From NCBI GenBank assembly GCA_044870765.1, contig JBIOZG010000015.1:10795-74794 (forward strand): DNA of 64,000 nt. The letters are read 5' to 3'. This stretch comes from Nitrososphaeraceae archaeon (GTDB lineage: Archaea > Thermoproteota > Nitrososphaeria > Nitrososphaerales > Nitrososphaeraceae). Positions 1 through 64,000 of this stretch are shown here, piece by piece (within the stretch, counting starts at the first letter, position 1; each line of letters opens with the position of its first letter). A program made the translations under genes and the position numbers. Below the pieces are notes generated by a model that did no database searches, was not told the DNA's origin, and worked only from the letters and a program-made list of their open reading frames with translations.

Positions 1-387
1 AACTCAAATAATACTACAGATTAGAATTTCTAAGCAGATGAGTTGCCCTTCCTGCCATGACTAGGATTCACCTCATTATCTCAATTGTGATGGTGTTGCT
101 AATTGATAAACTTGAACTCATCTCTAACCTATTGCAAAGCTGGTTAAGGATAACAGGGTTTTCAATAAGCAAACCTGTTGTAATTGTCGTTTTTATCGAT
201 TCTAATCGCCTGAAAGTTACTCTATTTTAGACTTTACATGATTAAATTCCCATCTGGTTAACATGAAAGAATAATGTTCTATTCCTACGTTCAGATCTAA
301 CCTAGTAAAGAGGACCCTCTACTTTTTTTAGCACTTCTTACTCAATCCACTTATACTTTGCTTAGTATCATTTTGTGATAACAAGGC

Positions 388-720
388 TTGAACACAAAAA
401 ACGTGTTAATGTTCGCAGCTCTGTCTATAGGAATATTGACAGCGCTAACAGGAACAGAGTTGTCACAGGTATCACCAGCATTTGCTGACAAGGAAGAGTG
501 CGAAGACAATGATGACGACAACTGTAACGTGAGGACTCACAAGATAATACAGCAGAATAACTGTAAGGCAGTGAATGAATATAAGCACATAGACACCATG
601 GGCAGCCCAGTCAACAACAACCAATTTGAATGCACCAACACCCTTATAGCTCCGGCTAACGGCGATGACGATGAATTCGGAGAGAGTGCATTAGATGAGA
701 TATTCGGATCTATATCTTAG
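388..720 (+). CDS. small secreted acidic protein with four cysteines, unknown function
   Basis: N-terminal hydrophobic signal ending PAFA; D/E/N-rich mature part with 4 Cys; followed by a T-rich tract. Confidence 0.7.
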   Translation: MNTKNVLMFAALSIGILTALTGTELSQVSPAFADKEECEDNDDDNCNVRTHKIIQQNNCKAVNEYKHIDTMGSPVNNNQFECTNTLIAPANGDDDEFGESALDEIFGSIS

Positions 721-729
721 CCTACAGAA

Positions 730-771
730 GTAACAGGTAACAATATCGTTACTTTACAACACTTTTTCTTT
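730..771 (+). terminator. possible terminator: short GTAAC/GTTAC hairpin plus T-tract
   Basis: gtaac-aatatc-gttac then actttttcttt just after the stop at 720. Confidence 0.3.
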
Positions 772-1161
772 AGTTGATGATAGATAGATTCATGAGTAAT
801 TAATTTCAGGTCAATTATTTTTCGTGAGTCCAACCGGGTTAACTTTTTTATGGTTTGTTGTCTATAGCCTTACAAGTGTCGACAAGAGACAAGAACACGC
901 GCATGGCTGGTGGGCCTTTTACAAATTGGCCCATCAGTTTTAGGTGATTCCAACAAATAATTTGAATTTTTTTTAAAATGCTGTGAATAATTGGATAAGT
1001 GCAGAGTTCATAAAACTGAAATCAGCTAATTATGCAACTATTCGATATTCAATAAGGGTTAGATTTTCTAATTGCCTCATAGAAAATTTTGATTTTATCA
1101 ATACTTCTGTAACTTTGATTAAATTGATCTAAAGAAAGACTAATTAGGACCAAAGTATATC

Positions 1162-2043
1162 TTGAGTAAGGATATCTGTTTTTTGAGAATCCCAAATAAA
1201 GATAATGATGGCTTTGCTAAAGTATTAAATGCTCACTTTGTTAATATCGAAAATGCTTATTTGTGCAGCATGAAACCAATTCTGACTACAACAGAGATTA
1301 ACGTGATGCTTCAGGATGGTTCTGTTACAAAGTCTTCCACTTTTGACCCACAATCCATAATTCAGTTTTACCGTTCCTTTCTTAAAGATCTACGAAACTG
1401 GGAGGTTGGCGATATTCAAGAAACAACAGGCGAACTAAATCGCATTTATTGTCAGATTTCAGCCAATCTCGATAATTATACTATCAAAGGATTTTTTGGG
1501 ATACAATTCAATATTTTACCATACTATAAAGCAGATAAACAAGTTATACAGATACAAAAAGAACTACTTGATCTTTCGACAGAGAATTCTACGTTATTAG
1601 AATCAGTAGCAAATATTGGTAACCAGACTATAAAACAAGAATTAAAGAACATGTCGCTTGATGATTTAGAATTTGGAGATTTGTTTGAAAGGTTACTTGA
1701 AAATCAAGAATTAATTGGGAATCTGGAAGAAAAAATGAAGAACATTGAAAGAAAGTATCCACAGCTGGAAGGAGCTGAGAAAAAAAGAAATTCATTGATT
1801 TACGAATTGAATGACTTGATCATAAAGGTTTACCAGGTATCTCCTATCTTGATTGATTATAATAGACTTATGCAGGGTGAAGAAGGTATCATAGTATACT
1901 TTGATATTGAACCAAAGGCTGATCCCAAAGGGAAAAACTCTAGTAAATTGGTAAATCTTGCAAGGATGAAAGCTCCCACAAAGAAAGAGATTTCTGACCT
2001 TTTTAAAGAAATTAGCTCATTATTGAGTAAGAAGCGCTTATAA
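1162..2043 (+). CDS. hypothetical protein with central coiled coil (true start may be later, e.g. ATG 1270)
   Basis: long ORF; heptad-like E/L/K-rich middle; no recognisable catalytic motif. Confidence 0.7.
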   Translation: MSKDICFLRIPNKDNDGFAKVLNAHFVNIENAYLCSMKPILTTTEINVMLQDGSVTKSSTFDPQSIIQFYRSFLKDLRNWEVGDIQETTGELNRIYCQISANLDNYTIKGFFGIQFNILPYYKADKQVIQIQKELLDLSTENSTLLESVANIGNQTIKQELKNMSLDDLEFGDLFERLLENQELIGNLEEKMKNIERKYPQLEGAEKKRNSLIYELNDLIIKVYQVSPILIDYNRLMQGEEGIIVYFDIEPKADPKGKNSSKLVNLARMKAPTKKEISDLFKEISSLLSKKRL

Positions 2044-2110
2044 CTATAACAGCTCCTACTATAGCAATAAAAACAAAATTCATAATATTGGACAAATAAG
2101 GGTTATTTGG

Positions 2111-3358
2111 TTGAACGCGCCTAGCAAGATGTACGTTAAAAACAAGATTCCGTCAGTAGAGGACATTTTTAGAGCACAAAAATTAATGGACAAGGCAGCA
2201 GTGAGAAAGACGCCATTATCAAAATCAAATACATTTTCAACAATCGCAAGAACAAATATCTTCCTAAAATTTGAATCATTTCAGCGGACGGGTTCCTTCA
2301 AGGTGAGGGGAGCATACGCAAAAATCAATTCCCTGACAGACGAGCAATACAAATCGGGAATTATTGCTGCTTCAGCGGGTAATCATGCCCAAGGTGTTGC
2401 CTATGCTGCTCAGAGGAGAAATATCAAATGTAACATAGTAATGCCAAAAAATGCTTCTCCTGCAAAGGTTGCTGCCACTCGTTCTTATGGCGCAAATGTA
2501 ATTCTTTCGGGAGATACATATGACGAATCATGGAAAACAGCTGATTCTTTGTCAAGGGAGTATGGATATTCAATTATCCATGCATTCGATGATCCAATAG
2601 TCATATCAGGTCAAGGTACCATTGGTCTGGAACTTATGGAAGACTTGAAGGAGATTGACAAGATCTATTTACCGGTTGGCGGTGGTGGACTTGCCTCGGG
2701 GGTATCTTTAGCTTTAAAGGCTAGAAGACCTAATGTCAAGATTATTGGGGTTGAGTCCAAGCAGTTTCCAGCTATGAAAAAATCAATTGATCATGGAAGT
2801 CTATGTCATATTAAAGGTGGATTTTCTATCGCTGATGGTATTTCTGTCAAATCTCCTGGAGAGCTTACTTTTGAAATATGTTCAAAATATTTGGACGACA
2901 TCGTTACTATAGATGACGTTGCTATTGTAGAGACTATGTTTATGCTTATGGAAAGGGAAAAGGTTGTAGTTGAACCCGCTGGCGCAGCGAGTCTGGCATA
3001 CATCCTTTCGAATAGTAAAGTGAGAAAAAATCAAAACATTATTTCTATCCTTTCAGGAGGTAATATTGACATGTATCTTTTAGGACAAATAGTATCAAAG
3101 GGATTAATGCAGATGGGAAGGTTGGTTAAAATCTTTATTCAATTACCCGACAAACCAGGAGCTCTAAAAAATGTCGTGGACAAAATAGCCGAACTCAGTG
3201 TTAATATAGTTCAGGTTGAACATGATCGCCTAAGTTCCAACGTTGCGGCCGGCTCTGCTGGAGTTTATCTTAGCTTAGAGTTAGAGAATGAAAAACATTC
3301 AAGGAAACTTTTAGATTTCCTGAAGCAGGAAAAAATGGTTTTTAAGATTGTGTCTTAG
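2111..3358 (+). CDS. ilvA: threonine ammonia-lyase with C-terminal ACT domain
   Basis: PLP motif FQRTGSFKVRGA, SAGNHAQG, PVGGGGL, LSGGNID; ACT motif LPDKPGAL. Confidence 0.95.
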   Translation: MNAPSKMYVKNKIPSVEDIFRAQKLMDKAAVRKTPLSKSNTFSTIARTNIFLKFESFQRTGSFKVRGAYAKINSLTDEQYKSGIIAASAGNHAQGVAYAAQRRNIKCNIVMPKNASPAKVAATRSYGANVILSGDTYDESWKTADSLSREYGYSIIHAFDDPIVISGQGTIGLELMEDLKEIDKIYLPVGGGGLASGVSLALKARRPNVKIIGVESKQFPAMKKSIDHGSLCHIKGGFSIADGISVKSPGELTFEICSKYLDDIVTIDDVAIVETMFMLMEREKVVVEPAGAASLAYILSNSKVRKNQNIISILSGGNIDMYLLGQIVSKGLMQMGRLVKIFIQLPDKPGALKNVVDKIAELSVNIVQVEHDRLSSNVAAGSAGVYLSLELENEKHSRKLLDFLKQEKMVFKIVS

Positions 3359-4779
3359 CTACAGTAGCAATATTCTCTGAAACCGGCTTTATCTGCCGTA
3401 GAACCGCCAATCTTGACCAGAACAAATTCGTTCTTGGCCCTAGCATAAGAATCATTTAAATTTCGCTGATTTTCACGCAAAATTTGATACTCATCCATAG
3501 ATAATTTCTTGCGTAAACCAATTTCGTCTTCGAGATTCATGTCCTTTACTATTTCCTTATAACCTGCTTGAATAACTCCGCTAAATACCATAGCACTGCT
3601 GCCACTTCCATATGACGCAAATCCTATTCTATAACCTTCGATATCGCGATTTTTCTTGTACTCGTATTCTAGTAAACTTCTTAATCCCATATACATAGAC
3701 GCTGTATACAAATTACCTATACTGTTAGAAGCTTCAAGCGAGCTTGACATCTTTTTCTCGTATACTTCGTTGTAAAAGGAAGTTTGCATGAATGCTTTTC
3801 TAAATTGCTCATCAGCCTTCATGAACTCTTTATCTGCTAAAATGGATTCTATAGTTCCTCGACTATCATTTAATATCGGTTCATGAAATCCTATCTCTTT
3901 AATAACATGCTGCCATCGTGGAAGTGTTCTCCATTCATGTCTCAGTAAATATGCAAGTGCCTTTTCTCCCATTCTTCTATATGGTAAATGCACTGTAAAC
4001 AAATCAATGTAATCGGTTATGGATTCGCCATCCTTAAGATGAATCAATCCTGTTCTCATTGCCTTTTCTTTATAACTATCAAATGCCTTTCTAACCTGTA
4101 TTAAATATAGTAAATTGGAGTATAGTCCATTTACAAGTGGAGTTTCCTTCCCAAACGGTCTATAGAAATCATACTCATTCTTGATTATGGTTGAAGTGAC
4201 TTTTGGATCTAGGGCAAGCAATCTGGGTTCCTCCTTTATTAAAAGCGCTACTGCTCCTGCTCCTTGTGTATATTCTCCAGCCGATCCTACGTCGTATTTG
4301 GCTATGTCGCTCACAACAACAATGGCGGCTTTGTCATTGTTCTCTTCTGCTCTAATCCAATTGGTATTGTCGTAAATTGCGTAAGATCCACTGACGCATG
4401 CAAATTTACATTCTATTCCTCCGGCATGCTCAAATGAACCATCACCGTACACCTGTTCCAGCATACCTACAACAAATGAGTTTAATGCCTTTGATTCGTC
4501 AAGACTTGATTCTGTTGCTACATACAACCTGCCAATATCGTTAGGATGTAAGTTATTCTTCTTCATCAGCTCAAGACATGCGTTAGATGCCATACATGCT
4601 GAATCCTGATTTGTATCTACCAGAGCCATTTTTTTTATGCCAATACCATGTTCTAATTTTTGGGGATCAATTCCTCTTGCCTGAGCAAAATCTTTGTAGT
4701 CGATATACAATTTTGGAACGTATATAGCAAGGTCGTCAATGCCAGCTGGCATATTAACACTTTTTCTCACTCTGGACAT
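3355..4779 (-). CDS. hydroxymethylglutaryl-CoA synthase
   Basis: GIDDLAIYVP, VATES, catalytic ECKFAC, GEYTQGAGAVA, GNLYTASMY, SYGSGS. Confidence 0.93.
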   Translation of the reverse strand: MSRVRKSVNMPAGIDDLAIYVPKLYIDYKDFAQARGIDPQKLEHGIGIKKMALVDTNQDSACMASNACLELMKKNNLHPNDIGRLYVATESSLDESKALNSFVVGMLEQVYGDGSFEHAGGIECKFACVSGSYAIYDNTNWIRAEENNDKAAIVVVSDIAKYDVGSAGEYTQGAGAVALLIKEEPRLLALDPKVTSTIIKNEYDFYRPFGKETPLVNGLYSNLLYLIQVRKAFDSYKEKAMRTGLIHLKDGESITDYIDLFTVHLPYRRMGEKALAYLLRHEWRTLPRWQHVIKEIGFHEPILNDSRGTIESILADKEFMKADEQFRKAFMQTSFYNEVYEKKMSSSLEASNSIGNLYTASMYMGLRSLLEYEYKKNRDIEGYRIGFASYGSGSSAMVFSGVIQAGYKEIVKDMNLEDEIGLRKKLSMDEYQILRENQRNLNDSYARAKNEFVLVKIGGSTADKAGFREYCYCS

Positions 4780-5010
4780 TTAAAGGTACTTGTTGATTTT
4801 CGAGCCTGATTAAAAGAAAATCGTTAAAAAATTGGCATCTTTCTAAGAAAATACATCATTTATGTCAGACAATTAATACGATTGTTCCAAGTACTGATGG
4901 CTTTTTCAATATACTCAAGAAGACAATTTAAGACTAAACAGCAGAGATTTCAGAAAATAATTCTAATCTTTGTATCCAGAGAGTACATTTTTACTCACTA
5001 CCTTTCATAC

Positions 5011-6132
5011 CTAATGGACACGTATGGTTTCGTAGAAATTATTACGTTCATGCGCAAGGAAACCAATCTGCTTAATTGCTGCAACTATCTTGTCTGAAGT
5101 TAATTCTGTGGATCTAGCGCCGGTCGCACTTACTACTTCCTCACCGATTAAAGTGCCTCCAAAGTCATCAGCGCCATAGGTTAATGCAAGTTGAGCCATT
5201 CCAATACCATTTGTAAGCCATGAAGATTGGAGATGATCGATAAGTCCTGAAAAGATTATTCTCGAAATTGCAATCGTTTTTAGTAATTCTAAACCTCCAG
5301 AGGAATATTTTATAATGCCATCTGCTTGCATCTTCGTATTATTTGGCTCAAAGCTCCATGGAATAAATGACATAAATCCACGAGTCTTTTCTTGCAAATC
5401 AGCGATCTTCATCAAATGTCTTGCGCGTTGTTCAATATCCTCCCCTGTACCGTACATCATTGTAGCCGAAGATTTTATACCCAAATCGTGGGCTTGTTTC
5501 ATAATATTTAACCACTCATTACTTTTTATTTTCAGTGGGCTTATTTTCGACTTTACAATATCATCCAGAATTTCCGCACCAGCACCTGGCAATGAGTCCA
5601 AACCTGCTTTTTGCAATCTAGACAGTACTTCTTTAGTGCTGCTCCTTTCGACCTTGGAAATGGTATCAATTTCAGAAGCTGAAAGTCCATGAATGGCGAC
5701 ATCAGGGCACTTTTCCTTAATTGTTCTGAACGCTACTTCATAATACTCAATCTTGAGATCTGGGTTATGACCTCCTTGCATCAAAACCTGACTTATTCCG
5801 AATTGATCTCTAGCCGTAACAACTCTTTTTACAACATCTTCTACAGATAACGTATATCCTTCTGAATCACCAGGCGCTCTGTAAAACGCACAAAATTTGC
5901 AATAAGTTATGCATACATTAGTATAATTTAGAATGATGTTATTAACAAATGTTGCAACTTTACCAAATAATTTTTCTCTTAATATATTTCCTATAATGCC
6001 CAAGGCGTAGGGGTTGTCTGATTTTAACAAGCGGATGCAGTCATTCAAATCCAATCTATTTCCGTGCAGCACTTGATCTAGAATATCACTAACATCAGAT
6101 TTCTGGATCAATTCCTGTGCAAATAAACTCAT
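5011..6132 (-). CDS. mqnC: cyclic dehypoxanthine futalosine synthase (radical SAM)
   Basis: YTNVCITYCKFCAFYR (CxxxCxxC), LMQGGHNP, PGAGAEIL, FIPWSF, QSSW; clustered with mqnE and mqnD. Confidence 0.85.
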   Translation of the reverse strand: MSLFAQELIQKSDVSDILDQVLHGNRLDLNDCIRLLKSDNPYALGIIGNILREKLFGKVATFVNNIILNYTNVCITYCKFCAFYRAPGDSEGYTLSVEDVVKRVVTARDQFGISQVLMQGGHNPDLKIEYYEVAFRTIKEKCPDVAIHGLSASEIDTISKVERSSTKEVLSRLQKAGLDSLPGAGAEILDDIVKSKISPLKIKSNEWLNIMKQAHDLGIKSSATMMYGTGEDIEQRARHLMKIADLQEKTRGFMSFIPWSFEPNNTKMQADGIIKYSSGGLELLKTIAISRIIFSGLIDHLQSSWLTNGIGMAQLALTYGADDFGGTLIGEEVVSATGARSTELTSDKIVAAIKQIGFLAHERNNFYETIRVH

Positions 6133-6146
6133 GAGCTATATCTTTC

Positions 6147-7325
6147 ATGACGATTGTCAAGGATATTTATTCTTTACAAACATTGTTAAAAAGCGAAGAT
6201 TTTATAGTCGTTGTGGACCACCAACTAAACAATTTGTTACAGAGTATTTCAGGCAGTTCAAATGCTGTAGAAAAGGTCATCCATGGAGAAGAATTATCAT
6301 TCAACGATGGTTTGGAATTACTCAATAGCGAAAATGTCTTCGTCTTGGGCGCCGCTGCAAATTTGGTAAAAAAAAAACTAAGTGGTAACGTCATAACTTT
6401 TGTTGCTTCATATTACCTGAATTATACTAATGTATGTGCGGCAAGTTGCCCGCTTTGTGCGTTTTATAGAAAAGGAGACGAACCTGATTCGTATACACTG
6501 ACAATCGAACAGATACTATCAAGAGCAAGAATAGCAATAAACGATATGAAGGCCACAGAGCTTCATATAGTCGGTGGGTTCCATCCAAAATTAGGACTTG
6601 ATTATTATGAAAAAATGATAAGGGAAATTAAGAAAGAATTTCCATCAATAACAGTAAAAGCGCTTACACCCGCGGAAATTCATTTCATTTCTCATGTAAC
6701 CAAGAATTCTGTAAAAGAAGTACTTTCTAGATTAAAGGCAGCTGGATTGGATGCTCTACCTGGTGGAGGAGCAGAAATATTCAGTAAAGAGATAAGAGAC
6801 ACAATCGTACGGGGCAAGTGTTCTGGCGATGAATGGCTCAAGACAGCTGAAATCGCACATGAAATGGGAATAAAATCAAATTGTACTATGCTCTTTGGCC
6901 ATGTTGAGGAACCCAAGCACATCATTGATCATCTAATTAAGGTTCGACAATTACAAAGAAAAACGGGAGGTTTTATCACTTTTATCCCATTGAAGTTTAG
7001 CCTTGATAACACAGAACTTGAACAAAAGGGATTAATTGACAAGGAAAGTTCATCACTATATGACTTGAAAGTAATTGCTCTATCAAGGCTCATGCTGGCT
7101 ACTGCTATGAAAAATATTTCTGTATATTGGGTTGCACTTGGAAAAAAATTAGCTCAGGTCGCACTATCATATGGAGGGAACGATCTAGTTGGTACTGCTT
7201 TTTCAGAAGAGATCTTCAAGGCCGCAGGCAAATCCACGGGAACATCGATTCAAGAATTAGCATCTTTGATTAAAGACGCAAAATATGTTCCCCTACAAAG
7301 AGATACGTTTTTCAATATTCTATAG
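6147..7325 (+). CDS. mqnE: aminofutalosine synthase (radical SAM); probable true start GTG 6213
   Basis: YTNVCAASCPLCAFYR, LHIVGGFHP, PGGGAEIF, FIPLKF, YWVALG; adjacent to mqnD. Confidence 0.82.
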   Translation: MTIVKDIYSLQTLLKSEDFIVVVDHQLNNLLQSISGSSNAVEKVIHGEELSFNDGLELLNSENVFVLGAAANLVKKKLSGNVITFVASYYLNYTNVCAASCPLCAFYRKGDEPDSYTLTIEQILSRARIAINDMKATELHIVGGFHPKLGLDYYEKMIREIKKEFPSITVKALTPAEIHFISHVTKNSVKEVLSRLKAAGLDALPGGGAEIFSKEIRDTIVRGKCSGDEWLKTAEIAHEMGIKSNCTMLFGHVEEPKHIIDHLIKVRQLQRKTGGFITFIPLKFSLDNTELEQKGLIDKESSSLYDLKVIALSRLMLATAMKNISVYWVALGKKLAQVALSYGGNDLVGTAFSEEIFKAAGKSTGTSIQELASLIKDAKYVPLQRDTFFNIL

Positions 7326-7351
7326 CATATGCATTTGATTAAAAGTCATCA

Positions 7352-8206
7352 TCAGTATTTTTGGATTTTCTGACTGTTACTATCTGCAAAGAGAATTTCA
7401 TCATATGAAATAATATTATTACTCTTGGCTTTTTGAAGCAGTGTTAGTATAGAGTTCTTACCCTCCTCTCCCATGCTGATAGTAAGATCGTTTACGTACA
7501 TCTTGACAAACTTTTCGATCAGTGATTTAGAATTACCCCTTCCAAATCGCATTGCATAGTCTAATGCCTCATCCAAATGTTCAAGTCCATATTTTATTGA
7601 ACTCTTAAATAATTCGTCAAAAGCAATTATTTCTTTAGTTGTTAGATTACGATTACTAATAACATTGATCCCTAGAGGAACTGGCATGCCATTAGTTAGG
7701 TGATGCCACCATTGCCCGAGGTCCAGTATTCTATGGAATTCATCTCCAAATGAAATTTGTGCTTCATGAATAACTAGACCTGCGTCTATTACTCCGGACA
7801 AAACATACTTTGGAATTTCACTAAAAATCATTTCCACTCCATCAAATTTTCCAACAGCCAAATTAAGTAGTAGATTTGCCGATGTCATTTTCCCCGGAAT
7901 CCCGATCTTGCAATTGGGCAGATCGCTCAATTCGATATTTTTTTTAGAAATTACCACAGGACCATAATTGATCCCGAAACTTCCGCCGCTACTTAGAATC
8001 ACATAGTTTTTGATGAATGCATATGCGTGAGCCGAAATGGCCGTAATGTCCAATTCATGATCAATCGCACGCTTGTTTAACTTTTCAATGTCTTCAATCA
8101 CATGTTCAATTTGAAAATAAGGTGAATCAACGTTGCCTGAGGCAATCCCATAAAACATAAAAGCGTCATCTGCATCAGGCGTATGTCCTAGCGTAACATG
8201 TTTCAT
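7352..8206 (-). CDS. mqnD: 1,4-dihydroxy-6-naphthoate synthase
   Basis: LGHTPDADDAFMFY, DIEKLN, YGPVV, GLVIHE, DLGQWW, PVPLG, MYVN. Confidence 0.9.
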   Translation of the reverse strand: MKHVTLGHTPDADDAFMFYGIASGNVDSPYFQIEHVIEDIEKLNKRAIDHELDITAISAHAYAFIKNYVILSSGGSFGINYGPVVISKKNIELSDLPNCKIGIPGKMTSANLLLNLAVGKFDGVEMIFSEIPKYVLSGVIDAGLVIHEAQISFGDEFHRILDLGQWWHHLTNGMPVPLGINVISNRNLTTKEIIAFDELFKSSIKYGLEHLDEALDYAMRFGRGNSKSLIEKFVKMYVNDLTISMGEEGKNSILTLLQKAKSNNIISYDEILFADSNSQKIQKY

Positions 8207-8404
8207 ATAAAATTGAATATTCCAACGGTATTTTTATTTTACAGTATTAGAGTCTGAAATGCAGCCATTTTCGCGCAAATAAGGAATATGATATTCAAAA
8301 CAACTGTGTTATTATTTTAAGGCGTCTTGATTTTGATTCGATACGTCTCTTAGTAAATTAAGGAAGATTTAATAATGCTGCATAGATTTTTTGTCGTTTA
8401 TAAG

Positions 8405-10606
8405 ATGCCAAAATTCAAGTCCACTCAGGATATCTTGAGAATTATAGGAAATAAAGATCAAATTCGTAATTTCGGCGTAATTGCTCATGTTGATCACGGA
8501 AAGACAACGATGAGCGACAGTTTATTGGCTGCTTCGGGAATTATTTCTCCGTCTGTTGCTGGTCAGGCTCTGGCTCTTGATTCAATGAAACTTGAACAAA
8601 ATAGACAAATGACAATTAGAGGAGCCAATGTAACCCTGTATTATGAACTCGGAGGAAAAGAATATGTGATTAATATGATTGATACTCCTGGACATATCGA
8701 TTTTACAGGAAGAGTTACGCGAGCACTTAGGGCAATAGATGGAGTAGTGGTAGTCTCTGACTCTGTTGAAGGAATAATGACTCAAACAGAAACTGTGACC
8801 AGACAAGCACTTGAAGAACGTGTAAGACCAGTTCTTTACATAAACAAAATTGATAGACTTGTCAAGGAACTAAGATTAGATGCACCTGCTATGCAGAAAT
8901 GGCTTTCGAATATTATTGCAGAATTTAACAAACTAGTCGATATCTATGCTGAACCTGAATTAAAAGAGAAATGGAAGGTAAGTATTCAGGGAAACAGTGT
9001 AGCCTTTGGATCGGCAAAGGATAGGTGGGGATTTAACTTCAATATTGCTCAGAGGAATGGAGTTGGCTTTAAAGATGTTTATGACGCATACAACTCAGAA
9101 GATCAGTCTTTAATAAAGGCCCTCTCTGAGAAGGCTCCGCTGCATGAGGCTGTACTTGGGATGGTTGTCCAACACCACCCTCCACCCCATGTGGCACAGC
9201 GTTACAGAATACCGAAAATTTGGCCCGGTGATCTTGATTCTGATATAGGGAAATCACTTATAACATGCGACGACAAAGGACCAATTTTAATGATGGTTAC
9301 TACAATTAATGTGGACCCTCAGGCTGGTAGGATAGCTACGGGTAGATTGTTTTCAGGGACGATTAAGGACGGTGACGAAGTGTATCTAATAGATGGTAAA
9401 AGAATGGGTAAAGTTCAATCAGTAAATATCTACATGGGTAACACTCGAGAAGTAGTAAACATGCTTCCTGCTGGAAATATACCAGCTCTGCTTGGTATTG
9501 ATCATGCAATTGCAGGAGAGACATTCTCATCAGTCAAAAATGTACCTGCATTTGAATCAATAAAATATGTTTCAGAACCAGTTGTTACAATAGCCATCGA
9601 ACCAAAACATCCAAAAGATTTACCAAAATTGGTTGAAGCATTAAGGAGAATTACTGTTGAAGATCCAAATCTAATCGTAAAAATCAATGAAGAAAGTGGT
9701 GAAACTTTACTTTCGGGCATGGGTGTATTACACCTAGAGATAGCTACATCTCTAATATTGGAAACAGGTTTAGAAATAACAACCACTCAACCTCTTATTA
9801 ATTATCGAGAGACAATACGAAACATTGCTGGTCCAATTATGAGTAAATCTCCGAATAAGCACAATAAGATTTTCATGAGAGTTGAACCACTAGGGGAAGA
9901 GATAATTGAATTAATAAAGAACGGCCAAATTCATGAGGACCTAGAAAGAAAACAGATGGCCAAAATACTTAGGGAAAAGGGATGGAGCGCAGATGAAGCA
10001 AAAAATGTTGCTGCAGTGGATATCAGTGGAAACATACTGGTGGACGAAACGAAGGGTGTACAGTTTATTCAGGAATCAATGGATTCTATCAGATCAGGTT
10101 TCGACGATGTGATACATTCTGGTCCTATAGCTCATGAAACAGTTCGAGGAGTAAAATTTGTTTTACACCATTTTGTCCCCCATGAAGATCCAGCTCATCG
10201 TGGCTTGGCACAATTAATGCCAGCCACCAGAAGATCAATGTTAGGATCAATGCTTTTGGCAGATTCGGCATTGCTAGAACCTATACTTGGTATGGAAATA
10301 AAGTGTCCACAAGAACAAATCGGAACGGTGGCGGGAATCCTATCTGGAAAACGTGGAAAACTATTGAACGTCGAACAAAAGGGAGTAATTAGCATAATAC
10401 AAGGTGAAGTTCCAGCTTCTGAAACATTCGACTTGTCTGAAGTAATGCGTGGCGGTACGGCTGGCAAAGCTTTGTGGAATACATATTTCAAGTCCTGGCA
10501 AATTGTACCTCAATCCATTTTCAAATCACTTGTAAATGACATTAGGAAGAGAAAGGGTCTCAATCCAGAACCACCGACGGCTGATGAATTTGTTGATAAG
10601 GAATAA
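8405..10606 (+). CDS. fusA: translation elongation factor aEF-2
   Basis: AHVDHGKTT, DTPGH, NKID; diphthamide loop HEDPAHRG; start taken at MPKFK (8405). Confidence 0.97.
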   Translation: MPKFKSTQDILRIIGNKDQIRNFGVIAHVDHGKTTMSDSLLAASGIISPSVAGQALALDSMKLEQNRQMTIRGANVTLYYELGGKEYVINMIDTPGHIDFTGRVTRALRAIDGVVVVSDSVEGIMTQTETVTRQALEERVRPVLYINKIDRLVKELRLDAPAMQKWLSNIIAEFNKLVDIYAEPELKEKWKVSIQGNSVAFGSAKDRWGFNFNIAQRNGVGFKDVYDAYNSEDQSLIKALSEKAPLHEAVLGMVVQHHPPPHVAQRYRIPKIWPGDLDSDIGKSLITCDDKGPILMMVTTINVDPQAGRIATGRLFSGTIKDGDEVYLIDGKRMGKVQSVNIYMGNTREVVNMLPAGNIPALLGIDHAIAGETFSSVKNVPAFESIKYVSEPVVTIAIEPKHPKDLPKLVEALRRITVEDPNLIVKINEESGETLLSGMGVLHLEIATSLILETGLEITTTQPLINYRETIRNIAGPIMSKSPNKHNKIFMRVEPLGEEIIELIKNGQIHEDLERKQMAKILREKGWSADEAKNVAAVDISGNILVDETKGVQFIQESMDSIRSGFDDVIHSGPIAHETVRGVKFVLHHFVPHEDPAHRGLAQLMPATRRSMLGSMLLADSALLEPILGMEIKCPQEQIGTVAGILSGKRGKLLNVEQKGVISIIQGEVPASETFDLSEVMRGGTAGKALWNTYFKSWQIVPQSIFKSLVNDIRKRKGLNPEPPTADEFVDKE

Positions 10607-10762
10607 AACCTTTGCTCTTATCGCACGATGAGAATTATTTCTCCCGTGATATGATAATTGCAATAATGTAACTTTTTTTATGTAAGATCCGTAACGATAG
10701 AGTGTAGAATTTATATGCAAGGATGTAATATAATATAATAATTACAAATAGGTGTTTGTCGA

Positions 10763-10960
10763 TTGTTTAACAAGGAATCGTGCAGGTCGTGTGGTAGTAT
10801 TTTGTCCCCTGTCTCAAAGTGTAAACTTTGCAAAGAGTATGTATCATGGATTTGTAATTATTGCCAGCAAGTAGAGGAAGTAAGTCATAGACATGAAAGG
10901 GCTCATGAGTCACAAGGAAACACCTATTTGGATATCAAAGATAGGTTGATAACTGCGTAG
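10763..10960 (+). CDS. small zinc-finger protein (3x CxxC + HxH)
   Basis: CRSC..CKLC..CNYC..HRH in 65 aa; AT-rich TATA-like element upstream. Confidence 0.65.
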   Translation: MFNKESCRSCGSILSPVSKCKLCKEYVSWICNYCQQVEEVSHRHERAHESQGNTYLDIKDRLITA

Positions 10961-11015
10961 ATTGTGCTTCTAGCAAACTTGACTATATTCCTCGGCCATA
11001 TTGAAATAATTAATA

Positions 11016-12002
11016 CTATCTACCTTCGTTCTTTTTAGTCCCATCAAGATTTTTAGAATTAACAGGACAGCTATCTCTTTCCACCTCAACGTAGATCTTG
11101 GATGATGTTTTTACATCAATTACGGATTTGATTCGATCTTCAATTGTGTCTATTACTTGTTCTATTTGGTCCGTGGTTATGTTATCTACAATACTTACTT
11201 CCATAGCAACAAGTACATCGTTGGGTCCAAAATGCATAGTTCTAAGTGTGATGACCCTGTTCACCTCAGGAATCTTTAGTACGGATTCTATAATTCTAAC
11301 ATGATCTTTCTTAGACATTGCCTCTCCGATAAGAAGAGCTCGATTTTCTTTTGCCAGAAAGAAGGCAAATAACATTAAAACTGCACCTATTAATATTGAA
11401 CCTAATGCATCATAGATCATGTTGTTAGTAACGTCGGATAGATAGATTCCTATTGCCGCTATTGCTATACCAAGTAACGCTGCTGAATCTTCCACTATGA
11501 CAGTCAAAATTGTAGGGTCTTTACTTTCTTGAAATTCTGTGAATAACTTACGGAGATTAACCTTTTCTCCTCTCGCTTCTATGGTACCCTTAAATAAATT
11601 GAAAGCAATTCTTAGGGCGTTACCTTCAAAGACGGCGGAGATTAATAGTATTACATAACTGATATTGGTGTTTACAATTTGATGTACTGGATCAAATATG
11701 GAAGCAAATCCTTTTTCAAACGACAGAATTCCTGAAATTCCAAATAATAGTGTCGCCACAATGAATGACCAGAAAAATTGTTCTTTTCCATAACCAAACG
11801 GATGTCTTTCTGTAGGTACTTTTGAACTTGTCTTAATTCCGATTAGCAATAAGACTTGGTTAAAAGTATCAGAGAATGAATGGTATGTTTCAGACCACAT
11901 TGCACTACTGTTAGTCAATAATGCTGCGATTAGTTTTGCAATCGCGATTCCCAAGTTGCCAAATAGCGCGGCATACACGGCCCTCTTGGAACTTCCGACC
12001 AA
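11016..12002 (-). CDS. cation diffusion facilitator (CDF) metal transporter
   Basis: about 6 TM segments, HSFSD, HPFGYGK, C-terminal cytoplasmic domain (LRTMHFGP). Confidence 0.92.
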   Translation of the reverse strand: MVGSSKRAVYAALFGNLGIAIAKLIAALLTNSSAMWSETYHSFSDTFNQVLLLIGIKTSSKVPTERHPFGYGKEQFFWSFIVATLLFGISGILSFEKGFASIFDPVHQIVNTNISYVILLISAVFEGNALRIAFNLFKGTIEARGEKVNLRKLFTEFQESKDPTILTVIVEDSAALLGIAIAAIGIYLSDVTNNMIYDALGSILIGAVLMLFAFFLAKENRALLIGEAMSKKDHVRIIESVLKIPEVNRVITLRTMHFGPNDVLVAMEVSIVDNITTDQIEQVIDTIEDRIKSVIDVKTSSKIYVEVERDSCPVNSKNLDGTKKNEGR

Positions 12003-12042
12003 AAATTATCCTCCTTTTCTCATATTCTGATTTAAGAAAGAT

Positions 12043-13575
12043 TTAGCGAGAAATTATCTCTTTCATAAAGATATTTTGATCAAGTTTGGAAAATTCATTC
12101 AAATTTATGTCGTCTCCTTTAGACATTATTTGCTTAATCTTCTCTACAGCGGCGGGTTCAATCCACCATTTTTCACCAAACCAATTGATTAGATATCTTT
12201 CTAGTTCTGCAGCTCGTATCGCAGCTATCATGTAACTGGGTACATACATTATTGATTCCGGAAGGATATGATGTAGCATCCAATATTCTCCAGGCACTTC
12301 AAGACCCATATACCTTTTGATTAGTTTTTCGTATAACCTGCTTGTTTCAGAAATTGTGAGGTTCTTGTTCCAGAACTCCATTTTCATCAAGGAATTTGCA
12401 GCATAAAAAACGATGAAGAATAGCTCCATGAATTTGTCTCTCAATACTATCTCCGTTAACACCTTATCGTTTGTGATTCCAATGTCCTTCAAATATAACG
12501 GATTTCTTGTTAATCTTTCGATTAGTATTGAGAATATTTCGGCCACTCCCATTGGAAATTTGTATTTTTCCCAATAGCTTAGTTTCCTATCAATCGAAGA
12601 GGCATGTATCGCGTGTCCCGTTTCATGATAACAGCTTTGCAAATTAAAGTACGGGCTTTCACTCTTGTATAATACCCGTATGTCATCAGGAATTTTTACA
12701 AAGAAGCAAATCGGTGATGGATATTTATTTGGTCGGTCAGAGATATCAAACTTAATTCTTGAAAAATCAAACCCAATTGATTCTAGGGTCTTCCTAACTG
12801 TGCGTACAGGATTAGTTTTGGAAAAATATTTCTCAATATCTAGAAAAATTCTGTTTCGAAAAAAATAAAAATCATCATAGTATTCGGCATCTTTTCCGAT
12901 CAATTCACTAGCATATCGCAGCTCATTTCTAAACGGTGATTCTGCACGTTGTCCCAAATCTGTAACCAATTTCTTGAGATCCGATAGGCATATTTTTTCA
13001 CTTAATAGGTATCCATCTATGGGATTAATTGGTTTTTTTGAAGTCTCATTTACTCTGTCAGAAAAGTTATAATAAATTTCTCTGATTTTTTTAAAACGTA
13101 AATTGATGAGCGGAGAAATATATTTTGTCTTTTTGACAAACTCATCAAATACCATTTTTCTCTTGTTGTGATCTTTTTCGTTACTATTGAATTGTCTCCA
13201 ATTATTCCAGTTCACTTGTTTTCCATTGAATTTGAAATCATTACTTTTAACCTTGGTTCCTCTCAATTCATGCAATTTTAATTCAAGAGGCTTTGTTTTA
13301 GATTCAGAAATATTTTCAATTGAGGAAAGGAGCAATGTTTTAGGTTGAGAAAATGTCCTTACAAATATCTCTGAAATGAGTAACTTCATCTTGGCCAAAT
13401 ATTCTATATTTTTCCTATCATAATCATAACCGGCAAATTGTAGATATTGTTCATTAGTTTCGGCAGAATATAGAGTCTCATCTATCTTACACCATTCTTC
13501 TAGATTCAACAAGATAACACTAGCTAAAAAGATATTTAAGTTGCTTAACTGACAGCTAGGAAAATCCTTTGCCAT
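12043..13575 (-). CDS. gluzincin zinc metallopeptidase, M3/oligoendopeptidase-like
   Basis: HETGH (HExxH) plus downstream Glu (GVAEIFS); late H/Y motif (HHI..MYVPSY). Confidence 0.7.
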   Translation of the reverse strand: MAKDFPSCQLSNLNIFLASVILLNLEEWCKIDETLYSAETNEQYLQFAGYDYDRKNIEYLAKMKLLISEIFVRTFSQPKTLLLSSIENISESKTKPLELKLHELRGTKVKSNDFKFNGKQVNWNNWRQFNSNEKDHNKRKMVFDEFVKKTKYISPLINLRFKKIREIYYNFSDRVNETSKKPINPIDGYLLSEKICLSDLKKLVTDLGQRAESPFRNELRYASELIGKDAEYYDDFYFFRNRIFLDIEKYFSKTNPVRTVRKTLESIGFDFSRIKFDISDRPNKYPSPICFFVKIPDDIRVLYKSESPYFNLQSCYHETGHAIHASSIDRKLSYWEKYKFPMGVAEIFSILIERLTRNPLYLKDIGITNDKVLTEIVLRDKFMELFFIVFYAANSLMKMEFWNKNLTISETSRLYEKLIKRYMGLEVPGEYWMLHHILPESIMYVPSYMIAAIRAAELERYLINWFGEKWWIEPAAVEKIKQIMSKGDDINLNEFSKLDQNIFMKEIISR

Positions 13576-13677
13576 ATTGAGATAGTACGATAGAAAAAAT
13601 ACAATAAGTTGGTGTGAATTTGTTTAGAAAATATTACCAGCAGGTTATTCAAATATGACACTTTGATTTAACGACTA

Positions 13678-14352
13678 GTGATTTGTCTAGATCCTATGAC
13701 TAGCTTTACAAACCAGTGGAATAAGGAGGCCAAAAAAGATCCCACGGAAAGAATTAGAGAAAGCCTGAAATCACAAAAACCTCTAAAACCTACTATGGAA
13801 TCTGCAAAAAATAGACTGGGAATTCAAACTCAAAAACTAGATACACTATTGGAGAAATTAAAATCAAAAGATCGAGCACTTTTTAATCAAATTGTTACAC
13901 ATTTACAAAATCATGATAGCCAACAGAGCAAGATGCTTTCAAATGAACTCTCGCAAGTTCGAAGAACGATAAAGACTATTTCCCAATTAAAAATGTCCCT
14001 TGAGCAGGTGCATATGAGACTAGAATCTACCATTGATATTGGAGATGCCCTTACTGCACTAAAACCGGCAGTTGGAACGTTATCAAAAGTAAAAACTGGA
14101 TTATCTGGACTTATGCCCAATGTCGACGTAGAATTGGGAGAAATTAATGATGTCTTTAGTGATATAATGGTAAATGCTAATAGCACTTCGGATATTGGCC
14201 TTGCACTAAATCCATCAGGTGGAGATGTGACTAATATACTTGCAGAAGCAAGCATGGTTGCGGAGCAGAGGGTCACAGACAATTTTCCAGATGTGCCCAT
14301 GGGGACATACAATCGAAATGCTAGGTCCTCCGTCGGAGAACACACTGAATAA
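13678..14352 (+). CDS. ESCRT-III/Snf7-like cell division protein, CdvB paralogue
   Basis: Snf7 helical hairpin (LSNELSQVRRT..LEQVHMRLEST.DIGD); C-terminal FPDVP, MIM2-like. Confidence 0.85.
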   Translation: MICLDPMTSFTNQWNKEAKKDPTERIRESLKSQKPLKPTMESAKNRLGIQTQKLDTLLEKLKSKDRALFNQIVTHLQNHDSQQSKMLSNELSQVRRTIKTISQLKMSLEQVHMRLESTIDIGDALTALKPAVGTLSKVKTGLSGLMPNVDVELGEINDVFSDIMVNANSTSDIGLALNPSGGDVTNILAEASMVAEQRVTDNFPDVPMGTYNRNARSSVGEHTE

Positions 14353-14405
14353 TCACTAAATTGTTGTCCCGCAATTGGTATGCATGTATCAAATAGAAAA
14401 ACGCA

Positions 14406-14741
14406 ATGACAGTGACCAAAACAAAAGTGACTCATGGTAAAGGGTCAATAATAATCTCAACATTTCAATCCAGACAAACTGCAAATAGGATAGCAAAAGC
14501 TATGATTTCAAAGAAGCTTTGTGCTTGTGTAAATATCATAAAAATAAATTCTTTCTACTATTGGAAACATAAAATCCAACACGATGATGAGTATCTCTGT
14601 TTTTTTAAGACTGTTTCTTCTGCTAAATTGAGTAAAGAAATAAAGAAAATCCATCCATACAATGTACCCGAAATCGTGGAACTACGACTGGATAACGCTG
14701 ATAAAGATTACCTGGGATGGCTAACTAATTCTATTTCTTAA
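14406..14741 (+). CDS. cutA: divalent-cation tolerance protein CutA
   Basis: LCACVNI, SFYYW, HPYNVPEI, YLGWL. Confidence 0.93.
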   Translation: MTVTKTKVTHGKGSIIISTFQSRQTANRIAKAMISKKLCACVNIIKINSFYYWKHKIQHDDEYLCFFKTVSSAKLSKEIKKIHPYNVPEIVELRLDNADKDYLGWLTNSIS

Positions 14742-14757
14742 ATTCCGACTGTCTGTC

Positions 14758-15825
14758 TTACCTTATTGCATATCTTAGAAGGCCAACAATGCCGCCTAAA
14801 GAAGAGATTCGCAGTCCTATATCGGTAGACGCGTCAACTCCATATATCTTTCCTCCAAAAGTTTCTGTTGAATTCAATAAACCAATGAATTCATCCTCGT
14901 TGATTTTTTCTAAGATAGCGTTAGAATAGATTAGACTGTCTATTGACTTGTTAATCACAGCAGATTTAACTTCATTTACACCAATGGCATATTTAGGATC
15001 ACCTTTGTGGATAAGGTACATTAAATTGTCCAGTAAGGATGAGACAATTCCTATTTTACTAGTCTTCAATAACTCTTTTAGTGAGTCAGAACGCAGAGAT
15101 ACAAAAATACCATCTTCGCCTGCAACGTCTATGCCTTCTAGAATGGAAATTTTGTCATTGATTTCCTTGGCAAGATAGTTAAAAAATTTCCTCTTGGTTT
15201 CTCCAGGCCCAAATAGGACTATCATCTGCTCTTGTGAGTGTAGGTTAGTAACACTCTTAATTCCTGTGAGAATTTCATCAAAAAAACTATCTATATTTGC
15301 GTTTACGGCCCTAGAACCCTGAAACCTTTTTCCACTTTGACCAGAGTAAATATTGGGTAGGATCTTTACATGAGTACCTGTTACTAATCCTATGGCTGCT
15401 TCCTGAATATCAATTGAAATCAGGATGTAGATAGTGTTACTACCAGAATTTCCTAATATGTCAGTTTGAATTTGTTTCCACTGTTTCTTTTCTAGTATAA
15501 TCAAATCGTCAACCTTGATCGATATAGAATGGTGAACGCCCTTTGGAACTAACTGATTGTCGCTGTTCAGTATCATTCCCCCAATTCTTATTCTATCTAC
15601 TGTTCCATCAAACTTTATGTTATCAACTCTTAGTAATATTCTTATTTTTATTCGTTCACCCTTATCTGGTCTGGAAAATTCAGACTTGTGTTTTATTGAT
15701 CGAGTGGTATCTGTGATAATGTTGTCATTTAGCTCAATTATCCTTCTTAACGAAAAAAGGTCATCCAGATCTTCTGGGATAATTGCCTTGGATTTGTCAG
15801 AATGCTTCGAATCACGAACAATCAT
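14758..15825 (-). CDS. pelA: pelota/aDom34 ribosome rescue factor
   Basis: PEDLDDLFSL, GVHHSI, GPGETK, SLGGIVGLLRY. Confidence 0.92.
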   Translation of the reverse strand: MIVRDSKHSDKSKAIIPEDLDDLFSLRRIIELNDNIITDTTRSIKHKSEFSRPDKGERIKIRILLRVDNIKFDGTVDRIRIGGMILNSDNQLVPKGVHHSISIKVDDLIILEKKQWKQIQTDILGNSGSNTIYILISIDIQEAAIGLVTGTHVKILPNIYSGQSGKRFQGSRAVNANIDSFFDEILTGIKSVTNLHSQEQMIVLFGPGETKRKFFNYLAKEINDKISILEGIDVAGEDGIFVSLRSDSLKELLKTSKIGIVSSLLDNLMYLIHKGDPKYAIGVNEVKSAVINKSIDSLIYSNAILEKINEDEFIGLLNSTETFGGKIYGVDASTDIGLRISSLGGIVGLLRYAIR

Positions 15826-15846
15826 CTGTATTATCTTTCACATTGT

Positions 15847-16296
15847 CTAATTGTTATCTTGCGAATTAGGTTCAGTACTTAATTTTGAGCTATTGTCATT
15901 TTGACCTTGTTGTTTTGAAGATTCAAGGTAACTATTTACCCATTCCTGAGTTATTACTCCTGATTCAACCAAATTTACTAAGGCGTTGGGAGATGCCTCC
16001 CCTGTTACCTTTCCATTTTTCCTTCGGGTCTGTCTCCATTTAAGTTGGGTGTTTCCGGTCTTTGAGGAATAAATGATGCCGAGCACTTCCTTAGCATTTA
16101 CAAACGTCATTTCACGAATTTTTTTTAGGGTTACCTTGTCAGCCGCTTCAATATAGATTGCTCCGGGTCCCTCCTCACGCTCAGGAAATATTTCAAAGTC
16201 ATGCATGTAACTTTCTGGAATAAAGGATCTACATGTACTTATAATGATAAACCTTCTAAAACTCTCAAGTGAGCAAGCGGCTTCTATTAGTACCAA
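15847..16296 (-). CDS. conserved-looking hypothetical protein, likely co-transcribed with pelota
   Basis: clean 149-aa ORF ending 21 bp before the pelota start. Confidence 0.7.
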   Translation of the reverse strand: MVLIEAACSLESFRRFIIISTCRSFIPESYMHDFEIFPEREEGPGAIYIEAADKVTLKKIREMTFVNAKEVLGIIYSSKTGNTQLKWRQTRRKNGKVTGEASPNALVNLVESGVITQEWVNSYLESSKQQGQNDNSSKLSTEPNSQDNN

Positions 16297-16583
16297 TGTG
16301 TTGATAGGATTAATTGCTATTGCTATTTATCAAGTTTCTGACAAGTAAATTTCAGAAGGTGGAATTTGTTGATATATAAAATTCTTTATTGGCAGGTAAA
16401 TATCCCTGCAGTCACAAGCGTTATTCGAAAATTAGGGAGGACAAACTCCTAACTCAAGATCTACTTCATTTTGACTTCAGTAGGGCTATTCCGTCATTGT
16501 TTGTCCTTTAGTATTACTTTTATCGACACTTAAAAATTAGATTGTAAATAAACGCACAAAAATACCTCTTTGAAACTTAATTT

Positions 16584-17351
16584 TTACTTTGAGCTTGCAT
16601 CGGACCATAAATAGCTAAAGTATTCCTTGGCAAATCCAGCAAGTCCAATATGATTGGCCCAAATCGCAATCGGTTCCACAGCACCTCTTTCGTTTCTTCC
16701 ATTTCCAAGGAGAATCATAACCTCATTTATGTCGCCTATCACGCCTCCTCCAAACATGTTGTTCTTTACTCTAACTTCAGCAACTCTTGAAATGGTATGG
16801 ATAGTTTCTTTACTGGTATTTTCAGAAACAAGCACTGCTATCTTTACTCCTTTCTCAGATAACGTTCTCAAGGTAGCCTGAATGATACCAACAATATTTT
16901 CTGCCCCCTGGGGCAATGCAATGAGTAATTCCTTCTTACAATTTTGAATTATTTCTTGTACTTTATTTGCGATATTGAATAGACCCATTACTACCCATAT
17001 TTCAGGCCGCTCTTTAATCCCTGTTTTTTCATAAATTGGCATTAGTTCTCGTATTATTAACTCATTGTTAGAATCCATCTTTTTCTCACTCAATGTCCTT
17101 GTTGCTTCTGTTGCCGTCTGAGGTGAATTTGGAAAGAATTTCTGCGGTCTTGAGCTATTAGATTCAATCCAGCCTCTCTCTTCTAATGAATTTAAAACTT
17201 CGTATATCTTTGAATACGGAACGCTGGATTTTTTACTTAGCTCAGAAGCTGGCATCGACCCATTCTCAAGCAATGAAATGTAGACTTTTATTTCATAACT
17301 CCCTAAACCTATTTCTTCCATCGCTTTCTTGGTCTTATCAGATAAACTCAT
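16584..17351 (-). CDS. TrmB-family transcriptional regulator
   Basis: GLGSYEIKVY..ELSKKSSVPYSKIYEVLNSLEERGWI wHTH plus C-terminal effector domain. Confidence 0.92.
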   Translation of the reverse strand: MSLSDKTKKAMEEIGLGSYEIKVYISLLENGSMPASELSKKSSVPYSKIYEVLNSLEERGWIESNSSRPQKFFPNSPQTATEATRTLSEKKMDSNNELIIRELMPIYEKTGIKERPEIWVVMGLFNIANKVQEIIQNCKKELLIALPQGAENIVGIIQATLRTLSEKGVKIAVLVSENTSKETIHTISRVAEVRVKNNMFGGGVIGDINEVMILLGNGRNERGAVEPIAIWANHIGLAGFAKEYFSYLWSDASSK

Positions 17352-17408
17352 AATAATAATTGAACTGGATTACAGAAACATACTATATATTTTAAATGTA
17401 ATTTGCAG

Positions 17409-17422
17409 TGCTTATATAAGCA
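17409..17422. promoter_or_regulatory. perfect 14-bp palindrome TGCTTATATAAGCA between divergent trmB and tes
   Basis: self-complementary and contains TTATATAA on both strands; could be a bidirectional TATA box or an operator. Confidence 0.45.
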
Positions 17423-17502
17423 AACTATTCACCCTATTATTAGTTACATTATACTTATATAGGAAAAATACAAAGTCGACATGAAACCTAGGTGAAATTA
17501 AA

Positions 17503-19215
17503 GTGGAATTAATACAAATATCTAACCGTAGCGTAAATAAAGTTAATACAGACAAGCGAACCATACGATTTACTCAGAGCATTTGCCCAGATTGCAATAT
17601 GATTCTTGATGCAGAAGTTTTTGAAAGAGAAGGTAAAGTCTTTATGACAAAAACTTGTCCGACACACGGAGAATGTGAGGAGCTATACTTTGGTTCCTAC
17701 AAGATGTATAATAAATTTAGCACATATTGGATGGATGGAAAAGGAGCACATGCGCCAAATGTAATGGTGGACAAGTGTGCATGCCCGACTAATTGTGGAT
17801 TGTGTACAAACCATTTGTCACACTCTGGCCTTGCTAATATGATAGTTACAAATAGATGCGATCTTACATGCTGGTATTGTTTCTTTTATGTCAAAAAGGG
17901 CTTAGAAGGTGCATATTTGTATGAGCCTACACATCAGCAAGTTCGAGCCATGATGAAAACCCTAAAGGCGGAAAAACCAATTGCTGGAAATTCAATCCAA
18001 ATCACTGGCGGTGAACCCATGCTAAGGGATGATATCACTGATATCATTAGAATTATGAAAGAAGAGGGTGTGGACCACGTGCAAATGAATACAAATGGTA
18101 TTAAATTGGCACTTTCACCAGAAACAATGCGCCAAGTAAGAAATGCTGGTGTAAGTAATCTCTATTTGTCATTTGATGGAGTAACTCCAAGAACTAATCC
18201 AAAGAATCATTGGGAAGTTCCTTATGCCCTGGAATCTGCAAGAAAATCCGGAACCACTGTAGTATTTGTACCTACTGTAATAAAGTCCATTAATGATCAC
18301 GAGCTAGGCCCAATTATTCGATATGCCCAAAAACATCTTGATGTAGTTCACGCAGTAAACTTCCAACCCGTTTCATTAACCGGTAGAATGGGCAAAAAAG
18401 AGCGAGAAAAATATAGAATTACCATTCCAGACTGTATAGAAAGAATCCAAGAACAAACAAATGGTGAAGTATCAGTCGATGATTGGTTCCCTGTTCCATC
18501 ATGTATGCCGTTGACAAATGTTATTGAGGCATTCAGTAAAAAACCAAAATACGAACTTTCGATTCACTTTGCTTGTGGTGCTGGAACGTATGTATTTGAG
18601 GATACTCAAACCAAGAAGTTAATTCCTCTTACGTCATTTGTTGATCTCAAAGGAGTCTTGGAATACTTTGAAGAAAAAGCTGACGAAATAAAATCAGGTG
18701 CAAATAGATACTGGTCAATGTTGCAGGTAATTAGGAAACTAAATCAATTTATAGACAGAGACAAACAACCTCACGGATTGAATCTCGCAAAGATGTTCTC
18801 GAGTATATTGCTGAAGCGTAATTTTGACTCAGTAGGTTCATGGCATGTTCGTTCGCTCTTCTTGGGAATGATGCACTTCCAGGATAAATATAACGAAGAT
18901 CTTGAGAGACTGCAGAGATGCGATATTCATTATTTGACTCCTGATTTGCGAATTATTCCATTCTGTGCATTTAACGTAATTCCAGAATGGTATAGGGATA
19001 GAATACAAAAGAAATACAGCATTCCGGTCGAAGAATGGGAAAAAGCTCATGGACAAACACTTGAAGCAGGTTTGTATCGTGGTATTATGAGAAAGGGTAA
19101 ACCGGAGGCCCAAATGGGATGTGCAATGTCAGAAATGCACAAGGCAGCTGCCGAATCTATGGAAAATGATGACCACAAGGCCGTTGAATTAAGAAACGGA
19201 ATGGCCGGCGCCTAA
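17503..19215 (+). CDS. tes: tetraether lipid synthase (GDGT macrocyclase, radical SAM)
   Basis: N-terminal CPDC..CPTHG..C, CPTNCGLC..H, CDLTCWYC, NFQPVSLTGR, HFACG, RCDIHY, IIPFCAFN. Confidence 0.88.
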   Translation: MELIQISNRSVNKVNTDKRTIRFTQSICPDCNMILDAEVFEREGKVFMTKTCPTHGECEELYFGSYKMYNKFSTYWMDGKGAHAPNVMVDKCACPTNCGLCTNHLSHSGLANMIVTNRCDLTCWYCFFYVKKGLEGAYLYEPTHQQVRAMMKTLKAEKPIAGNSIQITGGEPMLRDDITDIIRIMKEEGVDHVQMNTNGIKLALSPETMRQVRNAGVSNLYLSFDGVTPRTNPKNHWEVPYALESARKSGTTVVFVPTVIKSINDHELGPIIRYAQKHLDVVHAVNFQPVSLTGRMGKKEREKYRITIPDCIERIQEQTNGEVSVDDWFPVPSCMPLTNVIEAFSKKPKYELSIHFACGAGTYVFEDTQTKKLIPLTSFVDLKGVLEYFEEKADEIKSGANRYWSMLQVIRKLNQFIDRDKQPHGLNLAKMFSSILLKRNFDSVGSWHVRSLFLGMMHFQDKYNEDLERLQRCDIHYLTPDLRIIPFCAFNVIPEWYRDRIQKKYSIPVEEWEKAHGQTLEAGLYRGIMRKGKPEAQMGCAMSEMHKAAAESMENDDHKAVELRNGMAGA

Positions 19216-19337
19216 AGTTTTTACTTTACCCTCATTCTTATTTTTCACATTTTAGTCTATAGTATACCTTACTTTCTGCAAGTTAATTTTTTAGAATTCT
19301 ATAATTTTGGACTGAAATCAGAATAAGATTTAATTGA

Positions 19338-20219
19338 ATGCAACTTCCAATTTTCACAATGTCTAATATGAAATACATTCAACTTGAACCTCAAGGCGAA
19401 ATTGCTCTACTGAGAATAAACAGACCTGAAGCGCTGAATGCAATGAATTCAGATGTAATTTCTGAGCTGTCTCGGACAATTGATATTGTAGGCACAGATG
19501 AAAGTATCAAAGTTGTAATTATAACAGGGGCAGGGGAAAAATCCTTCTGTGCCGGTGCAGATATCTCATACATGGTGAACATAGATCCTATATCGGCAGA
19601 AAAGTACGCTTCATCAGCGCAATCTGTACTGAATAAAATTGAACGCCTCAATAAACCAGTGATAGCAGCCGTAAACGGGTATGCATTGGGTGGCGGTTGT
19701 GAGTTAGCGATGGTTTGCGATATTCGGATTGCCTCAAGTAATGCAAAACTGGGTCAACCTGAAGTAACTATAGGAATTCCTCCTGGTTGGGGAGGAACAC
19801 AAAGGCTAATGAGGTTGGTTGGACCTGCGAAAGCAAAGGAATTAGTTTTCACAGGAAGGATGGTGTCTGCTGATGAAGCCTTTCATCTGGGTCTGGTTAA
19901 TACCGTGATTAGCTTGAACTCCGATGATAATCTGCCTCCGGAAGCACCAAAAGACAACAAGGAGAAGGAAAAGGAACGGAATATTCAGATTGCAAAACTT
20001 CTCAATACCAAGCTTTTGAATGAATGCGTTAATTTGGCCAAGCAAATTGCACAGAATAGTTTTAACGCCGTGAAAGTCAGTAAAATGTTGATTAACAGGG
20101 GTATGGATGCAGATCTGGATACAGGACTTCGATTAGAGATTTACGGCTGGTCCTTGTGTTTTGCACATGAAGATAGACAAAAGATGATGTCAGAATTTCT
20201 AAACAAAAGCAAGAAGTGA
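19338..20219 (+). CDS. crotonase-family enoyl-CoA hydratase, probably the 3-hydroxypropionyl-CoA dehydratase/crotonyl-CoA hydratase of the 3HP/4HB cycle
   Basis: INRPEALNA, FCAGADI, GYALGGGCEL, GQPEV, PGWGGTQRL; true start probably 19359 or 19368. Confidence 0.88.
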   Translation: MQLPIFTMSNMKYIQLEPQGEIALLRINRPEALNAMNSDVISELSRTIDIVGTDESIKVVIITGAGEKSFCAGADISYMVNIDPISAEKYASSAQSVLNKIERLNKPVIAAVNGYALGGGCELAMVCDIRIASSNAKLGQPEVTIGIPPGWGGTQRLMRLVGPAKAKELVFTGRMVSADEAFHLGLVNTVISLNSDDNLPPEAPKDNKEKEKERNIQIAKLLNTKLLNECVNLAKQIAQNSFNAVKVSKMLINRGMDADLDTGLRLEIYGWSLCFAHEDRQKMMSEFLNKSKK

Positions 20220-20247
20220 GAATACAGCCTTTTCCATATCTTTCAAA

Positions 20248-21210
20248 TCAAGATTTCGAAATTACTCTGGCTCCACCACTTGGGTGACAAACATAGGCTT
20301 TACTTTGAATATTAGAACTGACAAAACCCTCTTCCATTGATTGTCCAATTTTGCTCGCATTCTTTTTAGTATTTGTAAATGCAATCATCGACGGTCCAGC
20401 GCCGCTTATGGTTACTGCTAGGGCGCCAGAACTAATTGCATTTGATTTTACTTTATCATATCCTGGAATAAGGCTCTTCCTGGCAGGTTCTACAATTAAA
20501 TCGTTCATCCCCTTCGATAAAAGTTTGGTATCCTGATGAAAAAAACCACTTACTATGATACATGCATTTGACAAATTTCTTGTATGATCTTCTATTGGTA
20601 TCCTGTTTGGTATCACGCTTCTCGCATGTTTTGTTTTCTTAATTGGAGTTATCAAGTTGGGAACGCAAACTATTATTACCAGGTCTTTAGGTGTGTCTAT
20701 TTTGATAAATTCAAGAGAAGGGAATGTTCTTACAACCACAAATCCTCCAAATAGTGAAGCGACTACATTATCATAATGCTTTACACCCGCACTACTTACT
20801 TCACCTTCTGCAGCGAAATCCAGTAATTCATATTCGGTTAACCTGCATTGAAATAATTCGTTGAATGCTGTAACGGCTGCAGCACTGGATGCAGCGCTGC
20901 TTCCCAATCCCAGTCCTATTGGCACTCCCTTGGTGATCCTAATCTCAAGATCGTTTTTGATTTTCTTTTTTTGAGCGATTTTCATTACGGCGAGACTCGC
21001 AGTATTTTCTTCAACTATGGATGGAATGCTGGTATTATTGTCTAATGTGATTCTTATTTTTCCATTCGTTGTTGCTAACTTGTGGATAGATACGGTATCA
21101 TAAAAAAGATCTAGTCCCAGACCAAATACATCAAAGCCTGGACCTAGATTGGCCGTTGAGGAGGGGGCCGTTGCCTTACAAAAATCAAAAGTTGCTTTCA
21201 TTTGCATCAC
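20248..21210 (-). CDS. thrB: homoserine kinase
   Basis: PSSTANLGPGFD, PIGLGLGSSAAS, HYDNV, ISGAGPS. Confidence 0.95.
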   Translation of the reverse strand: MMQMKATFDFCKATAPSSTANLGPGFDVFGLGLDLFYDTVSIHKLATTNGKIRITLDNNTSIPSIVEENTASLAVMKIAQKKKIKNDLEIRITKGVPIGLGLGSSAASSAAAVTAFNELFQCRLTEYELLDFAAEGEVSSAGVKHYDNVVASLFGGFVVVRTFPSLEFIKIDTPKDLVIIVCVPNLITPIKKTKHARSVIPNRIPIEDHTRNLSNACIIVSGFFHQDTKLLSKGMNDLIVEPARKSLIPGYDKVKSNAISSGALAVTISGAGPSMIAFTNTKKNASKIGQSMEEGFVSSNIQSKAYVCHPSGGARVISKS

Positions 21211-21968
21211 TAGTCTGCTTTTTCTTCACCAAGATTAAGTACCCTAGAGAGTGCTGCAGTAAGATTTACCATACCACTCATTGTTAAACTTGAAACGAGA
21301 ATCGGATTTTGCATTAATTTATTTTTTGACAATGCGTGTAACAGATCCTTGCTCAGCAAGGAATATTCGCTATTCTTTTCACCCTGCAATGCATCTTCTA
21401 GATATGATCTAGAGGACCATCTGACAATTTCCTGCAACTTGTCAATTACAAGGTCTCTTTTTGTCATTACGTCTATCTGGGAAATGTTCAAACGCAGCCT
21501 TACAGAGGTTGCTATCAATGCTATTGAAATAAAATTTATTGGGCTGGAGGACGCTAAAATCCCATCAAAAGTAAAAATGTTTATCTTGTTATCAGATTGA
21601 AAATTTGAAATAAAATAAGGGCCACTAGCCCTGAATATGAATAACTCTATTTGACCAGGGGTGTCTACAACCACGAAATCTGGATTCAAATCAAAAACCT
21701 CATCCTGAATCTCATCAAGTTTTGTAGCTATTAAATCGGCTGCCATAATCAGCGCGCCATTTGGCCCCAGATCGTGTTCGGACATTATCTTGGAGATATC
21801 AATGTAATTTCTCACATCAACATCAGGCTCATATGGCAATGAAAGCACACCTGGATCTAGATTCAAGGAGATAGGATAGAAATTATTGTCTTTGTACCAT
21901 TCGATTAGTTTGGATGTAAGAAGTGATTTTCCAGCTCCTGCCGTCCCCGTGACAAAAATTGATTCCAA
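21210..21968 (-). CDS. GPN-loop GTPase
   Basis: GTAGAGKS, NLDPG, LGPNGA, DTPGQIELF. Confidence 0.93.
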   Translation of the reverse strand: MESIFVTGTAGAGKSLLTSKLIEWYKDNNFYPISLNLDPGVLSLPYEPDVDVRNYIDISKIMSEHDLGPNGALIMAADLIATKLDEIQDEVFDLNPDFVVVDTPGQIELFIFRASGPYFISNFQSDNKINIFTFDGILASSSPINFISIALIATSVRLRLNISQIDVMTKRDLVIDKLQEIVRWSSRSYLEDALQGEKNSEYSLLSKDLLHALSKNKLMQNPILVSSLTMSGMVNLTAALSRVLNLGEEKAD

Positions 21969-22049
21969 ATATACTTGAAAAACAAAGAGTTGAATATATT
22001 AATTCTATTGATTATTATATGACTAGATACTATTTTGCATTGACCGGGA

Positions 22050-23099
22050 TTGAAATGGAGAGTTATTGCAGTTGCAGTAAGCCTTATCCCATTTTTATTA
22101 TTATTTACCTTTACCCCAGTTTCTCCCGCTGATGTGTTTTCTGTAGGACTAGTGCCATTCTTGCTTTCAGTATCGGCTGTCATGGTACGTATCTTATTAC
22201 AAGCATATAGGTTTAGGTATTTTATCAATCACTTCATAGGCCCTAATTATAGTACAACTCTAAAGACCATGAATGCGAGGATTGCCGGTGAATTTGTTAC
22301 ACAGACAACTCCATCATTTATTGGCGGTGAAATAGTAAGGATTGCATGGCTCATTAAAAATGGTGTAACAGCAGGAAAGGCTGCGTGGGTGGCCACAGCA
22401 GAAATAATTGCTGACGTTTTTGTAGGGAGCATTTTGGCATTTATTGCAGGCACTGTGGCCATACTTAGTGGGGGTTCTTTTATTGGTATTTTGGTCATAC
22501 TCGTTGCGATACCAACATTTGGTTTCTGGTTTATGGTGGTTGTGTTGTCTGCGAACAGAAATATACAGCTACCCAATTTTGCTATAAAATTGCTTAAAAG
22601 ATTTTTATCAAAAGAGAGATCAGAACGCCTGATAAATTCAACAAATATTGCTTTAGCTGATTTGTGCAAAATGAGCAGAGAAAATTTTACGTCGTTCAAT
22701 TCAGTGAAGGTCCTGTCAGTAGGAATGGCAATAACGTTCATAGCATTTGTATTTCAAGGTATTTCATTTTTAGTGCTTGCGCAATCAGTTGGTGAACATG
22801 TTGGATTTTTTCAATCATTTATGGCCACATCAGCATCCACTGCTTTATCCACCCTCCCGATTACCATTGGAGGATCAGGTTTAGCAGAATTAGGCATATG
22901 GGCGTACATTACGAATATTAGTTCCATTCCTAATTTAACTGATGTATTGAATTCGTCTCAATTGTCAGTAATCATCGCATGGAGAATTGCCACATATCAT
23001 ATACCACTAGTTATAATGTGGATAGCTCTTATGAGGATTACAATTGGTAAAGATTCTATTGCAAATCAAATTAAATCCAAGAATCGGGACAATAGATAG
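22050..23099 (+). CDS. lysylphosphatidylglycerol synthase TM-like (UPF0104) membrane protein, putative flippase
   Basis: multi-TM; TP..GGE, PITIGGSGLAE, AWRIATY. Confidence 0.85.
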   Translation: MKWRVIAVAVSLIPFLLLFTFTPVSPADVFSVGLVPFLLSVSAVMVRILLQAYRFRYFINHFIGPNYSTTLKTMNARIAGEFVTQTTPSFIGGEIVRIAWLIKNGVTAGKAAWVATAEIIADVFVGSILAFIAGTVAILSGGSFIGILVILVAIPTFGFWFMVVVLSANRNIQLPNFAIKLLKRFLSKERSERLINSTNIALADLCKMSRENFTSFNSVKVLSVGMAITFIAFVFQGISFLVLAQSVGEHVGFFQSFMATSASTALSTLPITIGGSGLAELGIWAYITNISSIPNLTDVLNSSQLSVIIAWRIATYHIPLVIMWIALMRITIGKDSIANQIKSKNRDNR

Positions 23100-23144
23100 T
23101 AAGCAATTAGAAATGATAATGTGCTAATACATTGAGGACTTGCA

Positions 23145-23942
23145 ATGAATAAATTAAGAGGGAAAACAGTCGTTATCACCGGAGCTTCATCTGGTATAGG
23201 AAGATCAACAGTATTTGATTTTGTCAAACAACAAGTCAAATCAATTGTACTTGTTTCCAGAAATAAAGAACGTTTGTCAGAAGTTTCGTCGGAAATCCAT
23301 GGAAAATGCGAGTCTATGGTCGTTGCATGCGACGTGTCAAATAAAACAGAGGTTCTAAAAATGGCAAAGGACGTACTTTCAGTTCATGATGTTGACATAT
23401 TGGTTAACAATGCAGGAATTGGAATTTTAGGTGATGTAGCCAATCAGTCAATAGCAGATATGGAATCAGTTACCAAAACAAATTACTTTGGAATGATTTA
23501 TTGCACTAAAGTATTTCTAGATCCAATGCTAAGAAAGAAAAATGGACACATAGTAAATGTCGCATCACTGGCGGCAAGCTTTGGTATACCTGGGTTGGCG
23601 GCATATTGCGGATCAAAATTTGCCATGTTGGGTTTTTCTGAGTCGCTACGACATGAATTGCATGGGACAGGTGTACATGTTACTGTTGTAAGCCCTATTG
23701 GCGTTAAGACAAATTTTTTCTATCATCCATCTTTTGGAAATAAATTCAAAAGTAAGGAGCGATTTTATCTTGAACCCAATTCTGTATCTAAAGAAATCAT
23801 AAGGGCTTGCACATCAAATAGATTAGAAATAGTTGTACCGTTCTATATGCGTGGCGGAGTATGGTTAAAACACACGATACCATACCTAGTAAATCCAATT
23901 GTGGGTACTTCTTTCCGAAAAATATGGGACATTAAAAATTGA
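23145..23942 (+). CDS. short-chain dehydrogenase/reductase
   Basis: TGASSGIG, LVNNAG, YCGSK (YxxxK). Confidence 0.93.
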   Translation: MNKLRGKTVVITGASSGIGRSTVFDFVKQQVKSIVLVSRNKERLSEVSSEIHGKCESMVVACDVSNKTEVLKMAKDVLSVHDVDILVNNAGIGILGDVANQSIADMESVTKTNYFGMIYCTKVFLDPMLRKKNGHIVNVASLAASFGIPGLAAYCGSKFAMLGFSESLRHELHGTGVHVTVVSPIGVKTNFFYHPSFGNKFKSKERFYLEPNSVSKEIIRACTSNRLEIVVPFYMRGGVWLKHTIPYLVNPIVGTSFRKIWDIKN

Positions 23943-23951
23943 ATTGGTTAT

Positions 23952-24413
23952 TCATTCATCCTCATCTTCACCAGAACTTGTTGATGCCTGGAAATCCGAT
24001 TCTACATCCATAAGCTGAAGATCTTCTAATTCAAATCTAAATATCGCACTCATTTCAAGATTGTAGTTTGTTTTTAACAACTCTACTAGCTTGGCACTTA
24101 ATTCACCCTTAAACATTCTTATTTTAAATTCATAAATGAATCCTTTTAGAAAGTCTGAAATTTTCAAATTATTTGGAACATCCAAACCTTCTATTATTGT
24201 TCTCCCATCGGAAAGTGCTTCATATATTTGCAAATCAATTTTGTGCGCATCTCCGTAAACTGCTAGAATATAGCCAGATCTTGTCAGGATTTCGGGTTTA
24301 TCAAACTGCACAGCTTTAATTTCGTCTTCTGCCCATTGCGGTAGCGTACCTTCATCTCCGGGTGGGTCACTTTTTGCACCTTTATTTGAAACTTGAGTTT
24401 TTGACCTTGGCAT
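23952..24413 (-). CDS. hypothetical protein with acidic C-terminal tail
   Basis: ORF from MPRSK; beta-rich core; ends SSGEDEDE. Confidence 0.7.
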   Translation of the reverse strand: MPRSKTQVSNKGAKSDPPGDEGTLPQWAEDEIKAVQFDKPEILTRSGYILAVYGDAHKIDLQIYEALSDGRTIIEGLDVPNNLKISDFLKGFIYEFKIRMFKGELSAKLVELLKTNYNLEMSAIFRFELEDLQLMDVESDFQASTSSGEDEDE

Positions 24414-24722
24414 GACTAATTTAATAATGATGTACCACATTTGCTTTCTAAAAAACTTTCTACGTAAATATCGTTAGTTTGACAGCAAATAAAATTGATA
24501 AAAATGGAGCTGCGAAAAATTGTATTGTATATAATTAACATTTTAAAATAATTTCAATGATTCTTTTATCCTCATCTTCCCGCCTGTATTATTGGCACAT
24601 TGTAGAATCAAGCCGTAGATATTATTTGAGATGATAATATTATGATTAATCAAATCAACAGAGGGCAATCACACCATTAAGGCTAAAAACCTTTAATGCC
24701 TTAGAAATTATAGACTATAAAG

Positions 24723-25859
24723 TTGACAATTAACAAAATTTATAGTCACTTAAACTCCATTCGCACAATGACTGTTGGAGAATTAATGGAACCGCCTTTA
24801 ATCATATCCAAGGATGAGGCACTGTCAAAAATTATCAGCACTCTGCTTGAAACTGAATCCTATGACATCTTCATTGATTTGTCTGGAAAAATAGCAGCCT
24901 TGAATATTAGGGATATAATTGGAATCAAAGACATAAAAACTACGCGACCTTCATTGGTTGGGAAAATAATTCCCGCATTGAATACGGGGAGTCGAATTGG
25001 CGAAGCGGCGAGGATAATGAGTCATTACAGGATGAGAACTTTACCTGTAGTTCGCAATGGTAACATTGAGGGACAACTTTCAGCTAGGCGGATTGTTGAA
25101 TTAATCCGGAAGCAGTTGACTGAGAAAAAATTGAAAATTGTCGCATCCAATGTGATGACCGGTGATCCCATAGTTATTGATTCACACAAGACTGTGACAG
25201 CTGCCAAATCCATAATGAAAAGGAGGAGAATTGATCATATACCAGTAGTTGATAACGGGCGTCTTGTCGGCATCATAACTTCATCTGACATTATGAATGT
25301 AATGTCACCTCCTGAAAGGATAGGTAAAAAATCAGTAGGTATTGATAATACTGAAGATAACCTTTCGATTGAAGTTTCTGGACTGGCAAACAATAATGTA
25401 ATAACCGCCGGAGTAGATGAAAGTGTCCAGGTAGTCTGCGATAGAATGCTGAGTTCACGGTCTACTTATTGCATAATTAAATTATGGGATGAAATTCAAG
25501 GCATTATTACTTATAGAGACATTGTTGCACTTTTGGGAGAAAAGATTGAGGAAGAGATACCTATGTTTATCGTGGGACTACCCGATGAACCATTTGACGC
25601 GGAGCTAGCTAAATCGAAATTTGCAAACATCACCAGATTTATGAGAAGAATTCATCCCGATATAGAACAGGCTCGCTGCCACATTAAATTGAGAAGCGTC
25701 TTGGGCTCAAGGAAGAGATACGAAATAGATGTACACATAAGTTCTACTCATGGTAACATTTCTTATACCAATGTCGGTTGGGACTTGGCAAAGCTCTTTG
25801 ATGAAATGACCAATGCTCTGAAAAAAAAGGTTTCCCAAAAACATAAAAGAACTCTATAG
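24723..25859 (+). CDS. 4x CBS domain protein fused to an HPF/RaiA-like domain; candidate ribosome hibernation factor
   Basis: CBS repeats (VGELM..P, LPVV..G.IEG.LS, NVMT..P, IPVVD.G.LVGIIT..DI, GIITYRDI); C-terminal ~90 aa with HPF-like pattern ending GWDLAKLFDEMTNALKKKV. Confidence 0.75.
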   Translation: MTINKIYSHLNSIRTMTVGELMEPPLIISKDEALSKIISTLLETESYDIFIDLSGKIAALNIRDIIGIKDIKTTRPSLVGKIIPALNTGSRIGEAARIMSHYRMRTLPVVRNGNIEGQLSARRIVELIRKQLTEKKLKIVASNVMTGDPIVIDSHKTVTAAKSIMKRRRIDHIPVVDNGRLVGIITSSDIMNVMSPPERIGKKSVGIDNTEDNLSIEVSGLANNNVITAGVDESVQVVCDRMLSSRSTYCIIKLWDEIQGIITYRDIVALLGEKIEEEIPMFIVGLPDEPFDAELAKSKFANITRFMRRIHPDIEQARCHIKLRSVLGSRKRYEIDVHISSTHGNISYTNVGWDLAKLFDEMTNALKKKVSQKHKRTL

Positions 25860-26153
25860 TATAGTTGGAGCTGGAAATAAGGATCAATAATACTTGCCAA
25901 TGAGTATAGTAATGCTTAATCAACTTTAAAAATTTCTTCTTTCTGATACAACTTTGTGATACTATGTCAAAGGATAGGCCGGTTGCAAACAAAAGTAAGA
26001 ACAAAAAGGAGACTCTTATGCGGTCACTTTGTTTTTTTACACTAGGCCGCTAGTATAACTGACGTACTGCATCCAAACTAAAATGGATGTTGTTTTGTTA
26101 TTAAAAGAAAATTAATTCTTGACTTAATCGATGCTGAGCAGTTTTTTTTACTC

Positions 26154-27224
26154 TTAGGCTATGCATAATTCTTCATTTAGTGGGTAAAGATATACATTAG
26201 CTGTTTCCTCTCCAATTCTTGTTGAGTGAATTCTTATCCCATTTTGGATTTCTTCTCCGTCTATTCCTATTCCTTGTACGCCAAGTATTGATCCAGGTTC
26301 AATTGATTCATCACTGGGTATGAATTGATTTCCGGGATATGGTTCTAGTGTAACTCTTTCTTCTCCCAGTATTCCTAAATCTCGCACTGAATTGGACATG
26401 ACACGTCCCCCGTCGTTCAAGATCATATCTATGTCGTATAGTCGTCTAACCTGTACCATCGCAGAATGCATATCGAAGTTTTTGCCCGTTACAACATAAT
26501 CAACCAAATCTGATTCAGGAATTAACCTTGATGCGTATTCATGCCCTGATTCATTTGTCAAAAAGATCACACTAATTCCGTTTTTGGGATCAAGAATTTT
26601 TATTTTGTTTTTCAGGTAGAGATCAGCCAGTTTAAGTCTACGAAATGTTTTATCAGATCTGGCTACAACAAATTGATGGAACATTGAATTTGTAACTATT
26701 TTTTCTCTAAGCTTTATGAGATCTTCGTAAATTTCTGGAGCTAATTCTCTTACAGCATCTCCAAAAAATTCCCAATTCCAAATTTGTTCTTTGTTGACAA
26801 CTAGATTGTCTGCGCTTATCATCATTGCTTTTGAACCCATCAAGATTCTGTGAGTTGACGCAAATATGCTATCTCCTAACTTTCTAGTCCCACCAGTTAA
26901 AGATAAAACGCCACCACCAGGTTTATGAGTAATCTTGTAAATGTAAACCCCTTTACCACTATCCTTTGTTCTTGCTGCGACATAACTTGTGGCTTGATAC
27001 GGGACACTCATCTTACTAACATAACCAGAAGAAGCACCGATAACTATCTCTGGTAAAATTTTACCCAGATATTCGAGTCCAAAGTCAATCGAAGGTGATA
27101 TAACCTTTAGACCTCTATTGATAAAATGACAATAGAGTTCTTCTGAGATTGCTCCAATTTCTAATAATAATGATAGTTGTTTCTTATATCTTGACGTTGT
27201 AGAGGCCATAGAACAAGTTAGCAT
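26154..27224 (-). CDS. divergent RibD-C/dihydrofolate-reductase-fold protein
   Basis: THRILMGSKAMMISADNL and DMILNDGGRVMSNSVRDLGILGEERVTLEP resemble RibD-C motifs. Confidence 0.55.
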   Translation of the reverse strand: MLTCSMASTTSRYKKQLSLLLEIGAISEELYCHFINRGLKVISPSIDFGLEYLGKILPEIVIGASSGYVSKMSVPYQATSYVAARTKDSGKGVYIYKITHKPGGGVLSLTGGTRKLGDSIFASTHRILMGSKAMMISADNLVVNKEQIWNWEFFGDAVRELAPEIYEDLIKLREKIVTNSMFHQFVVARSDKTFRRLKLADLYLKNKIKILDPKNGISVIFLTNESGHEYASRLIPESDLVDYVVTGKNFDMHSAMVQVRRLYDIDMILNDGGRVMSNSVRDLGILGEERVTLEPYPGNQFIPSDESIEPGSILGVQGIGIDGEEIQNGIRIHSTRIGEETANVYLYPLNEELCIA

Positions 27225-27238
27225 AGGGCTATATTATC

Positions 27239-29710
27239 TTGTTTTTAGGTAGCACAATTGAGAAAATTCATAAATCTCTTACCTTTACCACAAAACAATT
27301 GACAGTAATATCTAAAATTCTACTTCTTTTACTTCTGATTTTGGTAGTGACCGTTTCATCACTTACTAATATGCATGCGCTAGAATCAAGCGAAAAGGGT
27401 GCATATACCGACAACATACGATTCATTCAATATCTGGACGGAAATACAGCTCTGCGTGATATTAAAGCAGGAAATCTTGACACATACTTGTTTAGAATAC
27501 CACTTGAAACAGTAGCGTCTATTTCAAATGATACTAATGTAAAGATATATGAAAAAAATGCCGGTTCATTCTCCTTCCTTTTAAATCCTGCACCAGCAAA
27601 GAATCCAAACATTTTAAATCCCTTCCAATTCAAAGAAATTCGCTTCGCAGTAAATTACTTGATAAATCGTGAATTTATCGTAGATGAAATCCTAAATGGC
27701 TATGGAAGCGTCCAGATAGACCCATTTGGAATTTCCTCACCCGAATACGAAGCTCTTATTCCAGTTCTAGAGTCTTACAACTTCAAATATAATCCAAATC
27801 TTGCAAAAGACATAATAGAGAAAACATTGATTTCAAATGGTGCAACAAAGCTAGACGGTAAATGGACGTACAAAGGATCACCCCTCTCAATTAAAATTAT
27901 GATAAGAAGTGATGATCTACCAAGAAAATCTATGGGTGAAATTCTTGCAAATCAACTTGAAAATATTGGCTTTACCGTAGAAAGATACTTCGGTGATCTA
28001 AATAAGGCAAATGTCATAGTTTACGGCACAGACCCACAGGACTTAAGTTGGCAAGTTTATACGGAAGGTTTCGGAGGAACATCTCAATTTGTTAGATACA
28101 ATCCTTCCACGGCAGCTCAAATGTACTCACCATATTTTGGTAGAATGCCTGGATGGGCAAATCCAACCTATTGGAACTATCAAAATTCATCTCTTAATAA
28201 CCTAACACAAAGTATAGCGTTTTCCAATTTTACCTCTGAAGAGGAACGAAATGAATTATTACGGCAGGCGTTAAGATTAGGAATACAGGAATCTGTAAGA
28301 ATTTTTGTAACTCAAAATATTGATCCATATGCGGCATCCTCATCAATTAATGGATTAATAAATGATTTTGGTGCAGGTATTTCTACCAGTAAGTCTCTCA
28401 TTAACGCGAGGTCAGCAAAAAATGCAAGTACCATAAATGTTGGCGTCAAGGAAATTTATCAAGGGGCATGGAATAGCGTTGGGGGATGTAATGATATCTA
28501 CTGTACAAATATTTTTTCATTAGTCTCTGATGCCCCTACATCTAGAAATCCATATACTGGTGAAGTGATTCCTTTGAGAAACGAGTGGACAAATGTTACA
28601 ACTATGGGACCAGAAAAGAGACTCGCCGTAGATAATGATGCTCTAACATGGAATCCATATAACCAAAGATGGGACGAGGTTGGAAAGAATACATCCAAAA
28701 GTAAGGTTAACCTTCATATGGTATATTCAAACTGGCAAAACGGTCAGCCTATGAACAAGGCTGATCTAATTTATCCACTTTACTTTCAATATGAGTGGTC
28801 GTCCAAGATTAATTCAAATGATCTTACATATGACCCGGAGTTCGCCGCACAGGCCGAAGTCGCACTAAAATATCTTCGCGGCACTAAGTTTCTAAATGAC
28901 AGTAATGTTATATCATTCGTTGACTATTGGCATTTTGATAAGAAGGAAATTGCTGATTTTGCTTCGGTTTGGGCAACATCTCCCTGGGAAGTAAATGCTG
29001 CAATAGAGAGATTGGTAAAAAACGGAAACTTTGCATACTCACGATCAGAAGCAACTGTCAAGAACATTGAATGGTTATCTTTGATAATACCCAGTCATGC
29101 ACAGGCAATAAGGCAAGAATTAGAAAAAATGAAAACAGAACGGTTCGTACCTGCCCCATTAAAGGGTATAGTTACTGTTGATGAGGCTTTAAAGAGATAT
29201 GATGCAAGTATAAAATGGATAACAGAACATAACCACGCAATAATTGGTAATGGACCCTATGAAATTAAGAACTATAATCCAACTGGGAGAGTAATATCCC
29301 TAACGGCATTTAGAGATAGTTCTTATCCATTTGCAAAAGGATACTGGTCTAACTATGAAACTGTAAAACTAACGAAATTTGAAAAGGTTCAATATCCAAA
29401 AATAGTTACAAGGGGTTTACCAGTATCTATTTCAGGTAATGTCACTATTGGTGGTGACCATGACAGTAACGCAACATTAACATATTTTATTTTTGATAAG
29501 AATAATCATCTCATAACTCAAGGAGAAGGTAGATGGATAGATGATAAAGGGAATTTTATGATTGTGATTAATGGTAACTCTACTAAAGCAATGTCTATTG
29601 GACCAAATGAATTTGAATTATTCGTCAAGAGCAATTATGCTCTAAGACCTGATATCTATAGTGGTATTCTTATAACTGCGCCAAACCCGATAATCAAAAA
29701 ACTAGCCTAA
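27239..29710 (+). CDS. ABC transporter peptide/nickel-type substrate-binding protein (family 5); true start probably later
   Basis: N-terminal TM/signal; NPF..KEIRFAVNYLINRE; IGNGPYEI; extra C-terminal beta domain. Confidence 0.88.
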   Translation: MFLGSTIEKIHKSLTFTTKQLTVISKILLLLLLILVVTVSSLTNMHALESSEKGAYTDNIRFIQYLDGNTALRDIKAGNLDTYLFRIPLETVASISNDTNVKIYEKNAGSFSFLLNPAPAKNPNILNPFQFKEIRFAVNYLINREFIVDEILNGYGSVQIDPFGISSPEYEALIPVLESYNFKYNPNLAKDIIEKTLISNGATKLDGKWTYKGSPLSIKIMIRSDDLPRKSMGEILANQLENIGFTVERYFGDLNKANVIVYGTDPQDLSWQVYTEGFGGTSQFVRYNPSTAAQMYSPYFGRMPGWANPTYWNYQNSSLNNLTQSIAFSNFTSEEERNELLRQALRLGIQESVRIFVTQNIDPYAASSSINGLINDFGAGISTSKSLINARSAKNASTINVGVKEIYQGAWNSVGGCNDIYCTNIFSLVSDAPTSRNPYTGEVIPLRNEWTNVTTMGPEKRLAVDNDALTWNPYNQRWDEVGKNTSKSKVNLHMVYSNWQNGQPMNKADLIYPLYFQYEWSSKINSNDLTYDPEFAAQAEVALKYLRGTKFLNDSNVISFVDYWHFDKKEIADFASVWATSPWEVNAAIERLVKNGNFAYSRSEATVKNIEWLSLIIPSHAQAIRQELEKMKTERFVPAPLKGIVTVDEALKRYDASIKWITEHNHAIIGNGPYEIKNYNPTGRVISLTAFRDSSYPFAKGYWSNYETVKLTKFEKVQYPKIVTRGLPVSISGNVTIGGDHDSNATLTYFIFDKNNHLITQGEGRWIDDKGNFMIVINGNSTKAMSIGPNEFELFVKSNYALRPDIYSGILITAPNPIIKKLA

Positions 29711-29833
29711 TAAACCAAACAGAATTTGTTTGCAATTGGAAAAAGTAGATCTGCCAGTAGTGTTTACAAGATAAAATGATTGAAGATGATCCATTTATTA
29801 AGATATATTGATAACCTAATAAAGTAAAAGCAA

Positions 29834-30877
29834 TTGGGTCTAGGAAGAACCTTACTATTTCGTTCATTTAATATGTTTTTGGTATTGTTCGCAGTTCTCT
29901 TTATAACTGTAATTCTAGTAGATTCAACTTTCGATAAACAACAGAAGGAGGCTATACGAAATCAAGTGATCGAAGAAGTAAGTCAAGGAACACTTAAATT
30001 TGAAAATTCAGATGAAAGATCATCTTACATAAATAATCAAATCCAGTTTAGAGAGAAAGCCACTGGATTGGATCAAGATTCATTGAATCCCTCAATATTG
30101 ATTTCCAGGGTTATTAGTGTAATGACCTTTGATTTAGGAAAATCTCATTTTTTCACAACAGATTATGGGTCATCTAATGTAAAGGATATTATATTCGAAA
30201 AAGTTCCAAAAACTCTCTTGTTGTTTACTACAGCAACTATATGCGCTTTTGTTATTGGTATCTTTCTTGGTACATATGTCGCTGGTAAAGAAGGATCCTG
30301 GTGGGATAAATTCAATTCAATTTCTGCAATATTTAGTAACAGCTTTCCATCATGGTGGATAGCAATGTTAATGATCTTAATCTTTGCCTTCGCATTACAT
30401 ATATTCCCAGCTCGGGCAACACCTCTTTCTTCGCCTTCTGATCCTACTTATATTCTTGATTTGCTATATCATATGGCCCTGCCACTAATTACATTGATTA
30501 TTGTTTCATTTGGTGGGGTGGCGTATATTGTGAGATATTTCTTGATAAATATCTTGAATGAAGATTTTATTCATGCAAAAAGAACAATGGGAATATCCAG
30601 ACGAAAAATTTTATATTCACACGCGCTTAGAAATGCTGGACCACCAATAGCTACTGCTGTAGGATTAGCTTTGGCGTCTTCTTTTGGAGGTGCAATTATA
30701 CTAGAGGCCGTTTTTGATTGGCCGGGCATGGGAAAACTCTATTATGATGCAATAGGACAGTTTGACGTTCCAATTATAATTGGCCTCACTTTTATCTCCA
30801 CAGTAATTTTTTTAGTAACAATATTCATTACCGACATTTCTTATACTCTGTTGGACCCTAGGGTGAAAGGTAACTAA
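29834..30877 (+). CDS. peptide ABC transporter permease (OppB/DppB-like)
   Basis: FDLGKS, HMALP, EDFIHAKRTMG (EAA loop), HALRNA, EAVFDWPGMG. Confidence 0.92.
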   Translation: MGLGRTLLFRSFNMFLVLFAVLFITVILVDSTFDKQQKEAIRNQVIEEVSQGTLKFENSDERSSYINNQIQFREKATGLDQDSLNPSILISRVISVMTFDLGKSHFFTTDYGSSNVKDIIFEKVPKTLLLFTTATICAFVIGIFLGTYVAGKEGSWWDKFNSISAIFSNSFPSWWIAMLMILIFAFALHIFPARATPLSSPSDPTYILDLLYHMALPLITLIIVSFGGVAYIVRYFLINILNEDFIHAKRTMGISRRKILYSHALRNAGPPIATAVGLALASSFGGAIILEAVFDWPGMGKLYYDAIGQFDVPIIIGLTFISTVIFLVTIFITDISYTLLDPRVKGN

Positions 30878-30881
30878 TTTA

Positions 30882-32258
30882 TTGCAAAAAGAATTACTGG
30901 TGGGTCTATTAAGATCTCGTCGGGGAATTATTGGAATATCAATTATTGGTTTTCTATTGTTATTGAGTGCAGTAGCACCATTAACCATACCAATTGAATC
31001 CTATTTTATGTGGAATAATCCAGATTATTGGATTAATAATCCAAAAACAGCCGCGCCTTCTTGGACTAATTTTTTTGGACCCAAAGAATTTGAGCATGTA
31101 TCGTTAGATAAGAGCGATGCAAAAGTTATTTCAGAATCATTAGAAGGGATTAGAGTAGATAACTATAGATTTGAAATCAATATGCAAGCAGATAGCTTTC
31201 CTGATGACATTATCTTTCTATACTCTGCTAAATACGGTGATATACCTCCGGTTTTGCAAATTGACATTAGCAGACCTGACAACAATACTTTTACTGTTTA
31301 TTATTCATCATTACCTCCAGCAAGTAACATGAACACTACTTTTTCAGACAGGATCTTTTCTACAAACGAAAATATCGAAGAGGCTTTGAATCAATACCAA
31401 AGCTACTTTAATTATTCAATATCGGGTCTTGAACCGCAAGTGGTAATATTTTCAGATACCGATAAACCAAGTGTCCTTAAAGGAGTATATCAAATATCAG
31501 AAAGATTTTTTTTATTTGATAATTACAGCAGCGTCGAAGATGCTGGGTTAATTCTTGGAGGTAAAGTATTCGGTATCATAGGAACTGATGACTTGAGAAG
31601 AGATCTTGCTGTCGGCATCATATGGGGGACTCCTATAGCATTATTCATAGGATTAACTGTTTCATTATTTTCAGTAGCTATAGGACTGGTTTATGGTGTA
31701 GTAGCTGGATATAGAGGAAAGAGAACTGATGAAACAATGATGCGAGTCAATGATATATTTTACGCGTTGCCAACCTTGCCGCTCCTTATTCTTCTTTCGA
31801 TTATTTATGGGAGTAACATCCTTCTAATAATTGGATTTTTACTAATTTTCAGCTGGATGGGAACTGCAAAAATAACTAGAAGCATTGCATTACAGATGCG
31901 CAATTTTCAGTATGTTGAAGCAGCTAAACTAATGGGACAGTCCGATTTAAAGGTAATATTCAAACACATAATTCCACAGTTACTTCCACTGACATTTGCA
32001 AGTGTAGCAATAGCTGTTCCTGCAGCTATTCTTACCGAAGCTGCATTGAGCTTTCTCGGTTTGGGAGATCCATCATTACCTACTTGGGGACAACTACTTC
32101 ATGAAGCAAATACCGCAGATGCTGCATCACGAGGTATATGGTGGTGGATTGTGCCTCCTGGACTTATGATTGCATTAACCGCCCTGGCATTTTTCTTGAT
32201 TGGAAATACACTCGACTCTATTGCAAATCCATTAAGAAACAAGAATAAGAAAGCATAG
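30882..32258 (+). CDS. peptide ABC transporter permease (OppC/DppC-like) with large extracytoplasmic insertion
   Basis: GTDDLRRD, YVEAAKLMG, HIIP, EAALSFLGLGDP..PTWG. Confidence 0.92.
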   Translation: MQKELLVGLLRSRRGIIGISIIGFLLLLSAVAPLTIPIESYFMWNNPDYWINNPKTAAPSWTNFFGPKEFEHVSLDKSDAKVISESLEGIRVDNYRFEINMQADSFPDDIIFLYSAKYGDIPPVLQIDISRPDNNTFTVYYSSLPPASNMNTTFSDRIFSTNENIEEALNQYQSYFNYSISGLEPQVVIFSDTDKPSVLKGVYQISERFFLFDNYSSVEDAGLILGGKVFGIIGTDDLRRDLAVGIIWGTPIALFIGLTVSLFSVAIGLVYGVVAGYRGKRTDETMMRVNDIFYALPTLPLLILLSIIYGSNILLIIGFLLIFSWMGTAKITRSIALQMRNFQYVEAAKLMGQSDLKVIFKHIIPQLLPLTFASVAIAVPAAILTEAALSFLGLGDPSLPTWGQLLHEANTADAASRGIWWWIVPPGLMIALTALAFFLIGNTLDSIANPLRNKNKKA

Positions 32259-32342
32259 CGATATTATCGGGATGCGACTCATGAATAGTTCTGAGTTTGA
32301 AGAACATAATAATTTCTTTTTGATGATCTTGTTTCAAAATAT

Positions 32343-33284
32343 TTAAACATTCTTGATTGCTTCCACAAAATCCACGAAATAAAAAAGATAAGACCTCTCA
32401 TTCATCTTAAGTATCCATGGGGTATACGATTCTCTATTTTTTATTTTATATCCAAATGTTTTTAATTTCTTCCTTATTTGGACGGAATCAAATTCCTCTT
32501 TACCATTATTGTCAACAAAGTGATAAGGATCTGCTAGGATCAATTTTCCGTACTTTTTGATGCAACTATTTATGGATAAAATTAGCTTTTTGAAATCCAT
32601 TCTATCAATAACATTTAGTGCAACTACGATTTGAAAGAATTTAGATCTAAAAGGAAGATTTGTAGCATCTGCTACAATAAATTCCATGTTTCTACTTTTT
32701 CTATTTTGCATTCTTTTTCTAGCTTCCAGTATGAACGAAAATGAAAGATCTATTCCAAATACATATGATATCTTTTTTGACAATTCAAAGGTACTTGAAC
32801 CAATCGAACAACCAATGTCCAATCCAATTCCATTTAAATTTAAGGTATTGCTTGTCAACATCTTGTAGATGTGATCAGGCTTTATTTCTTTCTTCAATAG
32901 CGACAATAATTTATCATCTGAAGGGTAACCATAATGAGCTTCCAAATAAGATTTGTACAAAATACTGTTCTCCTCATAGCGATCATTGTATGTAGGATTG
33001 CCAATCTTTACACCTTCTGATCTGAGAAAAGCTTTAATTTCAGGCGATTTGCAATTTACTATCCATTTACCAAAGCTAAGAATTCTTTGACGAGCATACT
33101 CGTGAAAATTTTCCATTAATATCGGAACTCCTTGAATTATGGGATATTTTGAGGTACAATTTTCACAAGAAAGAAATCCTTCTATGCACTCATCTTTTAA
33201 TTCCAGAAATGTTTCCAGACTTAATCTTACCTTTTTGCATGATTTATTTACACAGTATAAGTCCGCAACAATTTTTTCTATCAT
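32343..33284 (-). CDS. Trm112-like zinc domain fused to class I SAM-dependent methyltransferase
   Basis: LYC..SC...EGFLSCENC..YPIIQGVPIL, then LDIGCSIG, ADATNLPF, LILADPY. Confidence 0.8.
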   Translation of the reverse strand: MIEKIVADLYCVNKSCKKVRLSLETFLELKDECIEGFLSCENCTSKYPIIQGVPILMENFHEYARQRILSFGKWIVNCKSPEIKAFLRSEGVKIGNPTYNDRYEENSILYKSYLEAHYGYPSDDKLLSLLKKEIKPDHIYKMLTSNTLNLNGIGLDIGCSIGSSTFELSKKISYVFGIDLSFSFILEARKRMQNRKSRNMEFIVADATNLPFRSKFFQIVVALNVIDRMDFKKLILSINSCIKKYGKLILADPYHFVDNNGKEEFDSVQIRKKLKTFGYKIKNRESYTPWILKMNERSYLFYFVDFVEAIKNV

Positions 33285-33404
33285 AAAAATAACTCTAAAT
33301 CTATATAGAAATAAGAATAATAGTAATCATTCCAAAATTAAATTAGAATCAATGATTGAAGAGTCTGTTCTAAATATTAGTATCTGAAAAAATATCATTT
33401 TTGT

Positions 33405-34289
33405 TCAATTGTCATACATTTTCGTTATGATTGAATACATTTTTTCATATGATGAATTAATATTTTTCTTGTTGCTATAATTTTTCCTTATTCTATTAAT
33501 TCTTTTTTCAAGATTACCTTTATCTTTGGTAATCAAGTTTAATAATTCTGTAGATTCTTCATTATATTTTTTCAAATAAGTTGGTAGTTCCTTGTTATCT
33601 GCAAGTAGTGAAGCTATCAGTGATGAATTGTCGGTTAATATACTTTCAAAGAGGAGTGTTTGAAGATAAAAAGTAGTTCCCGAGGATTTCTTTAGTAATG
33701 GAATATTTTCATTGCATAATGTCGTTGCCAATAACAAATTTATGTAATATACCATTCCGAGAATTATTGCCATTAATCTGTCATGATATTTTGAGTCTTT
33801 GATAACAATCACTTTTGATTCATTAAACATTGATTTTACTAATTTTTGCTCTCTTATTTCATTTCTAATCGGTATCATCAATATTTTTGTATCACGAATG
33901 TTCTTTGCTCCAGGACCAAACATGGGATGAATTGAAAGAGCTGTCAACGAATCTGGAATTTGCAACAAAGATTTAAAGATATCTGTTTTGACTGAAGTTA
34001 TCTCTACTATACAAGCTCCTATTTTCATTATTCTGGTGCATTTGTTTATGACCGAAACTGTTGTCTTAATTGGTACGCAAATAATTACAATATCCGCATT
34101 TCTAACACATTGATCCAGTGTTTTGCATGCAGTTATTCTATGACCTTTAACCTTTAAATCTAAATTTATATCTAAAGAGAACTTTCGCTTATCATAGAGT
34201 GATACATTGTAGTTATTCTTTCTTGAAAAATAGTTGCAGAACCATAGGCCCATTTTGCCTGCACCTATTATTGCTACAGATCTATCCAT
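33405..34289 (-). CDS. tyrA: prephenate/arogenate dehydrogenase
   Basis: IIGAGKMG, EITSVK, SIHPMFGP, HDRLMA. Confidence 0.9.
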   Translation of the reverse strand: MDRSVAIIGAGKMGLWFCNYFSRKNNYNVSLYDKRKFSLDINLDLKVKGHRITACKTLDQCVRNADIVIICVPIKTTVSVINKCTRIMKIGACIVEITSVKTDIFKSLLQIPDSLTALSIHPMFGPGAKNIRDTKILMIPIRNEIREQKLVKSMFNESKVIVIKDSKYHDRLMAIILGMVYYINLLLATTLCNENIPLLKKSSGTTFYLQTLLFESILTDNSSLIASLLADNKELPTYLKKYNEESTELLNLITKDKGNLEKRINRIRKNYSNKKNINSSYEKMYSIITKMYDN

Positions 34290-35673
34290 TATATCGCAAA
34301 TCCGTAATTTTTCTTATTATTTTTAGTCCATCATTTAGAGATTTAATTGGTTGACATGCTGAGATTCTAATGAAATCAGAATATGCTTCGCCAAAACCAG
34401 CCCCAGGAGCTACAGCAACCCCCTCATTCAGTAGTTCGAAAATTGTCTTATTGACATCAACATTTTTGTTAAACCTGACAAAATAGTACATGCCCCCATC
34501 TGGATTGATGTATTCACAAGGAAGATTTTCCAGTTGCTTTCCTATGAAATCTAAACGTTTCTTCATCAGAATCTTATTCTTGGTAACATCAGCATTCAAT
34601 GCTGCTACAGCGGCATATTGCATAGGTTCTGCTACACTTGTTATTGCTATGGCTTGAATTTTGGAAATTTTATCTATTGTGCCCTTATCGCTTATGGCAT
34701 ATCCGACCCTAAATCCCGTCATAGCATGACTTTTTGAGAATGAAGATACCATTATGCTTTTGTTATATTCAAAATCTAAGATACTCTTATAGGGAACATA
34801 GGAGTACATGGAGTACACCTCATCGCTGAGAACATATATGTCATTTTTGCCAGCTAATGCAAGTACAGTATCTATCTGTTGTTGACGAACTATTTTGCCT
34901 GTTGGATTATTGGGAGAGTTTAAAACTATCATCTTGGTATTTGGAGTTATCATCTGTTCTAATTGATCCAAATCTAAATCCCAATTTTGATGCACCTTTG
35001 TCTTGACTGCTTTGACTTTTACGCCAATAAAATTTGCACAATCTCTATAAGCAGGCCACGCAGGTTCAGAAATAATTACTTCATCGCCGACTGAAAGTGT
35101 AGATACCATTGCACTAAAAACTGCAAACCTAGCTCCAGGAGTAACTATTACGTTCTCTTCCTTTACTGATCTTTTCTTTGCTATTGACTTTCTTAGTATT
35201 GGTACTCCAGTGGTCTGTGTATAGTGAACACGCTTTTTTTCAAAGGTCTTCAATAATTCATTCTTCACACTGACAGGAGGCAAATAATCGGGCTCTCCTA
35301 CTTCTAAATGAATTACTTTTTTTCCTTCTGATTCTAGTTGTTTTGCCTTTAAAAACATGACCATATGATCTATCTTTGGCTCCTTGTTTGAGTGTTTTGA
35401 CTTTTGAATTCTTATTGATTCCAAAAATAACAAATTTAATAATCTGCCAATAAATTCTGTTTTCAAGCCTACTTGTGTTCCCAAATCGTTTACATACCTT
35501 GCTATATCCTGTTCAACAGTAATATCCTCTATTTTCATCATTAGATTATTTTTGATATTTCCAATATCACCTGCTATGCTCATTCTTTTTTGTACAAGTT
35601 TTATTATATCTGCTGTTACTAGTCGCATGTCCTCACGAAGTTTTTCAAGTTGGTGTTCTTTTTTGTAGCTCAT
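34282..35673 (-). CDS. AroQ-type chorismate mutase-like domain fused to class I/II aminotransferase
   Basis: LEKLREDM...RMSIAGDIGNIK...IEDITVE, then VGEPD, NSPNNPTG, SDEVY, SFSKSHAMTGFRVGY. Confidence 0.88.
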   Translation of the reverse strand: MSYKKEHQLEKLREDMRLVTADIIKLVQKRMSIAGDIGNIKNNLMMKIEDITVEQDIARYVNDLGTQVGLKTEFIGRLLNLLFLESIRIQKSKHSNKEPKIDHMVMFLKAKQLESEGKKVIHLEVGEPDYLPPVSVKNELLKTFEKKRVHYTQTTGVPILRKSIAKKRSVKEENVIVTPGARFAVFSAMVSTLSVGDEVIISEPAWPAYRDCANFIGVKVKAVKTKVHQNWDLDLDQLEQMITPNTKMIVLNSPNNPTGKIVRQQQIDTVLALAGKNDIYVLSDEVYSMYSYVPYKSILDFEYNKSIMVSSFSKSHAMTGFRVGYAISDKGTIDKISKIQAIAITSVAEPMQYAAVAALNADVTKNKILMKKRLDFIGKQLENLPCEYINPDGGMYYFVRFNKNVDVNKTIFELLNEGVAVAPGAGFGEAYSDFIRISACQPIKSLNDGLKIIRKITDLRYNG

Positions 35674-36782
35674 TATTTTTGATCACTTAATACGGGTGGT
35701 ATGAGTCTCCATCTAAGCGCGTGGTCGGCCAAAACGAGCGAAACTAATGATTCAACCACGGGTATCGCTCGGGGGACAACGCAGGGATCATGTCTTCCAG
35801 GAACAATAATGTCACATTCTGAATTTGTAATTAAATTCACTGTTTTTTGTTTTTTTGCAATGGATGAAGCCGGTTTAAATCCTATCCTAATTACGAGGGG
35901 CATTCCATTAGTTAATCCACCCAAAATTCCGCCAGAATTGTTAGTCTTGGTTATTATCCTATTGTCGTCTGATAGGACATATTCATCGTTATTCTCAGAA
36001 CCTTTTAGCGTTGCTCCCGAAAATCCTGAACCAAATTCTATGGCCTTTACCGATGGAATGCTGAATATTGCTTTGCTTAGATCTGATTCCATTGAGGAGA
36101 AAATAGGTTCTCCCAAACCAACCGGCAATCCTGTGGATATAGATTCAACAATCCCTCCCAGAGAATCTCCGTTTTTCTTTGCATCAAGAATAATGTCTTT
36201 CATTTTTTGTGCAATTTCAGGAACGGGACACCGAACATCATTTGAGTACCTATTTTGTTTCGCCTGTTCATATTGTGGAGAATTACAACTAATTTTACCT
36301 ATCTGTGTGGTATAGGCAATCGTTTCTATTCCCAATGAGTACTTTAGGAGCTTTTGTGCTATCGCTCCACCCATTACCATTGTTGCTGTTAATCTTCCAG
36401 AAAATCTACCACTTCCTCTATAGTCAGCATAACCACCATACTTTATGAATGCCGGATAGTCTGCATGACCTGGACGGGGACTATTTTTTAAAACATCATA
36501 CGGTCTTGAGTCCGAATCTTTATTCCATACTATTGCGCAGATAGGAGCCGAAGTGGTATATCCATTAAATATTCCTGATAATATCTCTACTTTGTCTTCT
36601 TCTTTTCTCTGCGTTGTAATTATAGATTGTCCAGGCTTTCGTTTATCTAATTCACTCTGCAGATCTGATTCGGACAGTGGAAGTCCAGAAGGGCAGCCAT
36701 CAAGTACCATCCCAATACATTTTCCATGACTTTCACCGAAACTGGTTAAAGTGAGATGCTCGCCCAAAGTATTACCAGTCAT
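35673..36782 (-). CDS. aroC: chorismate synthase
   Basis: FGESHG, PRPGHAD, RFSGR, GGILGG, GRHDPC. Confidence 0.97.
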   Translation of the reverse strand: MTGNTLGEHLTLTSFGESHGKCIGMVLDGCPSGLPLSESDLQSELDKRKPGQSIITTQRKEEDKVEILSGIFNGYTTSAPICAIVWNKDSDSRPYDVLKNSPRPGHADYPAFIKYGGYADYRGSGRFSGRLTATMVMGGAIAQKLLKYSLGIETIAYTTQIGKISCNSPQYEQAKQNRYSNDVRCPVPEIAQKMKDIILDAKKNGDSLGGIVESISTGLPVGLGEPIFSSMESDLSKAIFSIPSVKAIEFGSGFSGATLKGSENNDEYVLSDDNRIITKTNNSGGILGGLTNGMPLVIRIGFKPASSIAKKQKTVNLITNSECDIIVPGRHDPCVVPRAIPVVESLVSLVLADHALRWRLIPPVLSDQK

Positions 36783-36884
36783 TTTATAGATATTGAATCC
36801 ACTCGTGTATCATATATATTGTCTTTATCTTATTTTGTCATATCAGTTAAAAAACTCTTCAGAGATGATGAACTAAGAACAAAA

Positions 36885-38168
36885 CTAACTGAATTTTGCT
36901 CCAAGCGTTTTCATGTCTTGTATATATGAGGGGTAAGAAACATCAACTGATTCCACACCTTCTACAATAGATTTTTCTGTCATCATTGCCGCTATTGTGA
37001 AACTCATAAATAGCCTGTGATCATTGTGTGAATCCAGTCGAGCGCTCTTGAGTTTTTTCGGTGAGTCTAACCTTATTTCATCAGTCAATACTTGCGTTTT
37101 AGCTCCGAGTTTTCTTAATTCTGATTCAATTATTCTCAATCTATCTGTTTCCTTGTAACGTGTGTGCGAAACTCCATAAATCCTTACAGGATTCCTTGAT
37201 TTCAAAGATAAAATGGCTACAACAGGAAGCAAATCCGGTGTATCTGATAGATCAAATTCACCTCCATCAAGATCTTCAGCTCCATAAACCTTCACGGTAC
37301 CATTTTTCTTGTCGATCACAATTTTTGAACCTATTTTCTTTAGGATCTCAAGAATTGTTGAATCGCCTTGTGGTAACGAAAAATCAAGGTTACTAATTTT
37401 TATATTGTTCCCAACGAGTGTGCCTGCGGCTAGCAACAATGCAGCTGTAGAAAAATCTCCAGGAATAGTAAATGTAGTAGCTATATATCTATTGTTAAAG
37501 ATGTGATAGTTTTTATAATCTTTGGAATATTTTATTTTCCCCCCAAATTTAGACATAACATTAATTGTTGATTCTATATATGATTTTGATACCTGTTTTC
37601 CAGTTACTCTCAAGGATATTTCTGATTTAGCACAAACTCCGGAAATAAGAATTGCTGAAATAAATTGGCTTGATATAGACCCATCAATAGTAACATCTTT
37701 TCCTTTAACTCCACCACCTTGTACAATTATAGGAGCTCTATCATTTTTTCTAGCAGAGAAGCAATTAATGCCAAGCTGCCTAAGAGACTGCAATAATGGT
37801 TGCATGGGTCGCTTTCTAATACTCTCATCTCCTGTGATTACAACATATCCGTCGTCGAGCAAAGTCGAGATCGTCGTAACAAAACGCATAGTTGTTCCAG
37901 AATTCTCTACATTGATAACATTATTGGGAATTTTTAAAGTATTTTTTCCAGAAATAATTAGTTCATGATCGGCTATACCTATTTTTACTCCAAATGCTCG
38001 ACATGCTTCGATTGTTGCAACCGTGTCCCTTGAAATAAGAGGATTAATTATGTGAGACCTTCCATCAGCTAAAGAAGAAATGAATACTGCTCTGTGAGTA
38101 TAGCTCTTACTAGGAGGGCACCTAACGGAACCATTAATTACAGATTTGGAAACAATTATGCTAACCAA
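36885..38168 (-). CDS. aroA: EPSP synthase
   Basis: PPSKSYTHR, NSGTTMRF, RKRPM, SSQFISA, KETDR, HNDHR. Confidence 0.96.
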   Translation of the reverse strand: MVSIIVSKSVINGSVRCPPSKSYTHRAVFISSLADGRSHIINPLISRDTVATIEACRAFGVKIGIADHELIISGKNTLKIPNNVINVENSGTTMRFVTTISTLLDDGYVVITGDESIRKRPMQPLLQSLRQLGINCFSARKNDRAPIIVQGGGVKGKDVTIDGSISSQFISAILISGVCAKSEISLRVTGKQVSKSYIESTINVMSKFGGKIKYSKDYKNYHIFNNRYIATTFTIPGDFSTAALLLAAGTLVGNNIKISNLDFSLPQGDSTILEILKKIGSKIVIDKKNGTVKVYGAEDLDGGEFDLSDTPDLLPVVAILSLKSRNPVRIYGVSHTRYKETDRLRIIESELRKLGAKTQVLTDEIRLDSPKKLKSARLDSHNDHRLFMSFTIAAMMTEKSIVEGVESVDVSYPSYIQDMKTLGAKFS

Positions 38169-39015
38169 TCTCTCTCACAATAGATGCCTTCTGGTTGTTT
38201 GAATTCGAAACAATGACCCTGCCATCAAAATCAGATAATATTGATCTTATTTTTTGCGCCTGATCTACATGCACTATCGCTGCAATCGCAGGACCGTTCC
38301 CAGATATGCTGGCTGCCAGGGCACCGTTCTCTAAACAAGTTCTCGTGATATTGTAACTATTTGATAGTAAGCATGATGTTAAGACCCCGTTTAACGTCAT
38401 GGCCTTCCAATATTGTCCTGAGTTAGCAAAGTGAAACGCCTCCAGATAAATATCTGAGAGTACTCTAAGTCTACTAATATCTCCTCTTTTTTTATTATTT
38501 GGCAGATAAATTACTGCACATATATCCGTGGGTGAATTTTCTCTTTTACATATTTTTCGCTTATAGTTATCTGTAGTAACGAAGCCACCATAATAACACG
38601 CAGTAGAATCGTCATATGCACCGGTTATTGTCGTTTTGGCATAAAACGATGCATTAATAGCCGTATTCAGAATATTTTCGTCATCCATATCCTTATTCAG
38701 AAGTGATTTACATGCAAGAGCAACGGCATTTGATACTGCACTTGAACTCTTCAAACCCATGCCTGATGGTATCTCGGAATTTATATTAATTAATAATTGA
38801 TTATTGTTTAGATATTTTGATGGGATAATGTCGTAAATTATTTTTTTTATCATGGCACTACCTCCTCCCTTTTGAAAGATTATCCCGGATCCTTTCTTTG
38901 AATCTATTTCAACTTTTACCGTAAGGGAAATCCCCATTGCAGAGCCAAAACCTGTTGCAATGGCATTTACAATTGACACAGCACCATGAACTATTGACGT
39001 TACCTTTGCGGTCAC
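38161..39015 (-). CDS. aroK: archaeal GHMP-type shikimate kinase
   Basis: GAVSIVNAIATG, SEIP.G.GLKSSSA, TGAYDD, SGNGPA. Confidence 0.94.
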   Translation of the reverse strand: MTAKVTSIVHGAVSIVNAIATGFGSAMGISLTVKVEIDSKKGSGIIFQKGGGSAMIKKIIYDIIPSKYLNNNQLLININSEIPSGMGLKSSSAVSNAVALACKSLLNKDMDDENILNTAINASFYAKTTITGAYDDSTACYYGGFVTTDNYKRKICKRENSPTDICAVIYLPNNKKRGDISRLRVLSDIYLEAFHFANSGQYWKAMTLNGVLTSCLLSNSYNITRTCLENGALAASISGNGPAIAAIVHVDQAQKIRSILSDFDGRVIVSNSNNQKASIVREIG

Positions 39016-39857
39016 GCAGGCTCACCAAATTTTCCTAATAGCACTTTTTTCATAGGTTCAATGGGTGGATCACGTTGAAACCATATCTTGAATGATGCAA
39101 CGGCCTGTTCTAGCAACATTTCATAACCGTAAACCACTTTGGCGCCAGCCGTCCTTGCGTTTTCTAACAAGCTTGTATTAATAGGCTTATACACAATGTC
39201 ATATACAATTGCATCCTTTCTTATGCTGCTGGACTTAATCAAACTCTGTTCACCCTTCATACCAAGTGGAGTCGTATTTATAATAAGATTGGATTTTGAA
39301 GCAATATTCTGAATATTATCCGAGGAAACAATAGATGTCTTTAATCCCAATTTTTTTAACATATTAGCCAATTCTTTAGATCGATCATTGTTCCTATTGA
39401 AAATATTGATGTTTGCAATCCCTTTTTCACTTGCCAATGCAACAGCTACCGCTCTCGCTGCCCCTCCTGCTCCCAAGATAGTTACCTCAAAACCATTAAA
39501 GTCGATCCCCCGTTGACGTAACGGCTTAATGAATCCTAATACGTCCGTGTTATATGCACAAAATTTCCCGTCTTCATTATTAACTGTATTTGCCGCTCCT
39601 ACCAACTCTACAGTTTTATCATACTGGTCAACATATTCTAAAACCCTAACCTTGTGCGGCATGGTCACATTGAACCCACAAATATTTATAGCACGTAGGG
39701 AATCGAGAGAATTTTTTAATTGTCCCTCTTGTACCCTGAAGGCGATGTAACTGCAATTTAGCCCAAGAGAACTAAACGCAGCATTATGAATTGCAGGGGA
39801 TAATGAATGGTCTATAGGATCACCGATTATACAATACGTTCTAAAAGCAAGGCTCAT
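39012..39857 (-). CDS. aroE: shikimate dehydrogenase
   Basis: GDPIDHSLSP, NVTMPHK, GAANT, NTD, GAGGAA. Confidence 0.96.
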   Translation of the reverse strand: MSLAFRTYCIIGDPIDHSLSPAIHNAAFSSLGLNCSYIAFRVQEGQLKNSLDSLRAINICGFNVTMPHKVRVLEYVDQYDKTVELVGAANTVNNEDGKFCAYNTDVLGFIKPLRQRGIDFNGFEVTILGAGGAARAVAVALASEKGIANINIFNRNNDRSKELANMLKKLGLKTSIVSSDNIQNIASKSNLIINTTPLGMKGEQSLIKSSSIRKDAIVYDIVYKPINTSLLENARTAGAKVVYGYEMLLEQAVASFKIWFQRDPPIEPMKKVLLGKFGEPA

Positions 39858-40564
39858 TTATTTTTCAGTTTGTTTCCAACTCCATCGTATATTTTTTTCG
39901 TTAGGTCAATGTCAAGTTGGCCTGGAGCCATTGGATTATCCAGAGAAGCATAGGTAAAAGGCGCACCTCCATATAATGTACAAAATAGTCTCGATAAAAC
40001 CCCGAGATCTCCCATTGCAAACGCGATTAGATTTGTATCAATATTATTGTCGTATAGTGAAAGAATATTAAGATTGTCCATAATGGATCTCGCAGTAGTA
40101 ACCAATTTGACATAATTACTATATTTTCTCATATCTCTAAATTTTTCTAAAAGCGACGCTGCGTCTGGAGTTTTTCTAAAATCATGAGATGATACAAGTA
40201 TTGGGACTTTCTTATATTTTAAGAATCTTCTAAACTCGCTGTCTTTTTTTAGAATTGAGAATTCTATGTCAAGTAACATTGGCTTGGCTCTGGCCATTTT
40301 CTTTAGTAGCGACACTTGTTCTTTACGAGTTCCATCAAAAAATCCACCCTCTTTTTTCGATCTTAATGTAAAAATTGCTCTATTTTTTATTTCACTGGAA
40401 ATCAATAAGGCACTGTCAATATCTTTGTATATCATATGATCAAATCTGATTTCAACATAATTAGCTTCTTTCTTGGTGGCCTTTGAAAATAAAGATGGTA
40501 ATTTGTCTACAGAATCTGCTGCCAGTGTAACACAAACTTTGAACTTATTTCTAAACAAATCCAT
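39854..40564 (-). CDS. aroD: type I 3-dehydroquinate dehydratase
   Basis: EIRFD, FTLR..EGG, SSHDF..TP, VKLV, AMG..G..SR, APGQ. Confidence 0.93.
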   Translation of the reverse strand: MDLFRNKFKVCVTLAADSVDKLPSLFSKATKKEANYVEIRFDHMIYKDIDSALLISSEIKNRAIFTLRSKKEGGFFDGTRKEQVSLLKKMARAKPMLLDIEFSILKKDSEFRRFLKYKKVPILVSSHDFRKTPDAASLLEKFRDMRKYSNYVKLVTTARSIMDNLNILSLYDNNIDTNLIAFAMGDLGVLSRLFCTLYGGAPFTYASLDNPMAPGQLDIDLTKKIYDGVGNKLKNK

Positions 40565-40577
40565 CAGTCTTTCGGAG

Positions 40578-41309
40578 CTAATACTTTAGTAAGTTTGCGC
40601 TGTACAATTCCGCGCCAATTCCGTATCCTAATAGGGCTATACCAGTTCCTAAACCAGACATTTCTATTCCTCCTTTGACCCAATTTTTCTTTGCCAGCTT
40701 CGCCTTTTTTGCACCTATTAGAAAAGAGGAAGTGAGACTAATTGCAATAGCTATCCATAATGAAAATTGAATAGGAATAAAACCAGTTCTAGATAACAGA
40801 TATGGTAATATCGGTAAAACTCCGCCTATTATGAAAGAAACAAACATGATAAAAGCTCCTTTGATGGGGTTTCCGACAATATCTAAGTTTAATTCTAATT
40901 CTTCAGTTAACATTGTTTTGAGCCAAACTTTCTTATTTGAAGTAATTTTATCTGTGACTTGCTTTACCAAAACTTCATCAAACTCTTTTGCACGATAAAT
41001 TTCTTCAATTTCCAATCGTTCTTTTTCAGGATATGCTTCAATCTCAAATTCCTCTCTTTTTATTTCCGATTCTAAAATTTCTCTTTGGGATTTTACGGCC
41101 AGATAATTTTGTACAGCCATTGCCTTTGCACCTGTGAACATCCCGACGAGAGACGCTAATATTATAAAGTCAGCCGAACTGTTTGCCCCTCCGACGCCAG
41201 CAACGATACCAAGTGAGGTGTTTATTCCATCACCAAATCCAAATACAAAGTCTCTGATATGATTGGACTCTTTTATGTGTGGTTCAAGATGTCCAGAGTT
41301 ATTCAACAT
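40578..41309 (-). CDS. VIT1/CCC1 family Fe/Mn transporter
   Basis: RDFVFGFGDG, AMAVQNYL, E-rich cytosolic domain, GGVLPILPY. Confidence 0.9.
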   Translation of the reverse strand: MLNNSGHLEPHIKESNHIRDFVFGFGDGINTSLGIVAGVGGANSSADFIILASLVGMFTGAKAMAVQNYLAVKSQREILESEIKREEFEIEAYPEKERLEIEEIYRAKEFDEVLVKQVTDKITSNKKVWLKTMLTEELELNLDIVGNPIKGAFIMFVSFIIGGVLPILPYLLSRTGFIPIQFSLWIAIAISLTSSFLIGAKKAKLAKKNWVKGGIEMSGLGTGIALLGYGIGAELYSANLLKY

Positions 41310-41417
41310 AGATTATTCAATTGTTGGGTAATTTAACAATAACATAAAGAAGCAAGTTCGTTGTTACAAAAAATCCCATTTTTGTGTCATGTGCACAAAC
41401 AATCCTAATAGAGTGTA

Positions 41418-41579
41418 TCCCGCGGGCAGGATTTACTCCAGAAAAGCATCAAGACTAATCTGTTTGAGCCTGCGACTCTTCGGTCGCTGCAAATGTTAGC
41501 CTGATAGGCTGTTTCACGAGTTTAGCAATATTTGCCGACTACTACAGCCGAAAGCTCTACCAGGCTGAGCTACCGCGGG
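41418..41579 (-). tRNA. tRNA-Tyr(GUA) with two introns (41485-41541 at 37/38; about 41433-41463 in the T loop)
   Basis: reverse complement gives CCCGCGG/CCGCGGG acceptor stem (C1:G72, A73), GCTC/GAGC D stem, TTCGG/CCGAA anticodon stem with GTA at 41545-41543, GCAGG/CCTGC T stem; removing both inserts leaves 74 nt. Confidence 0.92.
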
Positions 41580-41751
41580 ACATTTTTGGTAATGAATTCT
41601 GGTTATATAAAATAATTGAATGTTATAACACGAATAGGCCAAGAATTTATCTATCTATTGCCGACAAGTGCCCATAATGGTTATGTCTATTGTTCCTGTT
41701 TAGCCAATATAGTCAAAATGATTATTTATGTGAAAAATCATACTGGCCATT

Positions 41752-42054
41752 ATGAAAGATTACGATCATCAGATAATATGGTTAGATTATTTTAACAAGA
41801 ATTTGTCACGAAAAAAGGGTCGAAAAGTAGGCAAAAATATGTCTGTATATGATCCTACAATGCAGGAGCTTATTGCTGCATCAAAAACTCTGGAATTGGA
41901 CTTCTCGGAAGAAGAGACTAATAATCAAGCTCGGTACCCACGAAGAGCTTTTGTAAAATCAGGATATATTATGATTTCAAAAAAAGAGAAGAAATCGGCC
42001 ATAATTATTCAAATTGCAAAAATGATGATTGAGATAAGACAACAGAAGCATTGA
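41752..42054 (+). CDS. srp19: signal recognition particle protein SRP19
   Basis: IIWLDYFNKNLSRKKGRKV..., ARYPR. Confidence 0.9.
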   Translation: MKDYDHQIIWLDYFNKNLSRKKGRKVGKNMSVYDPTMQELIAASKTLELDFSEEETNNQARYPRRAFVKSGYIMISKKEKKSAIIIQIAKMMIEIRQQKH

Positions 42055-42196
42055 AGGTTCCTGCATTTTCAAGTTTGCCTTTTCAACAAATCTTCCTACT
42101 GCAATCCCAATCACCAATGATAATTTATTTATCTTGAAACTAACTTTTATTGACAGATTAAAATGATAATGAGTGTGTGTTAGGTTTTATTACACA

Positions 42197-42490
42197 TTGG
42201 AAAAAATAGGTGAAATTCTCCACTTGGCCAAGAGTGGAAGACTGATAGTCAAAGTTGATGAACAAGTTAGTCATAAATTGATTGGTCAGGCGTTGATGGA
42301 TGATAAAGGTACTAAAATTGGAAAAATTATTGAATTAATAGGATCTGTCAAATCGCCCTATGCGTCTGTAATCACTACAGTTGATTCAAAGTATTCTGTT
42401 GGTGGAAAAGTATTCACATCGGATGCGCACAATCAACAATATAATTCATCAAGAAAAAGAGGCAGAATGAAAAGGAGGAGAAGGACATGA
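42197..42490 (+). CDS. gar1: H/ACA RNP protein Gar1
   Basis: IGEILHLAKSGRLIV, IGKIIELIGSVKSPY, Arg-rich tail; TTG start inferred. Confidence 0.85.
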   Translation: MEKIGEILHLAKSGRLIVKVDEQVSHKLIGQALMDDKGTKIGKIIELIGSVKSPYASVITTVDSKYSVGGKVFTSDAHNQQYNSSRKRGRMKRRRRT

Positions 42491-43557
42491 CGTCTGTTGA
42501 ATATTGTTCTCAGTGTCCCGAGGGTCAATCGAAAATTATTCTTGATTATGGTAAGGGTGAATATGTGTGCAACAAATGTGGTTGCGTTGTTATGGAACAG
42601 GTAGACTATTATGGTCCAGAAAATAACTCCACTGATTTTGAAGAAAGAAATAAGAGCACTAGAGCTAGTGGCTCGACTAGTTTATCACTCCATGATTTCG
42701 GTTTAAGGACCGAGATAGGAAATACCTCGAGAGACTATAGCGGGCGGGCAATAGACTACCAAAATGTTGAACTCATGAATAGATCTAGAAGATGGCACAG
42801 TAGATTGAGAGTTAATTCCTCAAAGGAAAGAAGATTATCGAATGTACTTTCAAAGATCAATGAGGTGTGCTCTGTTCTCTGTCTTAGAAAAACAATTAAT
42901 GAGACCGCCTCTATGATTTATCGTAATTTTGAAAATAATAGTAAGGCCAAGGGAAAGTCTATAACATGTATAGCATCAGCCACTATCTATTTGGCTTGCA
43001 AGAGATGTGGTGTTGTTAGATCTATAGAAGAAATTGTTCAGGCAGCAGGCATATCAGAATTTGACAAGTCTAGTGTAAAATTGGCTTCAAGATATTACAG
43101 GTCTATGGTTATGGAAATGAACAAGATTGGCGAAATGAAAATTAAAGAAAATTCTCATTCAATAACGAGCAATTCAGAAAACTCACATTTGGAGTTGGAG
43201 GGTAAATCGAAGACCATGTCATCTTCATTCTCAATGTCACCATCGAGTCCTTCGTCCTTTGCAATAGACAACTATATTTCGAAACTTGCTAATATCGCAA
43301 AAATAGATACAAAAATTGAGAGACTGGCATTGGAAATTGCTCAAAAAACAAACAATAATTTCTTTTCCGATGGAAAAGCACCCAATGGATTGGCCGCCGC
43401 ATATATTTACCTTGCATCAGTACTTTTGGGAGTAAACCTGCTTCAGATTGACGTATCCAATTTTGCTGGTGTTACTGAAGTTACTATCAGAAATAGATGC
43501 AAAGATATTCTAAATAATTTCAAACTAGTAGTTAATGCAAAACCAGCAAGCTACTAA
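42487..43557 (+). CDS. tfb: transcription initiation factor TFB
   Basis: Zn ribbon C..C...GEYVCNKCG; two cyclin repeats; GVTEVTIRNR. Confidence 0.94.
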   Translation: MTSVEYCSQCPEGQSKIILDYGKGEYVCNKCGCVVMEQVDYYGPENNSTDFEERNKSTRASGSTSLSLHDFGLRTEIGNTSRDYSGRAIDYQNVELMNRSRRWHSRLRVNSSKERRLSNVLSKINEVCSVLCLRKTINETASMIYRNFENNSKAKGKSITCIASATIYLACKRCGVVRSIEEIVQAAGISEFDKSSVKLASRYYRSMVMEMNKIGEMKIKENSHSITSNSENSHLELEGKSKTMSSSFSMSPSSPSSFAIDNYISKLANIAKIDTKIERLALEIAQKTNNNFFSDGKAPNGLAAAYIYLASVLLGVNLLQIDVSNFAGVTEVTIRNRCKDILNNFKLVVNAKPASY

Positions 43558-43582
43558 ATCCAAAAACTTTAGGATTAAACTT

Positions 43583-45343
43583 TCACTTTAGTTTTATGTT
43601 CCTTTGCTTTTTGTACATTTGGATTAGTTCAGATTCGTCTGTTATATCTCGCGGACTTTTGTCAAGCCGGATTTTTTTGGTAAATTTCGGAAATCTTAAT
43701 GACAATCCAAAACCTTTCCTAATCGAATCCATGCCCGCATCATATTCGGGACTTAATGTTATTTCCGAGGCAATTATTTCTATTACTATTGTCGGTGTGA
43801 ACCAAGTATCCATCTCCAGTTTCGAGTAAACGTGCGGATGTCTCTTAGGTATTATGTGTTTTCCCAATTCCCTAAATAATTCTTCTAAGACTTCATCTGT
43901 AAAACCACTCCCTACCTTACATACGCTTTTGAAAACGTTCTCTTTCTTATCGTATATTGCGAGCAATAGAGCACCATATTTCCCTACCCTTCTACCCTTT
44001 CCATATGCCCCGCCAACTACAACCAGGTCCAGACTATCGACTAATTCACTTCTATATTCTCTTTTGATTTTTATCCAGGCGAAGCCTCTTGCCCCAGCTC
44101 TATAAGGACTGCTAGTCTGTTTTACCACCAAACCCTCACAGCCGTGTTCTATAGATTTAGCCATAAATTTTTCAAGCTCCTCTGTATTAGTTACAATCTT
44201 CTGTGGTATGAGAGTTATTTTTTGATCTACTGATTTAGTAATGACGTCTTTCAGTAGGTTCCTCCGGTCTTGATAGGGAAGATTGGTTTTATCCTTGGCT
44301 GTAGCCCAGAGAATATCAAACACATTAACAGAAACGGGGTATTGTTCTACATTCTTGGCTATATCATATTTGCGCCGCCTGTGCATAAGCTCTTGAAAAG
44401 GAAGATACTCTTCAGTATACTTATTGATTGCAACCACTTCGGCCTCAATAATAAAGCTTTTCAAGCCAATAGTTTTAGAGGCCTCTGCTACATCGGGATA
44501 ATAGTGGCTTATGTTTTCCAAGCTCCTTGAAAATATTTGAACCTTCTTATCCTTTCTATGAATTTGTACTCTTTCGCCATCGAGTTTGAATTCAACAGCT
44601 CCTCTTCCAGAGACCTTTTCCAGGGCCTCTTTAGTAGTTTGAACTCTTTCTGCAAGCATTGGTCTTATCGGTATAAATAATTCTATCTTAATTGCAGTAA
44701 CAGCCTTTATTCCATCATTTGCCAATATCTTTGAAACTCTTCCCAAATCACTTGAGACATTATAGGCATTTTCTAAAATTTTCCTATTTTTTTTATCAGA
44801 TGTATAAGCTAGTGCCAGGGCATCCATAATGGTAATATCGGCTATTCCAAGTCTTAATGTTCCAAGCGCGAATCTAATAATATACTTGCATTCTTTAGGA
44901 GAAGCATCATTAAAAAGACTTATAAACAATCTCAATTTTATTTCCTGTGAGCCTTTGCCAGTTATCTTGGATATTTTATCGAAAATTAGATAGATCCGTT
45001 CTATAGTAACCTTCTCATTAAAAAGTGTCGTCTGGACTTTATTCTTCATTATCTCTTCTGCAACGCTTCCCAGATCTCCTATTTTATTATATTTTTGATA
45101 TACCTTGTCTACTGAAATATTTGATATTTGTGAAATCATACGAATAATCATTTTTTCCGCTATTCCCATTTCAATCCCTTCGTAATCTGGTCTGATTTTC
45201 CCCTGAATAAGATAGATTATTTTATCGATGAGATCAGATGAATTATTTTTGAAAAGTGTAACTAAATAGTCAGTAAGTTCTAGTCTACTTTTTGTCTTTT
45301 CCATTTCTTCCAAAATTTCAACGATACTGGAAAAATCCAACAT
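43583..45343 (-). CDS. lig: ATP-dependent DNA ligase
   Basis: EFKLDGERVQIH, EGLVVK, WIKIKREY, DLVVVG, SLRFP. Confidence 0.97.
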   Translation of the reverse strand: MLDFSSIVEILEEMEKTKSRLELTDYLVTLFKNNSSDLIDKIIYLIQGKIRPDYEGIEMGIAEKMIIRMISQISNISVDKVYQKYNKIGDLGSVAEEIMKNKVQTTLFNEKVTIERIYLIFDKISKITGKGSQEIKLRLFISLFNDASPKECKYIIRFALGTLRLGIADITIMDALALAYTSDKKNRKILENAYNVSSDLGRVSKILANDGIKAVTAIKIELFIPIRPMLAERVQTTKEALEKVSGRGAVEFKLDGERVQIHRKDKKVQIFSRSLENISHYYPDVAEASKTIGLKSFIIEAEVVAINKYTEEYLPFQELMHRRRKYDIAKNVEQYPVSVNVFDILWATAKDKTNLPYQDRRNLLKDVITKSVDQKITLIPQKIVTNTEELEKFMAKSIEHGCEGLVVKQTSSPYRAGARGFAWIKIKREYRSELVDSLDLVVVGGAYGKGRRVGKYGALLLAIYDKKENVFKSVCKVGSGFTDEVLEELFRELGKHIIPKRHPHVYSKLEMDTWFTPTIVIEIIASEITLSPEYDAGMDSIRKGFGLSLRFPKFTKKIRLDKSPRDITDESELIQMYKKQRNIKLK

Positions 45344-45489
45344 TATTTGTTATTGGAGGATGTTTTAAAATATTTTATTTATCCTTAATTTCAAAATTCC
45401 TGATGATTTGATGGAAGATGCCTCTATGGCATGAAAACTGGTTATACTTATTCCATAGAATTATAAATTGGGCCGATATTGGTGTTACT

Positions 45490-45810
45490 ATGGGAGGAGC
45501 CAAGAAAAAATCTATAGGAAGTCAGGAAAAGACATCCAAGGACTCTCCAGCTGCTGATGAGAAAGGAAAGAAGGGTCCAATTAAAAAGCAAAAATCGTCA
45601 ATAGTCATAGAAGAACCTCAAGGATTAAAGACTATAAAAAGTATGAAACCAATTACATCTCATGCTTTAGCAAGGTCAATGGGCGTAAAGATTTCTGTAG
45701 CAAATTCATTTCTACGTTCTCTTGAATCTAAGGGAATTGTAAGGCCAATAGGTGGATATAGTGGACATAGAATTTATGAACTTGGCCCTACAGAGGCCAT
45801 ATCACAATAA
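45490..45810 (+). CDS. rps25e: 30S ribosomal protein eS25
   Basis: MGGAKKKS; wHTH ITSHALARSMGVKISVANSFLRSLESKG. Confidence 0.88.
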   Translation: MGGAKKKSIGSQEKTSKDSPAADEKGKKGPIKKQKSSIVIEEPQGLKTIKSMKPITSHALARSMGVKISVANSFLRSLESKGIVRPIGGYSGHRIYELGPTEAISQ

Positions 45811-46180
45811 ACATCAGTATCTGGCAGCGACGCAAGACCAAAATATTAGAACTTTAGTTTTCAGGTAGAATTAGATATTCCATTTTTCCTAGTTGAATAC
45901 TGGATAGAAATTATTGTAGCAGTATACATATTTAACCTAAGTTGCTCAAGAGATTTTCAGACAAAATTCATTACCTGATAGAAGGCAGTGTTTCTTGTTC
46001 ATAAACGAAAGATCTTCAGCCTTCTACCAGTTTCCGATTATATTCATTGGTTAAAATGGAACATCATCAAAAAAAAGACTGCGCTCCAGTGATACAAACT
46101 TATGTATCTGAAATGGTATCAAGTACATTCCATCCCAAATTTCACTCCTGCATTCACATATGCCACATTGCTTGATATAA

Positions 46181-47554
46181 TCAATCCACTATTATCCGGT
46201 CAGTGAACTCATTTGCTATATTGGTTGTCATGGTCTTAATGATCTCTTTTTCTTCTTTAAAGTTAGCAAGACACCACATAGCTTTGACCAGTGCAGTTTC
46301 TGAAGTTGTATTAAATAAAGGAATTACCCCCAGATTCAAAAGATCCCTTCCGGTATCATAGACCGTAAGTGCAGTTCTACCCCAAATACATTGAGACGTC
46401 ATAAATACAAAGATCCCTCTCTTTACGGCATTTTTAATTTGAGAAAAACATTCTTTGCTTACATGACCCAAACCAGTTCCTTCAATAATTATGGCTTTAT
46501 GTCCGCTTTCAAGGCAATAATCAATCATCCTACAGTCAAAACCAGGATGAAATTTTAATAATGAGACCTTGTTTTCAAATTTAGGTTTAACAATCAGATT
46601 TTCAACATTTGTATGCCTTTCTTGAAATTTTAAATCCGCATATTGCCTTGAAATTTCAATTTGACCCTTATGGACCAATGAGAAGGGTAATACGTCAATC
46701 GAACGAAAAGCGTCTCGCCTACTTGTATGATTTTTTCTAACTCTGGTGCCTATATGACAGGCAATTATATCATCTGATACTGTATAATGCATAGCAACAA
46801 AAACACCCGAAAATTTAGATTTAGTTGCAAAAGTACAAGCACCAATTAAATTTAAAGATGCATCAGATGAAGGCCTGTCTGACGATCTTTGGGCTCCGAC
46901 CAACACTACTGGAACTGGTAAGTTTTGAAGTGCAAAGCTCAGTGCAGCAGACGTGTAGTGCATGGTGTCCGTTCCATGTGATACAATAACCCCGTCATAT
47001 TTTCCTGATGATATTTTGTCAGCCACCTTTGTTGCAATAACGGACCAATGTTCAGGTTTGATATTCTCGCTATATTCGCTCAAAACAACCTCTGGATCTA
47101 TATTTGCTATCCTCTGCAGTTCTGGAATTGAATCGTTTAATTCTTTTGCGGTGAGCGCCGCCATTACTCCGCCTGTCCTATAATCAATTTTACTAGAAAT
47201 AGTTCCGCCTGTACTTAACAACGATAGACGAGATGATAGTGTATTTGAAAAATCTTGAACGGGAGCTTGGCCAGGGATAAATCCACCAAATTTATAGTCA
47301 GTACGATGATTAATGGCTGTCTCCAGTTTTTCAGTTATTTTTTTAATATTCTTAATTTTCCCTACATTGATACCAATATTATACCCGTTTTTTAATTTCA
47401 GAACCAAATGATTCTTATCTGCATATTCATACCTTGGAATCAAAATACCAAGATGCGTTGCATCGTGGGTCTCTATGATTACCGAGTCACCAAATTTTAC
47501 ACCTGATGTCTTGAATAGTTCATCCAATTTACTATAATTATCATCAACGGTCAA
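46181..47554 (-). CDS. gatD: Glu-tRNA(Gln) amidotransferase subunit D
   Basis: LKLKNGYNIG, STGGTISSK.DYRTG, HGTDT, GAQRSSDRPSSD, GTGLGH. Confidence 0.96.
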   Translation of the reverse strand: MTVDDNYSKLDELFKTSGVKFGDSVIIETHDATHLGILIPRYEYADKNHLVLKLKNGYNIGINVGKIKNIKKITEKLETAINHRTDYKFGGFIPGQAPVQDFSNTLSSRLSLLSTGGTISSKIDYRTGGVMAALTAKELNDSIPELQRIANIDPEVVLSEYSENIKPEHWSVIATKVADKISSGKYDGVIVSHGTDTMHYTSAALSFALQNLPVPVVLVGAQRSSDRPSSDASLNLIGACTFATKSKFSGVFVAMHYTVSDDIIACHIGTRVRKNHTSRRDAFRSIDVLPFSLVHKGQIEISRQYADLKFQERHTNVENLIVKPKFENKVSLLKFHPGFDCRMIDYCLESGHKAIIIEGTGLGHVSKECFSQIKNAVKRGIFVFMTSQCIWGRTALTVYDTGRDLLNLGVIPLFNTTSETALVKAMWCLANFKEEKEIIKTMTTNIANEFTDRIIVD

Positions 47555-47817
47555 TATTCGTACTATTTTGTATTAAATTCATATTATTAATAAATTGTCT
47601 TGTTCTTGAATGCACAAGAATTTACACGGTAACTGCCCTGTTTAATAAATGACATGTTGGTAACATTACGATGTTAGATGGGCTTGATGTTTGCTTATAC
47701 TCTTGTGATAAAAACTATCACTGTGATGTATTTATTTCAGGTAACATATTTCATTTGAATGGGTTGAACTCAACTCAGAATTGTATAAGATGAACGTCGC
47801 TAAATATATCTATGATA

Positions 47818-48048
47818 CTAATCCATTACTATCATAGTTAATGTGGACTTTACACCATTCAATTTTCGAAGTTTCCATGTAATAGTCTCTTTCACTTTTT
47901 CCATTGTTTCTGACTCAACTTGAGCTACTATATCGTAAACTCCATAAACCTGATAAATTTCTTTGACACCATCAATACTCTTCAACTCGCTTACTATCGA
48001 ATCTTCGCTACCTAATTCAGCATTCATTAGAACAAATGCCTTTGGCAT
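47818..48048 (-). CDS. stand-alone Lrp/AsnC ligand-binding (RAM) domain protein
   Basis: AFVLMN..G, VYGVYDIVAQV, LRKLNGVKSTLTMIV; no HTH. Confidence 0.88.
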   Translation of the reverse strand: MPKAFVLMNAELGSEDSIVSELKSIDGVKEIYQVYGVYDIVAQVESETMEKVKETITWKLRKLNGVKSTLTMIVMD

Positions 48049-48176
48049 AACAAGATGGATGTAAATGCGATATAAAAAGATGATGTAGTTGAATCGCTAT
48101 ACTGATAACTTCCAAAATAAAGATATACAAAAATTTGAGCCTTATTCTGAAAAAGTGACTTGGCGCGCCCAAAAGG

Positions 48177-49484
48177 TCAAGGTTCAAGCCTAGCCATTGT
48201 TCTTGGGAAGAGTACACAATCTTTAATATCCTCTAGATTGGCCAGCCATCTGACTAATCGTTCAATACCAATACCAAAACCTCCATGAGGCACGGATCCA
48301 TATTTTCTAAGGTCTAGGTACCATGAATACGAATTCATGTCGAGTCCCTCCTTCATAATCCTGGATTTCAATAGGTCAATATTGTCCTCTCTCATACCAC
48401 CACTACTCACTTCGCCAAATCCGTCAGGCAATAATAAATCGGTGGTTAGAGCAATTCCTTGTTCTTCTGGGTCCTCCTTCACATAAAACGGTTTGACATT
48501 GAGTGGATATCCATACACAAATACAGGATTGATTCGATCCTTAGTCAGTATTTTTTCGGAATCTATATTCAAATCATCTCCCCATTCTATTTTTCTAGAC
48601 AGCTCTCCATCTTGAATCTGGATGTCTTTTGAACGGAGATCGTCAATTGCCTGATTATAACTCAATTTATCAAATGGTTCTGTGATTTTATTTAAAGCTT
48701 GTATATCTCGATTCAAAAATTCCAACTCTTCTCTTTTTTTTCTTGCTAAATTTCGAACCAAATATACAAGTAATTTTTCCTGTATGCTGAATAGATCAGT
48801 TATAGATATCCAAGGAGCTTCTGCCTCTAAATGCAAATATTCTGCAAGATGTCTAAGTGTTCTTGATTTTTCAGCCCTGAATGAGGGACCTATCGTCCAG
48901 ACCGGACCCAATGAGAAAATTAAGGCTTCTAGATATAGTTGCGCACTTTGAGACAAAAATGCTTCATCTTTAAAGTACTTGACGGGAAATAGAGTTGAAC
49001 CACCTTCCACTGCACTTTTGACTAAAATAGGTGCTGTGACTTCCATCCAGTCATTTTCTACAAACCAATTACGTACTACTTCAATAATCGTTGCTCTTAC
49101 TTTTGCTATCGTAATCATCTTTCTTGTACGCAGAGTCAAGTGTCTATAATCCAATAACAGTTCTGTGCTTTGGTATTCTCTAATTGGAAAGTCATTATTG
49201 GCTATACTATAAATCTTGACGTCATTTCCTCTTATCTCGAAGCCACCTTCTTTTGCTCTTTCGTCTTTGAATAGGATCCCTTGAACTTCTAAGGATGACT
49301 CTATCGTGAGATCTGGTACCCTTGCACTTGGAAGGACACATTGAATTATTCCTCCTCGTTCGTCTCTGATTATTATGAATGATTTGTCTTTTTGTTTACG
49401 TAATCTGTATACCCACCCCCTAACTCTGATTTCTTTACCAAGGAATTCATCCTTCTTGATTTCACTAATCCTGTGATGCTTCAA
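48177..49484 (-). CDS. asnS: asparaginyl-tRNA synthetase
   Basis: OB domain VRGWVYR; LSQSAQLYLE, PSFRAEKSRT.RHLAEY.HLE, WYLDLRKYGSVPHGGFGIGIER (AsnRS-type rather than AspRS-type). Confidence 0.85.
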   Translation of the reverse strand: MKHHRISEIKKDEFLGKEIRVRGWVYRLRKQKDKSFIIIRDERGGIIQCVLPSARVPDLTIESSLEVQGILFKDERAKEGGFEIRGNDVKIYSIANNDFPIREYQSTELLLDYRHLTLRTRKMITIAKVRATIIEVVRNWFVENDWMEVTAPILVKSAVEGGSTLFPVKYFKDEAFLSQSAQLYLEALIFSLGPVWTIGPSFRAEKSRTLRHLAEYLHLEAEAPWISITDLFSIQEKLLVYLVRNLARKKREELEFLNRDIQALNKITEPFDKLSYNQAIDDLRSKDIQIQDGELSRKIEWGDDLNIDSEKILTKDRINPVFVYGYPLNVKPFYVKEDPEEQGIALTTDLLLPDGFGEVSSGGMREDNIDLLKSRIMKEGLDMNSYSWYLDLRKYGSVPHGGFGIGIERLVRWLANLEDIKDCVLFPRTMARLEP

Positions 49485-49606
49485 TTGTGTATTTACGACG
49501 CGAACGATCTTTATAATGATATTGTACCGTCTTTTTAGGGGTCAATAAAATATTTAATTAGCATTAAAAATGAATTTATAGAATAAAAATAGTCTACTAC
49601 TCACTA

Positions 49607-49945
49607 ATGGAATATAAAGTATGCAAGAGCGAAGAACTGCCAAATAATTCCATGAAGGCAATACTGATTCAAGGTAATATGATTCTTGTGTGTAGATCCA
49701 ACGATCGCTTATTTGCACTTGATAATTCATGTCCTCATAGAGGAGCTTCTCTTTCAAAAAGTGACATGAAAGGAACAAAGATAATATGCTATATGCATGA
49801 TTTTGAATATGATCTTGTTAGTGGAAAATTATTACACATTCCAAGCAAGTGGCAGGATCAAAACCCTAATTGGATTAAATCTGGAGAGTTGTTACTCTTT
49901 CCAGTATCTGAAAAGGATGGGGAAATCTGTATTGAATTGTCTTGA
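49607..49945 (+). CDS. Rieske-type [2Fe-2S] ferredoxin
   Basis: CPH...CYMH ligand motifs. Confidence 0.9.
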   Translation: MEYKVCKSEELPNNSMKAILIQGNMILVCRSNDRLFALDNSCPHRGASLSKSDMKGTKIICYMHDFEYDLVSGKLLHIPSKWQDQNPNWIKSGELLLFPVSEKDGEICIELS

Positions 49946-50044
49946 TATTTACTGATAAAATATACGCTTTGTACAGGAGAATTTACATACAATTCAATTA
50001 CTTTATAAATATTGATGATATCATTCGCGGTAATTGTAAAGAGT

Positions 50045-50797
50045 CTAATCCTGTACTCTTGGAGCTAAATAGAAATGAATTCTTCCTACATTTGCAACCC
50101 TAAATTCTAACCTCAATGGCATTTTTGTAGAATAGTCCAGTACCAGGGATCCTCCAGAGGCGCTTATGGCTTTGGTAATTTTTGACAAGTAGTCCAGACT
50201 GTATGTGGCCTTACTCTTCTCCTTAACCTGCAGTTCTTCAAGGCCTTCGCTGCCAGATTCAATAACAATGTCAGCTTCTCCATAGTCGCTTTTGCCAGAA
50301 AAGGTAATTTTCTTTTCATCAGACTCTATTGAAATATATTCTGATACCACTTCGATATCTGAGAGTATTTTATCAAATGATGCAGGGGTTAGTACTAGCT
50401 TGGAATTAAAATTTAATTTTGGTAGGGGGGTGGAACCTCCAGTACTTTCAATCAATCGCATTTTATATTCTCTTCTATACCCATTTAAAATTTTGATGCG
50501 AAGCATACTGTTCTCTTCTACAGAAACTTCAACCGCATCCTTTTTCTCAGCTCTTTTCATCAATTTTGAAAATTCATCTATTCTAACTCCGAATTTCAGT
50601 GCTGAGTCACACTCGTAACCATCGAAAGCCGAATTTGGCCAGCTAATATCAATTAACGCAACGTGAGAAGGATCCATTCCTCTAAATGACAAACCTTCGA
50701 CAGTTGCTTCAAAGGTGGCCTCATCAACTAACGTAGAAATTGCTGATGTTACAGCTTTCCATTCATCAGGTGTTTTTGTCTTTGCTAAAAATACCAA
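50045..50797 (-). CDS. pcn: DNA polymerase sliding clamp PCNA
   Basis: MDPSHVALI, YSLDYL, MPL, FYLAPRV. Confidence 0.96.
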   Translation of the reverse strand: MVFLAKTKTPDEWKAVTSAISTLVDEATFEATVEGLSFRGMDPSHVALIDISWPNSAFDGYECDSALKFGVRIDEFSKLMKRAEKKDAVEVSVEENSMLRIKILNGYRREYKMRLIESTGGSTPLPKLNFNSKLVLTPASFDKILSDIEVVSEYISIESDEKKITFSGKSDYGEADIVIESGSEGLEELQVKEKSKATYSLDYLSKITKAISASGGSLVLDYSTKMPLRLEFRVANVGRIHFYLAPRVQD

Positions 50798-50973
50798 ACT
50801 ATATCAATCAAGAGGCAGATTTAAAACATTTTAAACATTCCTATTTTTTTGAAAAGCATTAGAATCAAGGTTCAATAAATATACGGAAATCAACAGAACA
50901 AAATCACGCGTTTAATAACAAATATATAATAATTTTGTTAGTTGACGTCTAAAAAAATATTCAGAATATACTC

Positions 50974-51291
50974 TTACGCGTAATTTCGCCAGGTATGGCT
51001 ACATTGCGTACATCTATAAAATTGAGTAGTAGCTTCATCTGCCGATCTTGTTTGTAACATCCACCAGAACGCTATGTTGTTTCCACATTTGGGACAATCA
51101 ATACTAGTAGTTGGGAGGGCACTAGGACCTTTTTCAGACTCAACTATCTTAAGACTGGCTCCACTTTGTTCTATTAAGGGAATTGTTTTGATTTCGTTTT
51201 TCGCTTCCGTGAAGCCACACTTTGGACAAATTAATATATTCTCCTCTATTCGTGGTTTCATCCTACTTTCGCAATTTGGACAAAACTTCAA
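50974..51291 (-). CDS. tfs: transcript cleavage factor TFS (RpoM-like)
   Basis: MKFCPNC..CPKC; CPKC...QTRSADE...FYRCTQC. Confidence 0.94.
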   Translation of the reverse strand: MKFCPNCESRMKPRIEENILICPKCGFTEAKNEIKTIPLIEQSGASLKIVESEKGPSALPTTSIDCPKCGNNIAFWWMLQTRSADEATTQFYRCTQCSHTWRNYA

Positions 51292-51584
51292 GTAGGACCC
51301 GCACTCTTTTCATTGGTTACTGCTGAATTAATCATGTCTTTAATTTTGAGCGCATTATCAGAAGAAGACTGTAATGCTTTGTGCAAAACATCCAGAGGTT
51401 TGGATTTTTTAGTCACAATTCTGAAACTAAAATCCTCTTTTAGCTGATGTTTCAATACAACACCGGCAAATTCTACTTCTTTTTCGTTCAAAAGTTCATG
51501 CTGTACTATGTAAAGAATTGAGATATCTTCGCTTACATTCAAATTAATTTCATTGGATTTATAATTTTCTAACTCCGCCTGCAT
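51288..51584 (-). CDS. rpoL: RNA polymerase subunit Rpo11 (RpoL)
   Basis: EDISILYIVQHELL...VEFAGV..KH; sits in the usual rpoL-tfs-pcna order. Confidence 0.85.
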   Translation of the reverse strand: MQAELENYKSNEINLNVSEDISILYIVQHELLNEKEVEFAGVVLKHQLKEDFSFRIVTKKSKPLDVLHKALQSSSDNALKIKDMINSAVTNEKSAGPT

Positions 51585-51636
51585 TATACAGACAACTACT
51601 TATTGAAGATATAAATTATACCATCTGCGAGGCTTA

Positions 51637-52146
51637 TTGCAGACAAGCTCTATTTCAGATATTAATGTTGGTTCGTCTCATGATAGCATAAGATCTAATG
51701 ATGTCTTGACCTTAAGTTTAAGTTTCAATATAGATGGCTTGATTAGGGAAAATTTTTCTCAAAAAAATTGGGAAAGAGCATATGACAAACACGATAATGG
51801 GTTTAGACTTACAATATCTCTAGTTCTTAAGGTAGGCAGAAATACTATTGATGAGGTAAAATTTGTGAGAAAAGCAGTTCTATTCTGGACGAGAAATCCC
51901 AAACTGTCACACAGAGTGTGGGTCTCTATTATTAAGGATGAAACGCCTCATTATCCGTTGACAATTGAAGAGGCAAAGTCGCTATTATTTGATGTGACTA
52001 AAACTATGGAGCTTGATAGTAATAAGTTGAAAGAGGGAGAGAATGAGATCCATGTCTCTATCAAAGTTTCCTGGGGGAAGCATCTGTATACAGACCCCTT
52101 TGAGATTCACGGAGAAACTAAGGTTGTAAAAGTTAACAAAACATAA
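51637..52146 (+). CDS. hypothetical protein, beta-rich
   Basis: clean 169-aa ORF divergent from rpoL. Confidence 0.7.
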   Translation: MQTSSISDINVGSSHDSIRSNDVLTLSLSFNIDGLIRENFSQKNWERAYDKHDNGFRLTISLVLKVGRNTIDEVKFVRKAVLFWTRNPKLSHRVWVSIIKDETPHYPLTIEEAKSLLFDVTKTMELDSNKLKEGENEIHVSIKVSWGKHLYTDPFEIHGETKVVKVNKT

Positions 52147-52208
52147 AACTCGTCCTTGTGCCATTTTTCGTCTTAATATAAATATAGTCAATTGTGATGA
52201 ATCACTTA

Positions 52209-52355
52209 ATGGCAAAGTTTGATGGTATCAAAGGACAAGAATTACTCGATGTAGAAGAACAAAAGGATGAGATTACATTAATCTTTAAAGACAATAGGTT
52301 TTTGTTCATCAAAATAGAAAATGGCAAATTGGTCTCTGATTCAGTACCAGAATAA
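52209..52355 (+). CDS. 48-aa small protein MAKFDGIKGQELLDVEEQKDEITLIFKDNRFLFIKIENGKLVSDSVPE (absent from ORF track)
   Basis: ATG 52209, TAA 52353-52355; TATA-like taatataaata about 25-35 nt upstream; protein-like composition. Confidence 0.7.
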   Translation: MAKFDGIKGQELLDVEEQKDEITLIFKDNRFLFIKIENGKLVSDSVPE

Positions 52356-52414
52356 ATTGATAACAAAGCAGCTCCATATTATCAAGAATAATTTAGAAAA
52401 CGCAATACCGATAG

Positions 52415-53086
52415 ATGAACTATTTGGGTACCATTGATAGTGTAAATAAAGATATCATAAACTGCACTCTTTGCAACAGGTTAGTAAAATACACACAATT
52501 AGTTGGTAAGAATAAAGTAAAACGATTTTCAAATCAAGTATACTGGTCTAAACCTGTTACTGGATTTGGAGACCCGAATGCAAAAGTACTGATTATTGGT
52601 CTAGCGCCAGCTGCTCACGGCGCCAACAGGACTGGCAGGTTGTTTACTGGAGATCATTCAGGACAGTGGCTAATTAGAGCGCTCTATGAAATGGGATTTT
52701 CAAATATGCCTACTAGTACATCTTCTGATGATGGGTTGAATCTCCATGATGTTTTCATTACTTCTTGTATAAGATGTGCACCTCCATTAAACAAGCCACT
52801 CCCTTCAGAACTAATTAATTGCTCAAAGTTTCTAAAGAGTGAGATTGAATTATTTAAAAGGATAAAAATTGTAATAACTTTGGGATCCATAGCATTTCGG
52901 ACATATTGCAAGATAAATGATTTAGAGAAATTGAAATTCTATCATTTGGCTAATTACCAAGTAAATGACAAACGTCTAATAGTATCATATCATCCCAGTC
53001 GACAGAACACCAATACGCATAGATTAACATGGGAAATGTGGATACGAGTTTTCAAACTAGTGAAGTCAATACTGGATAATAACTAA
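52415..53086 (+). CDS. family 5 uracil-DNA glycosylase (UdgB type, Fe-S)
   Basis: CTLC, GLAPAAHGANRTGR.FTGD, RCAPP.NKP..E..NC, HPSRQN. Confidence 0.92.
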   Translation: MNYLGTIDSVNKDIINCTLCNRLVKYTQLVGKNKVKRFSNQVYWSKPVTGFGDPNAKVLIIGLAPAAHGANRTGRLFTGDHSGQWLIRALYEMGFSNMPTSTSSDDGLNLHDVFITSCIRCAPPLNKPLPSELINCSKFLKSEIELFKRIKIVITLGSIAFRTYCKINDLEKLKFYHLANYQVNDKRLIVSYHPSRQNTNTHRLTWEMWIRVFKLVKSILDNN

Positions 53087-53247
53087 ATTCTAATAGAAAT
53101 TATAAAATTGAATCGAATATCATAGTCATTTCGTTTTCAATGCAGATTTTATTAATTATATTATAAATAAGATAAATATTTCATTTATGAGTGCGGGAAT
53201 TAGAATTTCTGCAAACCATTAAAAGACAGTATTTCTCTTAAAAAGTT

Positions 53248-54669
53248 ATGATTGGTAAAGGATATTTGTCAATAGCTTTAGTGATTTCAGCGTTGTTTTT
53301 GGCGTCTGGGCTTTTAATTATTCAATCTATACAGTCTGGGTCAGCCCAAGGAATTACAGGTACATTTACTGCAGATCTTCAGCCTAGGTCAGGTTCAAAT
53401 GCATCAGGAACTGCTACTTTAGAAATTCAAGACAATGGGAAGACCATACACTATAACATTGACGCCACTGGATTAAGCAACGTTACTGACATATCTATTT
53501 CTCAAGAGACAGGAACCGGCAGAGCTCCTGATGTTGTGATACTTAGAACAGCTTCTCAAAGTGGTCTCGGGCAAGGTTCAGGGAGCTTGAGTGGTAATTT
53601 TACGGAATCTGAGTTGAGAGGGCCGCTAGAAGGTAAGAACCTCGCAGATTTCGTGAAAGCGATAAATGATGAAAAAATTATAATCAGAGTACAGACTGTG
53701 CCTTTTCCATTGGGTGAAATTATCGGTAATGTTACTGCTGGCGACAACGGCGGCAGTGCCACTACCGGCGATGTGATTTCAAATTTGAGCGTAAATTCTC
53801 AACCTGTCCCATCAATTCCTACAATTCCATCAGATACAGCTAATGTAACAGGTGAAGCAATGAACACTACAGCTAATGTAACAGGTGAAGCAATGAACAT
53901 ACTCTCAAATGCTACGGAAAATGCAACGGAAACAACAATGAATCAGGCAGAAAACATTGTTAATACTGCTGGGAACGCCACAGCTAATGCAACAGGCGAG
54001 GCAATGAGTGGACTAACAAATGCTACTGCTGCGACAGGAGCTGCGATGGAGGCCTCGGCTAATGCAACAGGCGAGGCAATGAGTGGACTCACAAATGCTA
54101 CTGAGAATGCAACGGGAACAGCAGTGGAAAGCGCAAAGGATATTCTCAGCTCAGCTGCAAACACAACAGCTAATGCTACTGGAGAAGCAATGAGCGCTTT
54201 AACTAATGCAACGGAAAATGCAACGGGAACAGCAATGGAAAGCGCAAAGGATATTCTCAGCTCAGCTGCAAACACTACGGCCAATGCTACAGGAGAATTA
54301 ATGACTAAAGCCAACAACGTACTCAGTTTAGCTTCGGACGCTGCATCAAATGCAACACAAACAGCAATGAACAAAACAATGAATATTCTGTCTAATGTAA
54401 GCAAAAATGTAACCGACGCAGGATTAAACACTTCAAGCAATCTGACAGAGCCAATAAATGAGGAGGCTAATGAATTGATTAGTGCAGCTTCAAACGCATC
54501 TGCTAATGTAACTAACGCAACAGAAACAACAATGAATCAAGCAGAAAACGCTGTTAATACTACTGAGAACGCCACAGCTAATGCAACACAAACAGCTGGC
54601 AATCAGACCGGTAATCCAGTTCTGGATGCCTTAAGGAACATATTTGGCGGTATTATGGGAAATAAGTAA
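53248..54669 (+). CDS. secreted CHRD-like domain protein with long Asn/Ala/Thr repeat stalk
   Basis: signal/TM; CHRD-like SNASGTA...GPLEG..L...VQT..FP.GEI.G; about 35 NxT/S sequons. Confidence 0.85.
   Translation: MIGKGYLSIALVISALFLASGLLIIQSIQSGSAQGITGTFTADLQPRSGSNASGTATLEIQDNGKTIHYNIDATGLSNVTDISISQETGTGRAPDVVILRTASQSGLGQGSGSLSGNFTESELRGPLEGKNLADFVKAINDEKIIIRVQTVPFPLGEIIGNVTAGDNGGSATTGDVISNLSVNSQPVPSIPTIPSDTANVTGEAMNTTANVTGEAMNILSNATENATETTMNQAENIVNTAGNATANATGEAMSGLTNATAATGAAMEASANATGEAMSGLTNATENATGTAVESAKDILSSAANTTANATGEAMSALTNATENATGTAMESAKDILSSAANTTANATGELMTKANNVLSLASDAASNATQTAMNKTMNILSNVSKNVTDAGLNTSSNLTEPINEEANELISAASNASANVTNATETTMNQAENAVNTTENATANATQTAGNQTGNPVLDALRNIFGGIMGNK
53836..54290 (+). 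repeat. intragenic direct repeats with 33-bp and 111-bp periods
   Basis: acagctaatgtaacaggtgaagcaatgaaca at 53836 and 53869; tggaaagcgcaaaggatattctcagctcagctgcaaacac at 54125 and 54236. Confidence 0.85.
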
Positions 54670-54753
54670 ATTCTTGTCGAATCGCTCTGCCGCGAGCCAT
54701 ATTTTTATTTTGCCACGTCAGACTTTTAGGTTTCATTGACATAATTTACGTTT

Positions 54754-55008
54754 CTACAAGTTGTCAATTATAGACTTTAAATTTTCTGGAATTTCAGCTA
54801 CCGTACCGGTATGACTTTCATTATTTTGAAGCCCGTCTTGTCCAATTCTGCGAATCTTTTGTGTAGCTATTAGTGTATCAATTGCAGATTCTATTTCTTT
54901 CGGAGATAAATATTCCTGTAGTTTTGTTTTAATCATCTCTTCTGAATCGTATTTAAAAATACAATGTTGTATCAACAATAGTTTTTCTTCAAATGAAAAA
55001 TTAGTCAT
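54754..55008 (-). CDS. small hypothetical protein, possibly winged-helix-like
   Basis: 84-aa ORF; EIESAIDTLIATQKIRRIG resembles a recognition helix plus wing. Confidence 0.65.
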   Translation of the reverse strand: MTNFSFEEKLLLIQHCIFKYDSEEMIKTKLQEYLSPKEIESAIDTLIATQKIRRIGQDGLQNNESHTGTVAEIPENLKSIIDNL

Positions 55009-55119
55009 GCAGTAGTACTAAAGGCAACCAAATAAAAATCACTCTTAATTATTCATGATGCTCTAAAAACGGTAACAATAAACGTATTAATCTGTAATAA
55101 TATCATAAGTTTGTCATAA

Positions 55120-56526
55120 ATGCGTCTGATAATGAAGTTTGGCGGCACGGCAGTAGATTCTGGAAAAAAAATTGTTCATATTACTAAATTGATCAAATCA
55201 TATCACGATAAAGGTAACGAAATAGTTGGGGTTTTTTCTGCCGTAGCGGGTATGACCGATGAGATCTTGAAAGTTTCAGGATATGTATTAAAAAACGATA
55301 AAAAAAAGATTATGGATTTTATCAATAATACCCGGTCTTTACACATAGATATCATAAAGGATTCGATTAGAAACAAAACCTATAGGACCAAGGCAATAGA
55401 AGTAGTAGAAGTTCTCCTAAATGAAATGGAGAATATTTTGAATGGTGTTGTACTTTTGAAAGAAGTAACTGAGAAAGCAATGGACCATTTACTGTCTTTT
55501 GGGGAACGCCTCTTAACACCTATAATTTCATATTCTCTTCTAGACAAGGGTCTTGAATCAGTGTACTTGACAGGGCAGGAAGTTGGAATATTAACGGATT
55601 CAAAATTTGGCCAGGCCAGGCCCCTGATAGACACTACTAAAATTCGTGTAAAGTATCATGTAGATCCATTATTAAAAGAAAATAAGATTCCAGTTATTAC
55701 TGGTTTTATTGGAGCAGATCAAAATGGAAATATAACTACACTGGGAAGAAGCGGTTCAGACTACACTGCTACAATTATTGCCGTATGTATTGATGCCGAC
55801 GAAGTTTGGTTATGGACAGACGTAAATGGTCTTATGACTGCCGACCCTGATCTTGTTAAAGAAGCTAAAGTTCTAAGAGAAGTATCATTTGCGGAGGCGA
55901 TAGAATTATCGTTATTTGGTGCCAAATATATGCATCCAAGGGCACTCGAGCCGGTAATGGATACAAACATTCCAATTCGAATAAGAAACGCATTTAACTT
56001 ATCCCACGAAGGGACAATAATATCAAAAAATCCTAGCAAGCCTTCACAAAAGATAGTAAAATCAATAATTGCCATTCGCAATACCGCGCTAATTGATGTA
56101 AGTGGCGGAGGGATGGTTGGTGCACCTGGTACTGCAGCAAGAATTTTTGATGCCTTAGCAAGAAAAAGCGTGAACATTATGATGATTTCACAAAGTCCTT
56201 CAGAATCAAGCATCTCTATGGTTGTAAAAAAAGACGATCTGGATACCGCTATTACTACACTGGACTTGACGCTACTTGACAAGGTTATAAAGAATGTAAG
56301 AGTTAACGAAGATGTTGCTGTAATCGCAGTAGTTGGTTCCGGCATGAGGGGAATCAAGGGAATTGCAGCTAAAGTTTTTTCGGCCGTTTCAAAAGATAAC
56401 ATAAACGTAATTATGATTGCTCAAGGATCTTCTGAGCTGAACTTAGCATTCGTTGTGAATAACAACGATTGTGAAAAGGCGGTAAGGTCATTACATGAAG
56501 CATTCACGCTCACAAAAACTAACTGA
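55120..56526 (+). CDS. lysC: aspartate kinase with two ACT domains
   Basis: MKFGGT, SFGERL, TTLGRSGSDYTA, WTDVNG. Confidence 0.95.
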   Translation: MRLIMKFGGTAVDSGKKIVHITKLIKSYHDKGNEIVGVFSAVAGMTDEILKVSGYVLKNDKKKIMDFINNTRSLHIDIIKDSIRNKTYRTKAIEVVEVLLNEMENILNGVVLLKEVTEKAMDHLLSFGERLLTPIISYSLLDKGLESVYLTGQEVGILTDSKFGQARPLIDTTKIRVKYHVDPLLKENKIPVITGFIGADQNGNITTLGRSGSDYTATIIAVCIDADEVWLWTDVNGLMTADPDLVKEAKVLREVSFAEAIELSLFGAKYMHPRALEPVMDTNIPIRIRNAFNLSHEGTIISKNPSKPSQKIVKSIIAIRNTALIDVSGGGMVGAPGTAARIFDALARKSVNIMMISQSPSESSISMVVKKDDLDTAITTLDLTLLDKVIKNVRVNEDVAVIAVVGSGMRGIKGIAAKVFSAVSKDNINVIMIAQGSSELNLAFVVNNNDCEKAVRSLHEAFTLTKTN

Positions 56527-56647
56527 GCGAATTAGGGCGCCCACATTCTCCACCTAGGTACAAGTAGCAAAGTCAAAGGCTATTGGCATATGTAAATATG
56601 TATAGACAATCTAGGTTAAAATATAGTTAAGCGCGAATAAATACAAT

Positions 56648-57937
56648 TTGTACAAGTTTGCCCATATTACTGATTGTCATCTTGGTTCTTGGAGAAATCC
56701 CAAGTTAAGAGAATTAAATTTGCAAGCATTTGAAAAATCAATATCAATCTCCATAAAAGAACAAGTTGATTTCATTCTAATTACAGGAGACTTTTTTGAC
56801 GTAAATATTCCCCAGCTATCACCAGTTAAAAAAGCCGTTGAAATCTTGAAGCAAGCAAGAAATTCAGGTATTCCAGTATACATGATATATGGTTCACATG
56901 ATTTTAACACGGCAAATGTTTCCATGATCGATATTTTGCATTCTGCCGACCTGTTTATCAAACCAACAGATTTTCAGTTGAACAACGATTCAATAGTATT
57001 GAAACTCTTTGCTGATAAGAAAACAGGGGCCAAAATAACGGGCATTTCTGGGAGAAAGGTTGGACTGGATAAGGAAATTTATGAGAAGTTGGACAAAAAA
57101 AAGTTAGAATCAGAAGATGGATTCAAAATTTTTCTATTGCATAGGGGAATTCAAGAAATACTTCCACAAGATATTCAATTCCGGGACTCGGTGCCGATTT
57201 CTCTTGTACCAAAAGGATTTGATTATTACGGAGGGGGGCATATCCACAAGAGAGTTGAAAAGAAAATTGATAGTAGCCTGATTGTTTATCCCGGACCTCT
57301 CTTTGGTTCTACTTTTCAAGATCTTGAGGAAACAGCAAAAGGAGAAACAAGAGGTTTTTACATTATTTCATTTGATAAACAAATTTTAGATTGTAAGTTT
57401 GTAGAGATAAAAGTAGCCGAGATACTATATAAGGAAATAGTTTCAGTAAAGTGGAACTCAGAAATATTGGAAGCTGAGATCATGAAGAATATATCAGAAC
57501 TCGAAGTTAAGAATAAAATAGTCCTAATAAAGGTAAAAGGGAAGTTACTTGGAAAGCGTTCCAATATTGATTTTGGAAAATTTAGCATGGATATATCAAG
57601 AAGAGAGGCGTTACTATCATTTATAAACACAAATAATCTGTCAACGGATGAGGCAAGTGCTATTGTGGTACAAAGTGACAACAAGTTTGATATTGAAAGA
57701 GAAATTTTTCACAAAAGTATCAAGAATTTTCAAGCAGATTCTACTGTCTCACATAAAGTAAAAAGCCAAGTCAATTCAAAATTAACTGGAAAAACTGGGG
57801 AAAGTGCATCACTCTCCCTGTTAGATGTCCTTCGAAATGAAAAATTAGAGAACGAAAATGCCAGTACATACGATGACAGGGTTATCTCTTACGCGAAATC
57901 AATTTTTGATAGCGAGGGTTATTTTTATGATAATTAA
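56648..57937 (+). CDS. mre11: Mre11 nuclease
   Basis: HITDCHLG, TGDFFD, GSHD, LLH, GGHIH, YPG; overlaps rad50. Confidence 0.88.
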   Translation: MYKFAHITDCHLGSWRNPKLRELNLQAFEKSISISIKEQVDFILITGDFFDVNIPQLSPVKKAVEILKQARNSGIPVYMIYGSHDFNTANVSMIDILHSADLFIKPTDFQLNNDSIVLKLFADKKTGAKITGISGRKVGLDKEIYEKLDKKKLESEDGFKIFLLHRGIQEILPQDIQFRDSVPISLVPKGFDYYGGGHIHKRVEKKIDSSLIVYPGPLFGSTFQDLEETAKGETRGFYIISFDKQILDCKFVEIKVAEILYKEIVSVKWNSEILEAEIMKNISELEVKNKIVLIKVKGKLLGKRSNIDFGKFSMDISRREALLSFINTNNLSTDEASAIVVQSDNKFDIEREIFHKSIKNFQADSTVSHKVKSQVNSKLTGKTGESASLSLLDVLRNEKLENENASTYDDRVISYAKSIFDSEGYFYDN

Positions 57938-60500
57938 ACGAATCGAAATAACAAACATCAGAAGCTACAAGGAAAAGACGACGATTGAATTTCCTAAGGG
58001 ACGGATACTTTTTCAAGGGGATATAGGTTCAGGCAAGTCAACAATTCTTTCTGCAATTGAATTTGCACTGTTTGGATTAGGTGATGTTGATGCAAACCAC
58101 TTGCTCCGAATCGGAGAGAGTAAGGGTTCTGTACTTTTAGAGTTTGAAAGTAGTGGAAAAACCTATGATGTTTTTAGATCTTTGTTGAGAAAAGGTACTA
58201 AAATCTCTCAAGAAGAAGGATCATTATATGAAAACGGGGTCAAGAATTCATATTCGGTTGGCGAACTAAAATCCAGGATATTAGAAATAATTGGTATAAA
58301 TGAAAGAACCCAAACTAGAACTACTTCTACTATATTTCGTTTTGCAATTTATACTCCGCAGGAAATGATGAAAAATGTATTAACGTCTAACAACGAAAGG
58401 AGAGTCGAAATTCTAAGAAGAGCATTTGGTATCGAAGAATACAGTACGGCCAAAAAAAATGCGGAGAAATTTTCTTCATGGATACGAACAGTAACTAGAG
58501 CAAAAAAATCTCTAATTAATGAGCTTAGTTTGTACAAATTCGATTTGCAAAAAATTAAAGATACAACAGAATCATTACATGAAGAAATTGATTACTTTAA
58601 AGATAGTGTATCTCAACTTAATGACCAAGTACAAAATATTCTCACACAAATGTTAGAAACAAGAAAAAGCAAGGAGAAAATTCTAAAAGCAGAATCCTCC
58701 ATTTTGCATCTCCAGTCTACAATTGACAAGAACTCTCAACTTAAAGAAGAAAAGAATCATGAGATTGAAAAAATAAATCAAGAATTATATCGTATTTCCC
58801 AGAGTGAAAAAATTTTATTCGACCTTACTCCAAAATATCACGAATACATTCAAAAAAGGAAGGATCTATTAGATGTTACTGACAACGCTCTTCAATATGA
58901 TAAATTGTTACTCGAGAAGGTAAGATTAGAAAGTAATATATGCAGTGAACGTGACTCCCTGAATGCTAATATTCAGAGATTAGATTTTGAATTATCAGAG
59001 ATAACATCCGAGAGAGCAAGATGCACTCGTGAATTAGGGAATTTAGTTGGGCTGAAACAACAAGAGAATACTCTAAAAAATAACACTACTAATACTGATA
59101 ACCTCCAAATGGACTTTGATAACGTTACTGGCAGTCTTTATAATATAAAATCAGAAATGCTTAGCATTAACAATGAAATATCAAAACAAAAATCGGAACT
59201 AGATACAGTATTACAACTAAGACAGGATGCAGTGTGTCCGTATTGTAAACAAAGACTAGATCAACAACATATATCGGAATTGGAGCGAAAATTTTCGCAA
59301 AGAAGGGATTTCTTAAATGTCAAGCTTGAAAAACTAGAAAATGAGAGAAAAGAACATCAAGAAGAGAAAAATCGAATTTCAAACGAAATAAGACAAATAG
59401 AATCTAAAAAATCTGACTTACAAAAAATTCAAATACAAATAGCAAAATTAATTGGAATTCAAAATAGCGTAATTCAACTAGACTTGAAAATAAATGAAAA
59501 AGTTTCAAATAAGAAACTGATGATTGGCAAATTACAAGATAAGAATTTGCTAGATAAAATTAGTAGGTTAACCGACATGACCGAGACCTTAAAAACGCTC
59601 TATCCTTACAAGAATAAATATGACCTGTTGAATAACGTTGTAATCGGTTATCAAAGGACTGATTTGGAAAGAACGTTTGTGGAGAATACTAACTTAATCA
59701 ACTCAAAACAGCGTCTTATTGAAGATAAAAAAATCAGAGAAATGGCGTTACTAGAACTAAATAACGAGATCGATGCTTTGTTAAAAAAACTTGACGAGAC
59801 AAAATTAGTTTATCAAGATAGTGAAAAGGTGGATATTAGGATGAAGGAATTGGAATTACAGAAGCTTTCATTTGAAGGTGATTTAATGAATAAGAAAGAA
59901 AATCTTGCAATGAGGAAGACTGATTTTGAAAACAACCTAAAGCAAATTGAAACTTTCAACAAAAAAATAATCGAACTTGAGGAGAAAGTTGATAGAGTAG
60001 CTTTTACAGACCAGATAGGTTTGTGGTTGAACCAACACTTTATCCCATCTTTGGTGCAGATAGAGTCTCAAGTCCTTGTTAGCGTGAAGGATGAATTTAA
60101 TAAGCTATTTCAAAAATGGTTTTATCTACTAGTCGAAGCAGGAGATATAGATATAGAAATTGATGAATTCTTTACCCCTATTGTAAATCAAAGCGGGTAT
60201 CGCCTGGAAGTTGATAGTCTGAGTGGAGGCGAGAAAACATCAATTGCCCTAGCGTACAGGTTAGCACTTAACGAAATCATACGAAGAATGATAATGTTTG
60301 ATGACAATCTATTAATTTTAGACGAACCCACGGATGGGTTCAGTAAGGAACAATTAGTGCAAATCAAGCACGTTTTGGAAGAACTTACTGCAGCTCAGGT
60401 TATTATCGTTTCTCACGAAAAGGAATTGGAAGGATTCGTTGAAACAATTTTCAGGGTAGCCAAAGAAAGTGAAAAATCACAGGTAGAATTGGTCGCATAG
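57927..60500 (+). CDS. rad50: Rad50 SMC-like ATPase
   Basis: GDIGSGKST Walker A, Q-loop YTPQE, zinc hook CPYC, LSGGE, LILDEPT, VSH; start taken at ATG 57927. Confidence 0.92.
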   Translation: MIIKRIEITNIRSYKEKTTIEFPKGRILFQGDIGSGKSTILSAIEFALFGLGDVDANHLLRIGESKGSVLLEFESSGKTYDVFRSLLRKGTKISQEEGSLYENGVKNSYSVGELKSRILEIIGINERTQTRTTSTIFRFAIYTPQEMMKNVLTSNNERRVEILRRAFGIEEYSTAKKNAEKFSSWIRTVTRAKKSLINELSLYKFDLQKIKDTTESLHEEIDYFKDSVSQLNDQVQNILTQMLETRKSKEKILKAESSILHLQSTIDKNSQLKEEKNHEIEKINQELYRISQSEKILFDLTPKYHEYIQKRKDLLDVTDNALQYDKLLLEKVRLESNICSERDSLNANIQRLDFELSEITSERARCTRELGNLVGLKQQENTLKNNTTNTDNLQMDFDNVTGSLYNIKSEMLSINNEISKQKSELDTVLQLRQDAVCPYCKQRLDQQHISELERKFSQRRDFLNVKLEKLENERKEHQEEKNRISNEIRQIESKKSDLQKIQIQIAKLIGIQNSVIQLDLKINEKVSNKKLMIGKLQDKNLLDKISRLTDMTETLKTLYPYKNKYDLLNNVVIGYQRTDLERTFVENTNLINSKQRLIEDKKIREMALLELNNEIDALLKKLDETKLVYQDSEKVDIRMKELELQKLSFEGDLMNKKENLAMRKTDFENNLKQIETFNKKIIELEEKVDRVAFTDQIGLWLNQHFIPSLVQIESQVLVSVKDEFNKLFQKWFYLLVEAGDIDIEIDEFFTPIVNQSGYRLEVDSLSGGEKTSIALAYRLALNEIIRRMIMFDDNLLILDEPTDGFSKEQLVQIKHVLEELTAAQVIIVSHEKELEGFVETIFRVAKESEKSQVELVA

Positions 60501-60727
60501 CATATCGTAGAATGGATAGATCAAAACTCGATCACTATATTGGAAGGGCGTTGGAATAGCCCAGAATAATCGTAATGGTATGCCGATTATTTTAAATTAC
60601 TAGTATTTAGTAAATAAATTTAGCGCATGCAAACATAAACTGATTCACATGACAACTTTCATCGGTATTAATTTGGTAAAATTTTTTTAGGAAAGCAATA
60701 TATCCCATTCCTTCATATGTTATCTGG

Positions 60728-61006
60728 TTGACTGACAAGATTAAGTGTTCTCATATTCTCGTAAACAAACAGAGCGAGGCGTTTTCTATCATTGAGAGAT
60801 TGAAGAAAGGTGAAAGCTTTGACAAATTGGCTAAGGAACTTTCAATAGATAAAGGAAGTGGTAAAAGAGGAGGCGACTTGGGTTTCTTTGGAAGAGGTGT
60901 GATGGTGAAACCTTTTGAAGTAGCCTCATTCAAACTAGAAAAAAACCAAATCTCCGAACCTGTGAAGACCCAATTTGGCTATCACATAATAAAGAGAACT
61001 GGTTGA
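60728..61006 (+). CDS. single-domain parvulin peptidyl-prolyl isomerase
   Basis: [30 protein letters not shown]. Confidence 0.93.
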
Positions 61007-61076
61007 ACAATGACTAAAGGCAAGTACTAATTTTAAAACCGGATTAACTAAAATCTAAATTGTTGACTTCATTTAA

Positions 61077-61313
61077 TTAACTGCTAGAATTTCCGGATTG
61101 GTTCGTGGTGTTGTTGGAGAAAGTGACTGTTTCATTACTTGTGATGTTTCCAACTTTTATCGAAAGATCACTCATATTAATTACCATACTTGGACTCAAA
61201 TTTTGATTTTGATTCTGATTCTGCGCACTTGCCCAGTCAGAAAGAAATAGAGGAATCGCAAATGCGAATCCGATAATCAGTATTCCAGTAATACCAATGC
61301 AAACTAGTCTCAT
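61077..61313 (-). CDS. small secreted Asn/Ser/Thr-rich protein
   Basis: signal peptide ending ASA; QNQNQNQN; several NxT/S sequons. Confidence 0.6.
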   Translation of the reverse strand: MRLVCIGITGILIIGFAFAIPLFLSDWASAQNQNQNQNLSPSMVINMSDLSIKVGNITSNETVTFSNNTTNQSGNSSS

Positions 61314-61605
61314 GAAAATGCTATTATTTCAGGCATATATATACAATTAACCCTATATATTTTGATGCGAGAAATAAAAATAAAACAGTCGCTCATATTC
61401 ACCAATACCTAAGATTATAATATACAGCTTCTTAGGAAAGGTTTGAATTCAGAAAAATTATGAATTTCACTAAATTTGATTACAATTACGGCTTATGAAC
61501 AATAATACTTGTGATATTAACTGAGTAATCAGATTTTTCAGAAATTTTTGGAATGATTCTTTACGTTTAGGTTAATATACGTCACATTCACGATACAAAT
61601 AGGTA

Positions 61606-64000
61606 ATGAGATTTTCTGTCAAATCACATTCAAAGTTATACTTTCTCTTAATTTTTGCCATTACTTTCTATTTTTTGGGTGATTTTGCCCCATTTTCAAG
61701 TGTTGATCAACATGGAATCGACTTTACGGCAGTCTATGGCCAACTTGATGACGATGACGAGAATGAAAAGCAGGGATTAAACCCGAACACTACAATCAAC
61801 GCAGCAATTGATGGAAATAACAATGGTATAGCCAACAATGGCAGTACTACATCTAACACCATGAAATTTTCCTTTTCAGGAAGGGATGGTCAGGGTGCAA
61901 GTATCTATCGGTTTGAATGTAGTATGGATGGCAAGCTATTCGTTACCTGTGTAAGTACTAACACTGTAAATGTCGGTCGTGGTATTCATACATTCAGCGT
62001 AAGATCTGAGGATAACGCTGGGAATAAAGATTCAACGCCTTCTTCTTTTACGTGGACAGTCAACTCAGAAACATCAAACACTCAGATTGATTTTGCAACT
62101 GATGGCAATAAGGCTGCAATAGTGAATGGCAGTAACACTAGTTCTAACTCTATGACTTTTGCATTCTCAGGGACCGATAGTCACGGTACGGCCATCCATC
62201 GATTTGAGTGTAGCATGGATCGGGGGGCATTTGGCTCTTGTGTAAGTACTAACACTGTAAATGTCGGAGACGGTACTCATACATTCAGCGTAAGATCTGA
62301 GGATAACGCTGGGAATAAAGATTCAACCCCTGCTTCTTTTACATGGACAGTGGACACAACTCCTCCCATGATTTCTACAATCTCTGCTATCGATGGTAAT
62401 AATAATACGATTTCTGATAATGGCAATAGCGAATCCACTTCAATTAGATTTAACTTTTCAGGCACTGATACTGGTGGTGCAGGTGTAGATCACCTTGAGT
62501 GTAACATAGATAACTCCAAATATGTTGCATGTACCAGCCCCTTTGTATTTCTAAACATCTTAAAAGACGGTATTCATACGTTTAATGTTAGATCGATTGA
62601 CCGAGTTGGGAACATTAATCTCTCACCAGCATCATTTACCTGGACCATCGATACCATTTCGCCTAATACCACCCTCGAATCCGCTACCGATGGAAATAAG
62701 ATCGTGATGGCCAATGGTACAGATACCAATTCTAAGTCGATGTCATTTGAATTCTCGGCTAACGACACAGGTGGTGATGGGGATAAAGGTGTTGGTATCA
62801 ATCATTTTGTATGTAACATAGATAACTCCAAATATGTTGCATGTACCAGCCCCTTTGTATTTCCTAATTTATTAAAAGACGGTATACACACTTTTACTGT
62901 TATATCCGAAGATAACGCCGGAAATAAAGATTCGACTCCAACATCATTCAGTTGGATCGTGGACACATCTTCACCTCTAATCTCTATTAATACTGCTACT
63001 GACGGTAATGGGAATTTACTATCTAACGATGGTAACACATCGTCTAACTCTGCAATAATTTCGTTCACAGGTAACGACACTGATGGTAGAGAAGGCAAAG
63101 GTGTAGGAATAAAGGAATTCAAATGTTCATTGGATGGAGCGTCTTTCTCTACTTGCACCAGCCCCGTGCAGTTTACGTCAGTAAATTTGCCAGAGGGTAC
63201 GCATAGTTTCCAGATTATCGCTGAAGATGGCATAGGCAACATTAATTCTTCACCTCAGTCGTTCAATTGGACAGTCGACACCGAACCTCCGGACATTACC
63301 GTAGACTCAGCTACAGATGGCTATCAGAAACATGTAACCAGTGGAGGTAACTCTTCTTCTGACTCAATAATATTTGAGTTCACAGCTCTTGATAATGGTG
63401 GCAGAGAGGGAAAGGGCGTTGGAACAAAGCAATTTGAATGCAAAATTGATAACTCTGATTTTGTATCTTGCACTAGCCCGGTAGAATTCACAAACCTAAG
63501 CAATGGGGTTCATACTTTGGATTTATTGTCTGAAGATAATGTTGGAAACATCAGTCCAACTCCTGAATCATTTAACTGGACAGTAGATACAGTCTCGCCG
63601 ACAACAACAATCAATAAGGCCATTGTTGGTACTGAAAGCTCCTTAACAAATGGAAGCAATAGTAGATTTAATTCAATTACATTTACTTTTACGGGTAACG
63701 ATACTGATGGTTTAGGGATACGAGAGTTCGAATGTAGCCTGGACGATTCGAATTTTACTACATGCACCAGTCCCCTGCATTATAATGACACGATCATAAC
63801 CGATGGCCCTCATGACTTTAAGGTGTTTTCCAAAGATAATGTGGGTAATAACGACTTTTCTCCCGAATTGTTCACTTGGAATGTTGATACCATTCCACCT
63901 ACCACAAATATTACCAAAGCCATGGATGGAAATATCATAACTATAACCAACAGCAGCAATACAAAGTCGAACTCTGTGATATTCGAATTTTCCGGTAACG
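61606..64000 (+). CDS. large secreted protein with tandem ~100-aa Ig-like repeats, each with a Cys pair; truncated by the window end and absent from the ORF track
   Basis: ATG 61606 (MRFSVKSHSKLYFLLIFAITFYFLG...); frame 1 reads as continuous repeats to 64000; consensus DT.PP.T.I..A.DGN...S.S..F.FSG.D...G...FEC..D...F..CTSP....L.DG.HTF.V.SED..GN....P.SF.WTVD. Confidence 0.9.
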   Translation, partial: MRFSVKSHSKLYFLLIFAITFYFLGDFAPFSSVDQHGIDFTAVYGQLDDDDENEKQGLNPNTTINAAIDGNNNGIANNGSTTSNTMKFSFSGRDGQGASIYRFECSMDGKLFVTCVSTNTVNVGRGIHTFSVRSEDNAGNKDSTPSSFTWTVNSETSNTQIDFATDGNKAAIVNGSNTSSNSMTFAFSGTDSHGTAIHRFECSMDRGAFGSCVSTNTVNVGDGTHTFSVRSEDNAGNKDSTPASFTWTVDTTPPMISTISAIDGNNNTISDNGNSESTSIRFNFSGTDTGGAGVDHLECNIDNSKYVACTSPFVFLNILKDGIHTFNVRSIDRVGNINLSPASFTWTIDTISPNTTLESATDGNKIVMANGTDTNSKSMSFEFSANDTGGDGDKGVGINHFVCNIDNSKYVACTSPFVFPNLLKDGIHTFTVISEDNAGNKDSTPTSFSWIVDTSSPLISINTATDGNGNLLSNDGNTSSNSAIISFTGNDTDGREGKGVGIKEFKCSLDGASFSTCTSPVQFTSVNLPEGTHSFQIIAEDGIGNINSSPQSFNWTVDTEPPDITVDSATDGYQKHVTSGGNSSSDSIIFEFTALDNGGREGKGVGTKQFECKIDNSDFVSCTSPVEFTNLSNGVHTLDLLSEDNVGNISPTPESFNWTVDTVSPTTTINKAIVGTESSLTNGSNSRFNSITFTFTGNDTDGLGIREFECSLDDSNFTTCTSPLHYNDTIITDGPHDFKVFSKDNVGNNDFSPELFTWNVDTIPPTTNITKAMDGNIITITNSSNTKSNSVIFEFSGN
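61780..63890 (+). repeat. seven tandem intragenic repeat units of about 290-315 bp
   Basis: conserved Trp codons at about 62053, 62344, 62641, 62953, 63268, 63577 and 63877; exact copies at 61987-62036/62278-62327 and 62500-62551/62812-62863. Confidence 0.88.

Follow-up and report, generated by a model that had tools for sequence, protein, structure and literature searches.

The closest described systems to the gene analysed here are HibA of Pyrococcus abyssi (Q9UYR4; PDB 9SR9-9SRF, 9T7H; Madru et al., Nat Commun 2026, PMC13324472) and AHA of Haloferax volcanii (HVO_2384, D4GWN2; Souza et al., EMBO J 2026, PMC13728122), members of a ribosome hibernation factor family described in 2025–2026, a 2025 Hib preprint included, and studied by cryo-EM, deletions, and translation assays. 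HibA carries four CBS repeats followed by an HPF/RaiA domain, binds the 30S subunit, and was reported in three positions on the 50S subunit; inhibition of translation requires its C-terminal domain, the isolated CBS module being non-inhibitory (PMC13324472). In Thermococcus barophilus, a deletion strain had ~60% fewer 70S ribosomes, and loss of the factor delayed regrowth (PMC13324472). Like HibA, AHA binds in the 30S mRNA/tRNA channel and inhibits translation, and its deletion in H. volcanii led to loss of viability and of ribosomes and to delayed regrowth (PMC13728122). HibA was found in 47% of 4026 archaeal genomes, with most of the HPF-only forms coming from DPANN and Nitrososphaerales (PMC13324472), and the AHA survey retrieved 3160 proteins from 2723 species, using N. 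viennensis A0A977ICN8 as a PSI-BLAST seed (PMC13728122). SriA-D/ARC/Dri (PMC13454478; PDB 9ZNF-9ZNI, 9E6Q), which are ribosome hibernation factors as well, have a related CBS tetrad without an HPF domain.

We examined a window of 64,000 nucleotides in which the initial annotation had placed, from the sequence alone, a fusion of a CBS tetrad and an HPF/RaiA-like domain, and had suspected that the family might already be named. The host genome (2.02 Mb, 96.65% complete) contains archaeal amoA (E 3.6e-119) and the close homologues of the protein are named Nitrososphaeraceae, which bears out the suggestion that the host is an ammonia oxidizer. The features of the locus are as follows.

24723..25859, forward strand: hibA/aha gene, 378 aa; intact frame from TTG to TAG, with TTG in 4/4 loci of the genus
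24684..24698, forward strand: putative BRE/TATA promoter element, an A-run followed by a TTTAAT that begins 31 nt ahead of the TTG
24765..25538, forward strand: four CBS repeats forming two Bateman modules, at residues ~15-272, placed by PF00571, the AlphaFold model, and Foldseek
25305..25364, forward strand: long loop after CBS3, residues 195-214 (putative PTC loop / loop 3), a low-pLDDT coil that aligns with HibA 188-206
25560..25850, forward strand: C-terminal HPF/RaiA-fold domain, placed by AlphaFold secondary structure, Foldseek, VIA, a C-terminal profile, and Pfam matches of homologues

Judged from its sequence and predicted structure, the protein is very probably (rough probability 0.9) the HibA/AHA ribosome hibernation factor of its ammonia-oxidizing host. 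The main evidence came from an alignment of 86 sequences, comprising the query, four close homologues, and 81 near-full-length proteins from the best 150 listed, with fragments and multi-repeat proteins left out. When the profile of this alignment was searched against the PDB, P. abyssi HibA (9SR9_H) ranked first, in one alignment block that spans the two modules (profile 62-369, E 2.1e-62), followed by 9L96, a 406-aa protein likewise matched over both modules (E 3.9e-54), and then by CBS-only proteins at 1.8e-45 or weaker. Among the latter, SriA-D/ARC/Dri matched at E 1e-45 to 1e-36 and were also retrieved by Foldseek; they lack the HPF domain that the query carries, which places the query outside Sri/Dri/ARC. 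Identity to HibA is low, and a single-sequence comparison matched it over CBS2-3 only (E 3.4e-8). The two proteins share the arrangement of four CBS repeats and an HPF/RaiA domain at similar length (392 aa in HibA, 378 aa in the query), while insertions specific to the HibA HPF domain are shorter in the query by two and one residues in the profile alignment; AHA, by description, is also like the query, with 4xCBS, HPF, and loop 3 in CBS3. The suspicion that the family had a name thus proved right, the published names being HibA (PMC13324472) and AHA (PMC13728122). Because this fusion is already described as widespread, the query is one more ordinary representative of an established family. The further remark that nothing in the lineage had been characterized held for experiments, since we found no experimental HibA/AHA study in the literature searched on ammonia oxidizers and no assay on any Nitrososphaerales member; it did not hold for computation, since N. 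viennensis A0A977ICN8 seeded the AHA search and Nitrososphaerales were included in the HibA survey. Since the papers of 2025–2026 cover how HibA/AHA is built, how it works, its genetics, and its distribution, with the lineage in their surveys, the discovery value is small; what is gained is a corrected annotation, from the CBS-domain protein of most databases to HibA/AHA, and a candidate gene for starvation survival in soil ammonia oxidizers. Among the best 120 of 550 close homologues (80-98% identity), the names given are Nitrososphaeraceae or Nitrosopumilales CBS proteins, and some JGI names already include "ribosome-associated translation inhibitor RaiA".

The gene runs through 378 codons on the forward strand without interruption, the opposite frame being full of stops. 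The TTG start is in register in all four same-genus loci, the query locus included, and in each of them an A-run precedes a TTTA(A/T)T element that starts 31 nt 5' of it. The promoter reading of this element follows from the spacing of archaeal promoters in general, and it would imply that the mRNA is leaderless or nearly leaderless. A start at Met16, given in some database entries, is less likely than TTG because the TTG and its promoter spacing are conserved. Compared with one same-genus orthologue, the gene differs at 248 nucleotides, 161 of them at third codon positions, and amino acid changes affect 13 of 103 codons in the C-terminal domain vs. 60 of the 275 that make up the CBS portion, which suggests that purifying selection is stronger on the C-terminal domain in this pair. 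Fourteen RNA runs from soil or rhizosphere contain part of the stretch; of four of these runs examined, three cover the open reading frame without flanking intergenic DNA and one covers nearly everything, as would be expected of DNA. Since these contigs were selected for containing hibA/aha, they were not counted as proof of expression.

The claim of four CBS motifs in two Bateman modules was upheld, although Pfam PF00571 scored only three CBS stretches (E 6e-28), the first repeat being degenerate. An AlphaFold model of the full protein, built on 86 sequences (pLDDT 90.7), matched four-CBS proteins over ~280 columns in Foldseek, among them 3DDJ (E 1.4e-18), SriA, AMPK gamma, and MJ1225, so that the first repeat, for all its degeneracy, is a true one. 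Complete G-h-h-T-x-x-D motifs are present in CBS3 (183-189) and CBS4 (260-266) and are degenerate in CBS1 and CBS2. HibA was not among the matches listed for the full model, where the CBS tetrad filled the list. In the ESM Atlas, CBS clusters from Nitrososphaerota were retrieved, one of them with 11% S30AE members.

The C-terminal domain was next compared with the HPF/RaiA family. All six motifs on which the initial annotation had based its assignment are present in the frame, namely MFIVGL (281-286), AELAKSKFANITRFMRR (293-309), ARCHIKL (317-323), RYEIDVHIS (332-340), ISYTNVG (346-352), and WDLAKLFDEMTNALKKKV (353-370), and the end of the chain is basic as described (seven K/R vs. two D/E in 355-378). 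The predicted secondary structure (E281-284, H290-310, E314-327, E330-341, E344-352, H355-376) reproduces the proposed order of a strand, a helix, three strands, and a helix, in a domain of ~97 aa where ~90 aa had been estimated. Folded alone and submitted to Foldseek, a check that had been suggested for this part of the protein, the domain retrieved HPF/RaiA/PSRP1/MPY proteins first (best E 1.3e-5, TM 0.72), and in VIA-align ranks 1-16 were all of the HPF family (Z 12.4-7.9), the first unrelated row scoring 7.4. A profile of 27 C-terminal sequences had S. aureus HPF as its top match (E 0.0033), and 18 of the 86 alignment members matched Pfam Ribosomal_S30AE at E<=0.01. Pfam, the model, and the profile and fold searches together confirm the fusion architecture. 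The single sequence is divergent: it gave no Pfam S30AE (PF02482) match and scored 18.8 bits against TIGR00741, for which the curated cut-off is 40.9, which counts against the HibA/AHA assignment, and a single-sequence PDB search with the C-terminal 104 aa returned chance matches only (ATP synthase epsilon, E 0.37). The query domain has the fold of bacterial and plastid HPF/RaiA/PSRP1/MPY (PF02482; TM ~0.7, Z up to 12.4) and shares with bacterial and plastid HPF/RaiA the D-L-x-x-x-x-D helix start; unlike the query these proteins have no CBS module, and the query has no long-HPF dimerization domain. It therefore shares the bacterial HPF/YfiA fold but is not a strict member of that family, given scores below the TIGR00741 and PF02482 cut-offs and the CBS fusion. 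A Pfam S30AE search of the host genome gave no match; this reflects divergence, since the lineage profile does find hibA/aha, which is the only C-terminal-profile match in the genome. Other CBS proteins of the host match the family profile over part of the CBS module only, and no further CBS-tetrad protein of the Sri/ARC/Dri type stood out.

Functional residues were compared by transferring HibA numbering through the printed profile alignment and the profile-to-query map. The long loop after CBS3 aligns with HibA 188-206, a segment that takes in most of residues 190-207, the PTC loop that enters the peptidyl-transferase center in HibA/AHA; the stretch 190-217 is 28 aa long in the query and 27-29 aa in 68 of the 81 diverse homologues, so its length is kept while its sequence varies. 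Contacts with the 30S subunit are retained in part. HibA F288, R366, and Q370 correspond to F291, K368, and Q372 of the query, and HibA R299, R336, H358, and R362 are replaced by N302, H338, D360, and N364. The query ends at about HibA R376, its tail being ~10 residues short of the last ribosome contacts of HibA; this earlier end leaves the contacts of HibA 378-386 (uS7, uS11, eS28, h23, and E-site tRNA) without a counterpart. Twenty-three residues follow Leu355 in the query and in three other same-genus loci; elsewhere in the order the count is 28-51 for 25 loci, with one further locus truncated, and it is >23 in 74 of the 81 diverse homologues. The lack of basic character at several 16S-contacting positions and the missing 378-386 contacts speak against the HibA/AHA reading; many HibA-ribosome contacts are redundant according to the HibA report (PMC13324472). 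The same substitutions and short tail would suit a CBS regulator that no longer binds ribosomes and whose repurposed HPF-fold domain serves a different RNA or protein partner; in pull-downs, HibA orthologues came with proteins of DNA replication and recombination (PMC13324472). We consider such repurposing very improbable, given the stronger purifying selection on this domain than on the CBS part, the retained length of the PTC loop, and a host genome in which no other HPF-domain gene was found.

For the HibA/AHA factor favored here, orthology, fold, architecture, and the retained loop and pocket residues are seen in the query, and we infer all of its activity from its orthologues; by that orthology it would, with high likelihood, silence ribosomes. 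The HPF domain would plug the 30S subunit's mRNA/tRNA channel, the tethered CBS disc would fill the vacant tRNA space on the 50S subunit, and the long loop after CBS3 would reach the peptidyl-transferase center, so that idle 70S ribosomes would be kept together and protected against decay while energy or ammonia is lacking, allowing fast regrowth; we regard this sequence of events as highly probable.

How the factor might be controlled turns on the pocket between CBS3 and CBS4, which probably binds an adenylate, with AMP predicted to bind best. AHA has AMP between CBS3 and CBS4, and its structure contains two AMPs (PMC13728122); the CBS module of HibA binds AMP, ADP, and ATP with affinities of 12, 65, and 113 uM (PMC13324472). 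Eight of the 12 HibA ATP-contact residues are identical in the query (T146, D148, I150, I170, P174, I261, T263, and D266), and the remaining four differ: D96, V140, S162, and R163 of HibA correspond to R103, P149, D171, and H172. The charge of the pocket thus differs between HibA (D96/S162/R163) and the query (R103/D171/H172), 9L96 having Thr-His where HibA has Ser-Arg. Asp171 is present in 29/29 other loci of the order and 56/81 diverse homologues, and Arg103 in 28/29 and 53/81, so the charge swap is branch-wide and not a sign of decay. This charge-swapped pocket and the short tail, or the host genome itself, may already stand in the supplements of the HibA and AHA papers.

It is possible, at less than even odds, that the factor silences ribosomes with a CBS pocket that no longer senses nucleotides, the HPF domain doing the work, the CBS disc serving as a space filler, and control depending on how abundant the factor is or on tRNA and mRNA competing with it; such a reading would modify the HibA/AHA explanation, not replace it. 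Asp171 lies at the position of HibA Ser162, which contacts the ATP beta-phosphate (PMC13324472), the order includes HPF-only forms (among 104 listed matches, 23 lie in frames of <210 aa), and in HibA itself AMP or ATP had no clear effect on ribosome binding and left the ribosome-bound conformations largely unchanged, with the CBS module alone non-inhibitory (PMC13324472). Against a mere filler, the CBS4 Thr263/Asp266 pair is invariant in 29/29 other loci, and Arg103 in place of HibA Asp96 may restore phosphate-binding charge; their conservation therefore argues for a working ligand site. A true adenylate switch, in which AMP favors ribosome engagement and ATP releases the factor, is a comparably tentative proposal, and gating by adenylate charge had been inferred in the initial annotation. 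It would fit the two AMPs bound beside loop 3 in ribosome-bound AHA and AHA levels that stay constant across growth phases (PMC13728122), as well as the release by ATP reported for the CBS-only ARC complex (preprint 10.64898/2026.01.19.700304), while the lack of a clear nucleotide effect on HibA in reconstitution (PMC13324472) weighs against it. Even for the characterized HibA/AHA members gating is a conjecture that we would hold below even odds, and for AHA it was put forward as a proposal only (PMC13728122). The remaining probability goes to other modes of control, for example a partner that sequesters the factor. A more specific and unlikely version is that the Arg103/Asp171/His172 pocket rejects the beta and gamma phosphates of ADP and ATP, or bridges them through Mg2+, so that adenylate charge switches ribosome binding in this branch; if true, it would explain how soil ammonia oxidizers park and recover ribosomes between ammonia pulses. 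Because the pocket differs from the one that was assayed, the Nitrososphaerales branch offers a test of adenylate gating in HibA/AHA.

To examine the prevalence of the gene, we searched 151 sampled genomes of the order, the host included, and found the C-terminal domain in 94 of them, and in 66 of the 103 of high quality. By hand count, 23 of 104 listed HPF-type matches fall in frames of <210 aa, two of these at contig starts; this agrees with the HPF-only forms already reported. With the query C-terminal domain as the sole probe, no match was found in 6/6 genomes of another genus of the same family. Five genomes (G078, G149, G146, G015, and G079) each contain two to three long frames with an HPF-type domain, which are possible hibA paralogues. 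On contig C26 of the host genome, a stretch of <20 kb (G000:C26:8716-27870) contains four CBS-domain genes, and one 257-aa frame among them may hold >2 CBS repeats.

In the window, hibA/aha lies outside any operon, between a divergent gene upstream and a convergent gene downstream. With 1.5-kb flanks compared, the upstream neighbor was found beside it in 2/3 and the downstream neighbor in 3/3 same-genus loci, and neither in the other loci (0/26); an operon or conserved neighborhood as functional context was therefore rejected, and because both neighbors accompany hibA/aha only within the genus, genomic context adds nothing to its interpretation. The upstream gene (23952-24440, reverse strand) encodes a 162-aa acidic protein, 75-80% conserved in two of the three same-genus loci, that had no significant family match in Pfam or NCBIfam. 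The downstream gene (26154-27224, reverse strand) encodes a 356-aa protein, 67-79% conserved in the three loci, that had no Pfam, NCBIfam, or significant PDB match; its C-terminal 'LNDGG...LGILGEERVTLEP' stretch is, we presume, reminiscent of the RibD/dihydrofolate-reductase-like reductase fold. Beyond it, at 27239-32258 on the forward strand, lies an ordinary peptide/nickel-type ABC transporter, consisting of an 823-aa solute-binding protein (PF00496) and two permease-like frames. At 17503-19215 on the forward strand, a frame of 570 aa encodes a radical SAM protein that begins with a zinc ribbon of the HMPTM type (PF04055, PF23545) and may resemble tetraether-lipid-related radical SAM enzymes.
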